Part shown: positions 1 through 45,227 of the stretch, piece after piece
Layout: every line of letters begins with the position of its first letter
How positions within the stretch are numbered: position 1 is the first letter of the stretch
Origin: a virus
Strand: one strand, 5' to 3'
UHGV virus genome: UHGV-0391923
Length of the DNA stretch: 45,227 nt
The notes under the pieces: model-generated
Databases searched by the model: none
Told to the model about the DNA's origin: nothing
What the model saw: the letters and a program-made list of their open reading frames with translations, nothing else
Program-made: the position numbers and the translations under genes

Positions 1-389
1 TCAACGGCTTCGCGCTTCTCTCTCCATAGATCAGGCTGACGGTTCTTAAGCCAGAAAATCATACTTGTTGCATCGGGTGGATAATGCTTCATGTATGGAG
101 TTTCAATGATCTCACCTTCGTACATTTTAATATCAAGGTCTGGTGCAACATATCCCTTTGCGCGATTAAATAAGGACTCTGCAATTTCAGCGTCAGCCTG
201 TATCTTTCCGGCCTTTAAGGACTTGCAAAATTCAGGAAAATCATGTTTCCAGCGATTAATGGTTGCTTCATCAACTTCAAAGAAATCAGCTAACTTCGCA
301 TCTGTTGCGCCAAGCAAACAAAGCTTTCTAGCTTGCTCTGCATATTCCTGTTTATACTTTGAGGGTCTGCCCTGCTTAGCCTCACTCAT
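1..389 (-). CDS. terS: Terminase small subunit, N-terminal 129 codons. ATG is at 389..387; the ORF runs off position 1 and continues in frame at 45227.
   Basis: Reverse-complement translation MSEAKQGRPSKYKQEYAEQARKLCLLGATDAKLADFFEVDEATINRWKHDFPEF... has no stop down to position 1. The GRPSKY..HTH pattern is typical of phage TerS. RBS AGGGG lies 7 nt upstream. Confidence 0.6.
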   Translation of the reverse strand, partial: MSEAKQGRPSKYKQEYAEQARKLCLLGATDAKLADFFEVDEATINRWKHDFPEFCKSLKAGKIQADAEIAESLFNRAKGYVAPDLDIKMYEGEIIETPYMKHYPPDATSMIFWLKNRQPDLWREKREAV

Positions 390-471
390 CTTTAGCCCCT
401 AGCTAAATAATACTATCCACAATATAGCACAAAACCCTGACTGGTGCAGGGTTCTATACAAATACAAGCAG

Positions 472-654
472 TTACGATAAATATTCTAAATACAAAGCGA
501 CCGCAAAGCCAAGTGCATTAAAAGCAGCATAGCCACCAAAGAACATACCTAGTTTGTGAGCATCATTCTCGCCGTCATCTATGGCACATAATGAAAAAGA
601 CGCTAATACCATTAGAACATTGATAATTAAAAGTATTGCGAAAATGTAGATCAT
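472..654 (-). CDS. Small two-TM membrane protein, about 60 aa from the internal ATG at 654
   Basis: GGAGAG RBS; ATGA overlap with the upstream ORF; hydrophobic segments IFAILLIINVLMVLASF and GYAAFNALGFAVALYL. Confidence 0.45.
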   Translation of the reverse strand: MIYIFAILLIINVLMVLASFSLCAIDDGENDAHKLGMFFGGYAAFNALGFAVALYLEYLS

Positions 655-938
655 TGACAACTCTCCACGTCTGTGATGGCTTGACATAAATAAGCACAAT
701 CAATCAGGCTATCGCATAGATTGGCAAGCTCTTTTCTAGCGCCATCAATGCCGCCTAATCTCTCCACCAACTCATAACTTTCGACAAGTCTGCGCAAACC
801 AACAGCATCAATTAAAGTTGGCTCATCCCAAGCATCTCCCGACATGTGTACTGTAAATTCACTCGCATCATCCATCCCGTGAAGAATATTTTTAGCAGCA
901 CCCCACCCAAACTTTTTCACAAACTCATTTGCTTTCAT
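651..938 (-). CDS. hypothetical protein (95 aa)
   Basis: ORF in a coupled minus-strand gene chain. Confidence 0.55.
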   Translation of the reverse strand: MKANEFVKKFGWGAAKNILHGMDDASEFTVHMSGDAWDEPTLIDAVGLRRLVESYELVERLGGIDGARKELANLCDSLIDCAYLCQAITDVESCQ

Positions 939-1489
939 GCCACCATCTCCCCAAGCATCAATCTAAATGCCTTCTCCTGCACAAAATAAGAATAATCCGC
1001 TTTCGATTTAAAAGGCGTTTCCACCGCGATATAAGCCCATGTTCTGATACAACTAACGCCTTCTGACTCTAAAGGTTTAATCGCATCTTCCACTTCTTTA
1101 TCTAGTCCTTTCCATCGCGTTTTAATCCCATCGCCACGGTCAATCTTAAACTCGGCGGTCTGCATCTTAATGTCTTTCAAGTGCGCTTTTGGCAAGTCAA
1201 AAATCAATTCCGCTTCTGTGCCGTCGTCTAGCTCAAGTGTAAGTTTAATGTGCCATTTCTGCTCTAATGAGATTAAACGGTGCTTAATCGCAATGATAAG
1301 GTCACCATCAATATGCGGATATAGTAGCACGGTTGCAACGTCCTCGTCGGGATGGTCTTTAAGCCATTCATCTGTGATACGGTCAATCAGGTCATTGTCG
1401 TACCGCATCCATAAACGGTGAACCTGCATAGACTTGGACTGGATTAACTGGCTGACTTTGTTCGGGTTGTATTTTTTAGTGCGTTTCAT
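935..1489 (-). CDS. hypothetical protein (184 aa)
   Basis: Long ORF with 4-nt overlaps to both neighbours. Confidence 0.6.
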   Translation of the reverse strand: MKRTKKYNPNKVSQLIQSKSMQVHRLWMRYDNDLIDRITDEWLKDHPDEDVATVLLYPHIDGDLIIAIKHRLISLEQKWHIKLTLELDDGTEAELIFDLPKAHLKDIKMQTAEFKIDRGDGIKTRWKGLDKEVEDAIKPLESEGVSCIRTWAYIAVETPFKSKADYSYFVQEKAFRLMLGEMVA

Positions 1490-1875
1490 TGTGGGCGCTC
1501 CACGATATGTGAACCAGTGAAGCCGAATGATGGGGCATCTTCAATAAGATAACCCGATTCACCAAGCCATGTTGACGCGCCATCAAAAATCATCCATCCG
1601 ATAGCATCATCAGGCGCTTGACTCCAATCCGGTTGCCATTCTTCCACATCATCAAAATGCTGTCCTTCACGTTCAATAAAAGTATTTGCGTCGTTTAGGA
1701 TTTCACGGATTTCTTTGCGTTTTTGCTCCGCTTCTGCTTTATTGCGCTTCTCCGCTTCGGCTTGCATTGCGTCGGCGTAATTCCAACAGAGCTGAATGAA
1801 TTTATCAAACTGCATTTCACAGTCTGAGTTTATCAGCGCTATCGCGTAATCATGCGCCAATTTAAGCTTATCCAT
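1486..1875 (-). CDS. hypothetical protein (129 aa)
   Basis: ORF coupled to neighbours. Confidence 0.6.
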   Translation of the reverse strand: MDKLKLAHDYAIALINSDCEMQFDKFIQLCWNYADAMQAEAEKRNKAEAEQKRKEIREILNDANTFIEREGQHFDDVEEWQPDWSQAPDDAIGWMIFDGASTWLGESGYLIEDAPSFGFTGSHIVERPQ

Positions 1876-1877
1876 TG

Positions 1878-2774
1878 TTATTCTCCCTTAATCAGCTTTT
1901 CAATTAGCTTTGAATAACCGCCAATGTCATGCCAAGAATCAAGATGGTTAAAATCACCGTTCACGATACGCGCCATTTTAGATGCAATCATGTACAACGC
2001 CATGCGGTGAGTATTTGGCAAATCATCAAGGCCATTCACTCTAACTTTTGCAAGAATAGACATAATGTTTTCTGTGACAAAAGCAACATCCTCAAAACAT
2101 CCATAAGTGGATTGACGCTCTGCAAGTGTTGCATCAACTCCGCCGCTTGACTGTGAAGCTCCACCGCTTGCGGAACCCACCGAACCCCAACTTTTACTGA
2201 TAGCCTGCCGAACCTGCTCAATTTCCGCGTATTGGTCATTCAGCGTACATTCAGGTGTTAGGAATGGCTCGTCTTGGTCGCGTTGCCAGACTACTGCACC
2301 AAAATGATCTCCACCAACATCAACTTTGGCATATTGGCCGCTAAAGAATCTTAACTCACCATTGTAAACTCTTGCTCTCTCCGCACCCTCTGGAATTTCA
2401 ATCCAATCCCTATCAACACAACCGCCATTTGAAACAATCAACTCATAACTTCCGTCTGGTTTTTTATCTAAATATTCTTTCAATGGTTTCACCATTGCGC
2501 GTTGCCAGATAACTTTAGCTAGACCAGACCAATCATTCAAATATTCACTAACACCAGACTCAAAGTAAAACCACTCTTTGTCATGCCCAACGCAAAACTT
2601 GTAATCACCTTTCCAAAACAAAAGCCATTCATCGCCATTGTGGTCTTTGCATCTTGTTAGGCATTCCGCACCATCTGGGATTAAAATATCGCTCTCCTTG
2701 CATAAATCACCGCGCAACACAAGTGCATACGTTCCATCTGGCTGTTTCTCAAGATATTCTTTGTAATCGCTCAT
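1878..2774 (-). CDS. Hypothetical protein with an internal tandem duplication in its N-terminal half
   Basis: KEYLEKQPDGTYALVLRGD...IPDGAE repeats as KEYLDKKPDGSYELIVSNGG...IPEGAE; Gly/Ser linker; helical C-terminal domain. Confidence 0.6.
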   Translation of the reverse strand: MSDYKEYLEKQPDGTYALVLRGDLCKESDILIPDGAECLTRCKDHNGDEWLLFWKGDYKFCVGHDKEWFYFESGVSEYLNDWSGLAKVIWQRAMVKPLKEYLDKKPDGSYELIVSNGGCVDRDWIEIPEGAERARVYNGELRFFSGQYAKVDVGGDHFGAVVWQRDQDEPFLTPECTLNDQYAEIEQVRQAISKSWGSVGSASGGASQSSGGVDATLAERQSTYGCFEDVAFVTENIMSILAKVRVNGLDDLPNTHRMALYMIASKMARIVNGDFNHLDSWHDIGGYSKLIEKLIKGE

Positions 2775-2946
2775 AAATCTCTCCTAAAGCTGCCACATCA
2801 TCAACATGACATTTTGCGTATAATTCAGGGCGTTTGTTTGGTATCCATTCGCCCTTATATTTAATTACTCTCACAGTCTTAGACTGCACTTCAAAAATTG
2901 CATCGGTTTGGATGCACAAAAACAATAGGTCTTGCAGCGTTCTCAT
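2749..2946 (-). CDS. hypothetical small protein (65 aa)
   Basis: ORF overlapping neighbours; no recognisable motif. Confidence 0.35.
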   Translation of the reverse strand: MRTLQDLLFLCIQTDAIFEVQSKTVRVIKYKGEWIPNKRPELYAKCHVDDVAALGEIYERLQRIS

Positions 2947-3140
2947 TTTGGGCTGTGAAAAATCTTCATTGCGTTTCTACAAAAATGATCCGCTTCTTCT
3001 TCCGTCTTGAACTCAAGAGTAACTCTTTTTTGGTTTTCCTTAAGCAGTCCACAGAAGTGTATCAAGCCAACATCAACCCCATTTAAGTTGACTGTATTTG
3101 GTTTTTTTGCATCATCTTTGCTACTAATCAATTCACTCAT
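2943..3140 (-). CDS. hypothetical small protein (65 aa)
   Basis: ORF with an upstream RBS-like GGAGATAGACATG. Confidence 0.45.
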   Translation of the reverse strand: MSELISSKDDAKKPNTVNLNGVDVGLIHFCGLLKENQKRVTLEFKTEEEADHFCRNAMKIFHSPK

Positions 3141-3160
3141 GTCTATCTCCTGATTTATGT

Positions 3161-4618
3161 TTATATCTTAACATTGTTCTTGCATAAAATACAATGGTAC
3201 GAGCGTCCAGACGGTATTCTTTTTTCTGAATTAATCCGAAAAGTTGTGTCGCCATGCACCTTACACAATCCTATAAACTTCCTAGCAGCGCTATCAGCAT
3301 CAAGTGCGCTTCGCATTCTATTTCTATTTTCCTCGGCATTTCTGGCATTTGCGCTTTTATCTTTCTTGGCTTGCTGTCTTAAGTATTTCTCTTTCACGCA
3401 AAGTTTGCACCGATGAATGGTTCGGCCATTCGGGTTCTCAATTCTAAATTCAGTTTCACCATGTTTTTTGCATATCCCATCGAATGTATTTCTTGATTCT
3501 GCCAATGCTTGTGTTCTAGCTGCTACATTCTTCTGGTCGATTGTTACAGGATCAGGAGTTTTTAGGCAGGCCATGCAGCGGTACTTTCCTTTCGACACGA
3601 TTCGATAAGGTGTATCACCATGAGTTAAGCAATATCCTGTAAAGAATCCTGTCTTAGATTGCTTCATTAGCTCTCGGTTGTAATGTTCCCTAACCGTCAT
3701 GTTTGGATAGATCATTTTCTTTGGCTTGCACATCGGTCTGCATCTTGGGCATATTGCGCGCCCATTTGCATGAAGTTTTAGCGTGGTTTTTCCATGCGTC
3801 TTGCAAATCCCAAAAAACTCTCTTAGTCCGCTTTCTAATGCCAATTTCTTGGCTTCTGCGGCTTCTTTTCGATCAGTCTGCTCCTGTGTTGGTGGCTTTT
3901 TCTTCTGAAGGCGCTCCACAGGTTTACCAAATTCAAAAACCGCAGCATGCAGCTTTAGCTCGGCAAAATCCTCAACACGGAATTTTCTGCGACCACGGGT
4001 GCTAAAAAAGTCACGATCAATCTTTGCAATCTGTGAAAATTTCAATATATCGCCCTTAAAGCACTTGCTTTTAAATTCAGCAATGAACGCTTCAATTTCC
4101 TCAAGTGGAACGTAGTGAATTACTGGCTTCGGCTTTGAGCTTCTTTTGTATGGCTTTCTTTCGGGTTTTCCAGTGGTGTATTTAAAACTCGCAATCGCTG
4201 AATACAGGCCCTCCATGTTTTTTGTATCTGGCACAGACACGCCTGATTCCCATCTTGACAGTGTTTTTCTATCAACACCGACAATGCTTGCAAGTCTGCC
4301 AAAATCACCAAGTCCAGCCTTTTCTCGAAAATCTTTGATTGCTGCTCTAATTTCTCCAATGGCTTGATTATCAGCAAGTGCCTTTTGCGCTTTGTAATTC
4401 GCTTTTGCTTCGGCTTTCTTGGCTGCATTTTCAGCACGTACCATGCGATTGACTTCACGGGCGCGCTGTTTCGATTCCTGTTGCGTCCTTTCCGATGGTT
4501 GCGGCGGTGTATATCCGGTTGCGGTAGATGCACCACGCGGAATAACGGTCGGCTTGTTGTTTTTAAGCCATTCTTCGAGTCCATCAATGGTTTGGTCTTT
4601 AATTGGATTGAAAAGCAT
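3161..4618 (-). CDS. Basic DNA-binding protein: XRE-type HTH plus four tandem CHC2-like zinc ribbons resembling the DnaG primase zinc-binding domain
   Basis: HTH GRLASIVGVDRKTLSRWESGVSVP. Four repeats of F-x-G-[ILY]-C-x2-HG-x-T-x-[FYL]-[RK]-[IL]..G[RK]..C-x2-C (GICKTHGKTTLKL..CPRC; GYCLTHGDTPYRI..CMAC; GICKKHGETEFRI..CKLC; GLCKVHGDTTFRI..CILC). Lys/Arg-rich. Confidence 0.7.
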   Translation of the reverse strand: MLFNPIKDQTIDGLEEWLKNNKPTVIPRGASTATGYTPPQPSERTQQESKQRAREVNRMVRAENAAKKAEAKANYKAQKALADNQAIGEIRAAIKDFREKAGLGDFGRLASIVGVDRKTLSRWESGVSVPDTKNMEGLYSAIASFKYTTGKPERKPYKRSSKPKPVIHYVPLEEIEAFIAEFKSKCFKGDILKFSQIAKIDRDFFSTRGRRKFRVEDFAELKLHAAVFEFGKPVERLQKKKPPTQEQTDRKEAAEAKKLALESGLREFFGICKTHGKTTLKLHANGRAICPRCRPMCKPKKMIYPNMTVREHYNRELMKQSKTGFFTGYCLTHGDTPYRIVSKGKYRCMACLKTPDPVTIDQKNVAARTQALAESRNTFDGICKKHGETEFRIENPNGRTIHRCKLCVKEKYLRQQAKKDKSANARNAEENRNRMRSALDADSAARKFIGLCKVHGDTTFRINSEKRIPSGRSYHCILCKNNVKI

Positions 4619-4688
4619 GTCTATTTCTCTCTGTAAGCTCGGTATAGGCGTTTTTGGATGCCTGCCTATACCGATGTAGCTTGTTGGG

Positions 4689-4952
4689 TTAAAGTGTCGA
4701 ACTGTGCGATTTTAGAGCCAATAAGAAGCCTTCAAGGTTTTCTTCATGGGATTGTGCGTAAACATCATCATCAGTGGTGTAGCTAGTAGAAATCTTGTAG
4801 TAAGTAAATCCACCATCTTTGCCAAATACGTTAAGTCCCAATGTTAGGCCATGCGTATCATAAGAAACCATTGCGCTTGCATCATCATTTTCAGCGTTAA
4901 ACTCAAAAGCAGCGTTTACTGCTTGTAGTAGTAATTCTTTAGATAATTTCAT
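4689..4952 (-). CDS. Small acidic protein (87 aa, about 13 Asp/Glu versus 5 Lys); first gene behind the AT-rich promoter region
   Basis: ORF with RBS AGGAGAAATAACATG. Confidence 0.55.
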   Translation of the reverse strand: MKLSKELLLQAVNAAFEFNAENDDASAMVSYDTHGLTLGLNVFGKDGGFTYYKISTSYTTDDDVYAQSHEENLEGFLLALKSHSSTL

Positions 4953-5083
4953 GTTATTTCTCCTAAGTCATGTCAACATATTATTATAATTATAGTAGTT
5001 ATACTAATTCTTTTAATTGATATACATCACGTAATTATATAAGAATTACTTATAATAAAGAGTATATTTTATATAATCTTTCT

Positions 5084-5160
5084 TACCAGTTGTATAGGGT
5101 TGTATATAAGAAGAATAGGCTTAGTGGTGACTTTTAGTATATATAGAATTATTCTCATTT
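5084..5160 (+). repeat. 77-bp element identical to the reverse complement of 39583..39659. Contains TTGTATA x2, a TTAGTG-N17-TAGAAT promoter-like core and the palindrome AGAATTATTCT.
   Basis: Direct base-by-base comparison, 77/77 identical, with weaker similarity beyond both ends. Confidence 0.9.
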
Positions 5161-5200
5161 AGATAGAATATACAAATACCGCTCCCAAATTAACCGCCAA

Positions 5201-5217
5201 TTTGATATAATTCTATT
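5201..5217 (+). promoter_or_regulatory. Extended -10 promoter TTTGATATAATTCTATT (TGnTATAAT); the same 17-mer recurs at 13231..13247
   Basis: Exact 17-mer repeat, each about 80-100 nt upstream of a plus-strand gene. Confidence 0.5.
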
Positions 5218-5298
5218 GTGGCTAGGCTGATCCCCGAAAGCTGTTTAACCTGAACAGTTGCCACAAATCTAAATCAGGTTTTCAATGAGGATTGAAGA

Positions 5299-5862
5299 AT
5301 GAAATTAGTTTATGGTTTTGGTGTAAATGATGTCGTCAACTCTAGCAAAACAAGAGAGTACGGAATATGGAAAGCAATCATAGAAAGATGCTACTCGGGA
5401 AAGCCCCTAATTAAGCACTCGACATACATGGATTGTATTATTGATGAGGAATTTAAATTATTTTCCGGCTTTAACGACTGGTTTAAAAAGCAGATCGGAA
5501 GCAACCAAAAGGGATGGGAAATAGACAAAGATGTTTTAATTAATGGAAATAAAGAATACCACCCTGATAAATGTGTATTTTTGCCAAGAGAGATAAATGG
5601 ATTTTTAAAAAAAAGAAAAAAGTGCAGAGGAGAGTTTCCTATTGGAGTTACCCTAAATAAACACGGATCATTCGTAGCTATGATGAGCCTTGGTAGCGAA
5701 AGGGAATACTTGGGTAGTTTCCAGAATCCAAATGAAGCATTTGAAGCCTACAAGATAGCCAAAGAAGCCCACATTAAGGTTCTGGCGAACAAATACAAAG
5801 ATATGATAGACCCCCGAGCCTATGAAGCCCTGATGCGCTATGAAGTTAAAATTACAGATTAA
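5299..5862 (+). CDS. Free-standing homing-endonuclease-like protein with a C-terminal AP2 DNA-binding domain
   Basis: N-terminal YGFGVNDVV...EYGIWKAIIERCY motif typical of phage HNH/AP2 endonucleases; AP2-like GVTLNKHGSFVAMMSLGSEREYLGSFQNPNEAFEAYKIAKEAH. Confidence 0.7.
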   Translation: MKLVYGFGVNDVVNSSKTREYGIWKAIIERCYSGKPLIKHSTYMDCIIDEEFKLFSGFNDWFKKQIGSNQKGWEIDKDVLINGNKEYHPDKCVFLPREINGFLKKRKKCRGEFPIGVTLNKHGSFVAMMSLGSEREYLGSFQNPNEAFEAYKIAKEAHIKVLANKYKDMIDPRAYEALMRYEVKITD

Positions 5863-5867
5863 AAATA

Positions 5868-5890
5868 AGCCCTCAATCGAGGGCCTTTTT
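5868..5890. terminator. Bidirectional intrinsic terminator AGCCCTCaatcGAGGGC with T-runs on both strands
   Basis: GC-rich hairpin between convergent genes; overlaps the primase stop. Confidence 0.6.
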
Positions 5891-8800
5891 ATATCTACGC
5901 TCCGCATAAGCTTTCATTTTATTCCAGCTATCCATATTCACCCGATAACCACGTTCACCGCCTTTGGTTGCACGTTTCCAACTCAAGCCGTATTTATCCA
6001 AAATCTGCGCCACGCTCTTACTGGTGTTTGACGGCATCCCCATGTTCAGCAGGTCGCCATTTTTCGCTTCACGCCATTGACCATAGCGCGATGGAATCAA
6101 TTTTAGTGAACTCAGCAAGAATCTATTTCTATTATCGCTCACACGGCTGATAATTGCGTCGCATTCAGCCTTTCCATAGAAAGTGCTAGTGATGTCGCTA
6201 TTCTCGAATATCGTGCCTACAGCGGCAATCTGTGCGTTATAGAACCTGCGCAAAGCAATGTTGTTATCCGTATCATCAATATCGAAAGCATAGCCCATCA
6301 AACGTGCGAATCTATCCAATGTTGGCATGTTCTCAAACATATCTATATTTTCGTCAATGATGTCGTGATCCAGATTGAATCCCAGGCTAGACCGTATCTT
6401 AAACGCCACAAGCTGAATTTCTTCCTCATCCGTGGTGTTTTGCTTTGCTTCGATTTCACGCGCTTTATCGGTGCTGATCTTGTCCGCGCTTCGGATATTG
6501 GCTCGATAGGTTGCTTTTAACTCTTGTGTGAGTAGTTTCATTTTATCGCTCAGGCTGTAGTCCACATTGGCGACCATCGCCTGCATCATTTCAAAGCAGT
6601 AATATTCTAAAAACCACACAAAGCCATTAGCAAAGTCCGCTCTATACATTTCCTCAGTGGCTTCAATGTGAGCCTTAAATTTGGAATACTCATTTTCTTT
6701 CAACACAGCACCCTCCAAGGCAGCAGCCTGACGCAATCCCAATAGAATTGACTGCGCGTTTACGTGTTCATAGCGTTTATTGTTGGCCTGTAGGCACACG
6801 TGATAATGAGGAACATAGCGCACACGGCCTAGCATCTGCGCAAAGTCACTAAAGCAAATAGAGTGACCCGAAGCCATGCCTGCGATCATGGTGAAGTGCG
6901 GATCAGGAACAAAAACTGGCTTGCCTTTTTCGTCATACACCTGATTTCCGCTTTCATCCAGTAGCGGCTTTTGATGCTCAACCGAAACCCCCGATGAAAT
7001 AGCAGGCGATGCAATCACCATTCGATACTTGCGGCTTTCCACTTCGATATTCTCTAAAAAATGCTTAATCTGCTTGGTCTTACTGTTCTTTGATGTAATC
7101 GTCAGTACATCGTAATCATCTGCAAACATTTGCTTTAAAACTTCGGCACGTTCTGCACTTTCCACTGAAAACCAGACATTGCCACCGTTTTGCAGCTCAA
7201 TGGTCACTTGGGTCAATAGGTCGGCACGGTCGCCATACAGGAAACACTTACGGTTTGCATTACGTGGAATCTGCTCAACAATCGTGAAAATCTCATCTGG
7301 ACGCGCTTCTTGCATGAAATCAAGCGTTGTTTGGTCAATAGAAGCATCTGCAACAATGACGCGCTCGGATTCATTCACAAGCTGCTTTAAGCCCAAGAAT
7401 ACTGATTCTTGGTTAGCCCCTGCCACTTTGCACTCCTTTGATGATGTGAAGCGGATGTTTTGGCTGATTTCATCAATGGCTAAGTTTTGGATCCGCCCAA
7501 CAAAGTTTTGTAACTGCATGGACTTGATGGATGGCAAACAGATTGCCATTCGCTCGGATACATCCGCTTTGGCTGCGGTCATATCGTCATAATTATCAAT
7601 GCCTAGCTTACCTGATAAATCTGCAATCAATGAACGACGGTGAGCAATTGCCCCGAAGGTTTTATCTGGAATCTTTGAAAACGGTGTAATCACGTTTCTT
7701 GTCTTTCCTGACCCCATTGGAGCAAATACCAGGCTGACAGGATTGGTCGGCACAAATTCCTCAAGCGATTCCACCACGACATGCTCATGTTTTCCCCATG
7801 ACTGCGGTCTAAGTGCGGTAGTCGCCATACGTTTCCGGTTTTGAATTGCCCATTGCACACGGCACATGATGGACGTATGCGTTCTCGGATTTAAAAGCGG
7901 ATGCGCGATAAACTTTCTGATCGTTTCGATATTCATAAAAGCAGGCACTTTTTCAGACATGCGAACCGCAACAACCAAAGCAGCGCGGGCAATATCCAGA
8001 GGCGCGTTAGATTCTTCTAGCACCTTTTCAGCATCGTCTATATACGGTAGGTCGAAAGCATTGAACGCATCCGCTCCCGATTCTCGAGCATAGTACAGTG
8101 TCGGTTTGACAACTCGCTCAAGCACCGCATTGTATCCACCTTCAAAATATAGGTCGTTGAAGTCTGTTGGCTTTCCCGATACATCAGCGAAGATTGGATA
8201 GACCACGTCCGCATCCACAGTAGCCGAGGTTGTGTAAGCAGCTTTAAGGCCAGTGTTCGACTTTTTGTATTGGTCGTTATCAGCACAGATAATAATTCTG
8301 TGAAGTGGATATGTTCTTCTGATGTATTTCGCAACATGGATTAAGTTCCCTGCGTCAATTGCAGCCAGTGTGTAAAGTTGCGTAGCTTCATGCAAAGTTG
8401 CGCCAGTCGCCCAGCCTTCGCAAATTAGAATCGTGTGTGTAAGTTCACCAAAGTCGTGATATACGCCTTGCTTCTCGCCTTTATAAAGCAGCTTCTTTGC
8501 ACCATTTGGCAGAATACCTTGCATGGATACCAACTGCCCTGCCTTGTATAACGGCACTAGCAGCGCGTTTTCCTCGGTCTGTAGGTTGCCTTCATCGTCA
8601 CGATAAACCCATTTCCCAACGCGCGTATTATGCGCCATCACGTCTTTTTTGGTCAGGTATGGGTGGCTTGTCGCTGGCGTGGCTGCATTCCACTTTTGCT
8701 GTGCTTGATTCTTTGCGCTTGCATAGCCTTGAATGACTTTTTTCTGTTCTTCTTGCGCTTCAAGTTCAAGCTGTTTTCTGCGCTCGGCACGTTGCTGAAT

Positions 8801-9160
8801 GATATGCGGCGAAACTTCTTTTTTCGTTTCGTCAAATTTAAAGCCCGCATTCATCGCGTGATAAATCAATGACGCAATCGTGACAGGTCGGCCACCGCTA
8901 CCTTTGCGGAAAGTACGCCACCGCGCCTTGATGTTTTTCCGGTCATAAGTTGAACCTAAGCTTGACCATGCGTTCCATAGGTCGAAGCCCTCCTCGCCTA
9001 GCTCGGAATACAGCGCCATCCCTGCCATAAGCCACTGTGGACTGTCCTCATAATCTAAATAATACAAAGCCGTCCGTATCGTTTCTACGGATAACCCCTC
9101 AAAGTTATTTTTCATTACACCATTCCAAAAACCGAAAGTTATTGTCTTAAAGTTTGACAA
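5873..9160 (-). CDS. Bifunctional DNA primase-helicase: PriCT-2 N-terminal domain, DnaG-type TOPRIM, P-loop helicase domain
   Basis: PriCT-2-like WLMAGMALYSELGEEGFDLWNAWSS; TOPRIM ILICEGWATGATLHEA...ICADNDQ; Walker A FAPMGSGKTRN; Walker B LAIDEIS. The only in-frame start at the top is TTG at 9160. No CHC2 zinc finger present. Confidence 0.8.
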   Translation of the reverse strand: MSNFKTITFGFWNGVMKNNFEGLSVETIRTALYYLDYEDSPQWLMAGMALYSELGEEGFDLWNAWSSLGSTYDRKNIKARWRTFRKGSGGRPVTIASLIYHAMNAGFKFDETKKEVSPHIIQQRAERRKQLELEAQEEQKKVIQGYASAKNQAQQKWNAATPATSHPYLTKKDVMAHNTRVGKWVYRDDEGNLQTEENALLVPLYKAGQLVSMQGILPNGAKKLLYKGEKQGVYHDFGELTHTILICEGWATGATLHEATQLYTLAAIDAGNLIHVAKYIRRTYPLHRIIICADNDQYKKSNTGLKAAYTTSATVDADVVYPIFADVSGKPTDFNDLYFEGGYNAVLERVVKPTLYYARESGADAFNAFDLPYIDDAEKVLEESNAPLDIARAALVVAVRMSEKVPAFMNIETIRKFIAHPLLNPRTHTSIMCRVQWAIQNRKRMATTALRPQSWGKHEHVVVESLEEFVPTNPVSLVFAPMGSGKTRNVITPFSKIPDKTFGAIAHRRSLIADLSGKLGIDNYDDMTAAKADVSERMAICLPSIKSMQLQNFVGRIQNLAIDEISQNIRFTSSKECKVAGANQESVFLGLKQLVNESERVIVADASIDQTTLDFMQEARPDEIFTIVEQIPRNANRKCFLYGDRADLLTQVTIELQNGGNVWFSVESAERAEVLKQMFADDYDVLTITSKNSKTKQIKHFLENIEVESRKYRMVIASPAISSGVSVEHQKPLLDESGNQVYDEKGKPVFVPDPHFTMIAGMASGHSICFSDFAQMLGRVRYVPHYHVCLQANNKRYEHVNAQSILLGLRQAAALEGAVLKENEYSKFKAHIEATEEMYRADFANGFVWFLEYYCFEMMQAMVANVDYSLSDKMKLLTQELKATYRANIRSADKISTDKAREIEAKQNTTDEEEIQLVAFKIRSSLGFNLDHDIIDENIDMFENMPTLDRFARLMGYAFDIDDTDNNIALRRFYNAQIAAVGTIFENSDITSTFYGKAECDAIISRVSDNRNRFLLSSLKLIPSRYGQWREAKNGDLLNMGMPSNTSKSVAQILDKYGLSWKRATKGGERGYRVNMDSWNKMKAYAERRYKKALD

Positions 9161-9182
9161 TTAAATCAATGTTGATAATAAT
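9154..9182 (+). promoter_or_regulatory. Sigma70-like early promoter TTGACA-N16-TAATAA for the plus-strand replication operon; it overlaps the first codons of the divergent primase gene
   Basis: Consensus -35 and near-consensus -10 about 45 nt upstream of the 9227 ORF. Confidence 0.55.
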
Positions 9183-9191
9183 ATGTTATCA
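9173..9191. promoter_or_regulatory. Palindromic operator-like site TGATAAtaatatgTTATCA overlapping the -10 of the 9154 promoter
   Basis: 6-bp inverted half-sites with a 7-bp spacer. Confidence 0.4.
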
Positions 9192-9226
9192 TAAGATGCA
9201 AAGCAAGCTGTTTTAAAGGAGATGGA

Positions 9227-9451
9227 ATGAACACCCCCGAAAACTACGCCAAGCAAATTAAAAACGCCAAGCGGCATATTGAGAAGCGCGAAAAGACTGC
9301 CGATGTAAAGCATATCCGCGCCAAGTTAAAACGCATTAAAAAGGAACTAAATGCAATGGAGCCTGACGAGGATGAATTTCCATTGTACCGCGCTGGATTC
9401 CATGAAGCATTAAATAAGGCATTAACTAAGATTGACGAGGTTTTGAAATGA
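9227..9451 (+). CDS. hypothetical basic protein (74 aa)
   Basis: RBS AAGGAGATGGAATG. Confidence 0.55.
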   Translation: MNTPENYAKQIKNAKRHIEKREKTADVKHIRAKLKRIKKELNAMEPDEDEFPLYRAGFHEALNKALTKIDEVLK

Positions 9452-9465
9452 ATTATATATAAATA

Positions 9466-9494
9466 TTGAATTTGGTAAACAATTATCGTATTAT
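9466..9494 (+). promoter_or_regulatory. Promoter-like TTGAAT-N17-TATTAT upstream of the T5orf172 gene
   Basis: Hexamer match with correct spacing. Confidence 0.4.
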
Positions 9495-9515
9495 ATTTAA
9501 ATCAATCATTGTTTA

Positions 9516-10331
9516 GTGATGTTTAATATGAATAAAACATATCTAATATGCGAAAAACACAGCCCCTCTATTGTTAAAATAGGGGTTTCGTATGATGTTG
9601 AAAAAAGGCTATCAACACTAAAAAGCCAAACAAGAAAGGATTTGGAAATCGTATCTTTTATTGATATGGATATCGAGAAGTACGCACATCAGAAATTCGC
9701 AAGTCTATCAATTGGTGGTGAGTGGTTTATGGATGATGGCTCAATAAGAGCTTTCTTTGAAAACACCAGCGACATAAAAAGCCTATCAACTCATGACATG
9801 AATAACGATGGCAAAGTGAATGATAAAGAAATGTCGCCCATCATTGTTGTGGATGGCATGATTTCTATCACTAAAATTATCTCAGAAATAAACAAGCCAA
9901 GAAAGAGAAAGTTTAACTTATCTCAGTGGATAAAAACAAAAAGGATTCAAGCAAAAATAAAGAAACTTGAATCCTTGACTGGTAAAAATCAAATTGTCAT
10001 CGGCAGGGGTAGAAACTCATCAACGCTAATTAGTAAGGAGTTATTTTTATCTTTGGCAAGCGACATTGGCCTAAGTTTTGATATTAACGAGCTAAATTTA
10101 AGTGTAGAAGATGCACTGAAAACAGATTCGGCAACCTGCGAAATGATTGGAAGATTGTACCTAAACACATCAAATAAAACGGACTGGAATAACGAGATAG
10201 ATGCCATTTTAGGAATCTTGAAATCCGTACCTAGTGAGAAAGTAGAGTCTGTTTGCTCAAGCATATCTCAACTATCCACTATTATGGACAATGACGAAGC
10301 AGTAAGACTGGCCTTAGAAAAGAACAAGTAA
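9516..10331 (+). CDS. T5orf172-domain (GIY-YIG superfamily) protein, possible homing endonuclease
   Basis: TYLICEKHSPSIVKIGVSYDVEKRLSTLKSQ...LEIV...KYAHQKFASLSIGGEWF matches the T5orf172 pattern (KIG.T..l..Rl..L......GEWF). The track start is GTG; the ATG at 9519 is an alternative. Confidence 0.65.
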   Translation: MMFNMNKTYLICEKHSPSIVKIGVSYDVEKRLSTLKSQTRKDLEIVSFIDMDIEKYAHQKFASLSIGGEWFMDDGSIRAFFENTSDIKSLSTHDMNNDGKVNDKEMSPIIVVDGMISITKIISEINKPRKRKFNLSQWIKTKRIQAKIKKLESLTGKNQIVIGRGRNSSTLISKELFLSLASDIGLSFDINELNLSVEDALKTDSATCEMIGRLYLNTSNKTDWNNEIDAILGILKSVPSEKVESVCSSISQLSTIMDNDEAVRLALEKNK

Positions 10332-10388
10332 TAAAAATGGCTGTACTCATTTCTGAATACAGCCACCAATCAACATTTGGATAGTATC

Positions 10389-12176
10389 ATGATTAAAACC
10401 CTAAGACCATACCAAGAGGAAGCTGTAAACCGTACAATCCAGTGGATTAAAAAGAACAGTGAGCCATGCCTGTTGGATTTATCTGTCGGTGCAGGAAAGA
10501 CTGTAATTATTGCCAAGCTGTCTGAAATCATCTTGAGCATGGCACCACAGAAAAAGATTCTTGTGATTGCGCCAAACAAGGAGCTAATCGAGCAGAATTT
10601 CAAGGAGTACGTTGCATTCGGTGGTGAAGCATCCTATTACAGCGCGTCAATTGGCAAGTCGTTACGCAATCCAGTAATTTTTGCCAGTGAGCGCACATTT
10701 GATAAGGTCGCAGAAGAATATGGGGATAGATTTTCCACAGTTATCATTGATGAAGCTGACTGCACCACGCCGACCATCAAAAAGATTATTTCAGATATGC
10801 GCAAAGGAAATCCAAACTTGCGCGTTATTGGCTTATCTGGAACGTGCTTTGTAATCGGGAAAGGTTATATTTATGAGATTGACGAAAATAACCAAAAGCA
10901 AGATAACGCTGTTGATCCGTATTACAAAAAGTTGTTATATCGCGTCACCACGTTATCACTGATTGAGCAGGGTTATTTAACGCCTTTAGAATGCCCTGAC
11001 ACGTCAATTGCTTATGATGATTCAAATCTGAAAATGCGTGGCGGCAGCTTCACAAAAGAATCGCTTGATGAAGCATTTGTTGGTCAGGGTCGAAAAACTG
11101 CCGATATTGTGGCTGATATTGTTCGCAGAAGTAACGGAATTGATGCAGAAGGTGTGCTTATATTCGCGTCAACCATTGATCATGGGTATGAGATCATGGC
11201 GAGCCTGCCTGCGTATAACAGCGCATTCTTAACAGGCAAAACACCAAAGGCCGAACGCGAGCAAATTATTGCAGATTACAAAGCCAAAAAGATTAAATAT
11301 CTTGTGTCAATCATTATCACGACACGCGGATTCAATGCACCACATACAAACGCTGTAGCGATTTTAAGGCCCACAGAAAGCGCACGGCTGTTAATCCAGA
11401 TGGCAGGTCGTGCAATACGCCTATATGATGGCAAGGAAAAAGCCTATCTTTGGGATTACGCAGGAAACGTAGCAAGGTTTGCAGAAAAATCAGGAACGAT
11501 ATTTGAGCCTGATATTCAAGCGTTTGGAGAAAAAGCATCCGTTAAGCATCAGATCATTTGCCCGGATTGCAGCAATGTAAATGATGTTGTTCTTAGACCA
11601 AACCCTGACGGCTATGGCGTTGATGATTTCGGTTATTTTACCGATCTTACCAATGAAAGAATTGAGTATGAAGGCCAGCCATTCCCAGCACATTACGCCA
11701 GAAGATGCAGCCATATCGAGCCTTTAGGGAAAAACGAGTTTAAACGCTGTGACCATTATTGGTCATATAAAGAATGTCCTGCTTGTGGTGAAAAAAATGA
11801 TCTTGTTGCTAGGCGCTGTTTTGAGTGCAAAGCTGAACTCATAAACCCCAACGAAAAACTAATAGCCGAGTTCAAAGCATTCAAAAAAGATTTATCCCAG
11901 GTGCAAACCGATGCAATCAACTTCATCCGTAAAAAGCCGTTTAAATCCAAAGCGGGCAATGATGCGCTTATGGTCAGCTTCGGCACACCTGAGCGCATTG
12001 TTCAAGTCACACTGTCAAATAAAATCATGCCGAAATTTTACGACAAGTTTTTAAACGACCCGACTTTTAACCCGCGTACTATCACATACAAAAAGTCATC
12101 AAGTGGCTATATGCACATTTACGACTTCAACCGCGAAACTGATATAGAGAAATTTAACAGGGAGAATGCAGCATGA
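10389..12176 (+). CDS. SF2 DNA helicase (DEAD/DEAH-like) with C-terminal Cys-rich zinc-ribbon segments
   Basis: Motif I LSVGAGKT; II VIIDEADC; III LSGT; VI QMAGRAIR; CPDCSN...CPACGEKNDLVARRCFEC. ATG at 10389; the track's 10377 is a TTG. Confidence 0.8.
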   Translation: MIKTLRPYQEEAVNRTIQWIKKNSEPCLLDLSVGAGKTVIIAKLSEIILSMAPQKKILVIAPNKELIEQNFKEYVAFGGEASYYSASIGKSLRNPVIFASERTFDKVAEEYGDRFSTVIIDEADCTTPTIKKIISDMRKGNPNLRVIGLSGTCFVIGKGYIYEIDENNQKQDNAVDPYYKKLLYRVTTLSLIEQGYLTPLECPDTSIAYDDSNLKMRGGSFTKESLDEAFVGQGRKTADIVADIVRRSNGIDAEGVLIFASTIDHGYEIMASLPAYNSAFLTGKTPKAEREQIIADYKAKKIKYLVSIIITTRGFNAPHTNAVAILRPTESARLLIQMAGRAIRLYDGKEKAYLWDYAGNVARFAEKSGTIFEPDIQAFGEKASVKHQIICPDCSNVNDVVLRPNPDGYGVDDFGYFTDLTNERIEYEGQPFPAHYARRCSHIEPLGKNEFKRCDHYWSYKECPACGEKNDLVARRCFECKAELINPNEKLIAEFKAFKKDLSQVQTDAINFIRKKPFKSKAGNDALMVSFGTPERIVQVTLSNKIMPKFYDKFLNDPTFNPRTITYKKSSSGYMHIYDFNRETDIEKFNRENAA

Positions 12177-12415
12177 CGATGCAACAAGACGCAAGAAGAT
12201 ATATTGAGGAACACGGATTAAGTAAGGCGGCAAGGATTGCTAGTGTTAATCATGAATTTTATAGTGAGAAAACTGGCAGTTACTATGCCTCAAACAAGAA
12301 TCAATCCGTAAGCATTAAACATCTCAGGAAGGCAATAACGGAGTATTCAGAAATTGAGTCATTAAGAATAAAGCTTGATTTCTTAGTAAACAACTTTAAT
12401 GGTGTTAAGAAATGA
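12173..12415 (+). CDS. hypothetical protein (80 aa)
   Basis: ATGA overlap with the helicase stop. Confidence 0.5.
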   Translation: MTMQQDARRYIEEHGLSKAARIASVNHEFYSEKTGSYYASNKNQSVSIKHLRKAITEYSEIESLRIKLDFLVNNFNGVKK

Positions 12416-12534
12416 TCCGCTGCCACCGATGCAGTAAATTAAAAGAGCCAAGCCAATTCAGCAAATTAAAACCAGTGTGGTGTACTTGGTGCATCACTTG
12501 TCAAAATACACCAATCGGAGAAATGCCGAAATGA
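12412..12534 (+). CDS. 40-aa zinc-ribbon micro-protein (CxxC...CxxCxxC)
   Basis: MIRCHRCSKLKEPSQFSKLKPVWCTWCITCQNTPIGEMPK; ATGA overlaps at both ends link it to the upstream ORF and the VRR-NUC start. Confidence 0.4.
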   Translation: MIRCHRCSKLKEPSQFSKLKPVWCTWCITCQNTPIGEMPK

Positions 12535-12914
12535 TCCACATATACGGCCAACAACAAAAAGGCGACCAAGCCAAAGAGGGCGCGGAAATGTCCACGTTTT
12601 TTAATCAGTTGCAGAAACTACATCCCGACATACACGCCCTAGCAATCCATGTCCGCAACGAGGGCAAGCGCGACCATAAGCAAGTCGCAGTGATGAAAAT
12701 GCAGGGCGGTTTTGTCAAAGGTGCGCCCGATATTATTATTGCAGGGCATCCAATGTTTTTGTGTGAAATGAAATCAAAATCTAAATCATCACGGATTGCG
12801 AAAGAGCAGACCGAGTTTTTAGAGCGTGCAGACAAGAAAGGCTGTTTTTGTTGTGTCGCGTATGGCTGGGAAAGCGCGATGCAGGCGGTAGAGGATTGGC
12901 TTTCAGCGCTGTAA
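12531..12914 (+). CDS. VRR-NUC domain nuclease
   Basis: GAPDIIIAGHPMFLCEMKSKSKSSRIAKEQTEFLERADKKGCFCCVAYGWESAMQAVEDWL. ATG at 12531 has RBS GGAGA; the track's 12477 is a GTG. Confidence 0.75.
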   Translation: MIHIYGQQQKGDQAKEGAEMSTFFNQLQKLHPDIHALAIHVRNEGKRDHKQVAVMKMQGGFVKGAPDIIIAGHPMFLCEMKSKSKSSRIAKEQTEFLERADKKGCFCCVAYGWESAMQAVEDWLSAL

Positions 12915-12915
12915 A

Positions 12916-12945
12916 ACAAAAGCCCCTTAATTGGGGCTATTTACT
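12916..12945. terminator. Intrinsic terminator AGCCCCttaattGGGGCT with T-rich flanks
   Basis: Hairpin plus T-run immediately after the VRR-NUC gene. Confidence 0.6.
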
Positions 12946-12985
12946 TTGTTCGGTTATTAATGCTATATTCATCTTAACCATTCTC

Positions 12986-13014
12986 CTACCCTGCTAAAAC
13001 AGGGTATTTTTTTG
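12986..13014 (+). terminator. Second tandem terminator ACCCTGctaaaaCAGGGT followed by ATTTTTTT
   Basis: Hairpin plus 7-T run. Confidence 0.6.
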
Positions 13015-13015
13015 T

Positions 13016-13213
13016 CTATCGGTTTGCAACATAAGTGATTAAGTAGCCATCACTTGTCTTGATGTACGAATACTTTTTACTGTGACGCTTGCCATGATAA
13101 TACAAAGCGCGGGCAATCTGCATTTTGCCAAATTCACCATCAACCATGATGTTCTGCCCGATTTCATCAAGTGAAAGCAGTTGTTCAATAAAGTTTAGAG
13201 CTTCACCAGCCAT
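13016..13213 (-). CDS. Small 62-aa protein of unknown function, transcribed against the surrounding plus-strand operon
   Basis: Internal ATG at 13213 with AGGAA RBS; upstream codons of the full ORF coincide with promoter sequences. Own -35/-10 at 13245..13272 and a terminator on the minus side. Confidence 0.45.
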   Translation of the reverse strand: MAGEALNFIEQLLSLDEIGQNIMVDGEFGKMQIARALYYHGKRHSKKYSYIKTSDGYLITYVANR

Positions 13214-13220
13214 TAATAAA

Positions 13221-13241
13221 TTCCTAGTTGTTTGATATAAT
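13221..13241 (+). promoter_or_regulatory. Extended -10 promoter (17-mer TTTGATATAATTCTATT at 13231..13247), copy 2
   Basis: Identical 17-mer to 5201..5217. Confidence 0.5.
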
Positions 13242-13244
13242 TCT

Positions 13245-13272
13245 ATTATAAAGATAAAATCTATCATTGCAA
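13245..13272 (-). promoter_or_regulatory. Divergent minus-strand promoter TTGCAA-N16-TATAAT for the 13016..13213 gene
   Basis: Near-consensus hexamers, 16-nt spacer, back-to-back with the plus promoter. Confidence 0.5.
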
Positions 13273-13320
13273 TAACATTCTAACAATGTTAATATTCTGT
13301 CATTGTTTAGGAGAATGAAA

Positions 13321-13704
13321 ATGAATGAAGAAATGCAAATGCTTGCAGATAAGCTTGGTTTTGATTTAAAAAAGCTGCCTTATGGCTATCAATTCAGAAT
13401 CGGCAAACTTGTTTTGAATTACTATGACACGACTGGAACTGTAGTGATTAGCAAGCCAAAATCAGAGCCAAAAGTTAAGAAAAATGTTCCAGAATCGAAA
13501 CTTGAATCCATGCTTAAAAAGCTAAAAGGCAACATTGACACCAAAAAGCCAATTACAGGAGAGCAGGTAATTAGTTTTGTGATTGCTGGTGTTTCGGTAA
13601 AGCATAAGCGAGTTGGCGAAGAAGATTGGCGTACTCAAAACATTAAAACATTGCCACTAGACAGCTTTTTAAATAAAACTTTCATTTTTGAATTAGGAGA
13701 ATGA
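13321..13704 (+). CDS. hypothetical protein (about 127 aa from the ATG at 13321; the track start 13303 is TTG)
   Basis: AGGAGA RBS 7 nt upstream of the ATG. Confidence 0.55.
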   Translation: MNEEMQMLADKLGFDLKKLPYGYQFRIGKLVLNYYDTTGTVVISKPKSEPKVKKNVPESKLESMLKKLKGNIDTKKPITGEQVISFVIAGVSVKHKRVGEEDWRTQNIKTLPLDSFLNKTFIFELGE

Positions 13705-13705
13705 A

Positions 13706-14380
13706 ATGTCAAACCTACCAGCACAACAAAATAACTCAGCACTGACTGTCATTGAAAATATGGTTTCAAGCGGTAACTTCGATGTGAATGTCGCGCGTGA
13801 ACTTATCGAAATGCAAAAAGACATTATGAAGCAGCAAGCGATTATCAATTTTAATCACGACTTCTCTTTGATGTCTAAAAAGATTCCAGTGATTGCGCAC
13901 ACTAAAAAGTCATACAGCACGACATACGCACCATTAGAGGATATTGTTAAAATCGTGCAGCCGATTCTATCCGAGCATGGTTTTAGTGTGTCATTCAGCA
14001 CTCAGCAGAACAGCATTGAGTCAGTAAAGATTGTCTGCACACTGATGCACAAAGACGGCCATACAGCCACCACCGAGCTTGAATTACCAACCGAATCCGT
14101 CACCAAAGGCATGAACAAGATGCAGGCTATCGGTGCTGCAATCACCTACGGCAAACGCTATACGCTATGCGGCATTTTAAACATCACCACCACAGGAGAT
14201 GACTGTAACAATGGTTTTGCGGTGAATGCCAAGACAAGTAAGCCGCGTTTAACAGATGAGCAATTTAGCAAGGCTCTAGCCAAGATTCAGAACAATGAAT
14301 ACACGCTAGACAAACTACTAAATACCTATGAATTGAGCAATGAACAAATTATAGAGGTGGCGAAAAATGCTACAGTTTAG
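13706..14380 (+). CDS. erf: ERF-family single-strand annealing protein
   Basis: MNKMQAIGAAITYGKRYTLCGILNI matches the ERF signature (GsAiTYARRYaL). Confidence 0.75.
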   Translation: MSNLPAQQNNSALTVIENMVSSGNFDVNVARELIEMQKDIMKQQAIINFNHDFSLMSKKIPVIAHTKKSYSTTYAPLEDIVKIVQPILSEHGFSVSFSTQQNSIESVKIVCTLMHKDGHTATTELELPTESVTKGMNKMQAIGAAITYGKRYTLCGILNITTTGDDCNNGFAVNAKTSKPRLTDEQFSKALAKIQNNEYTLDKLLNTYELSNEQIIEVAKNATV

Positions 14381-14996
14381 AGCGTCAAGCGTTGGTTCAA
14401 TCATGGCGTATCCTGAAAAAGATACGCTGCCGAAAGGCGCAATGACTTACCTTGAGGATATGGCAAGCAAAATTATTCTTGGATGGTCGGAGAGCCTTGA
14501 TACTTTTGAGATGCAAAAAGGCCGTGAAGTTGAGGATGAATCTATTGCGCTTTTCAATCAGGTTTCAGGCAACTTTTTTATCAAGAATGCGGAACGGAAA
14601 ACAACCGAACTTTTCACGGGCGAGTGCGATATTCATGACTCGGACAGCAGCACGATATGGGATACTAAAAGCTCATATAGCAAGAAAACGCATAACCTTT
14701 TCCTAGACATTAACAGCAACAAACTGTATTTTTGGCAGCTTGTGCAATATGCCGTGATGTGGGAAACGGATAACGCAGGATTGGCGCGGATTCTAGTAGA
14801 CACACCACCACACTTGATTAAAGCTAGTGACCCGATAGATTGGCATGAAGTGAGCCATATTGACCCGAAATACCGCGTCACGACTGCATCAATGCAAGTC
14901 ACACAAGAACTGAAAGAGCAACTGATTAACCGCGCTACATTGGCGCAAAACAAACTTAAAGAAATGTTAGATGATAAGGGTTTTGAGTATGAATGA
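14367..14996 (+). CDS. Putative PD-(D/E)XK recombination exonuclease (YqaJ/lambda-exo-like), partner of ERF
   Basis: Immediately follows erf; QFRASSVGSIMAY...KGREVEDESIALF...ECDIHDSDSSTIWDTKSS resembles the YqaJ motif pattern. Confidence 0.5.
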   Translation: MLQFRASSVGSIMAYPEKDTLPKGAMTYLEDMASKIILGWSESLDTFEMQKGREVEDESIALFNQVSGNFFIKNAERKTTELFTGECDIHDSDSSTIWDTKSSYSKKTHNLFLDINSNKLYFWQLVQYAVMWETDNAGLARILVDTPPHLIKASDPIDWHEVSHIDPKYRVTTASMQVTQELKEQLINRATLAQNKLKEMLDDKGFEYE

Positions 14997-15345
14997 ACAA
15001 GACTATGACAAAATGACAGCGGCACTATCAAAAGCAGGCAGTGATATTATTAATGAATTAAGCCCTGAAAAAGCCGACCTCTTGCACATGGCTGTGGGTG
15101 TGGCGGGTGAAGCGGGTGAGCTATTGGATGCTGTTAAGAAAGCAACAATCTACAATAAGCCGCTTGACCATGAAAACATGATTGAAGAACTTGGCGACTT
15201 GGAATTTTATATGAGCCGCATTCGTCAATTGCTTGGTGTGAGCCGTGATGAGGTTTTAGAACACAACTATGCAAAGTTATCTAAACGCTATGCAAAAGGC
15301 CAATACAGCAATAAACAAGCGCAAGAGCGCGCAGACAAGGAATAA
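14971..15345 (+). CDS. MazG-like nucleotide pyrophosphohydrolase
   Basis: GVAGEAGELLDAVKK and EELGDLEFYM acidic motifs. Confidence 0.7.
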   Translation: MIRVLSMNEQDYDKMTAALSKAGSDIINELSPEKADLLHMAVGVAGEAGELLDAVKKATIYNKPLDHENMIEELGDLEFYMSRIRQLLGVSRDEVLEHNYAKLSKRYAKGQYSNKQAQERADKE

Positions 15346-15348
15346 GTA

Positions 15349-15987
15349 ATGACCGTTAAATTAATGTGGGCAACACAAAATGCCGACTTCATGATTGCTA
15401 AAATGGCACGTGTGTCAAACCCCGACAACCAAGACAATGCAGAATTTAAACGCTTGCTGAATTACTTAATGAAGCACAACCATGTTTCACCGTTCGAAAT
15501 GGCTTCAATGTGCGTTCAGATTGACACCACGCGCGATATTAGCCGTCAGATTTTGCGCCATCGTTCTTTTAGCTTCCAAGAATTTTCAGGCAGATACGAA
15601 AATATGACGAAGCTGGGTGACATGGTGAAGCGTGAATGTCGATTACAAGATACTAAAAATCGACAGTCATCATTAGAAACGGAAAGCACAACCACTATTG
15701 TTGATTTCAATAAATCTCAGCGTGAAGTTTGGCGAACCGCCATAGATAACTATAATTTAGCTATATTAAACGGCATCGCCAAAGAGCAAGCTCGCGCCTT
15801 ATTACCCGAAGGCTTAACACCAACGCGTTTATACATGACAGGAACAATTCGGAGCTGGCTGCATTACATCCAAGTGCGAGCAGACGAAACAACACAAAAA
15901 GAGCATCGTATAATTGCACAAGGTGCATTAGATGTATTGCGTCAAGTTGCACCAATCACAGCAGCAGCATTTTTTGGAGATAAATAA
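15349..15987 (+). CDS. thyX: Flavin-dependent thymidylate synthase ThyX
   Basis: ThyX signature RHRSFSFQEFSGRY (RHR-x7-S). Confidence 0.85.
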   Translation: MTVKLMWATQNADFMIAKMARVSNPDNQDNAEFKRLLNYLMKHNHVSPFEMASMCVQIDTTRDISRQILRHRSFSFQEFSGRYENMTKLGDMVKRECRLQDTKNRQSSLETESTTTIVDFNKSQREVWRTAIDNYNLAILNGIAKEQARALLPEGLTPTRLYMTGTIRSWLHYIQVRADETTQKEHRIIAQGALDVLRQVAPITAAAFFGDK

Positions 15988-16205
15988 TGCTTGAACTATT
16001 TTTTAAACATCTAGATTACATCGGCATTAAGTCAAGCCTTGAACACGAATCATGCGAAAAGCGAGGATTTAAATTCACCGATGCAGAAACACAAAAGCAC
16101 TGGCTTTCGTTCTGTGCAGTTCATAAAGGAGGCTACAAACAAGGCCGCGTGGATGCGCTTAATCAGATTTCAATACATTGTATTAATGAGTTGAATAATG
16201 TCTAA
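15987..16205 (+). CDS. hypothetical protein (72 aa)
   Basis: ATGA overlap with the thyX stop. Confidence 0.5.
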   Translation: MLELFFKHLDYIGIKSSLEHESCEKRGFKFTDAETQKHWLSFCAVHKGGYKQGRVDALNQISIHCINELNNV

Positions 16206-16347
16206 CTCAACGCACTACAATAACATTCTGGGCATGTATTACATGCTCAAGGATGGTGATGTTTACATGTGGCACGATAACCGCTGGCGACTGTCAGCAT
16301 TTAAAGAAAATGATTTAACTGAATTGAATGGGTTTGAAGAATTATGA
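16198..16347 (+). CDS. hypothetical 49-aa protein (MSNSTHYNNILGMYYMLKDGDVYMWHDNRWRLSAFKENDLTELNGFEEL)
   Basis: Fills the gap between flanking ORFs, overlapping both. Confidence 0.35.
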   Translation: MSNSTHYNNILGMYYMLKDGDVYMWHDNRWRLSAFKENDLTELNGFEEL

Positions 16348-16604
16348 ATTATTTAAATGAAGCTGTACTTATTATTGCAACTTATATTCTTATTAAGGCA
16401 GTTATTAGCTTTAAACGAGCATTAAAGATCAAGAATATTGCTATAGCAAGAAAAGAGCTTGATCGTGACTATGAGAAGAAGCTAAAAGCCCTCAATAGTA
16501 ACAATGCTAAAACGCTGTTATCAATGGCGCGTCAGATTGGGTTTGCTGTATCAGGCGTGCTGATTATCGCATCATCCTACGCGCTTTACTTTATCTTGAA
16601 ATAG
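16344..16604 (+). CDS. Two-TM membrane protein (86 aa)
   Basis: Hydrophobic N- and C-terminal helices; last gene before a bidirectional terminator. Confidence 0.5.
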   Translation: MNYLNEAVLIIATYILIKAVISFKRALKIKNIAIARKELDRDYEKKLKALNSNNAKTLLSMARQIGFAVSGVLIIASSYALYFILK

Positions 16605-16608
16605 AACA

Positions 16609-16630
16609 AGGGCCACACGGCCCTTTCTAA
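16609..16630. terminator. Bidirectional terminator AGGGCCacacGGCCCT between the early operon and the lysis cassette
   Basis: GC hairpin plus T-run. Confidence 0.55.
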
Positions 16631-16693
16631 TTAACGCACTGCACACAAATAGTAACGCTTATTTTGCTATTAATACTGTGAGCAGTACATCCA

Positions 16694-17302
16694 CTAAAGA
16701 CTACGCAAAGCACGTTCAAAAATAACAGCTTCATTAGCAATCTTTTGTGCCTTATCCATGCCATTGATAATCCGACGTGCATTTACATAATCCTTTTTAC
16801 TGTCTGAAATATAGTCTGATAGTTTTCGACCTGTAAACCACCCTTCTTTCATGCCGACAATCATGATTTTAACAGCATGTTCTTTTTTCATAACTAAATC
16901 GGGATTCTGGGTATAATCATAACCCAGTTTGTTTGATGCCTTGTCGTAATTAGCCCACCAAGTAAGCTGAACATAACCACGCCCATAGTATAGATGAGGG
17001 TAGTCATCAAATAGGTATGCTACTTTTTTCAATCCATCAATAAAAGAATACAGTTTGCCTAAACTGTTCTTAAACCATGTTCCATATGGTCTACCTTTTC
17101 CTTTCCCATACTCCTCAATAGGCAGCATGGTTGTAGCAGTTTCATGCCATGTTGTCGCAAGCATGTAGGCTGCTTGTGGATATGAAATGGATTTATCTTT
17201 ATCGAACTCAGATACCAGAAAGTTAATCTGATCAACTTGGCTTTGGTTTAATCGACCTAGATTATTACGCAGTATATTAAATCCACCTGCTGTCATCTTC
17301 AT
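16694..17302 (-). CDS. Endolysin, glycoside hydrolase family 19-like
   Basis: YGRGYVQLTWWANY motif characteristic of GH19 catalytic domains. Confidence 0.75.
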   Translation of the reverse strand: MKMTAGGFNILRNNLGRLNQSQVDQINFLVSEFDKDKSISYPQAAYMLATTWHETATTMLPIEEYGKGKGRPYGTWFKNSLGKLYSFIDGLKKVAYLFDDYPHLYYGRGYVQLTWWANYDKASNKLGYDYTQNPDLVMKKEHAVKIMIVGMKEGWFTGRKLSDYISDSKKDYVNARRIINGMDKAQKIANEAVIFERALRSL

Positions 17303-17517
17303 GATTCCTCACCTCTTTTCTTTTCTTGCTCAGAACTACCGAAGTAGAATCCGCAAGCCGTTGTCATTGCACCCGCAATAAAACCTAAAGCTGTATTAAT
17401 CAGATTGCTATTCTCGCGCGGCATGTCCACAAAGAATAATGCTAGGATTAGAATAAGCATCAAGCCGACTAATGAAAAAGCTAAATATGATCTTGTGTTT
17501 TCAGCGTTCATTGGCAA
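17299..17517 (-). CDS. Putative holin (72 aa, two TM segments)
   Basis: Overlaps the endolysin start; LAFSLVGLMLILILALFFV and LGFIAGAMTTACGFYFG. Confidence 0.55.
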   Translation of the reverse strand: MPMNAENTRSYLAFSLVGLMLILILALFFVDMPRENSNLINTALGFIAGAMTTACGFYFGSSEQEKKRGEES

Positions 17518-17860
17518 TCACCTCAATTCTGGATAGTTTTTCTTTCATCAAAGCATAATCTTGATTGATTTGAATGATTGACGAGCCCACCCAAATACAA
17601 GCCATTAAAACCACACCACCAATGGAGCCTAGAATATACTTAATGGATGATATTCCACCATCCTGCCTTGATTGTCGTGATTCAATATTGCCCACCCGAC
17701 CATCAATTGCTTCAATCATCTGCCTGTTTTCCGCAATCTTGTGTTGATTGGCTTCATTGACAAATGTATGCCGTGTAATGTGGTCTGTTAGCGTCCTGAT
17801 CTCAGATTGAAGTGTGTCAATCTTCTTTTCGAGCCTTAACCCATAGCTTTCATTTTCCAC
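17501..17860 (-). CDS. Coiled-coil protein with a C-terminal TM anchor (possible lysis regulator or spanin substitute)
   Basis: Heptad-rich N-terminus; TM IKYILGSIGGVVLMACIWVGSSII; first gene of the lysis cluster. Confidence 0.45.
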   Translation of the reverse strand: MENESYGLRLEKKIDTLQSEIRTLTDHITRHTFVNEANQHKIAENRQMIEAIDGRVGNIESRQSRQDGGISSIKYILGSIGGVVLMACIWVGSSIIQINQDYALMKEKLSRIEVIANER

Positions 17861-17911
17861 GCCTAACCCCGATATAAGTTTTTCTTATAATAGCATGACT
17901 TGTTGGGCAAT

Positions 17912-17936
17912 AAAAAAGCCCCGAAGGGCTTTTGAT
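17912..17936. terminator. Bidirectional terminator AGCCCcgaaGGGCT flanked by A6/T4
   Basis: Hairpin directly after the tailspike gene. Confidence 0.6.
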
Positions 17937-19978
17937 TAGATTGATTTTACTGTGAGTGTACCGCTTGGAACATCAACTACAACACCTGTATCATTTCGAT
18001 GATACACCGTCACCGTATTAGCTGATGTAACCTCGCCCCACATGCGAGTACCACTTAGAGCTTTATCAAAAGAAACATTGACATTATCCCCAAGTTTAGC
18101 GCCTGTTAATGTAACGGTAGTGCTTTGCTGCACACCGTTTGCTAGACTTGGTGGATCGTATGTTGCAGATGCCTGCGTAGGTTTGGATTTATATTTAACC
18201 CCCAGCGTTTTTGTGGCCGCTGCGATCTCCAAATTAATAAGCAAATGATCGTCCGTAGCCTGCAAGACAAGCGCACCCGCAGGATTAAAAGTCCAACCGA
18301 CAGGAGGTATTAATGTCAACTCCTGAGTATGTGGCGCTACAATTAAAAGCTTTTTACCAATACCGAGAGATATTGCTTTATCAATATCAAGAGTAAGTTG
18401 TTGTGTTGCTGTTGTTGTGCTAATAAACACAAAGTCCGCAGATGTGGTTATGTCAGAGCTATATGATCCGAATCTGTTGACGTTGTAGTCTTCACCATTC
18501 AGATAAAAGCTTGCGCTACTAAATACAGCCTTAGTCCGTCTCCCGCCCGTAGCTACTTCAGAAATGGAAACTCGATAAGAGAATAAATCAACACACTTAC
18601 TTAAATCTATTGCGTGAGATGTACTGAATTTAACTCTGCTGTAGCCACTTTGCTGCCACTGCGCCACATAGTTAAAATTATTTGCCTCAAAATAAGAATT
18701 TGATACTACGTAAGATATTGATAAGGTAAATCGCTCATTTGTTGTAAAGCCAACCCCACAATATTCCGAAATTGCGTAGTCAATTGTTGCACCGTACAAC
18801 GCAGTGCCCCAGAAACCGATACCACAGACTATTGATTGCACTGTACCAAAATTACCACACCCAGAGTTGTTACCAGTCCATCCACAGCCGATTCCATAAA
18901 TGTACCTAATGTTTGTGTCTGTGGACTTAAAGTTTAAGCATGGATAAACCCGAATCTTACTCTCATCTGAATTTATAGACAGTACAGTGTACAGCTCCCC
19001 ACCGTGCATAAGCATAATCGGATTTTTGAAATACTTACCCAATGTATTCGGCGGCAGTGAATCTACAGTTAATTCTGAGTATTGATTGTAGCTAAAATCT
19101 GCATAATCAGTACGAGCGCTGAAGGTTGTGTTGTGACTTGTCTCAACAGAAGTGCCCCCTCTTGACCCAATGTTAGAGTTAAAGTTATATCTGAATGATG
19201 GAAAAATACTGTCATTAATCATCACTAGACCGAAATCGCGGAAGCCCACACAGTTGATTGTATCAATGTAGATGCGACCACCTGAGCCATCTGTTCCTCC
19301 GTCCCCAGTAATAACCCCCGCGAGTTGTTTTCTGTCTTTTACATCTCCAGTTGTCCCTCTCGCGGTAAGCTTTCCAAAGAGCTTGAAATCTACAATGTTT
19401 ATCTGTATCAGTCCATCAATCTCGTATACGGTTTGTGTGTTTGTTAAAGACAAATCTCCGTAGTACGTTCTTGTCTTAAAATCCCCAGTAAGGTATAGTT
19501 TTTTATGAACATAAGCATTAAAAGAAACGTTTGCATTATTAACTATATTTAGCTGACAGAAATCAAAGAAAGCCCTTAACGCACAGTAATCCAAAGAATC
19601 TGTAAGAGACTCAGCAAACGGATATACCGCTTGCGCTTCTGCTAGTGTTACATATCGCTCAGACAATGGGTGATTTAAACCGTCACCAATACCCCCAAAG
19701 TGGTACGGGGTTACTGTAAGGTCGTTAATTTTTTGCTGAGTCAGACCGCTTGAGTCAGAAACAGCTAAAGCAGGCACCCCTCCCTCTTGTGTGATTAGTG
19801 TAATCGCGTCTTGCCACTCGCCAATAGTGGCTTGCGCCTCTGCTGCAATCATCGGCAGTGATTTAAAATCTGCACCATATCGCGGGCTAACAATTACTTT
19901 TTCGTTTACCGCCTTACCAATATCTTCAATATCACGCTTAACGTCTATCAAATCTTGCGTTGAAATGGTTGTAGCCAT
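17936..19978 (-). CDS. Tail fiber/tailspike, probable beta-helix depolymerase
   Basis: N-terminal YHFGGIGDG motif of pectate-lyase-like tailspikes; Gly/Ser/Thr/Asn-rich repetitive body; last tail gene. Confidence 0.7.
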   Translation of the reverse strand: MATTISTQDLIDVKRDIEDIGKAVNEKVIVSPRYGADFKSLPMIAAEAQATIGEWQDAITLITQEGGVPALAVSDSSGLTQQKINDLTVTPYHFGGIGDGLNHPLSERYVTLAEAQAVYPFAESLTDSLDYCALRAFFDFCQLNIVNNANVSFNAYVHKKLYLTGDFKTRTYYGDLSLTNTQTVYEIDGLIQINIVDFKLFGKLTARGTTGDVKDRKQLAGVITGDGGTDGSGGRIYIDTINCVGFRDFGLVMINDSIFPSFRYNFNSNIGSRGGTSVETSHNTTFSARTDYADFSYNQYSELTVDSLPPNTLGKYFKNPIMLMHGGELYTVLSINSDESKIRVYPCLNFKSTDTNIRYIYGIGCGWTGNNSGCGNFGTVQSIVCGIGFWGTALYGATIDYAISEYCGVGFTTNERFTLSISYVVSNSYFEANNFNYVAQWQQSGYSRVKFSTSHAIDLSKCVDLFSYRVSISEVATGGRRTKAVFSSASFYLNGEDYNVNRFGSYSSDITTSADFVFISTTTATQQLTLDIDKAISLGIGKKLLIVAPHTQELTLIPPVGWTFNPAGALVLQATDDHLLINLEIAAATKTLGVKYKSKPTQASATYDPPSLANGVQQSTTVTLTGAKLGDNVNVSFDKALSGTRMWGEVTSANTVTVYHRNDTGVVVDVPSGTLTVKSI

Positions 19979-20005
19979 GCTTAAAATCCTCTGTGTTTCA
20001 CACTA

Positions 20006-22810
20006 TTAAACCACATTATTCAAAATATCTTTATCGTTTCGATAGAATCTATCATCAAAATTGATAAGGCTTAATTCATTCTCGAATAGCTCATTCGGCC
20101 GCTTGGTCGAAACAAGGAATTTTTGCTCATTTTGGCGTGATTCTGTCGTGATAGAGTAAGCTGTTTTAACCTGACCAATCGTGACAAGCGGCTCGGCAGG
20201 AGTACGCTGTAAGACAAACTCATACTCGCTTGCGCCTTGCGTGACATACATTGCATCAATTGCGCCGCTTTTGAGCTGTAAGTGGATTACATGGGTCAGC
20301 CCTGCTTCTAGTGTGTAAGGCTGCGACACGCGAACTGTAAGGCCATTCCAAGCCAATATTTCACCACTTGAGCCATCATCTAGGCGCGTATCATCTGTAT
20401 TCAGCACACAATCACCACGAAATACTAAATCACTTTCACCGTATGCAGTGAAGTTCGCACCAATACGGCTAAACAGCAATTTATTCCAATTCCGCCACGC
20501 AATGATGTGCGCCTGTTCGCGGTATACGATGCCCTTAGCTTCAATCTTTTTCGGCTTGCTGATGAAATCATTCGGCACTTTGATGGTTTTCTCGACCCAG
20601 CCATTTTCAGAATCAACATAAGTCAATTCAACGCCATCATGGATATTTCTTAGTGAGTATTCACGGACTTCGGATTGTGGGCGCTTATTGCGGTGATTAA
20701 ATAAGATAATCGGCTCATTGCTTGCGCTTTCTAGGTCATAATAAATCTTTCTTGATACACGTCTATCATGTGAGCAAGTCGCCATCGCAATCATGCGCAT
20801 CATTTCCTCAAATGACGTGTTTGAGTTATCAAGCGTGTAATTAAACTCGGCCATTTTTTCAGATCCGAAATATTCTACGATTTCATCCCTTGTTTGATAG
20901 ATTCTATCGAAGTCAATTTCCGAAACTGAGCGTCTACCAATCTTCGGATGCAGCGCAAGGTCAATCGTTAAATCAGCCATATTGCGCGATGGCACACGGT
21001 TTGCAGACTTCACACCGCCAACATAGGTATAAACTAGGCTTTCAGCAATACAGTTTAACTGACGCGATTCTCGGCTTGTAGCATTCACTGTTGCAATGGT
21101 TCGAGTGCGAACCAAAACACGATTGTCGTAGACCAATTTAGCAAGGCGATGAAAAGCGTAAGCCTGATAAAACTTGGTTTCGTCGGAAAGGTTTGCTGCA
21201 TCACCGTTGTCGTTTGTGCGACGCGCTCTAAAGCGATATGCACCTGTTGTTGGCAAGTTTACCCATAATGATGTACCGATGGAATCGCGGTTGTTCCCGC
21301 GACCTGTCATGCTTGTAGATGCGCTGTAAATCGTTCCTGATGGTACGCCATTAATTACGCGCTGATATTCAACTGAAATATTAACCGTTTTTGCATTTCC
21401 GCCCTCGTAAATACCGCTAAACGCTCTAAAGTTAAAAAGCATACCTGTTGATTCGGGTGAATCAATCGTAAACCATCCAATGTAGTTGTCTTGGCTACCA
21501 CGAAGTTTAACGCGCGCTACTGGCGTTTGCTGTGAAGATAGTTCCGCCAATTTCAGCCAGTCAGGGTTAATCGTGGATGGTGTTGCAAGCGTGATTGTCT
21601 TGTTTGGAATATCCACGTTAGTAACCGTATATTCGCCATCAAGATAAATATTCGCTGTATTCGCTGTCAGGTTTGCGCTGATGTTTACGTTTGCATTGGC
21701 AGTTAGTTTTGTAAAATCAGCGTTTGTGCTGCTTGGATTCGACAAAGTGATTGTATAAACACCGCCTGAATATGTGATTGAACTCACATCATAAAGCCCC
21801 GCAAGGTCAAGCTGACCATTTATAGGGTCGGTGATTAACATTGCTGTGATATTGATTTTCCTGTAATCCTGATAGCCGATTACAGTCTGCGAGGATGCAA
21901 TTGAAATCGTGTTGTTGGTATAGTTTACGGTTGCTAAACCTGTGATTGCCAAGTCAGCAATACCAAAATTCGCACCCTCGATAATGATATTTTCGTTTGT
22001 TGTGAATCTATCAAAATCGCCTGCATCGCCTGTCACTTTCACCATATTTGGATAGGCAAAATAAACATCATTACGCTCGATTCTTGTTGCATTCGGTGGG
22101 ATTAAAGTTTGCCCGTTAATCGAGTTGCTTTGTTTTGCAATGACTGGCGCTTCGGTGAAATCATCACCGACCTTGTAAATATTTTGCGTTCCAGCAATAT
22201 TTTGACCCAATCCATAAGCAGTGACAGATTTTCCTGTAATCTCCTGAACCGGAGTGTCACCCTCTTTAAATTCGGATAACTGCACTGGATTTTCAGAAAC
22301 GCAAAGCAATAATTCCTCAACCTCTACACCATCAACAAAGTGTCGATATGCAGGTGCATAAAGGTCTGGAATTGCTTTAACACGACCTAGAATGTAAGGC
22401 ACACGCGCTTTAATTCGTTGTTTGTTTTCAGGTGCCGCAAGGTTGTTGTTACTTGAGCCTGTTTGCTCTCCAACACCTGGCGCAGATGGAACATCCAAAA
22501 GCCAATCCACTGCCGCATCAAGTAAGCCAAATGTCAGGACGTTAAACGTGTCCATAACGAAATCCACAACCGCATCCCCTGGATAGCAAACAATGGTCAA
22601 GTCGTCTTTGATATTAATCAGGCGTTCGATGCTTTCAGGTTTGTCGCTAGTCGGTGTAATGTCGCTTTCAGGACACGGATTACCTAGATATATTTTTGCT
22701 TTCGGGTGAATCGCCTTAATATCCAAAAAAACTTTAAACGGATTATCACTATTTACGGTCGTTTGCTCAGTTTGGTCTAAAGCGTTTTTAATGATGCAAA
22801 TTTGGCTCAT
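20006..22810 (-). CDS. Tail tip / host-specificity protein (lambda J-like central fiber)
   Basis: 934 aa; sits after the K-like gene in lambda order. Confidence 0.7.
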   Translation of the reverse strand: MSQICIIKNALDQTEQTTVNSDNPFKVFLDIKAIHPKAKIYLGNPCPESDITPTSDKPESIERLINIKDDLTIVCYPGDAVVDFVMDTFNVLTFGLLDAAVDWLLDVPSAPGVGEQTGSSNNNLAAPENKQRIKARVPYILGRVKAIPDLYAPAYRHFVDGVEVEELLLCVSENPVQLSEFKEGDTPVQEITGKSVTAYGLGQNIAGTQNIYKVGDDFTEAPVIAKQSNSINGQTLIPPNATRIERNDVYFAYPNMVKVTGDAGDFDRFTTNENIIIEGANFGIADLAITGLATVNYTNNTISIASSQTVIGYQDYRKINITAMLITDPINGQLDLAGLYDVSSITYSGGVYTITLSNPSSTNADFTKLTANANVNISANLTANTANIYLDGEYTVTNVDIPNKTITLATPSTINPDWLKLAELSSQQTPVARVKLRGSQDNYIGWFTIDSPESTGMLFNFRAFSGIYEGGNAKTVNISVEYQRVINGVPSGTIYSASTSMTGRGNNRDSIGTSLWVNLPTTGAYRFRARRTNDNGDAANLSDETKFYQAYAFHRLAKLVYDNRVLVRTRTIATVNATSRESRQLNCIAESLVYTYVGGVKSANRVPSRNMADLTIDLALHPKIGRRSVSEIDFDRIYQTRDEIVEYFGSEKMAEFNYTLDNSNTSFEEMMRMIAMATCSHDRRVSRKIYYDLESASNEPIILFNHRNKRPQSEVREYSLRNIHDGVELTYVDSENGWVEKTIKVPNDFISKPKKIEAKGIVYREQAHIIAWRNWNKLLFSRIGANFTAYGESDLVFRGDCVLNTDDTRLDDGSSGEILAWNGLTVRVSQPYTLEAGLTHVIHLQLKSGAIDAMYVTQGASEYEFVLQRTPAEPLVTIGQVKTAYSITTESRQNEQKFLVSTKRPNELFENELSLINFDDRFYRNDKDILNNVV

Positions 22811-23153
22811 AAAAGCGTACCCTTTTAAACATTAGTTTGATTTGTTCAAGTGTTGGCCGTTGCACACCGCGCTCGGTTAGGTGAAATACACGGTTTTTAT
22901 AGTATAAACCAACGTGCGAACTTTCGTCATAATTCGTCATTAAAACCACGCAGCCATCTTTAGGTGATTGAATGCGCTTGCCTGTCGATAGGTTTTGCTT
23001 TGATGTTTTAATCGTTTCACTTAATGAGCCTGTCATGCCGACAAAGCAGTGCGCGTAATCGGTATGATAAATCTCTTTTGCTGCATCTATCACAAAATGA
23101 ACACAGTGATATTTTTCAGGGTTATATTGCTTTCTGAATAACGCTTCAATCAT
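22788..23153 (-). CDS. Tail assembly protein, NlpC/P60-like (lambda K-like)
   Basis: Cys...His pairing (CVHFV...HVGLYY), size and position. Confidence 0.5.
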   Translation of the reverse strand: MIEALFRKQYNPEKYHCVHFVIDAAKEIYHTDYAHCFVGMTGSLSETIKTSKQNLSTGKRIQSPKDGCVVLMTNYDESSHVGLYYKNRVFHLTERGVQRPTLEQIKLMFKRVRFYEPNLHH

Positions 23154-23659
23154 TAGTAGAATCCAATCAATGCAGGGTCACTAGATGCAGTATAGACTTC
23201 ACCGTTACCAAGCTCATTCAGGCTCGGTGCTTTAGATTGACAGCTTGCACCTTTCCAGTCGCGGGTTACTTTGTCCAATTCAAGATCACGCGCAATAAAA
23301 ATAGGCGTGTCGTACTTGCCGATGAAATAAGCGCGATAAGTAACAAGAGGATATTCAATCACTTCATCTTTGATAAACAAATCAACCAATTCAGGCACGA
23401 TGCTACCCAAGTCACCAAATACGAAATTAAGTTCTTGTTCAAGTGTTTCCGAATCTGTCGAGCGTTCAATTTTAATCTGCGCATAAATGTACTGATAGGA
23501 CTGGCCGTTTTCATGGGTCAGTGTCAGTGGAATATTTGAATTGGAAGCATAACGCAGCACACTCGGCCATTTTGAGTGACTGATCTCGATTGCTTCAACA
23601 ATTCCAAGCGGCCCATTGCTTTGATCTAAAATCTGCTTAACTTCTTCTGTAATTTCCAT
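23153..23659 (-). CDS. Minor tail protein (lambda L-like position)
   Basis: Synteny only. Confidence 0.45.
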   Translation of the reverse strand: MEITEEVKQILDQSNGPLGIVEAIEISHSKWPSVLRYASNSNIPLTLTHENGQSYQYIYAQIKIERSTDSETLEQELNFVFGDLGSIVPELVDLFIKDEVIEYPLVTYRAYFIGKYDTPIFIARDLELDKVTRDWKGASCQSKAPSLNELGNGEVYTASSDPALIGFY

Positions 23660-24129
23660 TATTCCACCCCTACTGCATCAGGCAGCCATACGTTCGGAAT
23701 TTTCTCAATATCTGGAATCACGGTATCTTCTGTATTATCAAAAATAGTGATAATGTCACGGTCAAAGTCAGCATCACGCGCGATTGGTGTCACATAAACC
23801 GTGAATGAAATTCTGCGAGCAAATGCGCCAACTAGAGTTTCCTGTGGTACGGCTTCGGCGGAAAACTGACAAATGCAGTCTTCCATATCGCCGCTATCCA
23901 ATGCTAGATTCCAAAGAAATTGCTTAGTCTGATTCAGTCGCCAAAACGCCCAAAAGTATTGCCGTTCTCGTGGGTCTTGTGCCATGACTTGCGCCCCGAC
24001 ACGATGCACCGCGCCGATGAATTTAATCACCTGACGCGGTTGGCCACCCTCTAAAGCCTGCTCGCGGACGTTATTGCCCGCCATGAAGTTATAGCCATCT
24101 TGCAGGGGGCAAAGTTTAAAAGTATCCAT
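23659..24129 (-). CDS. Minor tail protein (lambda M-like position)
   Basis: Synteny only. Confidence 0.45.
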   Translation of the reverse strand: MDTFKLCPLQDGYNFMAGNNVREQALEGGQPRQVIKFIGAVHRVGAQVMAQDPRERQYFWAFWRLNQTKQFLWNLALDSGDMEDCICQFSAEAVPQETLVGAFARRISFTVYVTPIARDADFDRDIITIFDNTEDTVIPDIEKIPNVWLPDAVGVE

Positions 24130-24138
24130 TAAAAACTC

Positions 24139-27100
24139 CTATCGTTTCGGTGCTATGCCGAAAGCGCCCTGAATGGCTCGGCTTTCATTACTGTTCGGGC
24201 GGTTCACGTTGCCCCACGACTGATTAATCATATTCTCGACAATATCAATTGTAACACCGTTTTCACTTTGAGTTTGCACAGCTTTATAGCCTTGCGGTAC
24301 GTTAATAATCACATTCACGCCTGAGCCTGAATCTAGCGTTCCACCATTGTTCAATGCATCCAATGTGCCACGACCTACGCGCTTGGTTGCTTCTGCATTT
24401 AGCACGTATTCCTGACCATGCACCACGCCTGCAACATCATTAACGCCCCCGTTGCCTGTATAGCCGCCTGACTTGAAGCCACCCTCGCGCACAGCCTTAA
24501 TATCTGATACCAGTGTAGCGGTTTGCGCTGCTACCGTTGCTGCTGCGCCCAAGTTTAAAGGGAATGGCAAGGAAAACGCTTGTGCAATACCGTTCTTAAT
24601 CGCAATCAATGAGCTTGCAATAGCAAAGGCTTTCTGAGCTGTAAACATCAGTTTATAGCCGTTCGATTGCTCGCCTGCAATGGTCTTAAACGTGTCGGCA
24701 AATGAGCCTGCTATTTGTTGGCCGTAACTTAGTTGCAAGTTGAGTCGTGCTGCCTGATACTCCCTATCAAGCTGGAGAAGTTTTTCGTTCTTTTCTTGCT
24801 CGGTGATAAACTCCCATTCATGCGCTGCGATGATGGCTTCACGTCTTTTCTGAAACTCCGCTTCCATCGAATAATCAACGCCAATCGCACCTAAGTAATT
24901 CTGCGCTACGGTTTGTTGCTGCATTGCTGTATCGGCTGCTTCACGTCCAAATGTGCCTGCAATCTGAGTCTGTCTTTCCTGCTCGGTCAATTGCTTGTTT
25001 CTGAGGATTTCTTCACGCTCCAAGCGATAGCGTTCTGCAATCTTGTCTTTTTCAGACATGAATACTTCATTGGCTGCGAATAGACGTTTTTCTTTGTTTA
25101 ACTCGATTTGTGCTAATTCATAACCGAACTCAATTTTAAGCGCATCAAGTTTGAGCTTTTGCTGCTCTTGCGTTAATTCCGCATCAGCCTTTATTTCCTG
25201 TTCTCTGATGTTCGCTCTAAACCTAAGCTTCTTCTCCTCGCTCAGTTCAAATTCAACAAGGTCATACTCGAACCTCATTTTAATGAGCTTAACTTCCTCA
25301 TTAAATCTGTTTTTGGCAGCTTCAGTGTACTGATCTTGCTCTGATGATGCGAAATTTGCTTTTTGAATATCAGCAATTTCACGTGCTAGGTCTTTTTCAA
25401 TCCTGCTAATACGATCAGAATACTCGTATGCAATTTGTTCGCGTAATTGGTACTGTTCTTCTTGCAGTCGTTCCGCTTCTTTGGCTTGTCGATTGTCTTC
25501 TCGTTCTTGTTTCTTTCTAGCCTTTTCTGCTTCTGATTCCGCTTTTTTGCTTGCTTTGGCCGATGCTGATTGAGCCTTGCTATAGTTCTCTGCTTTTTGC
25601 GTTTGCGTGACAATGTTAGAAATCAGCTTTTTATCTTCTGCTGAAATCTGACCTTTTGTTTTCTTTTGTGCTTCAAGCAGTAATTGTGCTTCTTGCAGTG
25701 ACTTGCCGTATTTTTGAGTTACAGTATTTAAGAATACTTGGTCGTAAAGTTTTTGCTGCAAAGACTGCGTATATTCACGGTTCGCACTTGCTGCATTGCG
25801 TGTCGAATTCGCGTCTTGGTCCATTGCTGCGGCTTTATTTAGTGCCTTGTTTGCAGCGTCTTGCATGGCATTACCTGCAAGGTTTACTTCAACCTTGAGC
25901 GCGGCTAACGCTCTTTGCGTATTTCCTGCTTTGATTGAGTTCTCATCATACTGATCAGCTTGGTCTTTCAGCTTGTTATACAGGTCTACCGAGATTTTTT
26001 CGTTATTCAGAAGCTTGATAGCATCCGTGTAGCTAATCACGCCATTTCTAGCGTCCTCTGTGATTTTTCTAGCGCGTTCATTTTCTACGGATGATGCTCG
26101 AATAGCAAAAAGAACAGCATCCACGGCTTCTTTGGATTTTGACAAGGCTTCATTTTGTGAGTTAAACGCTGCTGTTAAATCATTGACTGCTGAAACTTTG
26201 TCATTGCCCGCAAGCTTTTCAAGTTCTTCACTTGTCTTGCTTGCGATTTGCCCTTGCTCCTCAAGCTTTGCATTCGCTTCGGCTGTACGGCTTTGCAGGT
26301 ACATGTAGCCTGCTGCGAGTGCGCCAACGCCTATAGTGATTGCTCCGATTGGGCCACCGACCAAACCAAGCAAGCGACTTCCTAGCGACACAGAAGTATT
26401 CAATGCGCCCTGTGCTGCATTCTGCGCAATGATGGATTGCGTCACAGCATCACTAGCAAGCTTGTAACGCGCGTTTGCTGCTGCTGCCCCATACTTGGCT
26501 TGGGTTTCTGCATTCGTGGCTTGTACGTTCGCTAGATGCGCTTTAGCTTCGTTTACCTTAGTTGTGGCAAGTGCAATGCTTGCTTGCGCTTCTGCTGCGT
26601 CTGCTGCTTTCTGAGCTATGCTTGCGGCAATAGCACCCTGCGCCGCAACTGTTTTTGTAAGAATGGCTTTGGTGATGTATCCAATACCGCCCACGACTGC
26701 TGCATCAGCAAGCAGTGACAGGTTTTCAGAAAGTAGCTTGATTGAACCTGCAAGTAGATTCGCTGCACCGCTTGACTGTCCCGCTTCACCGATGAATTTT
26801 GTAAGCTCGTTGCTTAAAAGGCCGATGGATTGACTAATCGTTACATCAGTTTTTGCAAATAATTGTTCAACACTGTCAGCCGATTTTGTTAAGGCATCAA
26901 CAAGCACATCGCCCGTGATTTTGCCTTCTGCTGCGACTGCTCGCAATTGTCCGACCGTGATGCCCATACCTTGCGCAATAGCTTTTGCAAGTGCTGGCGT
27001 TTGTTCAAGAATCGAGTTAAGTTCTTCACCGCGCAATGTACCAGATGCTAAAGCCTGCCCGAATTGGGTCAATGCTGCTTCTGCTGCTTGAGTTGATGCG

Positions 27101-27537
27101 CCGGATACCGCAACGGCTTTAGATACGGTTTCAGTCAGCTTTGCGGTCTGCTCCATGTTGATACCGAGCGTTTTGGCATTGTCGCTGAATCGCTGATAAA
27201 CCTGTACAACTGAATCCCATGTTTGATATGACCGTTGCGCAATCCCGAATGTGTCATTCATCGCCTTATTAAGTTCTTGCTGCGAATTGGTGACAAGTTT
27301 TAATCGGTTTTGCAAGTTGGTATAAGCATCAATTTTGTTGATAGCCGCGCCTACTGTAACCACGCCCGCCATATAGCCTGCAAGGGCTTGCATGGACGTG
27401 CCTAGCGCGTTGGTTTGAGATACGGCTTTATTGCCGTTGTTGGTGATGCCTTGCAATTCTGAGTTCAACGCCTTAGCTGTTCGTTCAGCGTTTCTAGCGT
27501 CAATTGATATAACTAAGCGTGATTCTTGAACAGCCAT
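24139..27537 (-). CDS. Tail tape measure protein
   Basis: 1132 aa, Ala/Gln-rich coiled-coil, immediately downstream of the G/GT chaperone pair. Confidence 0.9.
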   Translation of the reverse strand: MAVQESRLVISIDARNAERTAKALNSELQGITNNGNKAVSQTNALGTSMQALAGYMAGVVTVGAAINKIDAYTNLQNRLKLVTNSQQELNKAMNDTFGIAQRSYQTWDSVVQVYQRFSDNAKTLGINMEQTAKLTETVSKAVAVSGASTQAAEAALTQFGQALASGTLRGEELNSILEQTPALAKAIAQGMGITVGQLRAVAAEGKITGDVLVDALTKSADSVEQLFAKTDVTISQSIGLLSNELTKFIGEAGQSSGAANLLAGSIKLLSENLSLLADAAVVGGIGYITKAILTKTVAAQGAIAASIAQKAADAAEAQASIALATTKVNEAKAHLANVQATNAETQAKYGAAAANARYKLASDAVTQSIIAQNAAQGALNTSVSLGSRLLGLVGGPIGAITIGVGALAAGYMYLQSRTAEANAKLEEQGQIASKTSEELEKLAGNDKVSAVNDLTAAFNSQNEALSKSKEAVDAVLFAIRASSVENERARKITEDARNGVISYTDAIKLLNNEKISVDLYNKLKDQADQYDENSIKAGNTQRALAALKVEVNLAGNAMQDAANKALNKAAAMDQDANSTRNAASANREYTQSLQQKLYDQVFLNTVTQKYGKSLQEAQLLLEAQKKTKGQISAEDKKLISNIVTQTQKAENYSKAQSASAKASKKAESEAEKARKKQEREDNRQAKEAERLQEEQYQLREQIAYEYSDRISRIEKDLAREIADIQKANFASSEQDQYTEAAKNRFNEEVKLIKMRFEYDLVEFELSEEKKLRFRANIREQEIKADAELTQEQQKLKLDALKIEFGYELAQIELNKEKRLFAANEVFMSEKDKIAERYRLEREEILRNKQLTEQERQTQIAGTFGREAADTAMQQQTVAQNYLGAIGVDYSMEAEFQKRREAIIAAHEWEFITEQEKNEKLLQLDREYQAARLNLQLSYGQQIAGSFADTFKTIAGEQSNGYKLMFTAQKAFAIASSLIAIKNGIAQAFSLPFPLNLGAAATVAAQTATLVSDIKAVREGGFKSGGYTGNGGVNDVAGVVHGQEYVLNAEATKRVGRGTLDALNNGGTLDSGSGVNVIINVPQGYKAVQTQSENGVTIDIVENMINQSWGNVNRPNSNESRAIQGAFGIAPKR

Positions 27538-27608
27538 TGTGCTTACCCTATTTTTAGACTAAGCACAGTATAACAAATAATTAAAACTGATAATTAAATA
27601 GACCGCCA

Positions 27609-27977
27609 CTAAGACGGTCTTTTCTTGCTTCCCTGCACCGCAGTCCTGCGCTCCGACATTTTCCGATGTTCGTCAATAAAATCATTGTCTAGCATGAAAA
27701 TCGCTTCGCAGAATAAATCCTGCTCACACGGCAAGTCATTCATCTGAATATATGCCATCAAATCATGCGGCGATAACGTCAGCGGTACGCCTTGTTCATA
27801 TCTGCGACCTCTAGCAATGTCGTTGTAGGCGTTTAGGATTGCATTTGCAGTAAAGCTATATTCAGGCTTTTCGATTACTGCGCTTTGCTTTCCGAGGTAC
27901 TGCGCGATTTTCGAGTCACGCGCGGCTTGCTTTTCGCTACCGATTTTTGCCCACTCGTAGAGTTTTCGGACTTTCCC
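27609..27977 (-). CDS. -1 frame extension (T part) of the tail assembly chaperone, giving a G-T fusion
   Basis: The -1 frame opens just upstream of the GGGAAAG slippery site at 27977..27971 and runs 122 codons without a stop (GKVRKLYEWAKIG...QGSKKRPS*) to 27609. Confidence 0.6.
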   Translation of the reverse strand, partial: GKVRKLYEWAKIGSEKQAARDSKIAQYLGKQSAVIEKPEYSFTANAILNAYNDIARGRRYEQGVPLTLSPHDLMAYIQMNDLPCEQDLFCEAIFMLDNDFIDEHRKMSERRTAVQGSKKRPS

Positions 27978-28402
27978 AATGTTTCAGCTTTCACCTCGTC
28001 GGCTTCACGTTGGATTTGCTCGGCATTGGTTTTCACAAATAGCCAGATGATGGGGCCAATGTCACCTTCGTTTAAAAGTTTTTTCGCGTTCTCAGTGGTG
28101 TAAATGAAGTCCTTTGGCTCGCCATTTGCGTCAGGCACAGCAATCCCTTTCCAATCCTCAATCAAATGACATGCAGCAGCATCAAGTAGCAGTTCATGGA
28201 ATAGTTTGTCATTTGCGCTCGCGGTGTCCACATCAAAGCCTTTCTGTGCGATTTGGTTTTGCGCTCGCTCTACTGCGACCTGATACGGCTTGTATGAAAT
28301 ACCACGTACTTTGATTTCGGCAAGAACTTCGCCTTCTGCGTCTTTGTATTCACACCATTTAGAGATTTGTTTTGATTTATTAAGTCCTACGATTAAAGAC
28401 AT
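27875..28402 (-). CDS. Tail assembly chaperone (lambda G-like)
   Basis: Directly upstream of the tape measure gene; acidic; contains the GGGAAAG slippery heptamer near its 3' end. Confidence 0.7.
   Translation of the reverse strand: MSLIVGLNKSKQISKWCEYKDAEGEVLAEIKVRGISYKPYQVAVERAQNQIAQKGFDVDTASANDKLFHELLLDAAACHLIEDWKGIAVPDANGEPKDFIYTTENAKKLLNEGDIGPIIWLFVKTNAEQIQREADEVKAETLGKSENSTSGQKSVAKSKPRVTRKSRSTSESKAQ
27971..27977 (-). promoter_or_regulatory. Programmed -1 ribosomal frameshift slippery heptamer G GGA AAG (plus strand CTTTCCC)
   Basis: Identical to the lambda G/GT slip site, in the zero-frame context tTG GGA AAG. Confidence 0.6.
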
Positions 28403-28451
28403 GATGCACCTGTGATTTATGGAATAAAATTATTATATATGTAATGCACTA

Positions 28452-28480
28452 TTGACACAATGTTAATATGTTATTATAGT
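28452..28480 (+). promoter_or_regulatory. Strong sigma70-like promoter TTGACA-N17-TATAGT driving the antisense island
   Basis: Consensus -35, 17-nt spacer, TATAGT -10; CAATGTTAATAT motif in the spacer. Confidence 0.6.
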
Positions 28481-28521
28481 TAGCACATAGACAAGCAATA
28501 ACGCTTTTAGGAGATAAAGAA

Positions 28522-28770
28522 ATGAATGATCTAAAAAAAGAAACTCAAAGATTAATAAAAGATGCTGCTGAATCAAGATCAAAAAAGATGCTTGAGCATA
28601 AACCAGTATGCGACCTAAGCGACCCAAATGTGACTTATTTTGATTGGCTTCTGCTAATGGGTCATGATGAAAGAGTTAATATTCTTGGACATGAAAAAGC
28701 TAAAATCTTCAATGAAAAATTTAAAGACAAAATCGAGCAGTATAACAATTTCATGAAAAAGCCTTTTTAG
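28522..28770 (+). CDS. hypothetical protein (82 aa)
   Basis: RBS AGGAGATAAAGAAATG. Confidence 0.5.
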   Translation: MNDLKKETQRLIKDAAESRSKKMLEHKPVCDLSDPNVTYFDWLLLMGHDERVNILGHEKAKIFNEKFKDKIEQYNNFMKKPF

Positions 28771-28786
28771 GTTGTAGGAGAACACA

Positions 28787-29008
28787 ATGCAATACGCAGA
28801 AACACTAGCTGAAATTCAGCAAGAAAAAGGGTATTTAGAGCTTGAATTGATGCGGGCAGCTTCTAAAGTTTTGGCTGAGTGGCAGAATAGAACCGGATTG
28901 GCTGTTGGTAATATCTACATAACAACCGAGCAGCTTCAAGAACTTGGTGGAAAGCCGAAAAGCATTGTGACTAATTGCAATGTTAATATTGATTATGAGG
29001 GATATTGA
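28787..29008 (+). CDS. hypothetical protein (73 aa)
   Basis: RBS GTAGGAGAACACAATG. Confidence 0.5.
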   Translation: MQYAETLAEIQQEKGYLELELMRAASKVLAEWQNRTGLAVGNIYITTEQLQELGGKPKSIVTNCNVNIDYEGY

Positions 29009-29076
29009 TATGTCAGAATGGATTAGTGTTGATATATGTGCTATACTAACACTAATTCAAAATAAGAGGCTTCCAT

Positions 29077-29616
29077 ATGATTGTTAATTGCAGAAATTGT
29101 TTGTGTGAGTTTGATAAAAAACCCGCAGAGATCAAAAGAACTAAAAATCACTATTGTAGTAAAAAATGCAAAGGTGACTTTTTGTCAAATGAAAATAAAC
29201 TAAGGTTCTTTAGCAAAGCAATCAAGAATGGTGATTGTTTGGAGTGGTCTGGATCGCTAAATAAACATGGATACGGTGTTGCTAGGCACAATAAGTCAGT
29301 AATGTTGGCACATAGGGTTTCATATTTAATTTCGAACGGGGAAATACCTGACGGGATGTGTATTTGCCATAAATGTGACAATCCAAAATGCATAAATCCT
29401 GATCATTTGTTTGCTGGCAACCACTCTACCAACATGGAGGATATGAGAATCAAAAGTAGAAAGTGGTCGAGACTGACTTTTGATGATGTTGCTGAGATAA
29501 GAAACAGTAGCGAAAGCTCTTCACTTCTAGCAACTAAATATAATGTGTCTGCACGAACAATAAGGTACGCTAGAGACGTAACCCACTGGATGCCACTACC
29601 CGAACCTCCGAAATAA
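29077..29616 (+). CDS. HNH homing endonuclease (HNH_3-type)
   Basis: GDCLEWSGSLNKHGYGVARHNKSVMLAHRVSYLISNGEIPDGMCICHKCDNPKCINPDHLFAGNHSTNMEDM. Confidence 0.85.
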   Translation: MIVNCRNCLCEFDKKPAEIKRTKNHYCSKKCKGDFLSNENKLRFFSKAIKNGDCLEWSGSLNKHGYGVARHNKSVMLAHRVSYLISNGEIPDGMCICHKCDNPKCINPDHLFAGNHSTNMEDMRIKSRKWSRLTFDDVAEIRNSSESSSLLATKYNVSARTIRYARDVTHWMPLPEPPK

Positions 29617-29617
29617 C

Positions 29618-29641
29618 AAAAGCCCCGTGACGGGGCTTCTA
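29618..29641. terminator. Terminator AGCCCCGtgaCGGGGCT, strongest on the minus strand (TTTTGTTATTT), shared by the major tail gene and the convergent HNH gene
   Basis: 7-bp GC stem; T-run on the minus side. Confidence 0.6.
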
Positions 29642-29644
29642 TAT

Positions 29645-30577
29645 TTACGCTGCTGTACGCGTCAACGTAGGCGCTTGCTCGATTACTCGGTACTCAAAGT
29701 CAGCCTGTAGAATGTCAGCATTTCCGCCGCTTGGCAGGGATGCAGTAATCTCTACTTTAGGCAGCGTCAACACATACGCATTCCCTAGACTGTCTTTCAT
29801 GGATACCGAAATCGCAATAGTTTCGCCTGTAAACTGCTTTTCATAGTTCACAGCACCATTGGCCGACCATGCCATTGTAAACGAACCTGTACCGTCTGCG
29901 AGTGTTGCAATCACAGCACCGACTGAACCCTCGCCACCTAGACAACGCTGCACTTCTGCGGTGTTATCCCAGTTAAATTCAAAATCGGTAATACATGCCA
30001 CGCCCACCTGTGTCACGCCGTCAATGGTAATATCATCAACTGAAATACCACTAATCACTGGCGTTAATGTTGGCTCGGTCACTGTGCCGCTTGGCAGAAT
30101 AGCCGCCGATTCACGACCCATGCCAATCATGCCGAAAGTCGCGGTTGCGATTGATTCAACGCCAATGGTCAGGTTAAACGTGTTGACGTGCATGCCACGG
30201 AAAACGTGATAGTTGTTAATGTCGGCATAGCCACGCAATACGCTAAATGACTGCGCAAGGTTGCCACCGAAAATAAGCGTATCCGTACCAACGGCAGGGC
30301 TATCGGTAGTCCATGTATTATATGCCGCGCCTGAAATCAGTTCATCATAAACACCGTATCGAAACTCGGCTGAAATATCGCCTTCGTAGTCGATTGTAGT
30401 TAATGCGCCTGACTGTGCTAGTCGGCTGTTTAAAATGGTTGCTGAATCTTCACGGTTTGCTGTGGCATCTAGTGAAATTTCTGTAAATGGTAAAGCAATT
30501 CGGTCGAACGGATCGGGCGTTACACCTCGAATGACTTCCTTTGCTAGTTGCGTCAACTGACGGCTGCCTGCGCTCAT
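29645..30577 (-). CDS. Major tail (tube) protein
   Basis: Position upstream of the G/GT chaperones; RBS GGAGAAATAACGATG; terminator after it. Confidence 0.65.
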   Translation of the reverse strand: MSAGSRQLTQLAKEVIRGVTPDPFDRIALPFTEISLDATANREDSATILNSRLAQSGALTTIDYEGDISAEFRYGVYDELISGAAYNTWTTDSPAVGTDTLIFGGNLAQSFSVLRGYADINNYHVFRGMHVNTFNLTIGVESIATATFGMIGMGRESAAILPSGTVTEPTLTPVISGISVDDITIDGVTQVGVACITDFEFNWDNTAEVQRCLGGEGSVGAVIATLADGTGSFTMAWSANGAVNYEKQFTGETIAISVSMKDSLGNAYVLTLPKVEITASLPSGGNADILQADFEYRVIEQAPTLTRTAA

Positions 30578-30670
30578 CGTTATTTCTCCACGTGGAATTG
30601 ATATATATCAGTCCTATTTTCTATTATTAGACTAATAAATGCAATTAATTGTAAATATCAGATTTACTGA

Positions 30671-31075
30671 TTAATTAACACGGAACTCCACGCGCACAAG
30701 CGACATAACAAAATCACCCTGCACGTCGTCTGTCGCTTCTGTCGGGGCGTTGGTCATTGTGACTTCAAAATCACCGTTTCGATAATGATGAAAATGGTCG
30801 CGCCATGCTTGGGCGAGTTTGATTAACTCTAGGTCGCCTGTACTTTTTCGGGCGAAGCATTGGATATTTAAAATGCCGTAATCTCTATGGAGTGTATTTA
30901 TAAAGAATCCCGCGCTTTGTGAATCACTGTACTGCACCACCACCCTGCACCACTCGCCTGTAGTTGGGATTTGAAAGTTCGGCTGATTCGTCCACTGGAT
31001 GCGACTTTGCGCAATGCCTGTAAACGATTTAATCCGATTGTTTATAATGAGTCTTGCATCTGTAGATTTAAGCAT
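30671..31075 (-). CDS. Probable tail terminator/completion protein
   Basis: Size and position between connector genes and major tail. Confidence 0.4.
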   Translation of the reverse strand: MLKSTDARLIINNRIKSFTGIAQSRIQWTNQPNFQIPTTGEWCRVVVQYSDSQSAGFFINTLHRDYGILNIQCFARKSTGDLELIKLAQAWRDHFHHYRNGDFEVTMTNAPTEATDDVQGDFVMSLVRVEFRVN

Positions 31076-31100
31076 AAAAAAGCCCTCGTTTTGAGGGCTA
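31076..31100. terminator. Hairpin AGCCCTCgttttGAGGGCT with flanking A/T runs
   Basis: GC hairpin plus T-run on the minus strand. Confidence 0.5.
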
Positions 31101-31112
31101 ATATAACATTAA

Positions 31113-31310
31113 TTATGGCATTCGTTTTATCACAGCATGAGCTAAAAACTCAAATTCACGCCTAGTTAATGCCTCAAGAACCATAAAAAGATTTACACGC
31201 TCATCGTTCTTCTTAATTAGATAAAACCACTCATCATCATGGTGTAAGGATTTAACCTCGTCTTTAGCTGGAATATTTTCCAGCATTTCAATTTCATCTA
31301 AATACATCAT
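31113..31310 (-). CDS. hypothetical small protein (65 aa)
   Basis: ORF followed by a hairpin. Confidence 0.4.
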   Translation of the reverse strand: MMYLDEIEMLENIPAKDEVKSLHHDDEWFYLIKKNDERVNLFMVLEALTRREFEFLAHAVIKRMP

Positions 31311-31406
31311 ATAACCAACCTCAGTTATAGCCTAAAAATATGGTGTGCCAATCGGTAGGCTTTCCCGACGTTCGATAGCTAATCTAGGCACATTGTCATT
31401 ATAATA

Positions 31407-31781
31407 CTATTTGTACTTATTAACAACCGACTGGAAAGACAACTGCACAAAGTTTGCAGGGGCTTGCATCGACCAGCCATTATTCAATCTTTCTATATAT
31501 ATCAATGAGTTGGATATATAGACAATCTTGCCCAATCCACCGCCTGCCTGAATCGTTGCAATGCCTTTGCTGATTGTGCCTTGTCCGCTTCGGTCCGTGG
31601 TTTCTGTGGTACTTGTGTCCACACTACCGACATTCACGCGCCAGTTTCCGCGAGCTTGGCCTGTGTCCACTGGTGTAGCCACGATTACCTTCTGTAAAAG
31701 CTCCCCCGCAACCTTTTTAGAAAAGTCGTCTGCATCCTCTAACACTTGAAAGCCGAAGTTAATCGGCGGGTTTTTCCACAT
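31407..31781 (-). CDS. HK97 gp10-family tail-component protein (start taken at the internal MWKN ATG)
   Basis: PVDTGQARGNWRV matches the gp10-family DTGxLRxSW motif; GAGGA RBS before the 31781 ATG. Confidence 0.55.
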   Translation of the reverse strand: MWKNPPINFGFQVLEDADDFSKKVAGELLQKVIVATPVDTGQARGNWRVNVGSVDTSTTETTDRSGQGTISKGIATIQAGGGLGKIVYISNSLIYIERLNNGWSMQAPANFVQLSFQSVVNKYK

Positions 31782-31929
31782 TAGACTCATCCTCAACAAG
31801 AATGCACTTGTAAGTTTTTCTTCCAACAAAGAAGCCACCCAAGCGCTCACACTCAGAGGCCACCATATAGTGCGTGTGTCTGCTGCACAAGAACCATGCA
31901 ATCATAAAGCCTAGTAGAAATTGCCACAT
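31759..31929 (-). CDS. hypothetical 56-aa protein with a hydrophobic N-terminus
   Basis: TAATG stop/start overlap with the upstream gene; fills a 150-nt gap. Confidence 0.3.
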   Translation of the reverse strand: MWQFLLGFMIAWFLCSRHTHYMVASECERLGGFFVGRKTYKCILVEDESNVEKPAD

Positions 31930-32297
31930 TATTGATAAGCCCTCAACTGACAAACAACGCCATTATCGGCAGGGATAATGCGATTATTTACAACCTTGTA
32001 ATCAGTGCCGCGCCATGTGATTGTATCGTCAATCTGTGGCGTATTGGTTGCGCTGCGCTGAAAGATAATGGCTTTCATGTCGTTTGATTCAACCTGAAAT
32101 ATATCTAAATCACGCTGCGTAAACGAAAGTCCGAAAATGCCCATGCCACCGTATGCAAGCGTAGTATTCGATTGCGGTGCATCGGGGTCATACGTTCCGT
32201 TAATGGTGCGTGTGGCGGTGAACGGAAAGGAAACATCAATTAAATCCCCTGCCATTTCCGCGATGATTTCGTCTTGAATGTTGTTTAAGTCGGCCAT
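31929..32297 (-). CDS. Head-tail adaptor/joining protein (putative)
   Basis: Position and size. Confidence 0.45.
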   Translation of the reverse strand: MADLNNIQDEIIAEMAGDLIDVSFPFTATRTINGTYDPDAPQSNTTLAYGGMGIFGLSFTQRDLDIFQVESNDMKAIIFQRSATNTPQIDDTITWRGTDYKVVNNRIIPADNGVVCQLRAYQ

Positions 32298-32448
32298 TAT
32301 TCACTCCAAAAAACCTTGCTAGAGCAGTTTTCGCAAGATACAAAAATATGCCCTTTCCATTTATCCCTGCCTTTTTTTATCTTCGGGTATCCATAGTGCA
32401 TACACCGAAAGCACGTCCTTTTTGCTTTTTCTATATTGTCATATATGC

Positions 32449-32835
32449 TCATTTACACACCCATGTATTCACCGCGCCACCCTTGCACAGGAAAGGCCGC
32501 AACAAGTCGTCAATAAACATCATCTCCGCAGACTTGCCTGTTTCGCTGCCTTCTGCGTATTTCTTTGTTACCGCTACCGTATCAGCCTTAACGCTTTTCT
32601 CGGTCACTACGCCATCTGTACGGCTCACATAAAGCAAGTTTTGCGATGACAATAGCGCAAGGTTTGCGCCTGCTTGTTTGATTGCATCATCAATAGGGTC
32701 TAGGCCACTGCAAAAGCTTTTAGTCGATAGCCAAACATTCGCCTGATTTACTGCTAAAGCCTTTTTGTCTTCCGTTGCCCATGTGCTGCCTAGAATGGTG
32801 TCAACGTCTGTCGTGGTGATGAAAATCATAAGCAA
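32449..32835 (-). CDS. gp6-like head-tail connector protein (putative)
   Basis: N-terminal TTDVDTILG...ALAVNQANVWL resembles the gp6/gp15 connector family. Confidence 0.5.
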   Translation of the reverse strand: MLMIFITTTDVDTILGSTWATEDKKALAVNQANVWLSTKSFCSGLDPIDDAIKQAGANLALLSSQNLLYVSRTDGVVTEKSVKADTVAVTKKYAEGSETGKSAEMMFIDDLLRPFLCKGGAVNTWVCK

Positions 32836-32988
32836 GCTCCAATACCGTACCCATCGCTAATGCCGTAACCATCGTCTAGTTTTTTCATAACTAATCCTCA
32901 ATTTTTAATCATTATAGTTTAATTCTGCTGCACTTCACACAACGGAAATCAATCACAAAACAATTGCAGGCGTATAGGTCTAGTGGGT

Positions 32989-33210
32989 TCATTTAAAATC
33001 CTCGCGCTTTCCGCATACATGGTCTAACATTGAATCAATCTTCTTTTGCTGCTCTTGGTATGTGTGCCATGCGCCGTTTAAGTAATAAGCCGAAAACTCA
33101 TGAATAATGTATCCCATTTTTTTAGGTAGATACTCATTGCTACCCTTATCAAAAACAACATTGTGCAGGTTTGCTGCAATCTCTGGCAGCTTCTCAAATT
33201 CTTCTCTCAT
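32989..33210 (-). CDS. hypothetical protein (73 aa)
   Basis: ORF, 4-nt overlap. Confidence 0.45.
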   Translation of the reverse strand: MREEFEKLPEIAANLHNVVFDKGSNEYLPKKMGYIIHEFSAYYLNGAWHTYQEQQKKIDSMLDHVCGKREDFK

Positions 33211-33509
33211 TTTCCTAGCTCCTCATGCAAATAAACATCATCATTGATACACATGCCATCTTCGACCCACTGTTCGTCATTATCAATGCAATATTGCTTA
33301 TCATCTGGGTGTGGTCGCAAAACCAATTCGATAGAACATGGAAAGCCACCTGATACGCCATCAATCATGCACAGTATGGAGTGAAGCAAGCCATGTGTCT
33401 TTTCTTGGTCTGAGCATTCCTGCATAGCCCAATACCTAGCCTGAACTTTTGCATTTTGCAAAAACATGGCTCTCATTTCTTCTTTACTGTAGCTTTTACT
33501 CAATTCCAT
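33207..33509 (-). CDS. hypothetical Cys-rich protein (100 aa)
   Basis: ORF. Confidence 0.5.
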   Translation of the reverse strand: MELSKSYSKEEMRAMFLQNAKVQARYWAMQECSDQEKTHGLLHSILCMIDGVSGGFPCSIELVLRPHPDDKQYCIDNDEQWVEDGMCINDDVYLHEELGK

Positions 33510-33555
33510 CTCCTAAATTGTCAATATATTATTATCCTACACTTATTTCAGGCAA

Positions 33556-33581
33556 AAGAAAAGCCCCTTCCGGGGCCTGTC
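33556..33581 (-). terminator. Terminator GCCCCggaaGGGGC followed by TTTTCTTTT after the capsid operon
   Basis: Hairpin plus T-run on the minus strand. Confidence 0.6.
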
Positions 33582-33590
33582 TTGTTTTGG

Positions 33591-33803
33591 TTATGGTGTA
33601 CCTGCACCGTTGCCAGTTTCGGAATCCGTTCCTGCGATTGGCTCGGTCACTTGCGGGTCAGTAATGCCATAGTCCGCGCCTGATTTCGCAGGGTCAGCAA
33701 CACGGCCAGCCGCCAATGTTGAGCCTGTTTCGTCATAGTACGGACGCTCTGATGGGTACGTGTAGTTGTAGTTCGGCTTAACTGTATCTTTAGGTAAAGT
33801 CAT
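33591..33803 (-). CDS. Small Gly/Thr/Pro-rich protein after the capsid gene (possible decoration or accessory head protein)
   Basis: ORF followed by a terminator. Confidence 0.45.
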   Translation of the reverse strand: MTLPKDTVKPNYNYTYPSERPYYDETGSTLAAGRVADPAKSGADYGITDPQVTEPIAGTDSETGNGAGTP

Positions 33804-33814
33804 TGCTCTACTCC

Positions 33815-34840
33815 TTAAATGTTAGTTACAAGGTAGCGGAAAGGAACTTGCTTCGCATCCAGAACCATGTCCCAGTTTGCAGCAGTCGTCAAATCAGACC
33901 ATGAAGCAAACAGCGCTTGGTTTTTCGTACCACCAGTGAGCGAGCTAGCCGCTGCAACAAAGCTAAAGCCTTGTGGATGGATTAGCACGTTACGACGTGT
34001 ATGCAGTAGCTCATGACCTGCACCGTTGCCAGTGAGTTCGGTCGCGCTATAAGTCATATCACGTTCACCGCGCACAGATTCAGCAACAAATGAGTCAGCG
34101 TTTAGGAAATACGAAACATAACGCGCTGTGTTTGCTGTGCCGTCAATCTTAGTGCCTTTTTCAGACTCAACCACAACACGGCCGTTGTAAGTATCTACTT
34201 GACGCAAGTTTGCCGGATCGGTGAAAGGAATAAGCATCTGTGCTTTACGCATAGCGGCCTTAACTTTTGGATGCACGACAATCGCACCAGTACCGCGTTG
34301 GCCTGCCAGCATTGTAGATTCAACATCAATAAAAGCGTCCACGTTGAAGCGGTTTGCATCGGTCGGTGATGTGCCTGTTGAAATGTTGACTTCAAGTGCT
34401 TTTGTGCCTGCTTGGTCAGCGTTACGAATACCGATTACAGTTGCTACTGCACGATTCTCGAATTGCTGCGCCCATAAGCCGTCCACTTGTTGAGCAATCA
34501 ATGGTAAAGCGCGTTCGCCTGCTGCTAGTGCTTTGGTTAAACGTGCCTCAATGAAATGCTCGTTTAGGAAAGCCATACGGCCTTGCATGATGCCTGCTTC
34601 AATCGTGCGCGGCATTGCAATATCAGTATAGATTTCGTTTGAATAGTTCGCTTCCAAATCACCGTCAATATCCATGATGTACGGTACTTCAAAAGTCGCT
34701 GAACCGCCTGCAACTAACTGACCAATTTGGCCTGATGTGTTGAATGCGCCCGAAGTCCAAAACGGTGTTAAGCGTTCAGGGTTCGCGTTAATGGTGCGAA
34801 GTAAAATATCGCGGTCAAATACACTGCCTAGTGAAGCCAT
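33815..34840 (-). CDS. Major capsid protein (putative)
   Basis: 341 aa immediately downstream of a coiled-coil scaffold gene, with a terminator after it. Confidence 0.65.
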   Translation of the reverse strand: MASLGSVFDRDILLRTINANPERLTPFWTSGAFNTSGQIGQLVAGGSATFEVPYIMDIDGDLEANYSNEIYTDIAMPRTIEAGIMQGRMAFLNEHFIEARLTKALAAGERALPLIAQQVDGLWAQQFENRAVATVIGIRNADQAGTKALEVNISTGTSPTDANRFNVDAFIDVESTMLAGQRGTGAIVVHPKVKAAMRKAQMLIPFTDPANLRQVDTYNGRVVVESEKGTKIDGTANTARYVSYFLNADSFVAESVRGERDMTYSATELTGNGAGHELLHTRRNVLIHPQGFSFVAAASSLTGGTKNQALFASWSDLTTAANWDMVLDAKQVPFRYLVTNI

Positions 34841-34849
34841 AAAAACCTC

Positions 34850-35557
34850 TTACTTTAAAGGAAATAATTGATTGTACAGCTCAGGATTGGAAGCGCGTAG
34901 CTCTTTCATCTCTTGAACTGAATATTCATTTGGTTTTTTAGCAGCCCCACCGCCAAAACCTGAACCCGCAGCACCGCCGCCTGAGTTCGTGTTTACAATC
35001 ACAATGTCTTGAAACATTGGATTTAATTTTAATTCGTTTTTCAATTCATCAAAAGTCATTGCACTTGGCTTGCCCTGCGAATCAAGTACACGTACAACGC
35101 CATTATCGAGCGTTAAACGGCTTTCAATAAACTGTGTTACTAATGCCTGTGCATGTGGCTTGAATAGTTCGCCTGCGATTTTAGTAGCCTGCTGTCCCAC
35201 CGTTAAGCCATACACTTGCTTTGTTAATGCTTCTTGCTGTGCCAAAAGTTCAGCTTCACGCGCTTGTAATTTCTCTTGGTAGCTTAATTCTAAAGCCTTC
35301 CAATCGCCATTTTTACGCGCTAGTTCTTCCTGTGCTTCGCGTTCAACTCGTAAACGCTCGGCTTCGGCTTCCTCTGCCTTGCGCTGCTGCTCTTTCTTTT
35401 CTGCTAAGAGTGCATCACGACTAGCCTTTAAGCCTTGTAAATCATCTTCCGGCACTGCGCCTGAAACTTTAAGAAAGTAAGCGCCGTCTTTTTCTTCGTA
35501 TAACTCGGCCAGTTCAGCGCTGAGTCCTTCGAGTGTTTCTAATTTGTACTGTAACAT
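34850..35557 (-). CDS. Scaffolding protein
   Basis: Glu/Ala/Lys-rich coiled coil (EAEAERLRVEREAQEELARK) upstream of the capsid gene. Confidence 0.65.
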   Translation of the reverse strand: MLQYKLETLEGLSAELAELYEEKDGAYFLKVSGAVPEDDLQGLKASRDALLAEKKEQQRKAEEAEAERLRVEREAQEELARKNGDWKALELSYQEKLQAREAELLAQQEALTKQVYGLTVGQQATKIAGELFKPHAQALVTQFIESRLTLDNGVVRVLDSQGKPSAMTFDELKNELKLNPMFQDIVIVNTNSGGGAAGSGFGGGAAKKPNEYSVQEMKELRASNPELYNQLFPLK

Positions 35558-35635
35558 ATAAAGCCCTGCTTTAATTTAAACGCGCCCAACGCGATTACGT
35601 TCATATTATATCAGTTTTATTGATAGAACAAATAG

Positions 35636-35661
35636 AAAAAACCACCCGAAGGTGGTTGTGG
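35636..35661 (-). terminator. Terminator AACCACCttcgGGTGGTT plus TTTTTC
   Basis: Hairpin plus T-run on the minus strand. Confidence 0.5.
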
Positions 35662-35706
35662 TGGATTGCATACCTAATGCTAGATATGGCTGTCAGATGT
35701 TACACT

Positions 35707-35919
35707 CTACAGCTTTTTTATAAATATTTCAGCAGATTTTGAAAATGATCGTCTTAAATCTCCTGAATGCGTAAAATAAAATAAACCATTCTCAGCCAAC
35801 TTCCAATAAATCGGATATTTAGTGTCATCTCTATAATGCGTTGCACCTTCTGGCGCGTTCTTGCGGATTTCTTCGATGGTCACTTGTTGTTTTCCTTTCG
35901 CTTGTATAGGTATGGGCAA
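35707..35919 (-). CDS. Small protein with an NAPEGATHY motif; paralog of 41238..41420
   Basis: TIEEIRKNAPEGATHY..YWK...YFT shared with the MTPQQIKANAPEGATHY..YWK...YFT protein. Confidence 0.5.
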   Translation of the reverse strand: MPIPIQAKGKQQVTIEEIRKNAPEGATHYRDDTKYPIYWKLAENGLFYFTHSGDLRRSFSKSAEIFIKKL

Positions 35920-36074
35920 TCATTATCCTTGTTCTCCTCAATGAAGCTCTCCCATGCATTTTTAAGCTTATGAATATAAATATCCCGATCACCGTAGTTT
36001 CTATCATTGTCACAATGAATAATACTGTCGACAATATATAAAATATTTTCAATTTTATGTTCTGGGTTTTTCAT
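35880..36074 (-). CDS. Small protein with a C-x-D..D-IYIH motif; paralog of 41417..41575
   Basis: HCDNDRNYGDRDIYIH versus WCNPDYEDGIYIH; ATGA-coupled to the head morphogenesis gene and overlaps the next ORF. Confidence 0.45.
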   Translation of the reverse strand: MKNPEHKIENILYIVDSIIHCDNDRNYGDRDIYIHKLKNAWESFIEENKDNDCPYLYKRKENNK

Positions 36075-37189
36075 AATCCCAACTCCTTAAATGTTTTTTC
36101 GTCTAGCGCTCTTAGTTCTGCAATGGTGTAATCATTTCCCAATGGGTCAACAAACTTGGAGATAGGATACTTTCCTTGCTTGTATAACTTGTATCGCGTT
36201 TCGCCTAGCCATTCTTTTTGAAATGACGTGCTGGCTGTTTTGAAAAATTCGGGGAATGATTTGTTAGCATCAACTTGACCAATGATACCTTCGCGCTGAT
36301 CCTTAGGGATTTTCGATACAGGCTTGTCAGATTCCACAAAAGGACGCTTTCCGTCAATCTTTCCATCCTTATCCACCCCGATCAAAATCGCGCGGCAATT
36401 ATAATGTCTTGGCGGGTAAACAATATTTGGATCGCCTTTCTTCCACACGGTTTGGTCAAATGAAGCGCATCCAGTGGTTGTACGCCCATCAAGTACGCTG
36501 ACGTATTTCACATAATCAAAACCCAACACACTAAAAGTTTCTTGCATTGCGGTATTGGCCACTGTTGCGCGTATGGTGCGCACATTCGCTTCAATCCCGT
36601 TTCTGCGGACCTCATCCACGATACCGCCCACATATTCATAAGAGCCATCTTGCATTTTTGTACGCTTGCCGCGAAGTTCAGCCACGATTTGCGCCGTCGT
36701 GTTGCCTTGCTCGATACCCTGGCGCACCGCGTACAGTGCTTTATTGCGCGTCGACTCTGCTAGATTCTTCCACACATCATCAAATAACATGCCGCCCATG
36801 ACTGGCTTTTTCTTAATGCCTGCAATGACTTTGCTTCCGTTGAGTTCAATTTCTTCACCATACAGTTTAGAAATATAAGCAGCTTCATAGGTCGCAAGCG
36901 CAATAGCTGATACCGTGAATGTTTCAGGCACAGTAATCGCAACGGCATTATAAAGTTCGTCAAACGTGGATTTAATCTCTTTCAGCGTGTTGGTTGTGTA
37001 CCGGCCGGACAGTAGCGCATCGCGTTCAGCATCGGTCAGCTCGTCCAGCAGCTCGCGAAGTTTTGTAGCAGTCTGATTCATCGCTTTAGTGAACAAGCCG
37101 TTAAGCTCATTCACCACCGTAGTTGATGCCCTGTAACTGTAAACCTGATGCTGTATTAGAGCATCAAGCATGTTTTGTTCAGTGGTCAT
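36071..37189 (-). CDS. Head morphogenesis / minor head protein (SPP1 gp7 / Mu F-like)
   Basis: Size and position after portal; basic C-terminus. Confidence 0.6.
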   Translation of the reverse strand: MTTEQNMLDALIQHQVYSYRASTTVVNELNGLFTKAMNQTATKLRELLDELTDAERDALLSGRYTTNTLKEIKSTFDELYNAVAITVPETFTVSAIALATYEAAYISKLYGEEIELNGSKVIAGIKKKPVMGGMLFDDVWKNLAESTRNKALYAVRQGIEQGNTTAQIVAELRGKRTKMQDGSYEYVGGIVDEVRRNGIEANVRTIRATVANTAMQETFSVLGFDYVKYVSVLDGRTTTGCASFDQTVWKKGDPNIVYPPRHYNCRAILIGVDKDGKIDGKRPFVESDKPVSKIPKDQREGIIGQVDANKSFPEFFKTASTSFQKEWLGETRYKLYKQGKYPISKFVDPLGNDYTIAELRALDEKTFKELGL

Positions 37190-37530
37190 TTTGGCTCCTT
37201 CGCTTCGATCATGGCTTTTGGCATAACACTAAAATCTATATATGCATGACTTCCAAAATAAAGAATCCACGATAACCTACCATGAGGTTTAACTTCTGGT
37301 TTTTCATGGAACTTCTCAAAACCCACTTCATCAAATAATCTTAAATGTTCAGCAAAAGTTTGTGCTAAATCTTGCGGATCTATTGCTAACTCAGTCCACG
37401 GAATAGCAACAATATCAAAATCAAGATTCATTGTTCCATGTACCGCAAGCGCATATCCATTTTTTCTGGCTATATCACAAAGACCGCAATACATTGATGC
37501 AAATACAGGGGAAAATGTCGCATCTTTCAT
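37186..37530 (-). CDS. hypothetical protein (114 aa)
   Basis: Coupled ORF. Confidence 0.5.
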   Translation of the reverse strand: MKDATFSPVFASMYCGLCDIARKNGYALAVHGTMNLDFDIVAIPWTELAIDPQDLAQTFAEHLRLFDEVGFEKFHEKPEVKPHGRLSWILYFGSHAYIDFSVMPKAMIEAKEPK

Positions 37531-37817
37531 TGGTTTTTCTCCTGCGCTTCGATCACTGCTAAAAGCTCATTTGCAGAACAAACAGCTTCATCATAATCAT
37601 TGGGATTTAGTGATTTGTTCAGCGTATCCTTTGATACCAAAACAAACCCTTCCGGCACCGATTGAGCTTTGGCTTGCCATGCATCACGTGCACCTTTTAA
37701 ATATTCACGTTCAGCAATAGTTAAATCTCTTTCTTTACATGCCTGGTAAAGCTTCGCTACTTCTGGCAAAGCTGCAAAATCCTTATCGTTCTGAATATCC
37801 ATTACAACACACTCCAA
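37527..37817 (-). CDS. hypothetical protein (96 aa)
   Basis: Coupled ORF. Confidence 0.5.
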   Translation of the reverse strand: MECVVMDIQNDKDFAALPEVAKLYQACKERDLTIAEREYLKGARDAWQAKAQSVPEGFVLVSKDTLNKSLNPNDYDEAVCSANELLAVIEAQEKNQ

Positions 37818-38302
37818 AGCGCAAAGCCTAAAATACTAATAATACCAACAACAATCATGATTGCCACTAGGTCACGGTATTGGCGTTTGTATTTCTTGTG
37901 GATAAGCACATCCCTGTTTACTTCTGCCAGTTTTTCGCAAACACGGCCATAAGCGTCATCTAGGTCTTTGTACTCATGCTCTGCAATGTTCAGCTTATGG
38001 GATAGCTTGTTGTTCGCTGCCTGCGATTTACTAAGGTTTTCTTTAGCGGACTCCAGCTCACCAAAATAACGATCCATTCTCTCTGTGAGGGTTTTAATGA
38101 TCTCTCGCTCAGTTACAAGCACACCGCCATTGGATACAAAGTCCAATTCTTTAATAAGCTCATTCTGACGCTCGATTGTAATGCCACGATGCTTCACGGT
38201 ATCCAAATAATACGGATTCTTGCCGATTCGCTCAGACAGTTGCATCTGCGTTAATCCGAGTTTTGCTTTCACTTCTTCGATTTTGGTTTTTAGTTGGTTC
38301 AT
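37802..38302 (-). CDS. Tail-anchored membrane protein with an N-terminal XRE-like HTH and a central coiled coil
   Basis: HTH KLGLTQMQLSERIGKNPYYLD; C-terminal TM LVAIMIVVGIISILGFALWSVL. Confidence 0.55.
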   Translation of the reverse strand: MNQLKTKIEEVKAKLGLTQMQLSERIGKNPYYLDTVKHRGITIERQNELIKELDFVSNGGVLVTEREIIKTLTERMDRYFGELESAKENLSKSQAANNKLSHKLNIAEHEYKDLDDAYGRVCEKLAEVNRDVLIHKKYKRQYRDLVAIMIVVGIISILGFALWSVL

Positions 38303-38442
38303 TTTGCTTGCCCTTTGATTGCAAAGTATGCGAAGGAAGTTAGTGAGATAATAAAAAATATAAGGCTGATTAGTGTGGCACTGGCATTGAGTAAAATTGC
38401 GCTAACAATTAAAAATACTGCTGCTATTTGCGTTATGTTCAT
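38299..38442 (-). CDS. 47-aa hydrophobic micro-protein (MNITQIAAVFLIVSAILLNASATLISLIFFIISLTSFAYFAIKGQAK)
   Basis: AGGAG RBS; TGATG overlap upstream and ATGA overlap downstream. Confidence 0.45.
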   Translation of the reverse strand: MNITQIAAVFLIVSAILLNASATLISLIFFIISLTSFAYFAIKGQAK

Positions 38443-38576
38443 CACCATTTGCTCCTGAATGCTCGTATTTGGTCGATTTCTTTTCTTGCTATGTAGTTGG
38501 TGCGCTTAACCTTGTAATGCAGCTCTAACGCGATTACAGCGCAAATTAGAGCTATTATGATTGCCAGGATAATCAT
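38442..38576 (-). CDS. 44-aa single-TM micro-protein (MIILAIIIALICAVIALELHYKVKRTNYIARKEIDQIRAFRSKW)
   Basis: Stop/start coupled on both sides. Confidence 0.4.
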   Translation of the reverse strand: MIILAIIIALICAVIALELHYKVKRTNYIARKEIDQIRAFRSKW

Positions 38577-38577
38577 A

Positions 38578-38655
38578 TCAAAGCCCCACTATCCAAATGC
38601 CTGCGATTGCAAGGCCGATTAATGCCGGAATTACGATGTTAGAGATTATATTCAT
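38578..38655 (-). CDS. 25-aa hydrophobic peptide (MNIISNIVIPALIGLAIAGIWIVGL)
   Basis: ATGA overlap with the upstream 63-aa ORF. Confidence 0.3.
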   Translation of the reverse strand: MNIISNIVIPALIGLAIAGIWIVGL

Positions 38656-38843
38656 TTTGTCACCACTGGAACTTGCTGAAAGTCGCATCTAGTTTTTCTG
38701 TACTTTGTTTCATGTAGCCTTTTCTGTTTTTCGCATATCTCTCTTGTTGCGTATGTTAGTTGGTAGTCAGATGCCGAGCTAGACTTAATCCCTAGATCAA
38801 CAAAGCTCACTGTCAAAACCCAAACCGTTACCCATGTAATCAT
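38652..38843 (-). CDS. 63-aa protein with an N-terminal TM helix
   Basis: ITWVTVWVLTVSFV; coupled. Confidence 0.45.
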   Translation of the reverse strand: MITWVTVWVLTVSFVDLGIKSSSASDYQLTYATREICEKQKRLHETKYRKTRCDFQQVPVVTK

Positions 38844-38846
38844 GCC

Positions 38847-38951
38847 TCAATCCTTCACAAATAACGCAACTAGAATAAACATCAACACGCCAAAAATGAT
38901 GTTCACAAAGAAAATTGCCAATACTGACATGATTAATAAGATTGCTTTCAT
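38847..38951 (-). CDS. 34-aa hydrophobic peptide (MKAILLIMSVLAIFFVNIIFGVLMFILVALFVKD)
   Basis: ATGA overlap with the upstream ORF; 3 nt before the next ATG. Confidence 0.4.
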   Translation of the reverse strand: MKAILLIMSVLAIFFVNIIFGVLMFILVALFVKD

Positions 38952-39199
38952 TTCAAATACTCCATCAACTTATCTTTGATTAGCTCAAGCTCATCTTGAA
39001 CATATTCAGCGCTGTAAATATCGCTTGGTTTTGATGGCGCTCCCATGTGTATATCAGCATCTTTGTTGATGACCCACCCGTTAATATGAACCCTTATGTA
39101 AACCGTATCAACATGTGGGCTGTAGTCAAAAAAAGCATCATGCCCTTTTTCTTTTAGAGCTATGCAAGTTTTCAGTATTTCCAGTATTTGCTTTTCCAT
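38948..39199 (-). CDS. hypothetical protein (83 aa)
   Basis: RBS GGAGAATGAAATG. Confidence 0.5.
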   Translation of the reverse strand: MEKQILEILKTCIALKEKGHDAFFDYSPHVDTVYIRVHINGWVINKDADIHMGAPSKPSDIYSAEYVQDELELIKDKLMEYLK

Positions 39200-39259
39200 T
39201 TCATTCTCCTATTCAATGATTAAATACTAATCGTATAATTCTAACATGTCAATATATTA

Positions 39260-39547
39260 TTATAAACTATTTAAGTATTTCACGATGTTCTCATGCTGCA
39301 CCACATGAATATCACCTTTTCTTTTAAATCTTGCGATTGATGTCAGGTGGTCAAGATACTTTTCACTGGATTTCCACTGCCCCATTTTTTCAGCAATGAC
39401 AGCACTAATTTCGGGGCGGGTTAATCCGGTTCTTTTCTGCGTTTTTTTCAGGTGACGTTTAATGTCGAATGCGTAACTTTTCAGGTAGTCGATTTCGGCT
39501 TCATTTTGAGTGATTTTGCTTAATGTGTTTTCACTGAGTTTTAGCAT
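39260..39547 (-). CDS. HTH-containing small regulator-like protein (95 aa from MLKLSENTL)
   Basis: HTH-like RTGLTRPEISAVIAEKMG; AGGAGAAAAT RBS; promoter in the 77-bp repeat just upstream. Confidence 0.5.
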   Translation of the reverse strand: MLKLSENTLSKITQNEAEIDYLKSYAFDIKRHLKKTQKRTGLTRPEISAVIAEKMGQWKSSEKYLDHLTSIARFKRKGDIHVVQHENIVKYLNSL

Positions 39548-39582
39548 GGTATTTTCTCCTATATTTTCTCTATTATACACAT

Positions 39583-39659
39583 AAATGAGAATAATTCTAT
39601 ATATACTAAAAGTCACCACTAAGCCTATTCTTCTTATATACAACCCTATACAACTGGTA
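39583..39659 (-). repeat. Second copy of the 77-bp element (reverse complement of 5084..5160), in the same orientation relative to its downstream gene
   Basis: 77/77 identity. Confidence 0.9.
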
Positions 39660-39765
39660 TAAAGAATATATAGAAAAACACGTAAAACATAAGAACATAT
39701 TACTATTATATAACGTATAGAGCTTTTATAAGATTATGTCTAAAATGATCAAATTTTGAGCAGTA

Positions 39766-39788
39766 AAAAGCCCCCTTTCGGAGGCCAA
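39766..39788 (-). terminator. Terminator GGCCTCCgaaaGGGGGC plus TTTTT after the portal gene
   Basis: Hairpin plus T-run on the minus strand. Confidence 0.5.
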
Positions 39789-39790
39789 TT

Positions 39791-41188
39791 TTAGACAAAA
39801 CTCTGCGTCTGAGATTCCTCAATTCTGATACGTTCTTCATCGAAATCCAGCTCTGGAATTTTACCTGTGGCCATGATCTCATGAAGCGTTTTTGCACTCA
39901 TTCGACCCGCAACAACTTCCGACTGGTAGAACTTCAAATCTTCAAGACTGATACGACCTTTGGCAAAGTCCTGCTTGATTGTGAATTTAGCATCGTTGCC
40001 TGAGCCGTAGAACGCTGCACACCATTTAAGGCAATACTCCATAGCTTCATTCAGGTTCGACACGCACAGCGACAATACAGAGTGATTTGTAGCGTCATCG
40101 GAATTGACCTGTGTTGCGGTCTTATTCACAGCACTGGAATCAAGCAATTTCGCGCCCAAGTCCTGCATATACTGCTTTTTGTCGTCCATTGCTTCTTTTG
40201 CCAATGTGTCAATTGGTGCAGTTGCATAAGTGAATTTTCCACTTCCACGCAATACAAGTGGCGTTGCACTGCCTAGCATCACTCCACCTTTCCCTAGTCG
40301 TTCAGCGTCATCATGATCCAATTCACTAAAAACAGGCTGCACCTGGTTGGTGAAGAACACGGATTGTTCGTACTCAGCACTGTTTCGGTAGTGTGCCAGG
40401 TTGATCTCGGCCACTGGTTCAAGCGGAATCTCGTCAATTGACAGGTCATTCACCTGCGCCCCAATTGGAAAAAACAGGATTTCGTTAAGGCGGTTGCCAT
40501 TGATGGTTGGGTAAATCAAATCCCCTGCAAGCATCTCGCCAGTGCGGTCAGAATAAACCTGAATGGAATATTCATTGTTTTCGTCCAATCGCAATACGCG
40601 GTAATTCGTTACAACCTGCTCTTGGAACTCGTTTAATGGATCGGTTTCCGTGGTGAACTCGCGTAAAACTACAAGTGAAGTCCGAAATTCGTTACCGATC
40701 TTCTTAACTCGCCAGTTAATGATATTAAAAGCATCGTATAACGCCATGATTGGACGTATACCGCGTGTTTGAATGTCGGCAGGTGTTACCCCCCCATCCG
40801 TCACAGGATAGTCCACCAAGAAGCCACCACGCCCGAATTTAAGCAATAAGCCTAAAGCCTTTTGATTGAGCTGATAAATCGAAGTGCCTAGACCGTCTGC
40901 ATTATCCTTGAGGAAATCCATGCCATCGGGGTCAAATGTCGGGTCTTCTGCAAAAGCCAAGCCGATATGCGTCTGTAAAGTGTTCTTTGCAATCGGGTAG
41001 AACACGGCACGTTTTAAATACGCCTGATAGCGATTCCAGTTTGTTTCGTAGTCGCTACAAAAGTTAATCATAGGCAGATACAGCGTGTTTGCTTTCTTGA
41101 CCGCTCTTGAGCCACTACATACGTCCTGCATCATCCGCCATCTGTCGGCATTTTCTAAATATTCTAAATGCTGAAAATCTACTGACAT
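39791..41188 (-). CDS. Portal protein
   Basis: 465 aa, acidic, between terminase and head morphogenesis. Confidence 0.75.
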   Translation of the reverse strand: MSVDFQHLEYLENADRWRMMQDVCSGSRAVKKANTLYLPMINFCSDYETNWNRYQAYLKRAVFYPIAKNTLQTHIGLAFAEDPTFDPDGMDFLKDNADGLGTSIYQLNQKALGLLLKFGRGGFLVDYPVTDGGVTPADIQTRGIRPIMALYDAFNIINWRVKKIGNEFRTSLVVLREFTTETDPLNEFQEQVVTNYRVLRLDENNEYSIQVYSDRTGEMLAGDLIYPTINGNRLNEILFFPIGAQVNDLSIDEIPLEPVAEINLAHYRNSAEYEQSVFFTNQVQPVFSELDHDDAERLGKGGVMLGSATPLVLRGSGKFTYATAPIDTLAKEAMDDKKQYMQDLGAKLLDSSAVNKTATQVNSDDATNHSVLSLCVSNLNEAMEYCLKWCAAFYGSGNDAKFTIKQDFAKGRISLEDLKFYQSEVVAGRMSAKTLHEIMATGKIPELDFDEERIRIEESQTQSFV

Positions 41189-41225
41189 TTTTTAAACCCT
41201 ATATAAGTTTTTTTTATTATAGCAA

Positions 41226-41249
41226 AAGAAAGCCCATTTAGATGGGCTT
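41226..41249 (-). terminator. Terminator AGCCCAtctaaaTGGGCT plus TTCTTTTG
   Basis: Hairpin overlapping the stop codon of the preceding small gene. Confidence 0.55.
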
Positions 41250-41420
41250 GATGAATCCGTTCTTTATATCGACGTTACAAGGGAATGCGTATCTAATCCA
41301 ATCAATTCTATTTGCTGTAAAATAAGATTCATAGTTAGATACCACTTTCCAGTAGTCACCGCTCTTGTCGTAATGCGTCGCCCCTTCCGGTGCATTTGCT
41401 TTAATTTGTTGTGGGGTCAT
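41238..41420 (-). CDS. NAPEGATHY-motif small protein, paralog B
   Basis: See 35707..35919. Confidence 0.5.
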   Translation of the reverse strand: MTPQQIKANAPEGATHYDKSGDYWKVVSNYESYFTANRIDWIRYAFPCNVDIKNGFIKPI

Positions 41421-41575
41421 GACTTTGCCAATCCTTCTGTTAGCTCTCGATTATCCATAGAGTGATGAATATATATGCCGTCCTCATAGTCTGGATTACA
41501 CCAGCACTGATTATTTGGCACATGCTCCTTAATATCATTCAAAGGAATTACATTAAACTCGATTACTTGCCACAT
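41417..41575 (-). CDS. IYIH-motif small protein, paralog B (52 aa)
   Basis: ATGA-coupled to 41238..41420; homologous to 35880..36074. Confidence 0.45.
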   Translation of the reverse strand: MWQVIEFNVIPLNDIKEHVPNNQCWCNPDYEDGIYIHHSMDNRELTEGLAKS

Positions 41576-41778
41576 GATAAAACAGCTCCATAATATCCGA
41601 TTTTCTTCATCTGCCTTTCACACCATCTTTTTCTAAATGCCTTCTCGTACTCGGTTATCTCGCCCCCATACTGCGATCCTGCAAAATTCACAGATTTGCT
41701 TTTGTGTGTCGGGTTAAAGTTTAGGTGCGGGGTTAGAACAGCATTACTGATTTTTGAAAGTTCATCAAGTCTATTCAT
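41563..41778 (-). CDS. hypothetical protein (71 aa)
   Basis: ORF. Confidence 0.4.
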   Translation of the reverse strand: MNRLDELSKISNAVLTPHLNFNPTHKSKSVNFAGSQYGGEITEYEKAFRKRWCERQMKKIGYYGAVLSCGK

Positions 41779-41953
41779 TTTGCTTCTCCAAGTTGCGGGG
41801 TCATTTTTTAACTCCTATCCTTGCTAAATATCTAGCGATAGATTATTGGGTGAAACAGCAGGCCTAAAACAAAACCTAGTGCGAGGACTGTAATAATTGA
41901 TACGTAAAAAACATATATTGCATATCTGCCAATATGCCACTTTCCTTCTGTTT

Positions 41954-42193
41954 TCATGCTTCATCATCCAATCTACGTTTAGCTCCAATCTCTCTGTTGT
42001 TTGCCAACCTCAATTCAGCGCAACTGAAATGATTTAGAAGTTCACCTTCTGCTTGGCAAATAAAACTATTCTCAAATACATTGGATTTACCAACAATCTT
42101 CCAAAGCTTTGGCTTTGTCCTTTTGCTTTTGCGCACAACAATGAGTATTCCCATTCTAGCGACTTCATCACTAACACCATTAAATTCAATCAT
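41954..42193 (-). CDS. hypothetical basic protein (79 aa)
   Basis: ORF. Confidence 0.4.
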   Translation of the reverse strand: MIEFNGVSDEVARMGILIVVRKSKRTKPKLWKIVGKSNVFENSFICQAEGELLNHFSCAELRLANNREIGAKRRLDDEA

Positions 42194-42371
42194 TCCTCAT
42201 CCTCCAAAGCCTTACCGCCTGCATACTGATATGCTTCGGCAAGTTTTTCTTGAGCATCATCAATTAAACGCTTTAACTCATCATCGCTTGCCTGATGGTT
42301 TCTAACGTGATCTTCGATTCCCTGCTGAAAAACAGAGATTCGATCCATTATTTCATACCAACCGTGATTCA
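42190..42371 (-). CDS. hypothetical acidic protein (about 60 aa from MNHGWYEIM)
   Basis: Start placed 2 nt after the stop of the upstream ORF. Confidence 0.4.
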
Positions 42372-42373
42372 TC

Positions 42374-42589
42374 TTACTTCTCCAAAACAATTGTGCCGTG
42401 TGGAATGTCCACATCACGTAAATCCATAGGTTCGCGCTTGGCGAGTTCGGTGCGGATGGCTTTGATATTGAGGTGCATACCATCATTAACTTCAATTTCT
42501 ATGCTGCAATATTCTCCTGTTGGCTCTAGGTATGTATCTGCCCACTCAGGCGCACCATCTACAATTTTTTTCATTTGTTCAAAATCCAT
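42374..42589 (-). CDS. hypothetical protein (71 aa)
   Basis: ORF. Confidence 0.45.
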   Translation of the reverse strand: MDFEQMKKIVDGAPEWADTYLEPTGEYCSIEIEVNDGMHLNIKAIRTELAKREPMDLRDVDIPHGTIVLEK

Positions 42590-42664
42590 TAATCAACACT
42601 CCCACATAAATAATTGCAATTGCGAAAGGCGGCAGGAACAGCCCTGCCACCACATCCTTGCTGT

Positions 42665-42913
42665 TCACGCCTCCACCTCCGCCACAATCTCAAAATAACG
42701 CGCCTTCTCCGCCAAATCATCGTACAAGCAAGGCAATGCGTTAAACTTTTCTACAAAGTCATTCGCTGCGACCACTTCAAAAGCATCGTTAAGATTAATG
42801 CGAACGCCGTCCAGGATAATTGATTCATTTAATGACGGCTTGAATGACGCAGGCAGCGCTTCTTTTAGTGCTTCGATACCGTTTTCGTTTGCGTATTTAA
42901 TTGCTGTGTTCAT
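42665..42913 (-). CDS. hypothetical acidic protein (82 aa)
   Basis: ORF. Confidence 0.5.
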   Translation of the reverse strand: MNTAIKYANENGIEALKEALPASFKPSLNESIILDGVRINLNDAFEVVAANDFVEKFNALPCLYDDLAEKARYFEIVAEVEA

Positions 42914-42915
42914 GG

Positions 42916-43056
42916 TTATTTATCCTGAAATTGATAGGCTAAGAAAAAAGCAAAACACATGATTAACACAACAATAAGGCTAATTGCCGTCGGTTGTGAG
43001 CTGTAATTTATAACCGAGCATATTAAAAACACTGCTTGAAATTGTACTCTATTCAT
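42916..43056 (-). CDS. 46-aa hydrophobic micro-protein (MNRVQFQAVFLICSVINYSSQPTAISLIVVLIMCFAFFLAYQFQDK)
   Basis: Strong RBS AAGGAG-N9-ATG directly behind a TTGACA-N17-CATAAT promoter. Confidence 0.45.
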   Translation of the reverse strand: MNRVQFQAVFLICSVINYSSQPTAISLIVVLIMCFAFFLAYQFQDK

Positions 43057-43081
43057 TTGGTTTATCTCCTTAACTCATGTC

Positions 43082-43110
43082 ATTATGTTATTATAAATAC
43101 TGATTGTCAA
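43082..43110 (-). promoter_or_regulatory. Sigma70-like promoter TTGACA-N17-CATAAT for the accessory operon 43056->41238
   Basis: Consensus -35 and good -10 just downstream of a bidirectional terminator. Confidence 0.55.
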
Positions 43111-43115
43111 GCACT

Positions 43116-43146
43116 AAAAAAGGCCATTAATCGGCCTTGTATTTTC
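43116..43146. terminator. Bidirectional terminator AAGGCCattaatcGGCCTT with A5/T4 flanks
   Basis: Hairpin plus T-runs. Confidence 0.55.
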
Positions 43147-43267
43147 CGCATTTCCGGCATTCCGTTTGCCGAAATATGTCTGATTCGTAATCATAGTGAT
43201 GAAAGCACAGCAGCCTTTTGATAAATGCGATCATAAGAACGACTCCCTATTATTTTTCTTAGGGTAA

Positions 43268-43297
43268 TAAAAAAGCCTTGCATATAGCAAGGCTTAT
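43268..43297 (-). terminator. Strong minus-strand terminator AAGCCTTGCtatatGCAAGGCTT plus TTTTTTATT, downstream of the tRNA
   Basis: 9-bp stem plus T6. Confidence 0.65.
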
Positions 43298-43404
43298 TGT
43301 GCGTAGACATGATTGCAGTCACTCTACACTCTGCTTAAATAAGATAACCATGAACACGATTGACTGAACAACCTGATGCAACCAATAAATTACATCTGTG
43401 GTGT

Positions 43405-43442
43405 AACCGCATGGAATCCATGCCACTATACAGAAATTACAC
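43405..43442. repeat. Direct repeat R1 with a GCATGG/CCATGC hairpin, immediately 3' of the tRNA
   Basis: About 85% identical to 43691..43730 (AACCGCATG..CCATGCC.CTATACAGAAA.TT.CAC). Confidence 0.8.
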
Positions 43443-43453
43443 CCAGATATAAT

Positions 43454-43530
43454 TGGAGCGCCTAGTAGGAATCGAACCCACCTATGTACGGAGTAGAATT
43501 CCGCTGCCTAATCCAATCGGCCATAGACGC
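43454..43530 (-). tRNA. tRNA-Arg (anticodon TCT), 77 nt including an encoded CCA
   Basis: Reverse complement GCGTCTATGGCCGATTGGATTAGGCAGCGGAATTCTACTCCGTACATAGGTGGGTTCGATTCCTACTAGGCGCTCCA folds into a 7-bp acceptor stem, D-loop with GG, anticodon stem GCGGA/TCCGT with loop AT-TCT-AC, and T-arm GTGGG-TTCGATT-CCTAC. Confidence 0.8.
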
Positions 43531-43690
43531 TTAATTACCGCTTTTCGTGTACAGCTCGGCTACTGCGGAAAACCTAGTGAACAAGGTAACACTTGATACA
43601 TTCATACTTTAGCTTGTTATGCTCACAATACGAGTGTATGTGCATTTCACAAGCTCCCGATGTATCACGGGTTTAAACTTTAGTAGAGTG

Positions 43691-43730
43691 AACCGCATGA
43701 AGTAGCCCATGCCCTATACAGAAAATTCAC
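43691..43730. repeat. Direct repeat R2 with a GCATG..CATGC hairpin, 5' of the tRNA
   Basis: See R1. Confidence 0.8.
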
Positions 43731-43917
43731 TCTCTAAAATTGCCAAACTTTCTTGGCGGTCAATTGACTGGCAACGTGCGAATAGTTGCATGATTCGTCT
43801 TAAGCGTATAGTCAGCTTTGAATCTAGCGACCAAACCAAATAAGGCGCTATACTTACTACCATGTCGCGCATGGATTCAATCAATAAGAGAATATTACCA
43901 CTGCACTGCAATAAATG

Positions 43918-45171
43918 TCAATACACTGTCGAAATATTTACATGTTTGGCCATAGGTTTAACAATCGGGAATTGTTTAACAACGTAATACCCTGCTGCAT
44001 CTAAAACATGGTCATGTCCTGTGCTTTTATCTGGCGTTCCGTGCTTATCATAAGCCTGCTGCTCCAGTGCTTCGGTCAAGCTAGGACACATATCAGTATT
44101 GACGAAATACGACCTATCACCGCGACTATTAAGAATCTGCGCGTTAAAGGCATTAATCCGGTCTTTAACTGCTGGGTTATTTCCGTTCACAATTAATCTA
44201 AATCCTGCCGCTCTTAAAATCGCATGGTCGGATTCACTGCTGTTTTTTGATGAAGTCGCCTGGCCTGCTGCATCTGGATAAATATTAATTTGATGATTTG
44301 GGAATCTCTCTTTAATCAGTTTGCACATTGCTGGCGTATCTCTCACGTCCACAAGCTCATCCACAGCATGAGCCTGACCATCACGCAGTACATGCACCAC
44401 AGCGGCCATTTTCAGCACGTTAAAGTCCATGCCAATGTGTAGCACTTCGCGCGGCTTGATAGTTTCTTTTGACTTGTTTAGTTCGCGGTCAAAGTCAGGA
44501 TAAACGCCACCTGAGTTAAGATTGACAAACTTACCATCAAGATAAGCTGATAATAATTGTGGAGGATATGAATCTCTTAAACCATCAATGTAAGACTCTG
44601 GCAAGTATGGGTTTGAATAAGTCGGCGCACGATATAAAACATACTTATCGCTTGCTTTCTTTTCCCAGCGCTCATAGCAGAAACGAAATCCCTCTGGTGT
44701 GGTTCCTACTGCTGCCGTATTGGCCTTGCCATCTGGCTTCTTTTGACGACAACGCGCAATGATCTTATTCCATGCGTTTTCTGCCTTATCCTTTGGCATG
44801 GTGTCAAGCTCATCAATAACAGCATCCCCGATCTCAAAACCAACAATCGAGTTCGGCGCATCCATCGAACGGCAAATGATCTGACCATATCCGTCAATAT
44901 GAAAAACCTTTTCAGATTTATTGAGCTTAAACTTTAATCCGCATTCGGTTAAAAGCTCAGTCAGTCGGGGGAATGCGATCAGGTTGATCAAGTCAAACGA
45001 TGGTGCAAAGTAACCCTGGTTTAATTGAGGATATTGCAGCTTCTGGATTAAAACGCGCTTAAACAATGCTTCTGACTTGCCCGCACCAAAGCCACCACAA
45101 AATAGCGGATATTGCTCAGTTGCAAAAACAAAGTCATCCTGTGGCTCAGTTAAGGTCAGGTCAATCTGCAT
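43918..45171 (-). CDS. terL: Terminase large subunit
   Basis: N-terminal ATPase Walker A FCGGFGAGKSEA; 417 aa; acidic nuclease-like C-terminal half. Confidence 0.8.
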   Translation of the reverse strand: MQIDLTLTEPQDDFVFATEQYPLFCGGFGAGKSEALFKRVLIQKLQYPQLNQGYFAPSFDLINLIAFPRLTELLTECGLKFKLNKSEKVFHIDGYGQIICRSMDAPNSIVGFEIGDAVIDELDTMPKDKAENAWNKIIARCRQKKPDGKANTAAVGTTPEGFRFCYERWEKKASDKYVLYRAPTYSNPYLPESYIDGLRDSYPPQLLSAYLDGKFVNLNSGGVYPDFDRELNKSKETIKPREVLHIGMDFNVLKMAAVVHVLRDGQAHAVDELVDVRDTPAMCKLIKERFPNHQINIYPDAAGQATSSKNSSESDHAILRAAGFRLIVNGNNPAVKDRINAFNAQILNSRGDRSYFVNTDMCPSLTEALEQQAYDKHGTPDKSTGHDHVLDAAGYYVVKQFPIVKPMAKHVNISTVY

Positions 45172-45227
45172 TCTTGTCCTTGCTCACGCGCACCACATTG
45201 ATAGTGATTTCGTTATCATCATTGACT
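45161..45227 (-). CDS. terS: Terminase small subunit, C-terminal 22 codons (joins 1..389 across the window ends); the stop overlaps the terL start
   Basis: Frame from position 1 continues ...REKREAV-E-VNDDNEITINVVRVSKDKNAD* with the one leftover nucleotide fitting exactly. Confidence 0.55.
   Translation of the reverse strand, partial: VNDDNEITINVVRVSKDKNAD

Follow-up and report, generated by a model that had tools for sequence, protein, structure and literature searches.

Organization of the tail tube-chaperone junction

The window, by which we mean the whole stretch of 45,227 nt of viral DNA that was analyzed, carries a short series of plus-strand ORFs between a tail tube gene and a tail assembly chaperone gene that both lie on the minus strand. 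The features of this region are listed below.

27875..28402, minus strand: tail assembly chaperone gene (G-like), left border of the slot; phrog_313, E=3.7e-40
28432..28460, minus strand: candidate promoter for the chaperone and tape-measure genes, TTGTGT-N17-TATAAT; perfect -10, only 3/6 positions in the -35
28452..28480, plus strand: predicted cassette promoter, TTGACA-N17-TATAGT; 11/12 consensus positions
28522..28770, plus strand: ORF1, 82 aa, variable cargo of no known family; AGGAG Shine-Dalgarno sequence
28787..29008, plus strand: ORF2, 73 aa, variable cargo; phrog_1707, E=3.8e-9
29077..29616, plus strand: HNH_3 endonuclease ORF, 179 aa; Pfam HNH_3 (PF13392), E=2.9e-11
29620..29638, both strands: predicted hairpin terminator usable from both sides, AAGCCCCGTGACGGGGCTT
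29645..30577, minus strand: tail tube gene, right border of the slot; Phage_tube_2, E=8.9e-38

The preliminary description of this DNA had placed a TTGACA-N17-TATAGT promoter, two small ORFs and an HNH_3 ORF antisense to the tube and chaperone genes, and all of these were recovered where it had put them. A Shine-Dalgarno sequence precedes each of the three ORFs. The antisense cassette is absent from two distant relatives, Acinetobacter phage AM106 and Pseudomonas phage Aurca01, whose tube and chaperone genes are separated by 44-72 nt that hold only a hairpin 3′ of the tube gene. The chaperone gene is labelled Phage_YdaY in relatives. The closest cultured relatives, with tube or capsid proteins 41-50% identical, are phages of Acinetobacter, Pseudomonas and Moraxella. 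Megablast of positions 27000-31000 against 50,697 phage records returned no match, and a search of genome contigs with the tube protein returned no relative and identified no host or prophage copy.

The cassette promoter is the top consensus match between 24 and 34 kb and is unique in the window. Sites with up to two mismatches number 8 in the whole window against 7.6 expected, and promoter-like sites between 24 and 34 kb number 14 against 20 expected. The match to the consensus is therefore not above chance when taken alone, and the real support for the promoter comes from its conservation: in all related contigs that span the promoter side, whatever their cargo, TTGACA is invariant, the spacing is 17 nt and the -10 element has the form TAnnnT. 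The -35 boxes of this promoter and of the candidate promoter on the chaperone side overlap, so that the two stand back to back. The latter had been proposed before at approximately this place, and we located it from 28460 down to 28432; in close relatives its -10 (TATAAT, or TACAAT in L127-130) and its 17-nt spacing are kept while the spacer sequence differs.

The hairpin AAGCCCCGTGACGGGGCTT lies 3 nt past the HNH stop codon and 6 nt from the tube stop codon, which bears out the earlier suggestion that the cassette and the tube gene share a terminator read in both directions. In the minus-strand reading it is followed by UUUUGUUAUUU and has a folding energy of -22.1 kcal/mol (z -4.3), and in the plus-strand reading it has an energy of -15.1 kcal/mol (z -2.2) and a poorer U tract. 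Termination of the cassette transcript at the hairpin may be leaky because of this poor plus-strand U tract. In relatives the stem is conserved and the loop is variable.

The HNH gene and the remnants of a DUF551 gene

The HNH ORF scored 43.2 bits against PF13392, above the family cut-off of 24.8, and matched eight PHROG HNH families with E-values below 1e-8 (down to 2.6e-27) as well as zf-His_Me_endon (2e-4). The protein comprises an N-terminal Cys4 ribbon, an HNH core, a C-terminal three-helix domain and a tail borrowed from DUF551. The catalytic and metal-binding residues expected of HNH_3 are in place: H79, H98, C100, D101, N102, C105, N107 and N119 are invariant in 17 homologues of 45-97% identity, as are C5, C8, C27 and C31 of the ribbon, which indicates that the protein is under selection. 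The AF2 model has a pLDDT of 84.7, with the tail predicted as coil (pLDDT 54). No PDB sequence matched the protein. In Foldseek the top PDB matches were I-HmuI (prob 0.97) and I-PpoI, and these were weak (E 0.019, TM 0.30). Like I-HmuI, the nicking enzyme of SPO1 (PDB 1U3E), the protein is predicted to combine an HNH/His-Me finger core with a C-terminal module of helix-turn-helix type; unlike I-HmuI, with which it shares 14% identity over the aligned region, it has the Cys4 ribbon and the DUF551-derived tail.

The sequence around the HNH ORF contains the two ends of another gene, and the boundaries of the HNH unit fall within them.

29010..29031, plus strand: DUF551 5′ stump, ATG TCA GAA TGG ATT AGT GTT G (MSEWISV); same as the starts of the intact L003 and L123 genes
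29019..29589, plus strand: mobile HNH unit, from the WISV codons to the THW codons; near-identical copies elsewhere
29581..29616, plus strand: DUF551 3′ stump, THWMPLPEPPK and stop codon, which close the HNH ORF in frame

A 25-codon ORF at 29010-29087 (MSEWISV...), overlooked in the preliminary description, marks the 5′ end of a DUF551 gene that has been destroyed. Homology to the DUF551 genes of L003 and L123, two of the related metagenomic contigs, ends at 29031, and the frame of the stump continues through foreign sequence to 29087. Homology restarts at 29581, and at the 3′ stump HNH residues 164-179 aligned to positions 53-68 of the 68-position Pfam DUF551 profile (E=5e-5). Rather than a full-length DUF551 gene (PF04448), the window therefore holds these positions and the 7-codon N-terminal stump, and no further DUF551-type motif was found anywhere in it. 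The DUF551 genes of relatives are full-length (profile positions 1-68 of 68, Pfam E-values of 7e-15 to 1e-10).

L123 provides an exact nuclease-free counterpart, with ORF1, ORF2 and an intact 78-aa DUF551 gene. It is collinear with the window from 27597 to 29031 (92.5% identity) and again from 29581 (89.9%), and between these junctions a 179-nt DUF551 core in L123 corresponds to 549 nt with the HNH gene in the window. Intact DUF551 in L123, L127 and L003 and the HNH gene in the window, all at one site, constitute a presence/absence polymorphism. We rejected a group I intron, as no Rfam match was found at E-values up to 1 in positions 28200-29800, whereas I-HmuI is encoded within such an intron; in addition, splicing could not restore the DUF551 gene because the 179-nt core is absent. 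An intein was rejected as well, since the frame of the 5′ stump differs from the HNH frame and stops at 29087, and no Pfam intein domain was found. From the gene map and the known features of terminase-associated HNH proteins, which act in cos-site packaging, we also set such a role aside for this HNH protein, whose gene is polymorphic, is located among the tail genes and belongs to the HNH_3 homing type. Finally, the match of a second DUF551 gene in L007 (...SRDVTHW...) to the 3′ end of the HNH gene was considered as a footprint of HNH loss and was dropped, as GTAACCCACTGG is common to DUF551 alleles and uninformative.

The HNH unit has moved recently. It is identical at 560 of 571 nt (98.1%) to a copy in L038 and at 551 of 562 nt to one in L039, the flanks of which are unrelated to the window (25% and 37% ungapped identity); neither contig matched the window outside the unit, so that the same element is found in otherwise unrelated genomes. 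Thus, while the whole island had been proposed as the mobile entity, only 29019-29589 behaves as one, and it is nested in a single cargo gene. The association with DUF551 stumps is repeated. A WISV-type stump lies directly 5′ of the HNH gene in 7 of 8 independent contexts (the window, L030, L031, L034, L035, L037 and L038), the eighth, L036, being without one, and family members share homology in the segment that leads from WISV to the start of the HNH gene. L035 contains two nested stumps, and in P0106 the sequence ...NPWVSVEA is fused in frame to HNH. A proline-rich tail, mostly W-x-P-L-P, follows an invariant W in 15 of 16 aligned homologues of 45-97% identity, and such tails were found in further representatives of 50% clusters (P0054, P0056, P0069 and P0115, with P0181 having Y for W). 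Among 80 more distant HNH_3 genes used as a control, none had a DUF551 tail and 3 had WxS[VI] upstream. Distant homologues, including those of cultured phages, end in ...W(K/R)H(I/V); those of the cultured phages Pam5 and LAh_6 have no DUF551 tail, and no cultured example of the tail was found. Several relatives with the Zn-ribbon architecture also lack it.

Putative homing into DUF551 genes

From these sequence comparisons we take the HNH protein to be a putative homing endonuclease with DUF551 genes as its specific target. We tentatively propose, as a possibility for which we would not yet claim probability, that it belongs to an undescribed Zn-ribbon HNH_3 lineage specialized on DUF551 genes, which are small, dispensable and strongly mosaic accessory genes of phages; it would replace the variable core of its target, recombine in the two short end motifs and borrow the last codons and the stop. 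The predicted nuclease would nick or cut intact DUF551 alleles of co-infecting phages, and repair of the break would use the HNH-bearing allele as the source, with crossovers in the only DNA common to divergent DUF551 genes, namely the 13 nt of the WISV codons and the codons for (V)THW-MPLPEPP. The unit has a ribosome-binding site and a start codon of its own and would be driven by the cassette promoter, and the HNH frame runs into the last 11 DUF551 codons, taking over that gene's stop and its predicted terminator. Several observations weigh against this proposal: the arms available to recombinational repair are very short; the in-frame tail is kept down to 45% identity and might be selected as a part of the nuclease rather than being a simple consequence of where the junction fell; the WISV stump is missing in L036 and the tail in some relatives of the same architecture; and the fold match to I-HmuI is weak. 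Repair over such short homology could be helped by two proteins of the window, one an Erf-like annealing protein and the other an exonuclease.

Alternatively, ordinary recombination may swap the middles of DUF551 genes, the HNH gene being one more such middle that is inactive or acts elsewhere. DUF551 alleles of the slot do have common ends and unrelated cores, all cargo at this site was apparently exchanged without a nuclease, and in the literature DUF551 figures as a portable domain of mosaic proteins in phages (PMC10834534). We nevertheless consider passive exchange unlikely: members of the HNH subfamily are found at this same position in 7 or more unrelated phage contexts, against 0 of 80 other HNH_3 genes, their catalytic and Zn-binding residues have remained invariant, and the 98% identity to a copy from an unrelated genome implies that transfer over arms of 13 and 9-12 nt was recent and efficient.

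It is considerably less probable that the W-PLP-PP tail and the WISV piece are intrinsic to the HNH family and travel with it, as functional tail and co-converted flank; the HNH gene would then be a free-standing gene inserting between genes and not into DUF551. Retention of the tail in frame in distant homologues and the homology of the segment from WISV to the HNH start would agree with an intrinsic origin. However, L123 has an intact DUF551 gene exactly where the window has stumps, and the tail and stop in the window match the local DUF551 allele, whereas the nearly identical copy in L038 ends differently (HWQPLPEPPEN). The nested stumps in L035 fit a flank-carrying unit that entered another DUF551 gene, and the tail is predicted to be disordered.

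The proposed homing into DUF551 has partial parallels. In Aeromonas phage Aeh1, mobE splits nrdA into two halves that are both retained and functional. The HNH gene is likewise a free-standing endonuclease gene within a coding sequence, but the core of DUF551 has been deleted, which leaves only 7 codons at one end and 11 at the other. Free-standing homing endonucleases of T4-like phages (Seg, Mob) spread by intronless homing (PMC2988022), and as in those systems we found a nuclease gene without intron or intein, a presence/absence polymorphism in close relatives and flanks replaced by recombination. T4-type elements are usually intergenic and cut nearby, often in an essential gene, whereas the HNH gene lies within a small dispensable gene; unlike them, the unit replaces the DUF551 core and captures its last codons and stop. 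More generally, genes for homing endonucleases are reported to cluster around or inside essential, conserved genes (PMC10448857). DUF551 includes Ea22 variant 2 of the lambda family and YfdS of E. coli CPS-53, and the family is matched by the stumps of the window as well as by the intact genes of relatives; unlike those systems, the window no longer encodes a DUF551 protein. In the literature on DUF551, part of which was covered for HNH and homing terms, no link between DUF551 and an endonuclease was found. If the proposal is correct, the WISV and HWMPLPEPP ends of DUF551 would be DNA-level landing and recombination sites besides being protein motifs, and a nuclease that uses these conserved ends of an otherwise hypervariable accessory domain would help explain the spread of DUF551 across mosaic phage proteins.

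A slot with fixed control elements and exchanged cargo

About 12 related metagenomic contigs keep the cassette promoter and the hairpin and carry different cargo between them. At least 9 configurations were found.

Window: ORF1, ORF2 and HNH in a DUF551 remnant
L123/L124: ORF1, ORF2 and DUF551
L127-130: ORF1, ORF2 and a shorter DUF551
L125/L126: ORF1 only
L003: ORF2 and DUF551
L004: ORF1, ORF2 and a 104-aa gene
L007, L024, L028: DUF551 only
L023: three small ORFs
L029: a 206-aa protein

ORF1 has no relative outside the lineage in Pfam, PHROG, the phage database or IMG/VR; its homologues (at least 84% identity) are confined to this phage group, where they are the first cassette gene every time. 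ORF2 shares 73% amino acid identity and the same length with its counterpart in L004. Apart from DUF551, no Pfam family was found in the cargo of relatives. L005, with a tube protein 62% identical, also has an antisense cassette, with a hairpin and its own, unrelated promoter (TTGACA-N17-TAAGAT) at the corresponding place. The same promoter and hairpin surrounding different cargo indicate a conserved, moron-like variable slot.

We consider it probable that the stretch consists of three nested layers. The outermost would be a moron-type slot for accessory genes at the tail tube/tail chaperone junction of an uncultured siphovirus lineage, bordered on one side by a near-consensus sigma-70 promoter back to back with the chaperone/tape-measure promoter, and on the other by the tube gene's own hairpin terminator, approached from the opposite direction. 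Within it, the cargo of this phage would comprise ORF1, ORF2 and a former small DUF551 gene, and the innermost layer would be the 571-bp HNH_3 homing-endonuclease unit in place of the 179-bp core of that gene. The earlier view of a self-contained mobile insertion thus holds in part: an autonomous antisense unit foreign to the ancestral junction, as seen in AM106 and Aurca01, is supported, while a single 1.2-kb insertion driven by the HNH gene is not.

Conservation of the ORFs as ancestral tail-module genes in relatives was named beforehand as an outcome that would contradict the insertion, and it is borne out by half. Slot, promoter and hairpin are retained throughout the lineage, and phrog_1707 members, the family of ORF2, adjoin the tube gene in AM106 and Vieuvirus R3177 as small sense-strand genes 32-34% identical to ORF2. 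No cargo gene, however, is present in all close relatives (ORF1 is lacking in L003, L007, L024, L028 and L029; ORF2 in L125, L007, L023 and L029; DUF551 in L125, L023 and L029), and the base composition is unlike that of the flanks. It is therefore highly improbable that the plus-strand ORFs are conserved tail-module genes of ancestral origin inverted by chance, with nothing accessory or mobile about them. Hardly tenable at all is the reading of the whole 1.2-kb island (promoter, two ORFs, HNH and terminator) as one HNH-driven mobile element at the tube/chaperone junction, for although the island is AT-rich, absent from AM106 and Aurca01 and has the HNH gene inside it, relatives with 85-92% nt identity in the flanks have the promoter, the terminator and varied cargo including ORF1/ORF2 without HNH, the unit recurs alone, 98% identical and bounded at 29019 and 29589, and the slot of L005 holds an unrelated cassette.

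The layered slot resembles the morons of lambdoid phages, reportedly described in HK97/HK022 by Juhala, Hendrix and colleagues in 2000, in being an autonomous unit of promoter, gene(s) and terminator in the late structural region. Its own promoter and terminator are predicted elements conserved in relatives, its site lies between genes that are adjacent in related phages (AM106, Aurca01), and its composition differs from that of its neighbors (GC 0.28-0.40 versus 0.46-0.49). Unlike lambdoid morons, the slot has a fixed promoter and terminator between which relatives exchange cargo, is antisense to the operon, uses the neighbor's terminator from the far side and has a divergent candidate promoter for the downstream tail genes. 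Expression from the prophage is part of the classic moron idea; it cannot be assumed for this slot, as no integrase was found among the 20 ORFs covered by a non-exhaustive scan.

Morons and free-standing homing endonucleases are familiar, and the island as first described would be ordinary. Less ordinary are a tail-operon slot in which cargo is freely exchanged between fixed control elements, placed antisense inside a late operon, and an HNH subfamily that appears to home into non-essential genes and to borrow their 3′ codons. Such a slot forms a natural docking site, with cargo set between promoter and terminator; it may be useful for studying how accessory genes are acquired without breaking an operon, and it suggests a safe insertion point for engineering. 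If the proposed homing is correct, its standard promoter and terminator would make the slot a reusable docking bay for this traffic. In relatives a similar promoter recurs at a second slot, which separates the chaperone gene from the tape-measure gene.

Setting and transcription signals of the antisense cassette

At 45.2 kb, the window appears to be a whole or almost whole siphovirus genome, with a long structural block on the minus strand. The promoter, two small ORFs, HNH_3 ORF and hairpin that the preliminary description placed antisense between the tube and chaperone genes are all present:

24139-27537, minus strand: tape measure protein, 1132 aa
about 27612-27761, minus strand: T-like segment downstream of the chaperone gene
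27875-28402, minus strand: tail assembly chaperone gene (phrog_313, E=4e-40)
28460 down to 28432, minus strand: candidate promoter TTGTGT-N17-TATAAT, also proposed earlier, a sequence match
28452-28480, plus strand: predicted cassette promoter TTGACA-N17-TATAGT
28522-28770, plus strand: ORF1, 82 aa
28787-29008, plus strand: ORF2, 73 aa (phrog_1707)
29077-29616, plus strand: HNH_3 ORF, 179 aa
29620-29638: GC-rich hairpin between the HNH ORF and the tube gene
29645-30577, minus strand: tail tube gene (Phage_tube_2, E=9e-38)
30671-31075, minus strand: tail terminator gene

ORF1, ORF2 and the HNH ORF each have their own upstream Shine-Dalgarno sequence, and GC content is 0.28 in the intergenic sequence, 0.31 in ORF1, 0.40 in ORF2 and 0.36 in the HNH unit (571 bp, 29019-29589), compared with 0.46 and 0.49 in the flanking genes.

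The -35 elements of the two promoters overlap, so that they lie back to back. The consensus matches by themselves do not exceed chance expectation; the argument for these signals is their conservation in relatives. In every related contig covering the promoter side, the cassette promoter retains an unchanged TTGACA, the spacer caatgttaatat(g/a)ttat and a -10 element of the form TAnnnT (TATAGT, TAGGAT or TATGAT), while the minus strand carries TATAAT (TACAAT in one group) at a fixed spacing of 17 nt with differing spacer sequence. That the -35 matches the consensus without variation, that the spacing does not change and that the cassette has ribosome-binding sites of its own all point to transcription by host RNA polymerase, independent of the late operon. 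A separate promoter downstream of the tube terminator may serve the chaperone and tape measure genes, as the conserved divergent TATAAT suggests. Approached from the tube gene, the hairpin is followed by UUUUGUUAUUU and is a good intrinsic terminator (-22.1 kcal/mol, z -4.3); read from the cassette it is a weaker one (-15.1 kcal/mol, z -2.2). Its stem AAAAGCCCC/GGGGCTTCT is kept, with a variable loop, in all contigs covering the terminator side.

A conserved slot with exchangeable cargo

No close relative of the window was found among GenBank phages. The tubes of Acinetobacter phage AM106 and Pseudomonas phage Aurca01 are 50% and 41% identical to that of the window, and their tube-chaperone gaps, of 44-72 nt, contain a hairpin terminator and no cassette. 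About a dozen related contigs, with flanking tail genes of 85-92% nucleotide identity, came from scanning IMG/VR and metagenome contigs with the tube protein and from tracing the contigs that encode ORF1 homologues.

Cargo between promoter and hairpin in related contigs
L123, L124: ORF1, ORF2 and DUF551 (78 aa)
L127-L130: ORF1, ORF2 and a shorter DUF551
L125, L126: ORF1 alone
L003 (= L025): ORF2 (frameshifted in the assembly) and DUF551
L004: ORF1, ORF2 and an unrelated 104-aa gene
L007, L024, L028: single DUF551 gene, divergent cores
L023: three small ORFs, unrelated
L029: 206-aa protein with a hydrophobic C-terminus

The DUF551 genes of these relatives are full-length (Pfam E 7e-15 to 1e-10). 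L005 is a more distant contig (tube protein 62% identical), and it too has an antisense cassette at this place, of unrelated sequence, with its own TTGACA-N17-TAAGAT, ORFs of 256 and 60 aa and a hairpin. Because promoter and hairpin are fixed around differing cargo, and because L005 has a cassette at the same place, the 1.2 kb is best read as one state of a long-lived, moron-like slot and not as one recent insertion. This contradicts the preliminary view of a single, self-contained mobile island splitting the operon; mobility holds for the HNH unit, not for the 1.2 kb as a whole. The hairpin is older than the slot, since cassette-free relatives also have one after the tube gene, and the cassette would thus borrow the ancestral tube terminator from the opposite side.

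Morons are defined structurally by their own promoter and terminator, a position between genes that are adjacent in relatives, and deviant composition. The slot resembles them in its predicted promoter and terminator, its location and its composition, but differs in being antisense, in having standardized borders with exchangeable cargo and in sharing the terminator of a neighboring gene.

In L003, a human-gut contig, the ORF2 homologue (5340-5420 and 5198-5335) is split by a frameshift in the A-run GAAAAAAG, which may be an assembly error or mark a pseudogene. In Acinetobacter phages, the ORF2 family is represented by a sense-strand gene of 70-72 aa right after the tail terminator gene (AM106, 4681-4890, directly before the tube gene; Vieuvirus R3177, 2501-2716), 32-34% identical to ORF2. 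In the window's lineage the family member thus lies across the tube gene from that position and is encoded on the opposite strand.

An HNH gene nested in a DUF551 gene

The exact nuclease-free counterpart of the window is L123. The two are collinear across window positions 27597-29031 (92.5% identity), a stretch that spans the chaperone, the two promoters, ORF1, ORF2 and 22 nt at the start of DUF551, and collinearity resumes at 29581 (89.9%). The interval is filled in L123 by the 179-nt core of its 78-aa DUF551 gene (MSEWISVGDKLP...EITHWMPLPEPPK), and in the window by 549 nt holding the HNH gene, bordered by two DUF551 (PF04448) stumps:

29010-29031, plus strand: 5′ stump ATGTCAGAATGGATTAGTGTTG (MSEWISV), which then leaves family homology and reaches a stop at 29087
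29581-29616, plus strand: 3′ stump ACCCACTGGATGCCACTACCCGAACCTCCGAAATAA (THWMPLPEPPK and stop), the in-frame C-terminus of the HNH ORF

The 3′ stump accounts for an odd Pfam DUF551 match at HNH residues 164-179. An intron was rejected, as there is no Rfam match and the DUF551 core is missing, as was an intein, since the 5′ stump and the HNH ORF are in different reading frames.

The closest HNH homologue among 5.8 billion database proteins (97% amino acid identity) is encoded on contigs L038 and L039, the rest of which shows no other resemblance to the window. The unit is identical to L038 at 560/571 positions, compared with 25% and 37% in the 100 nt on either side, and this high identity stops precisely within the WISV codons (TGGATTAGTGTTG) at one end and the THW codons (ACCCACTGG) at the other. 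In L038, too, a short stump (MSWISV) lies before the HNH gene, and the DUF551-type tail is a different one, HWQPLPEPPEN, while the tail in the window is that of the local DUF551 allele (L003, L123).

The same arrangement recurs in more divergent family members (53-72% identity), which reside in unrelated phages and prophages and map to their early or nin-like regions.

Stumps immediately upstream of the start of divergent HNH genes
L030: MSGWISVEG
L031: ...QPQWISVDK, ending a longer ORF that is truncated
L034: MRWISIGG
L037: MWISVN
L035 (2850-3000): two nested 5′ stumps, MIEWRSVD(CG), then TGGATTAGTGTTAAT
L036: none

In L035 it looks as if a unit with its own WISV flank had entered another DUF551 gene. 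P0106, a 50%-cluster representative of 251 aa, has an N-terminal domain ending ...NPWVSVEA fused in frame to a Zn-ribbon HNH, and perhaps joins the nuclease translationally to a truncated DUF551-bearing protein.

A proline-rich tail follows an invariant Trp in 15/16 aligned homologues (45-97% identity), in most of them as W-x-P-L-P and a short variable end, and additional 50%-cluster representatives, P0106 among them, also carry one. Among 80 more distant HNH_3 genes from IMG/VR, used as controls, none had a DUF551-type tail, and a WxS[VI] tetrapeptide was encoded in the 150 nt upstream of three. Distant homologues, those of the cultured phages Pam5 and LAh_6 among them, end in the usual ...W(K/R)H(I/V). 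These differences identify the invariant Trp (W171) as the predicted hinge at which the C-terminal helix-turn-helix domain passes into DUF551 codons. The AlphaFold model (mean pLDDT 84.7) places three helices at residues 135-166 ahead of a disordered tail (pLDDT 54), and its best PDB fold matches, with weak scores, are the HNH homing endonuclease I-HmuI and then I-PpoI.

At the level of sequence, these comparisons demonstrate recent horizontal movement of the 571-bp unit, its nested architecture and junctions, its polymorphism between close relatives and its repeated residence in DUF551 genes. The HNH lineage appears to be specialized on DUF551 genes.

Probable homing mechanism and other variable spots

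The HNH protein would nick or cut intact DUF551 genes in co-infecting phages, and break repair would copy the unit from the HNH-bearing allele, with crossovers only in the conserved end codons, the sole sequence shared by divergent DUF551 genes. The 3′ crossover would lie in three codons, T-H-W, that the alleles share in the same frame, so that every new copy would end with the target's own tail and stop; this would explain the variable tails with no need for a tail function. Among the gene products of the window are an Erf-like annealing protein and an exonuclease, and ERF or Rad52-type proteins also occur in several other host phages of the HNH family. Such proteins could support recombination across such short arms; this co-occurrence is only suggestive, because phages often carry such genes.

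In its behavior the HNH unit resembles the free-standing Seg/Mob homing endonuclease genes of T4 (PMC2988022), but it lies inside a small dispensable gene whose core is deleted and whose last codons finish its frame. Published surveys stress insertion of homing endonucleases near or within essential genes (PMC10448857), and for DUF551 the literature offers only the description of a portable domain found in mosaic phage proteins, e.g., an Ea22 variant and YfdS (PMC10834534). We found no DUF551-endonuclease link in literature mentioning DUF551, only part of which was searched for HNH or homing. A conserved antisense docking slot in the tail operon, together with an apparently DUF551-specialized homing endonuclease lineage, is a better-documented picture than a single island. 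The island itself belongs to known kinds, as would the DUF551-nested lineage, though in a novel form.

Cargo also varies at a second slot, which separates the T segment of the chaperone from the tape measure gene (27538-27611). It is empty in the window (71 nt) and L028 (51 nt), and elsewhere holds sense-oriented cargo, namely a second DUF551 gene (several relatives), an 81-aa ORF or a 123-aa ORF (L003 6314-6658, L024 2128-2645, L007 1433-1636, L123 1853-2050, L127 1834-2034). A promoter resembling that of the cassette (TTGACAyTATGrTAAyAT..TATGAT) precedes the cargo in L003, L024 and L127, and AM106 has HicAB and another gene at this position. There is no further DUF551-type motif elsewhere in the window, which, with the empty second slot, is weakly in keeping with targeting of intact DUF551 DNA.

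A third variable spot, upstream of the tail terminator gene (31076-31407), contains a 65-aa ORF of no known family in the window (31113-31310, GC about 0.35), a different insert of 306 nt in L003, and in L123 (5195-6249) a 389-aa DUF723/T5orf172 protein, another homing-endonuclease-type gene. Two small sense-strand ORFs (73 and 100 aa) at 32989-33509, between capsid-side and head-tail connector genes, have terminator-like hairpins on their flanks (33561-33578) and may also be inserts of accessory type. DUF551 is also found in the phage dATP/dGTP pyrophosphohydrolase MazZ (PMC10834534). In the early region of the window, a MazG-type pyrophosphohydrolase (14971-15342) and a thymidylate synthase (15349-15984) adjoin the Erf-like protein and exonuclease.

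Follow-up and report, generated by a model that had tools for sequence, protein, structure and literature searches.

The window, by which we mean the whole 45,227-nucleotide stretch of DNA that was analyzed, is the ~45-kb genome of an Acinetobacter phage whose closest database relatives at its tRNA locus are phage Acjo_20, the metagenome contig L131 and the Obolenskvirus phages. Directly 3′ of terL lies a stretch that carries a tRNA gene, two copies of a bulged hairpin (R1 and R2) and a probable 35-codon open reading frame (ORF), and ~ten small ORFs then separate this stretch from the portal gene (Table 1). This arrangement replaces the 1-kb noncoding region between terL and portal that the initial annotation of this DNA had described. 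The neighboring genes all lie on the minus strand, as does the tRNA gene. The several terminators that had been noted in the neighborhood are borne out by a terminator scan, which places two intrinsic terminators on the minus strand, T1 (43295–43273 in the scan) and T2. The small downstream ORFs gave no informative Pfam or PHROG matches and have no recognizable RNA-binding domains. We found no transposase or integrase near the locus and no recognizable RNA polymerase among the phage ORFs examined.

Table 1 Features of the terL-to-portal region of the window.
Feature	Coordinates	Strand	Description
terL	43918–45171	minus	Large terminase
Stretch 3′ of terL	43057–43917		~860 nt; includes the probable 35-codon ORF
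Predicted unit promoter	43892–43921	minus	Sigma-70 type; TTGACA, 18 nt, TAATAT; TG upstream (extended −10)
Block A	43862–43886	minus	Conserved 5′ transcript segment; 5′ arm of stem P0 (UUGAUUG) at 43878–43884
Block B	43764–43790	minus	3′ arm of stem P0 (43764–43770) and hairpin GCAAC-N9-GUUGC
H0	43742–43757	minus	Hairpin GCCAA-gaaagu-UUGGC, directly upstream of R2
R2	43679–43738	minus	Bulged hairpin; P1 of 5 bp (lower) and 10 bp (upper) on either side of a bulged A; P2 of 6 bp; 6-nt loop
Segment Y	43534–43678	minus	Non-coding RNA, ~145 nt; separates R2 from the tRNA
tRNA-Arg	43454–43530	minus	Anticodon UCU (tct), CCA encoded; ARAGORN, Rfam
R1	43392–43450	minus	Bulged hairpin, starting 3–4 nt past the tRNA CCA behind an AU-rich spacer; P1 of 7 bp (lower) and 9 bp (upper) on either side of a bulged A; P2 of 6 bp; loop AUU
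Segment X	43299–43391	minus	~93 nt between R1 and the terminator
Terminator T1	43265–43295	minus	Intrinsic; 9-bp stem, then T run; ends the tRNA/non-coding unit
Probable 35-codon ORF	43127–43234		Directly after T1; ribosome-binding site, no space for own promoter
Terminator T2	43138–43120	minus	Intrinsic
Second strong promoter	43110–43082		Predicted to serve the small ORFs that follow
Portal	39791–41188	minus	

The tRNA-Arg is the single tRNA that ARAGORN finds in the window. The Rfam tRNA model (RF00005) likewise accepts its fold, a cloverleaf with the standard 7-nt anticodon loop, with 45.5 bits against a gathering score of 29, so the tRNA-Arg(TCT) call made from the letters alone stands, with the gene on the minus strand. 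Its identity to the tRNA-Arg of Acinetobacter phage Acj9 is 83.5%. A use for the gene is plausible, as 108 of the 485 arginine codons in the phage's long ORFs are AGA.

Repeats of ~40 bp had been noted on either side of the tRNA, each with a short inner GCATG(G)/(C)CATGC stem. Both observations hold: segments 43405–43442 and 43691–43730 are identical in 33 of 41 aligned columns (80%, or 89% ungapped), and the inner stem is seen in each. Exactly two matches to a composite pattern, CCGCATG..CATGCC..TATAC, which spans the inner stem and the conserved tail, are found in the 45 kb, with 0.00 expected from 100 shuffles. The elements are larger than first described, ~59–60 nt each, because an outer stem encloses the part seen previously, and their functional strand is the minus strand. 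In each, a short inner stem (P2) tops a long outer one (P1). Their 3′ strands run on from one stem to the other without a break, and between the 5′ strands 11 unpaired nucleotides, U(U)CUGUAUAG(G/U), bulge out with no counterpart on the 3′ side. In R1, P1 pairs AUAUCUG-GGUGUAAUU with GGUUACACC-A-CAGAUGU, P2 is GCAUGG/CCAUGC and the bulge reads UCUGUAUAGUG (11 nt, 43424–43434); the fold has 22 bp with no mismatches and an MFE of −24.3 kcal/mol (z = −4.4). In R2, UUUAG-AGAGUGAAUU pairs with GGUUCACUCU-A-CUAAA in P1, P2 (GCAUGG/UCAUGC) is closed by a G–U pair, and the bulge is UUCUGUAUAGG (11 nt, 43713–43723). Its 21 bp include three G–U pairs and no mismatches, and its MFE is −20.2 kcal/mol (z = −3.9).

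The comparative set comprises nine distinct copies of the motif, drawn from 13 Acinetobacter phage sequences. They represent three stem types (GUGUAA/UUACAC, AGUGAA/UUCACU and AAUCAA/UUGAUU), and all nine pair fully on the minus strand, with 18–24 bp and no mismatches. The helix measures 20–24 bp in eight copies and 18 bp in that of phage IME284, where a change shortens the lower stem. Each copy has 3–5 G–U pairs, the plus-strand equivalents of which are A–C mismatches, and minus-strand folds beat plus-strand folds by 3.6–7.2 kcal/mol. Minus-strand z-scores lie between −3.9 and −5.5 in four of five copies, and that of the IMG/VR contig L002 is −2.5. One P2 position occurs as U–A and as C–G, with the intermediate U–G also represented. 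Over the alignment, 99.2% of cells are paired and five of 16 pairs are altered on both sides; in a control with the partners slid by 1–3 columns, 25–39% of cells pair. None of 500 shuffles reached the observed covariation score, a statistic that is limited because the independent lineages behind it are few, with ~three stem types. RNAalifold independently yields the same structure.

A covariance model built from eight copies, including R2 and leaving out R1, recovers R1 with 28.7 bits (E = 9e-5). The model matches the window exactly twice, both times on the minus strand, and R2, as one of its training sequences, scores 85.1 bits. Both stems and the P2 loop vary freely while the bulge stays conserved: R1 alone departs from the common bulge sequence, in lacking one U and in ending with U rather than G. 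The repeats are thus present in related phages, and their structure is conserved. We are confident that R is a conserved structured RNA that is read from the minus strand.

The motif is seen solely in Acinetobacter phages and always in non-coding loci of this kind. Besides the window, its carriers are Acjo_20 (L001), contigs L002 and L131, and eight Obolenskvirus genomes (QH4, phiAC-1, IME284, Brutus, BP10, AB3P2, Highwayman and Acba_21). Among the 142 matching records that carry the locus, mostly from Obolenskvirus, ~8 have the motif, which is therefore accessory. The R pattern has no match in 185,579 bacterial genomes. In a search of positions 42800–44100 against Rfam 15 (E ≤ 10), the tRNA was the sole credible match; all others fell far below their gathering scores and none corresponded to the motif. 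Across seven related loci (E ≤ 1), the only credible matches were again tRNAs. The families that the motif does not match include hammerhead, twister, pistol, hatchet, HDV-like, ROOL, GOLLD and Y RNA. In our literature search, no paper was found that prints the motif or the block B sequence, and a search on non-coding RNA of Obolenskvirus found nothing. The R hairpin is a previously undescribed, phage-only RNA motif that matches no Rfam family. Annotation pipelines now put spurious small ORFs over R elements.

A possible wider member of the family is found in a group of human-gut phages (L016 and others, MT835482), which shares a 20-nt core and an outer stem but has no P2; it scores 25 bits (E = 0.001) with the covariance model, and the stem is broken in one variant. 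Several candidates were set aside. A 15-base pattern gave at least 120 matches in viral contigs, nearly all of them chance occurrences in coding DNA, and a weak model match in L131 at 2629–2672 also lies within coding DNA and is regarded as chance. A type I-F CRISPR repeat mimic was suggested by a superficial likeness in GTTCAC and TATAG, but the two share no hairpin. A tRNA-derived minihelix or RNase P substrate was considered as well; P1 and P2 stack like an acceptor and a T arm, but there is neither a T-loop nor a 3′ CCA.

Both hairpins lie inside a predicted primary transcript of ~615 nt with its own promoter and terminator. Its order is promoter, block A, a variable segment (V3), block B, H0, R2, Y, tRNA-Arg, R1, X and terminator. 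The promoter overlaps the terL stop codon and has 10 of 12 matches, together with the TG, in a promoter scan; by eye, the extended −10 sequence TGgTATTAT is kept at the corresponding place in Obolenskvirus loci. Block A is conserved in those loci and in the Friunavirus phage phiAB1. A stretch of 27–28 nt in block B recurs at 100% identity in Obolenskvirus and in many Friunavirus genomes; in the bacterial genome collection it occurs only on one 41.6-kb phage-like contig, which resembles a mis-binned Friunavirus. The long-range stem P0 joins the two blocks, and its arms covary, with UUGAUUG/CAGUCAA in the window, UUAUUGAUCG/CGAUCAAUAA in Obolenskvirus and a 17-bp stem in phiAB1. H0 likewise shows a compensatory change, from GCCAA/TTGGC in the window to GCCAC/GTGGC in L131, and its position holds other stem sequences in XC1, Acjo_20 and Bestia.

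Segment Y is ~97% identical in L131, where it leads straight into a terminator; it has no Rfam match, and nothing similar was found in the phage collection. In segment X, 14 nt (43344–43357) are perfectly complementary to the start-codon region of the ORF at 42665–42913. This is the longest complementarity of the unit to the whole window, with ~0.1 such matches expected by chance genome-wide. Target prediction with RNAduplex for X and Y against all start regions was indistinguishable from shuffles. The Obolenskvirus layout is alike, with a similar extended −10, blocks A and B, H0, a long stem unit, R, a terminator and a strong promoter (TTGAGA-17-TATGAT). In the eight Obolenskvirus phages, R lies 4–5 nt ahead of the intrinsic terminator.

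Parts of the locus recur in other phages with different contents. The R2 outer stem (UUUUAGAGAGUGAAU ... AUUCACUCUACUAAAG) is found in the 97-kb phage Bestia around a different 48-nt interior; this unit with R2 P1 arms lies 12 nt past a tRNA-Tyr, within a cluster of 11 tRNAs. A sister stem (GAGAAGUGAAU ... GUUCACUUCAUC) encloses cargo that differs by phage. The Acjo_20 cargo is a bona fide tRNA (Rfam, 47.3 bits); the R motif there comes before a tRNA around which a P1-type stem closes. A degenerate R-like interior of 29 nt takes the place of the tRNA in XC1, QH4 and Bestia, and other phages have inserts of 50–130 nt. Blocks A and B with P0 also occur in an intergenic mRNA spacer of phiAB1, a T7-like Friunavirus phage, with the same insert as in Obolenskvirus AB3P2. 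Conserved stem modules are common to unrelated Acinetobacter phages at 90–100% identity. The locus is a mosaic of stem modules common to four Acinetobacter phage groups, namely the window's own lineage, Obolenskvirus, Friunavirus and the 97-kb Bestia-like phages. None of this mosaic is host-derived.

The initial annotation had offered three readings of the repeats, as RNA-processing sites, promoter elements or recombination scars from tRNA acquisition, and in our analysis the first appears the most plausible. We tentatively propose, at a likelihood somewhat short of even, that the R hairpins are cis-acting processing and stability hairpins of the RNase III-substrate type. On the primary transcript, the bulge would restrict cleavage to one strand and offer a sequence-specific contact. 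Cutting at or beside the hairpins would free the tRNA-Arg and turn segments Y and X into small RNAs with a stable hairpin as their cap. The stem modules may also act as joints for the exchange of tRNA and non-coding-RNA cassettes, because outer-stem frames are common to unrelated phages while their contents differ, but R does not border the tRNA indel that distinguishes the window from L131.

The RNase III reading is favored because the helix corresponds to two turns of double-stranded RNA. An idealized substrate of Escherichia coli RNase III is 22 bp long, and a bulge or loop confines the cut to one of the strands (PMC3867540); as a double-stranded hairpin of 20–24 bp in eight of the nine copies, R is of about the size of such a signal (~20–22 bp). 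The predicted promoter, terminator and gene order fit a site between functional RNAs, on a transcript that is itself predicted. A processing role is further favored because R1 lies directly behind the tRNA CCA after an AU-rich spacer, because the same stems enclose tRNAs elsewhere and because a related module, P0, occupies an mRNA spacer in a T7-like phage. In T7, RNase III sites occur in intergenic mRNA spacers. The T7 signals (R1.1 type) and the stems of rRNA operons are, like R, hairpins of about two turns with an asymmetric loop or bulge. They also lie between functional RNAs of a polycistronic transcript, are present in several diverged copies per genome and leave a stabilizing hairpin on the products, as R would. 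They have no sequence similarity to R, whose bulge is larger (11 nt/0) and strictly conserved. R may work like the T7 RNase III signals, but we do not claim membership for a motif of unrelated sequence.

RNase III is not known to require a conserved single-stranded sequence, so a bulge this strictly invariant suggests a different or additional partner, either protein or RNA. Such conservation suggests that this partner is a specific one. The motif also has no fixed neighbor, being found before a tRNA, after a tRNA or directly ahead of a terminator, a variability equally compatible with a free-standing functional RNA and with a processing signal. The main alternative is that the hairpin itself, excised or simply transcribed, is the product: a small stable RNA whose bulge would bind and sequester a complementary RNA or a protein of host or phage. 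An accessory RNA island beside tRNAs would then house a decoy or regulator, directed for example at a host defense or an RNA-binding factor. A bulge that is 100% conserved (R1 differing as described above) while stems and P2 loop vary is typical of a specific binding site, and the accessory distribution of the motif agrees with this idea. So does the finding that R occupies slots holding other structured cargo elsewhere, the same frame enclosing the Acjo_20 tRNA. However, the complement of the bulge is absent from the window at ≤1 mismatch (a target search with G–U pairs allowed would lack statistical power), no co-occurrence with a phage gene was detected, and the small ORFs nearby offer no candidate RNA-binding domain. 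We regard this alternative as unlikely.

A broader reading, which we consider distinctly doubtful, would make R a new functional class of phage RNA, either a minimal self-cleaving or protein-guided processing module through which tRNA and small-RNA cassettes could mature whatever their surroundings, or a decoy with its invariant bulge capturing a host factor. In both versions R would be the signature of a hitherto unrecognized, horizontally exchanged 'RNA cassette island' in at least four unrelated Acinetobacter phage groups.

The relation of the hairpins to terminators raises the question of cis-acting antitermination of the HK022 put type, in which the nascent hairpin would let RNA polymerase pass downstream terminators. 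R1 lies ~100 nt upstream of T1, the Obolenskvirus copies stand directly ahead of a terminator, and the 35-codon ORF after T1 needs read-through because it has no room for a promoter of its own. Like R, put comprises phage cis-acting RNA hairpins, two copies of which lie upstream of terminators. The put element consists of two stem-loops close to the promoter, whereas R is one bulged hairpin at variable positions, with a different architecture and no sequence similarity. Moreover, T2 follows as a second terminator in the window, and read-through is unneeded in Obolenskvirus because a strong promoter follows the terminator. Antitermination is quite improbable as the role of R.

Small ribozymes with a cleavage site beside phage tRNAs are documented, with 1753 examples, and the theta (minimal HDV-like) ribozymes adjoin phage tRNAs (Kienbeck et al. 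2024, PMC10879173). R resembles the theta ribozymes as a small structured RNA beside a phage tRNA, plausibly for maturation of the tRNA end. The start of R1 so close behind the CCA and the invariant unpaired core between two helices would suit a new small, theta-like self-cleaving ribozyme that trims the 3′ trailer of the tRNA and separates the cassettes. We consider this very improbable, because R has just two coaxial helices and one bulge, with no sign of a pseudoknot or multi-helix junction like those in known small ribozymes and no HDV-like double pseudoknot. It matches no Rfam ribozyme family even at E ≤ 10, and most of its copies are not adjacent to a tRNA.

Comparison with L131 bears on whether the repeats are elements of DNA rather than RNA, be it duplication scars, mobile-element ends, or a hairpin or cruciform for replication, packaging or recombination. 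Through segment Y and R2, L131 matches the window at ~97% identity, but it is without window positions 43298–43533, a ~236-bp indel that comprises the tRNA, R1 and X. This indel, and a mosaic of cassettes between short conserved modules, some of them with direct repeats (TCAATCAATAA in L131, where they do flank insertions), recall PeSL-like shuffling (PMC2839356). The junctions of the window/L131 indel, however, are AAT(A/T)AAGC microhomology outside the R repeats. Because L131 has R2 but no tRNA, R2 either predates the tRNA or is independent of it, and the repeats are not scars of its insertion; single R copies also occur in other phages without a tRNA. R1 belongs to the tRNA cassette, which is accessory. 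Nor are R1 and R2 a recent duplication, because the changes between them are compensatory throughout P1, which is not the decay of a duplication. The reading as recombination scars from tRNA acquisition thus finds no support.

We consider DNA-level repeats of any of these kinds highly improbable. The three stem types differ in sequence yet keep their pairing, and the G–U asymmetry picks one strand, as expected of RNA and not of double-stranded recognition sites. Regarding transposon or MITE ends and target-site duplications, R2 is present at the empty site, the changes are compensatory and there are no copies in the 185,579 bacterial genomes. IS200/IS605-like or MITE ends and integron attC sites were rejected because host copies and a recombinase are lacking and the stems covary. 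A published parallel is the PeSL, a mobile regulatory cassette of T4-type phages (Arbiol et al. 2010, PMC2839356; Comeau et al. 2014, PMC4122927). As in the R locus, short stem-loop modules are repeated in a hyperplastic region, flank small variable cassettes and are common across phages. A PeSL is a sigma-70 promoter plus a terminator stem-loop and flanks protein-coding ORFans, whereas R has no promoter and no U-tract, flanks tRNA and non-coding cassettes, and does not bound the one indel examined.

The remaining suggestion, promoter elements for a host or phage RNA polymerase, is hardly credible: the conserved TGTATAG(G/T) is loosely like a −10 box, and R2 and R1 each precede a non-coding segment (Y and X), but a scan finds no sigma-70 match in either element on either strand, no −35 box stands at a workable spacing by eye, the last T of the −10 box is G in most copies, the phage ORFs examined include no recognizable polymerase, and in Obolenskvirus R abuts a terminator, reached within 5 nt, which argues against a promoter role.

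Among phage RNAs at large, ROOL and GOLLD are large, structured non-coding RNAs that often lie beside tRNA genes. The locus described here is likewise phage-borne structured non-coding RNA, a ~600-nt unit containing a tRNA; it differs in having no Rfam match and in being a variable string of independent stem modules, not one large fold. R is a new RNA motif of a familiar general kind, the structured phage hairpin with a proposed role in cis, and its RNA locus is unusually modular and is shared horizontally. The tRNA genes of phages tend to be seen as isolated accessory genes, whereas here the tRNA is part of a predicted RNA operon of exchangeable cassettes. With a structure supported by covariation and a strictly conserved bulge, R makes a good candidate for a new family of RNAs that has a specific molecular partner. 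Several of the phages concerned are therapy candidates against Acinetobacter baumannii. The significance of the motif would rise sharply if the bulge proved to be catalytic or to capture a host factor. Once identified, the partner of the bulge would show how these phages mature and stabilize tRNAs and small RNAs, and could bring to light a general way in which RNA genes pass from phage to phage.

Of all complementary matches that the non-coding unit makes with the genome as a whole, the longest lies in segment X, the stretch of minus-strand RNA between the R1 hairpin and the terminator. The part of segment X listed below is a perfect complement of AUAACCAUGAACAC (42906-42919), which spans the start codon of ORF 42665-42913, the next-but-one gene, and a pairing of this length is expected ~0.1 times by chance. 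If a one-base bulge is allowed, six more pairs are possible over the AGGA ribosome-binding site of this ORF, whose 82-aa product has no family match. Segment X may be an antisense small RNA that represses ORF 42665-42913.

Between T1 and the next terminator lies a 35-codon ORF that contains a CxxC motif and whose ribosome-binding site, AGGGAG, is a good one. Because this position leaves no space for a promoter of its own, its expression would require read-through of T1. The ORF is kept at positions 1-110 of L131, a metagenome contig closely related to the window that lacks the tRNA-Arg, R1 and segment X.

Coordinates of the listed ORF, RNA segment and tRNA
Feature	Location	Strand	Sequence or score
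35-codon ORF	window 43127-43234	minus	MIAFIKRLLCFHHYDYESDIFRQTECRKCGKYKAD
Segment X	window 43344-43357 (complementary part only), between R1 and terminator	minus-strand RNA	GUGUUCAUGGUUAU
Unannotated tRNA	Acjo_20 (PV067699) 725-796	minus	Rfam 47.3 bits

Some deposited PHANOTATE-based annotations place 'hypothetical protein' genes of 30-40 codons over the R hairpin and its neighbours (L127 1536-1625, L128 1499-1591 and neighbouring features in these related loci). These are probably false calls, because sequence changes there follow a compensatory pattern. An unrelated gut phage (IMG/VR contigs L016, L025, L057, L123 and L132-L134, related to the human-gut phage MT835482) also carries an R-like sequence, GGGCAAUC..., in non-coding DNA. 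Twenty nucleotides of this sequence, inside an outer stem of 8-9 bp, exactly match the bulge of R together with its flanking bases (UUUUCUGUAUAGGGCA), with a score of 25 bits (E = 0.001). The candidate has no inner stem P2, and its outer stem is broken in the L057 variant with no compensating change; it could be either a distant relative of R or a coincidence.

The spacers of the tRNA cluster in the 97-kb phage Bestia (MW316733, 2050-2900) are packed with long stem units, and the 3' CACCA of its tRNA-Tyr can pair with UGGUG 3 bases downstream, within a hairpin resembling H0. At about 2417-2495 there is also a remnant, not annotated, that resembles a tRNA. The Acjo_20 tRNA received no name from ARAGORN, which gave its anticodon as 'tt'; by eye, its anticodon loop has 6 nt (UAUUAA) rather than the usual 7. 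A flanking stem of 14 bp encloses this tRNA, and a terminator follows.

Block A, a V3 insert and block B occur together on the minus strand of the Friunavirus phiAB1 (HQ186308, 1195-1345), between gp35 and the tail tubular protein A. The V3 insert is the same as in the Obolenskvirus AB3P2, and a 17-bp stem, ACUUUAAGAUAUGAUUG/CGAUCAUAUCUUAAAGU, closes all three. The annotated start of gp36 falls within block B; translation probably begins 22 codons further downstream, at an in-frame ATG preceded by AAGGAGG. The sole 'bacterial genome' contig with block B (CAZPYI010000001.1, 41,575 bp) is binned as 'uncultured Streptococcus sp.'. Judged by how large it is and what it contains, this contig is likely to be the complete genome of a Friunavirus-like Acinetobacter phage, placed in the wrong bin.

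The non-coding unit of L131 carries two extra inserts (351-400 and 505-635, relative to window 43762 and 43877). The first, of 42 nt, lies between H0 and block B; the second, of ~110 nt, lies within block A, where direct repeats of 11 bp (TCAATCAATAA) flank it, along with a second -10-like element (GGTATTAT). Cassettes therefore turn over at several joints of the non-coding locus.
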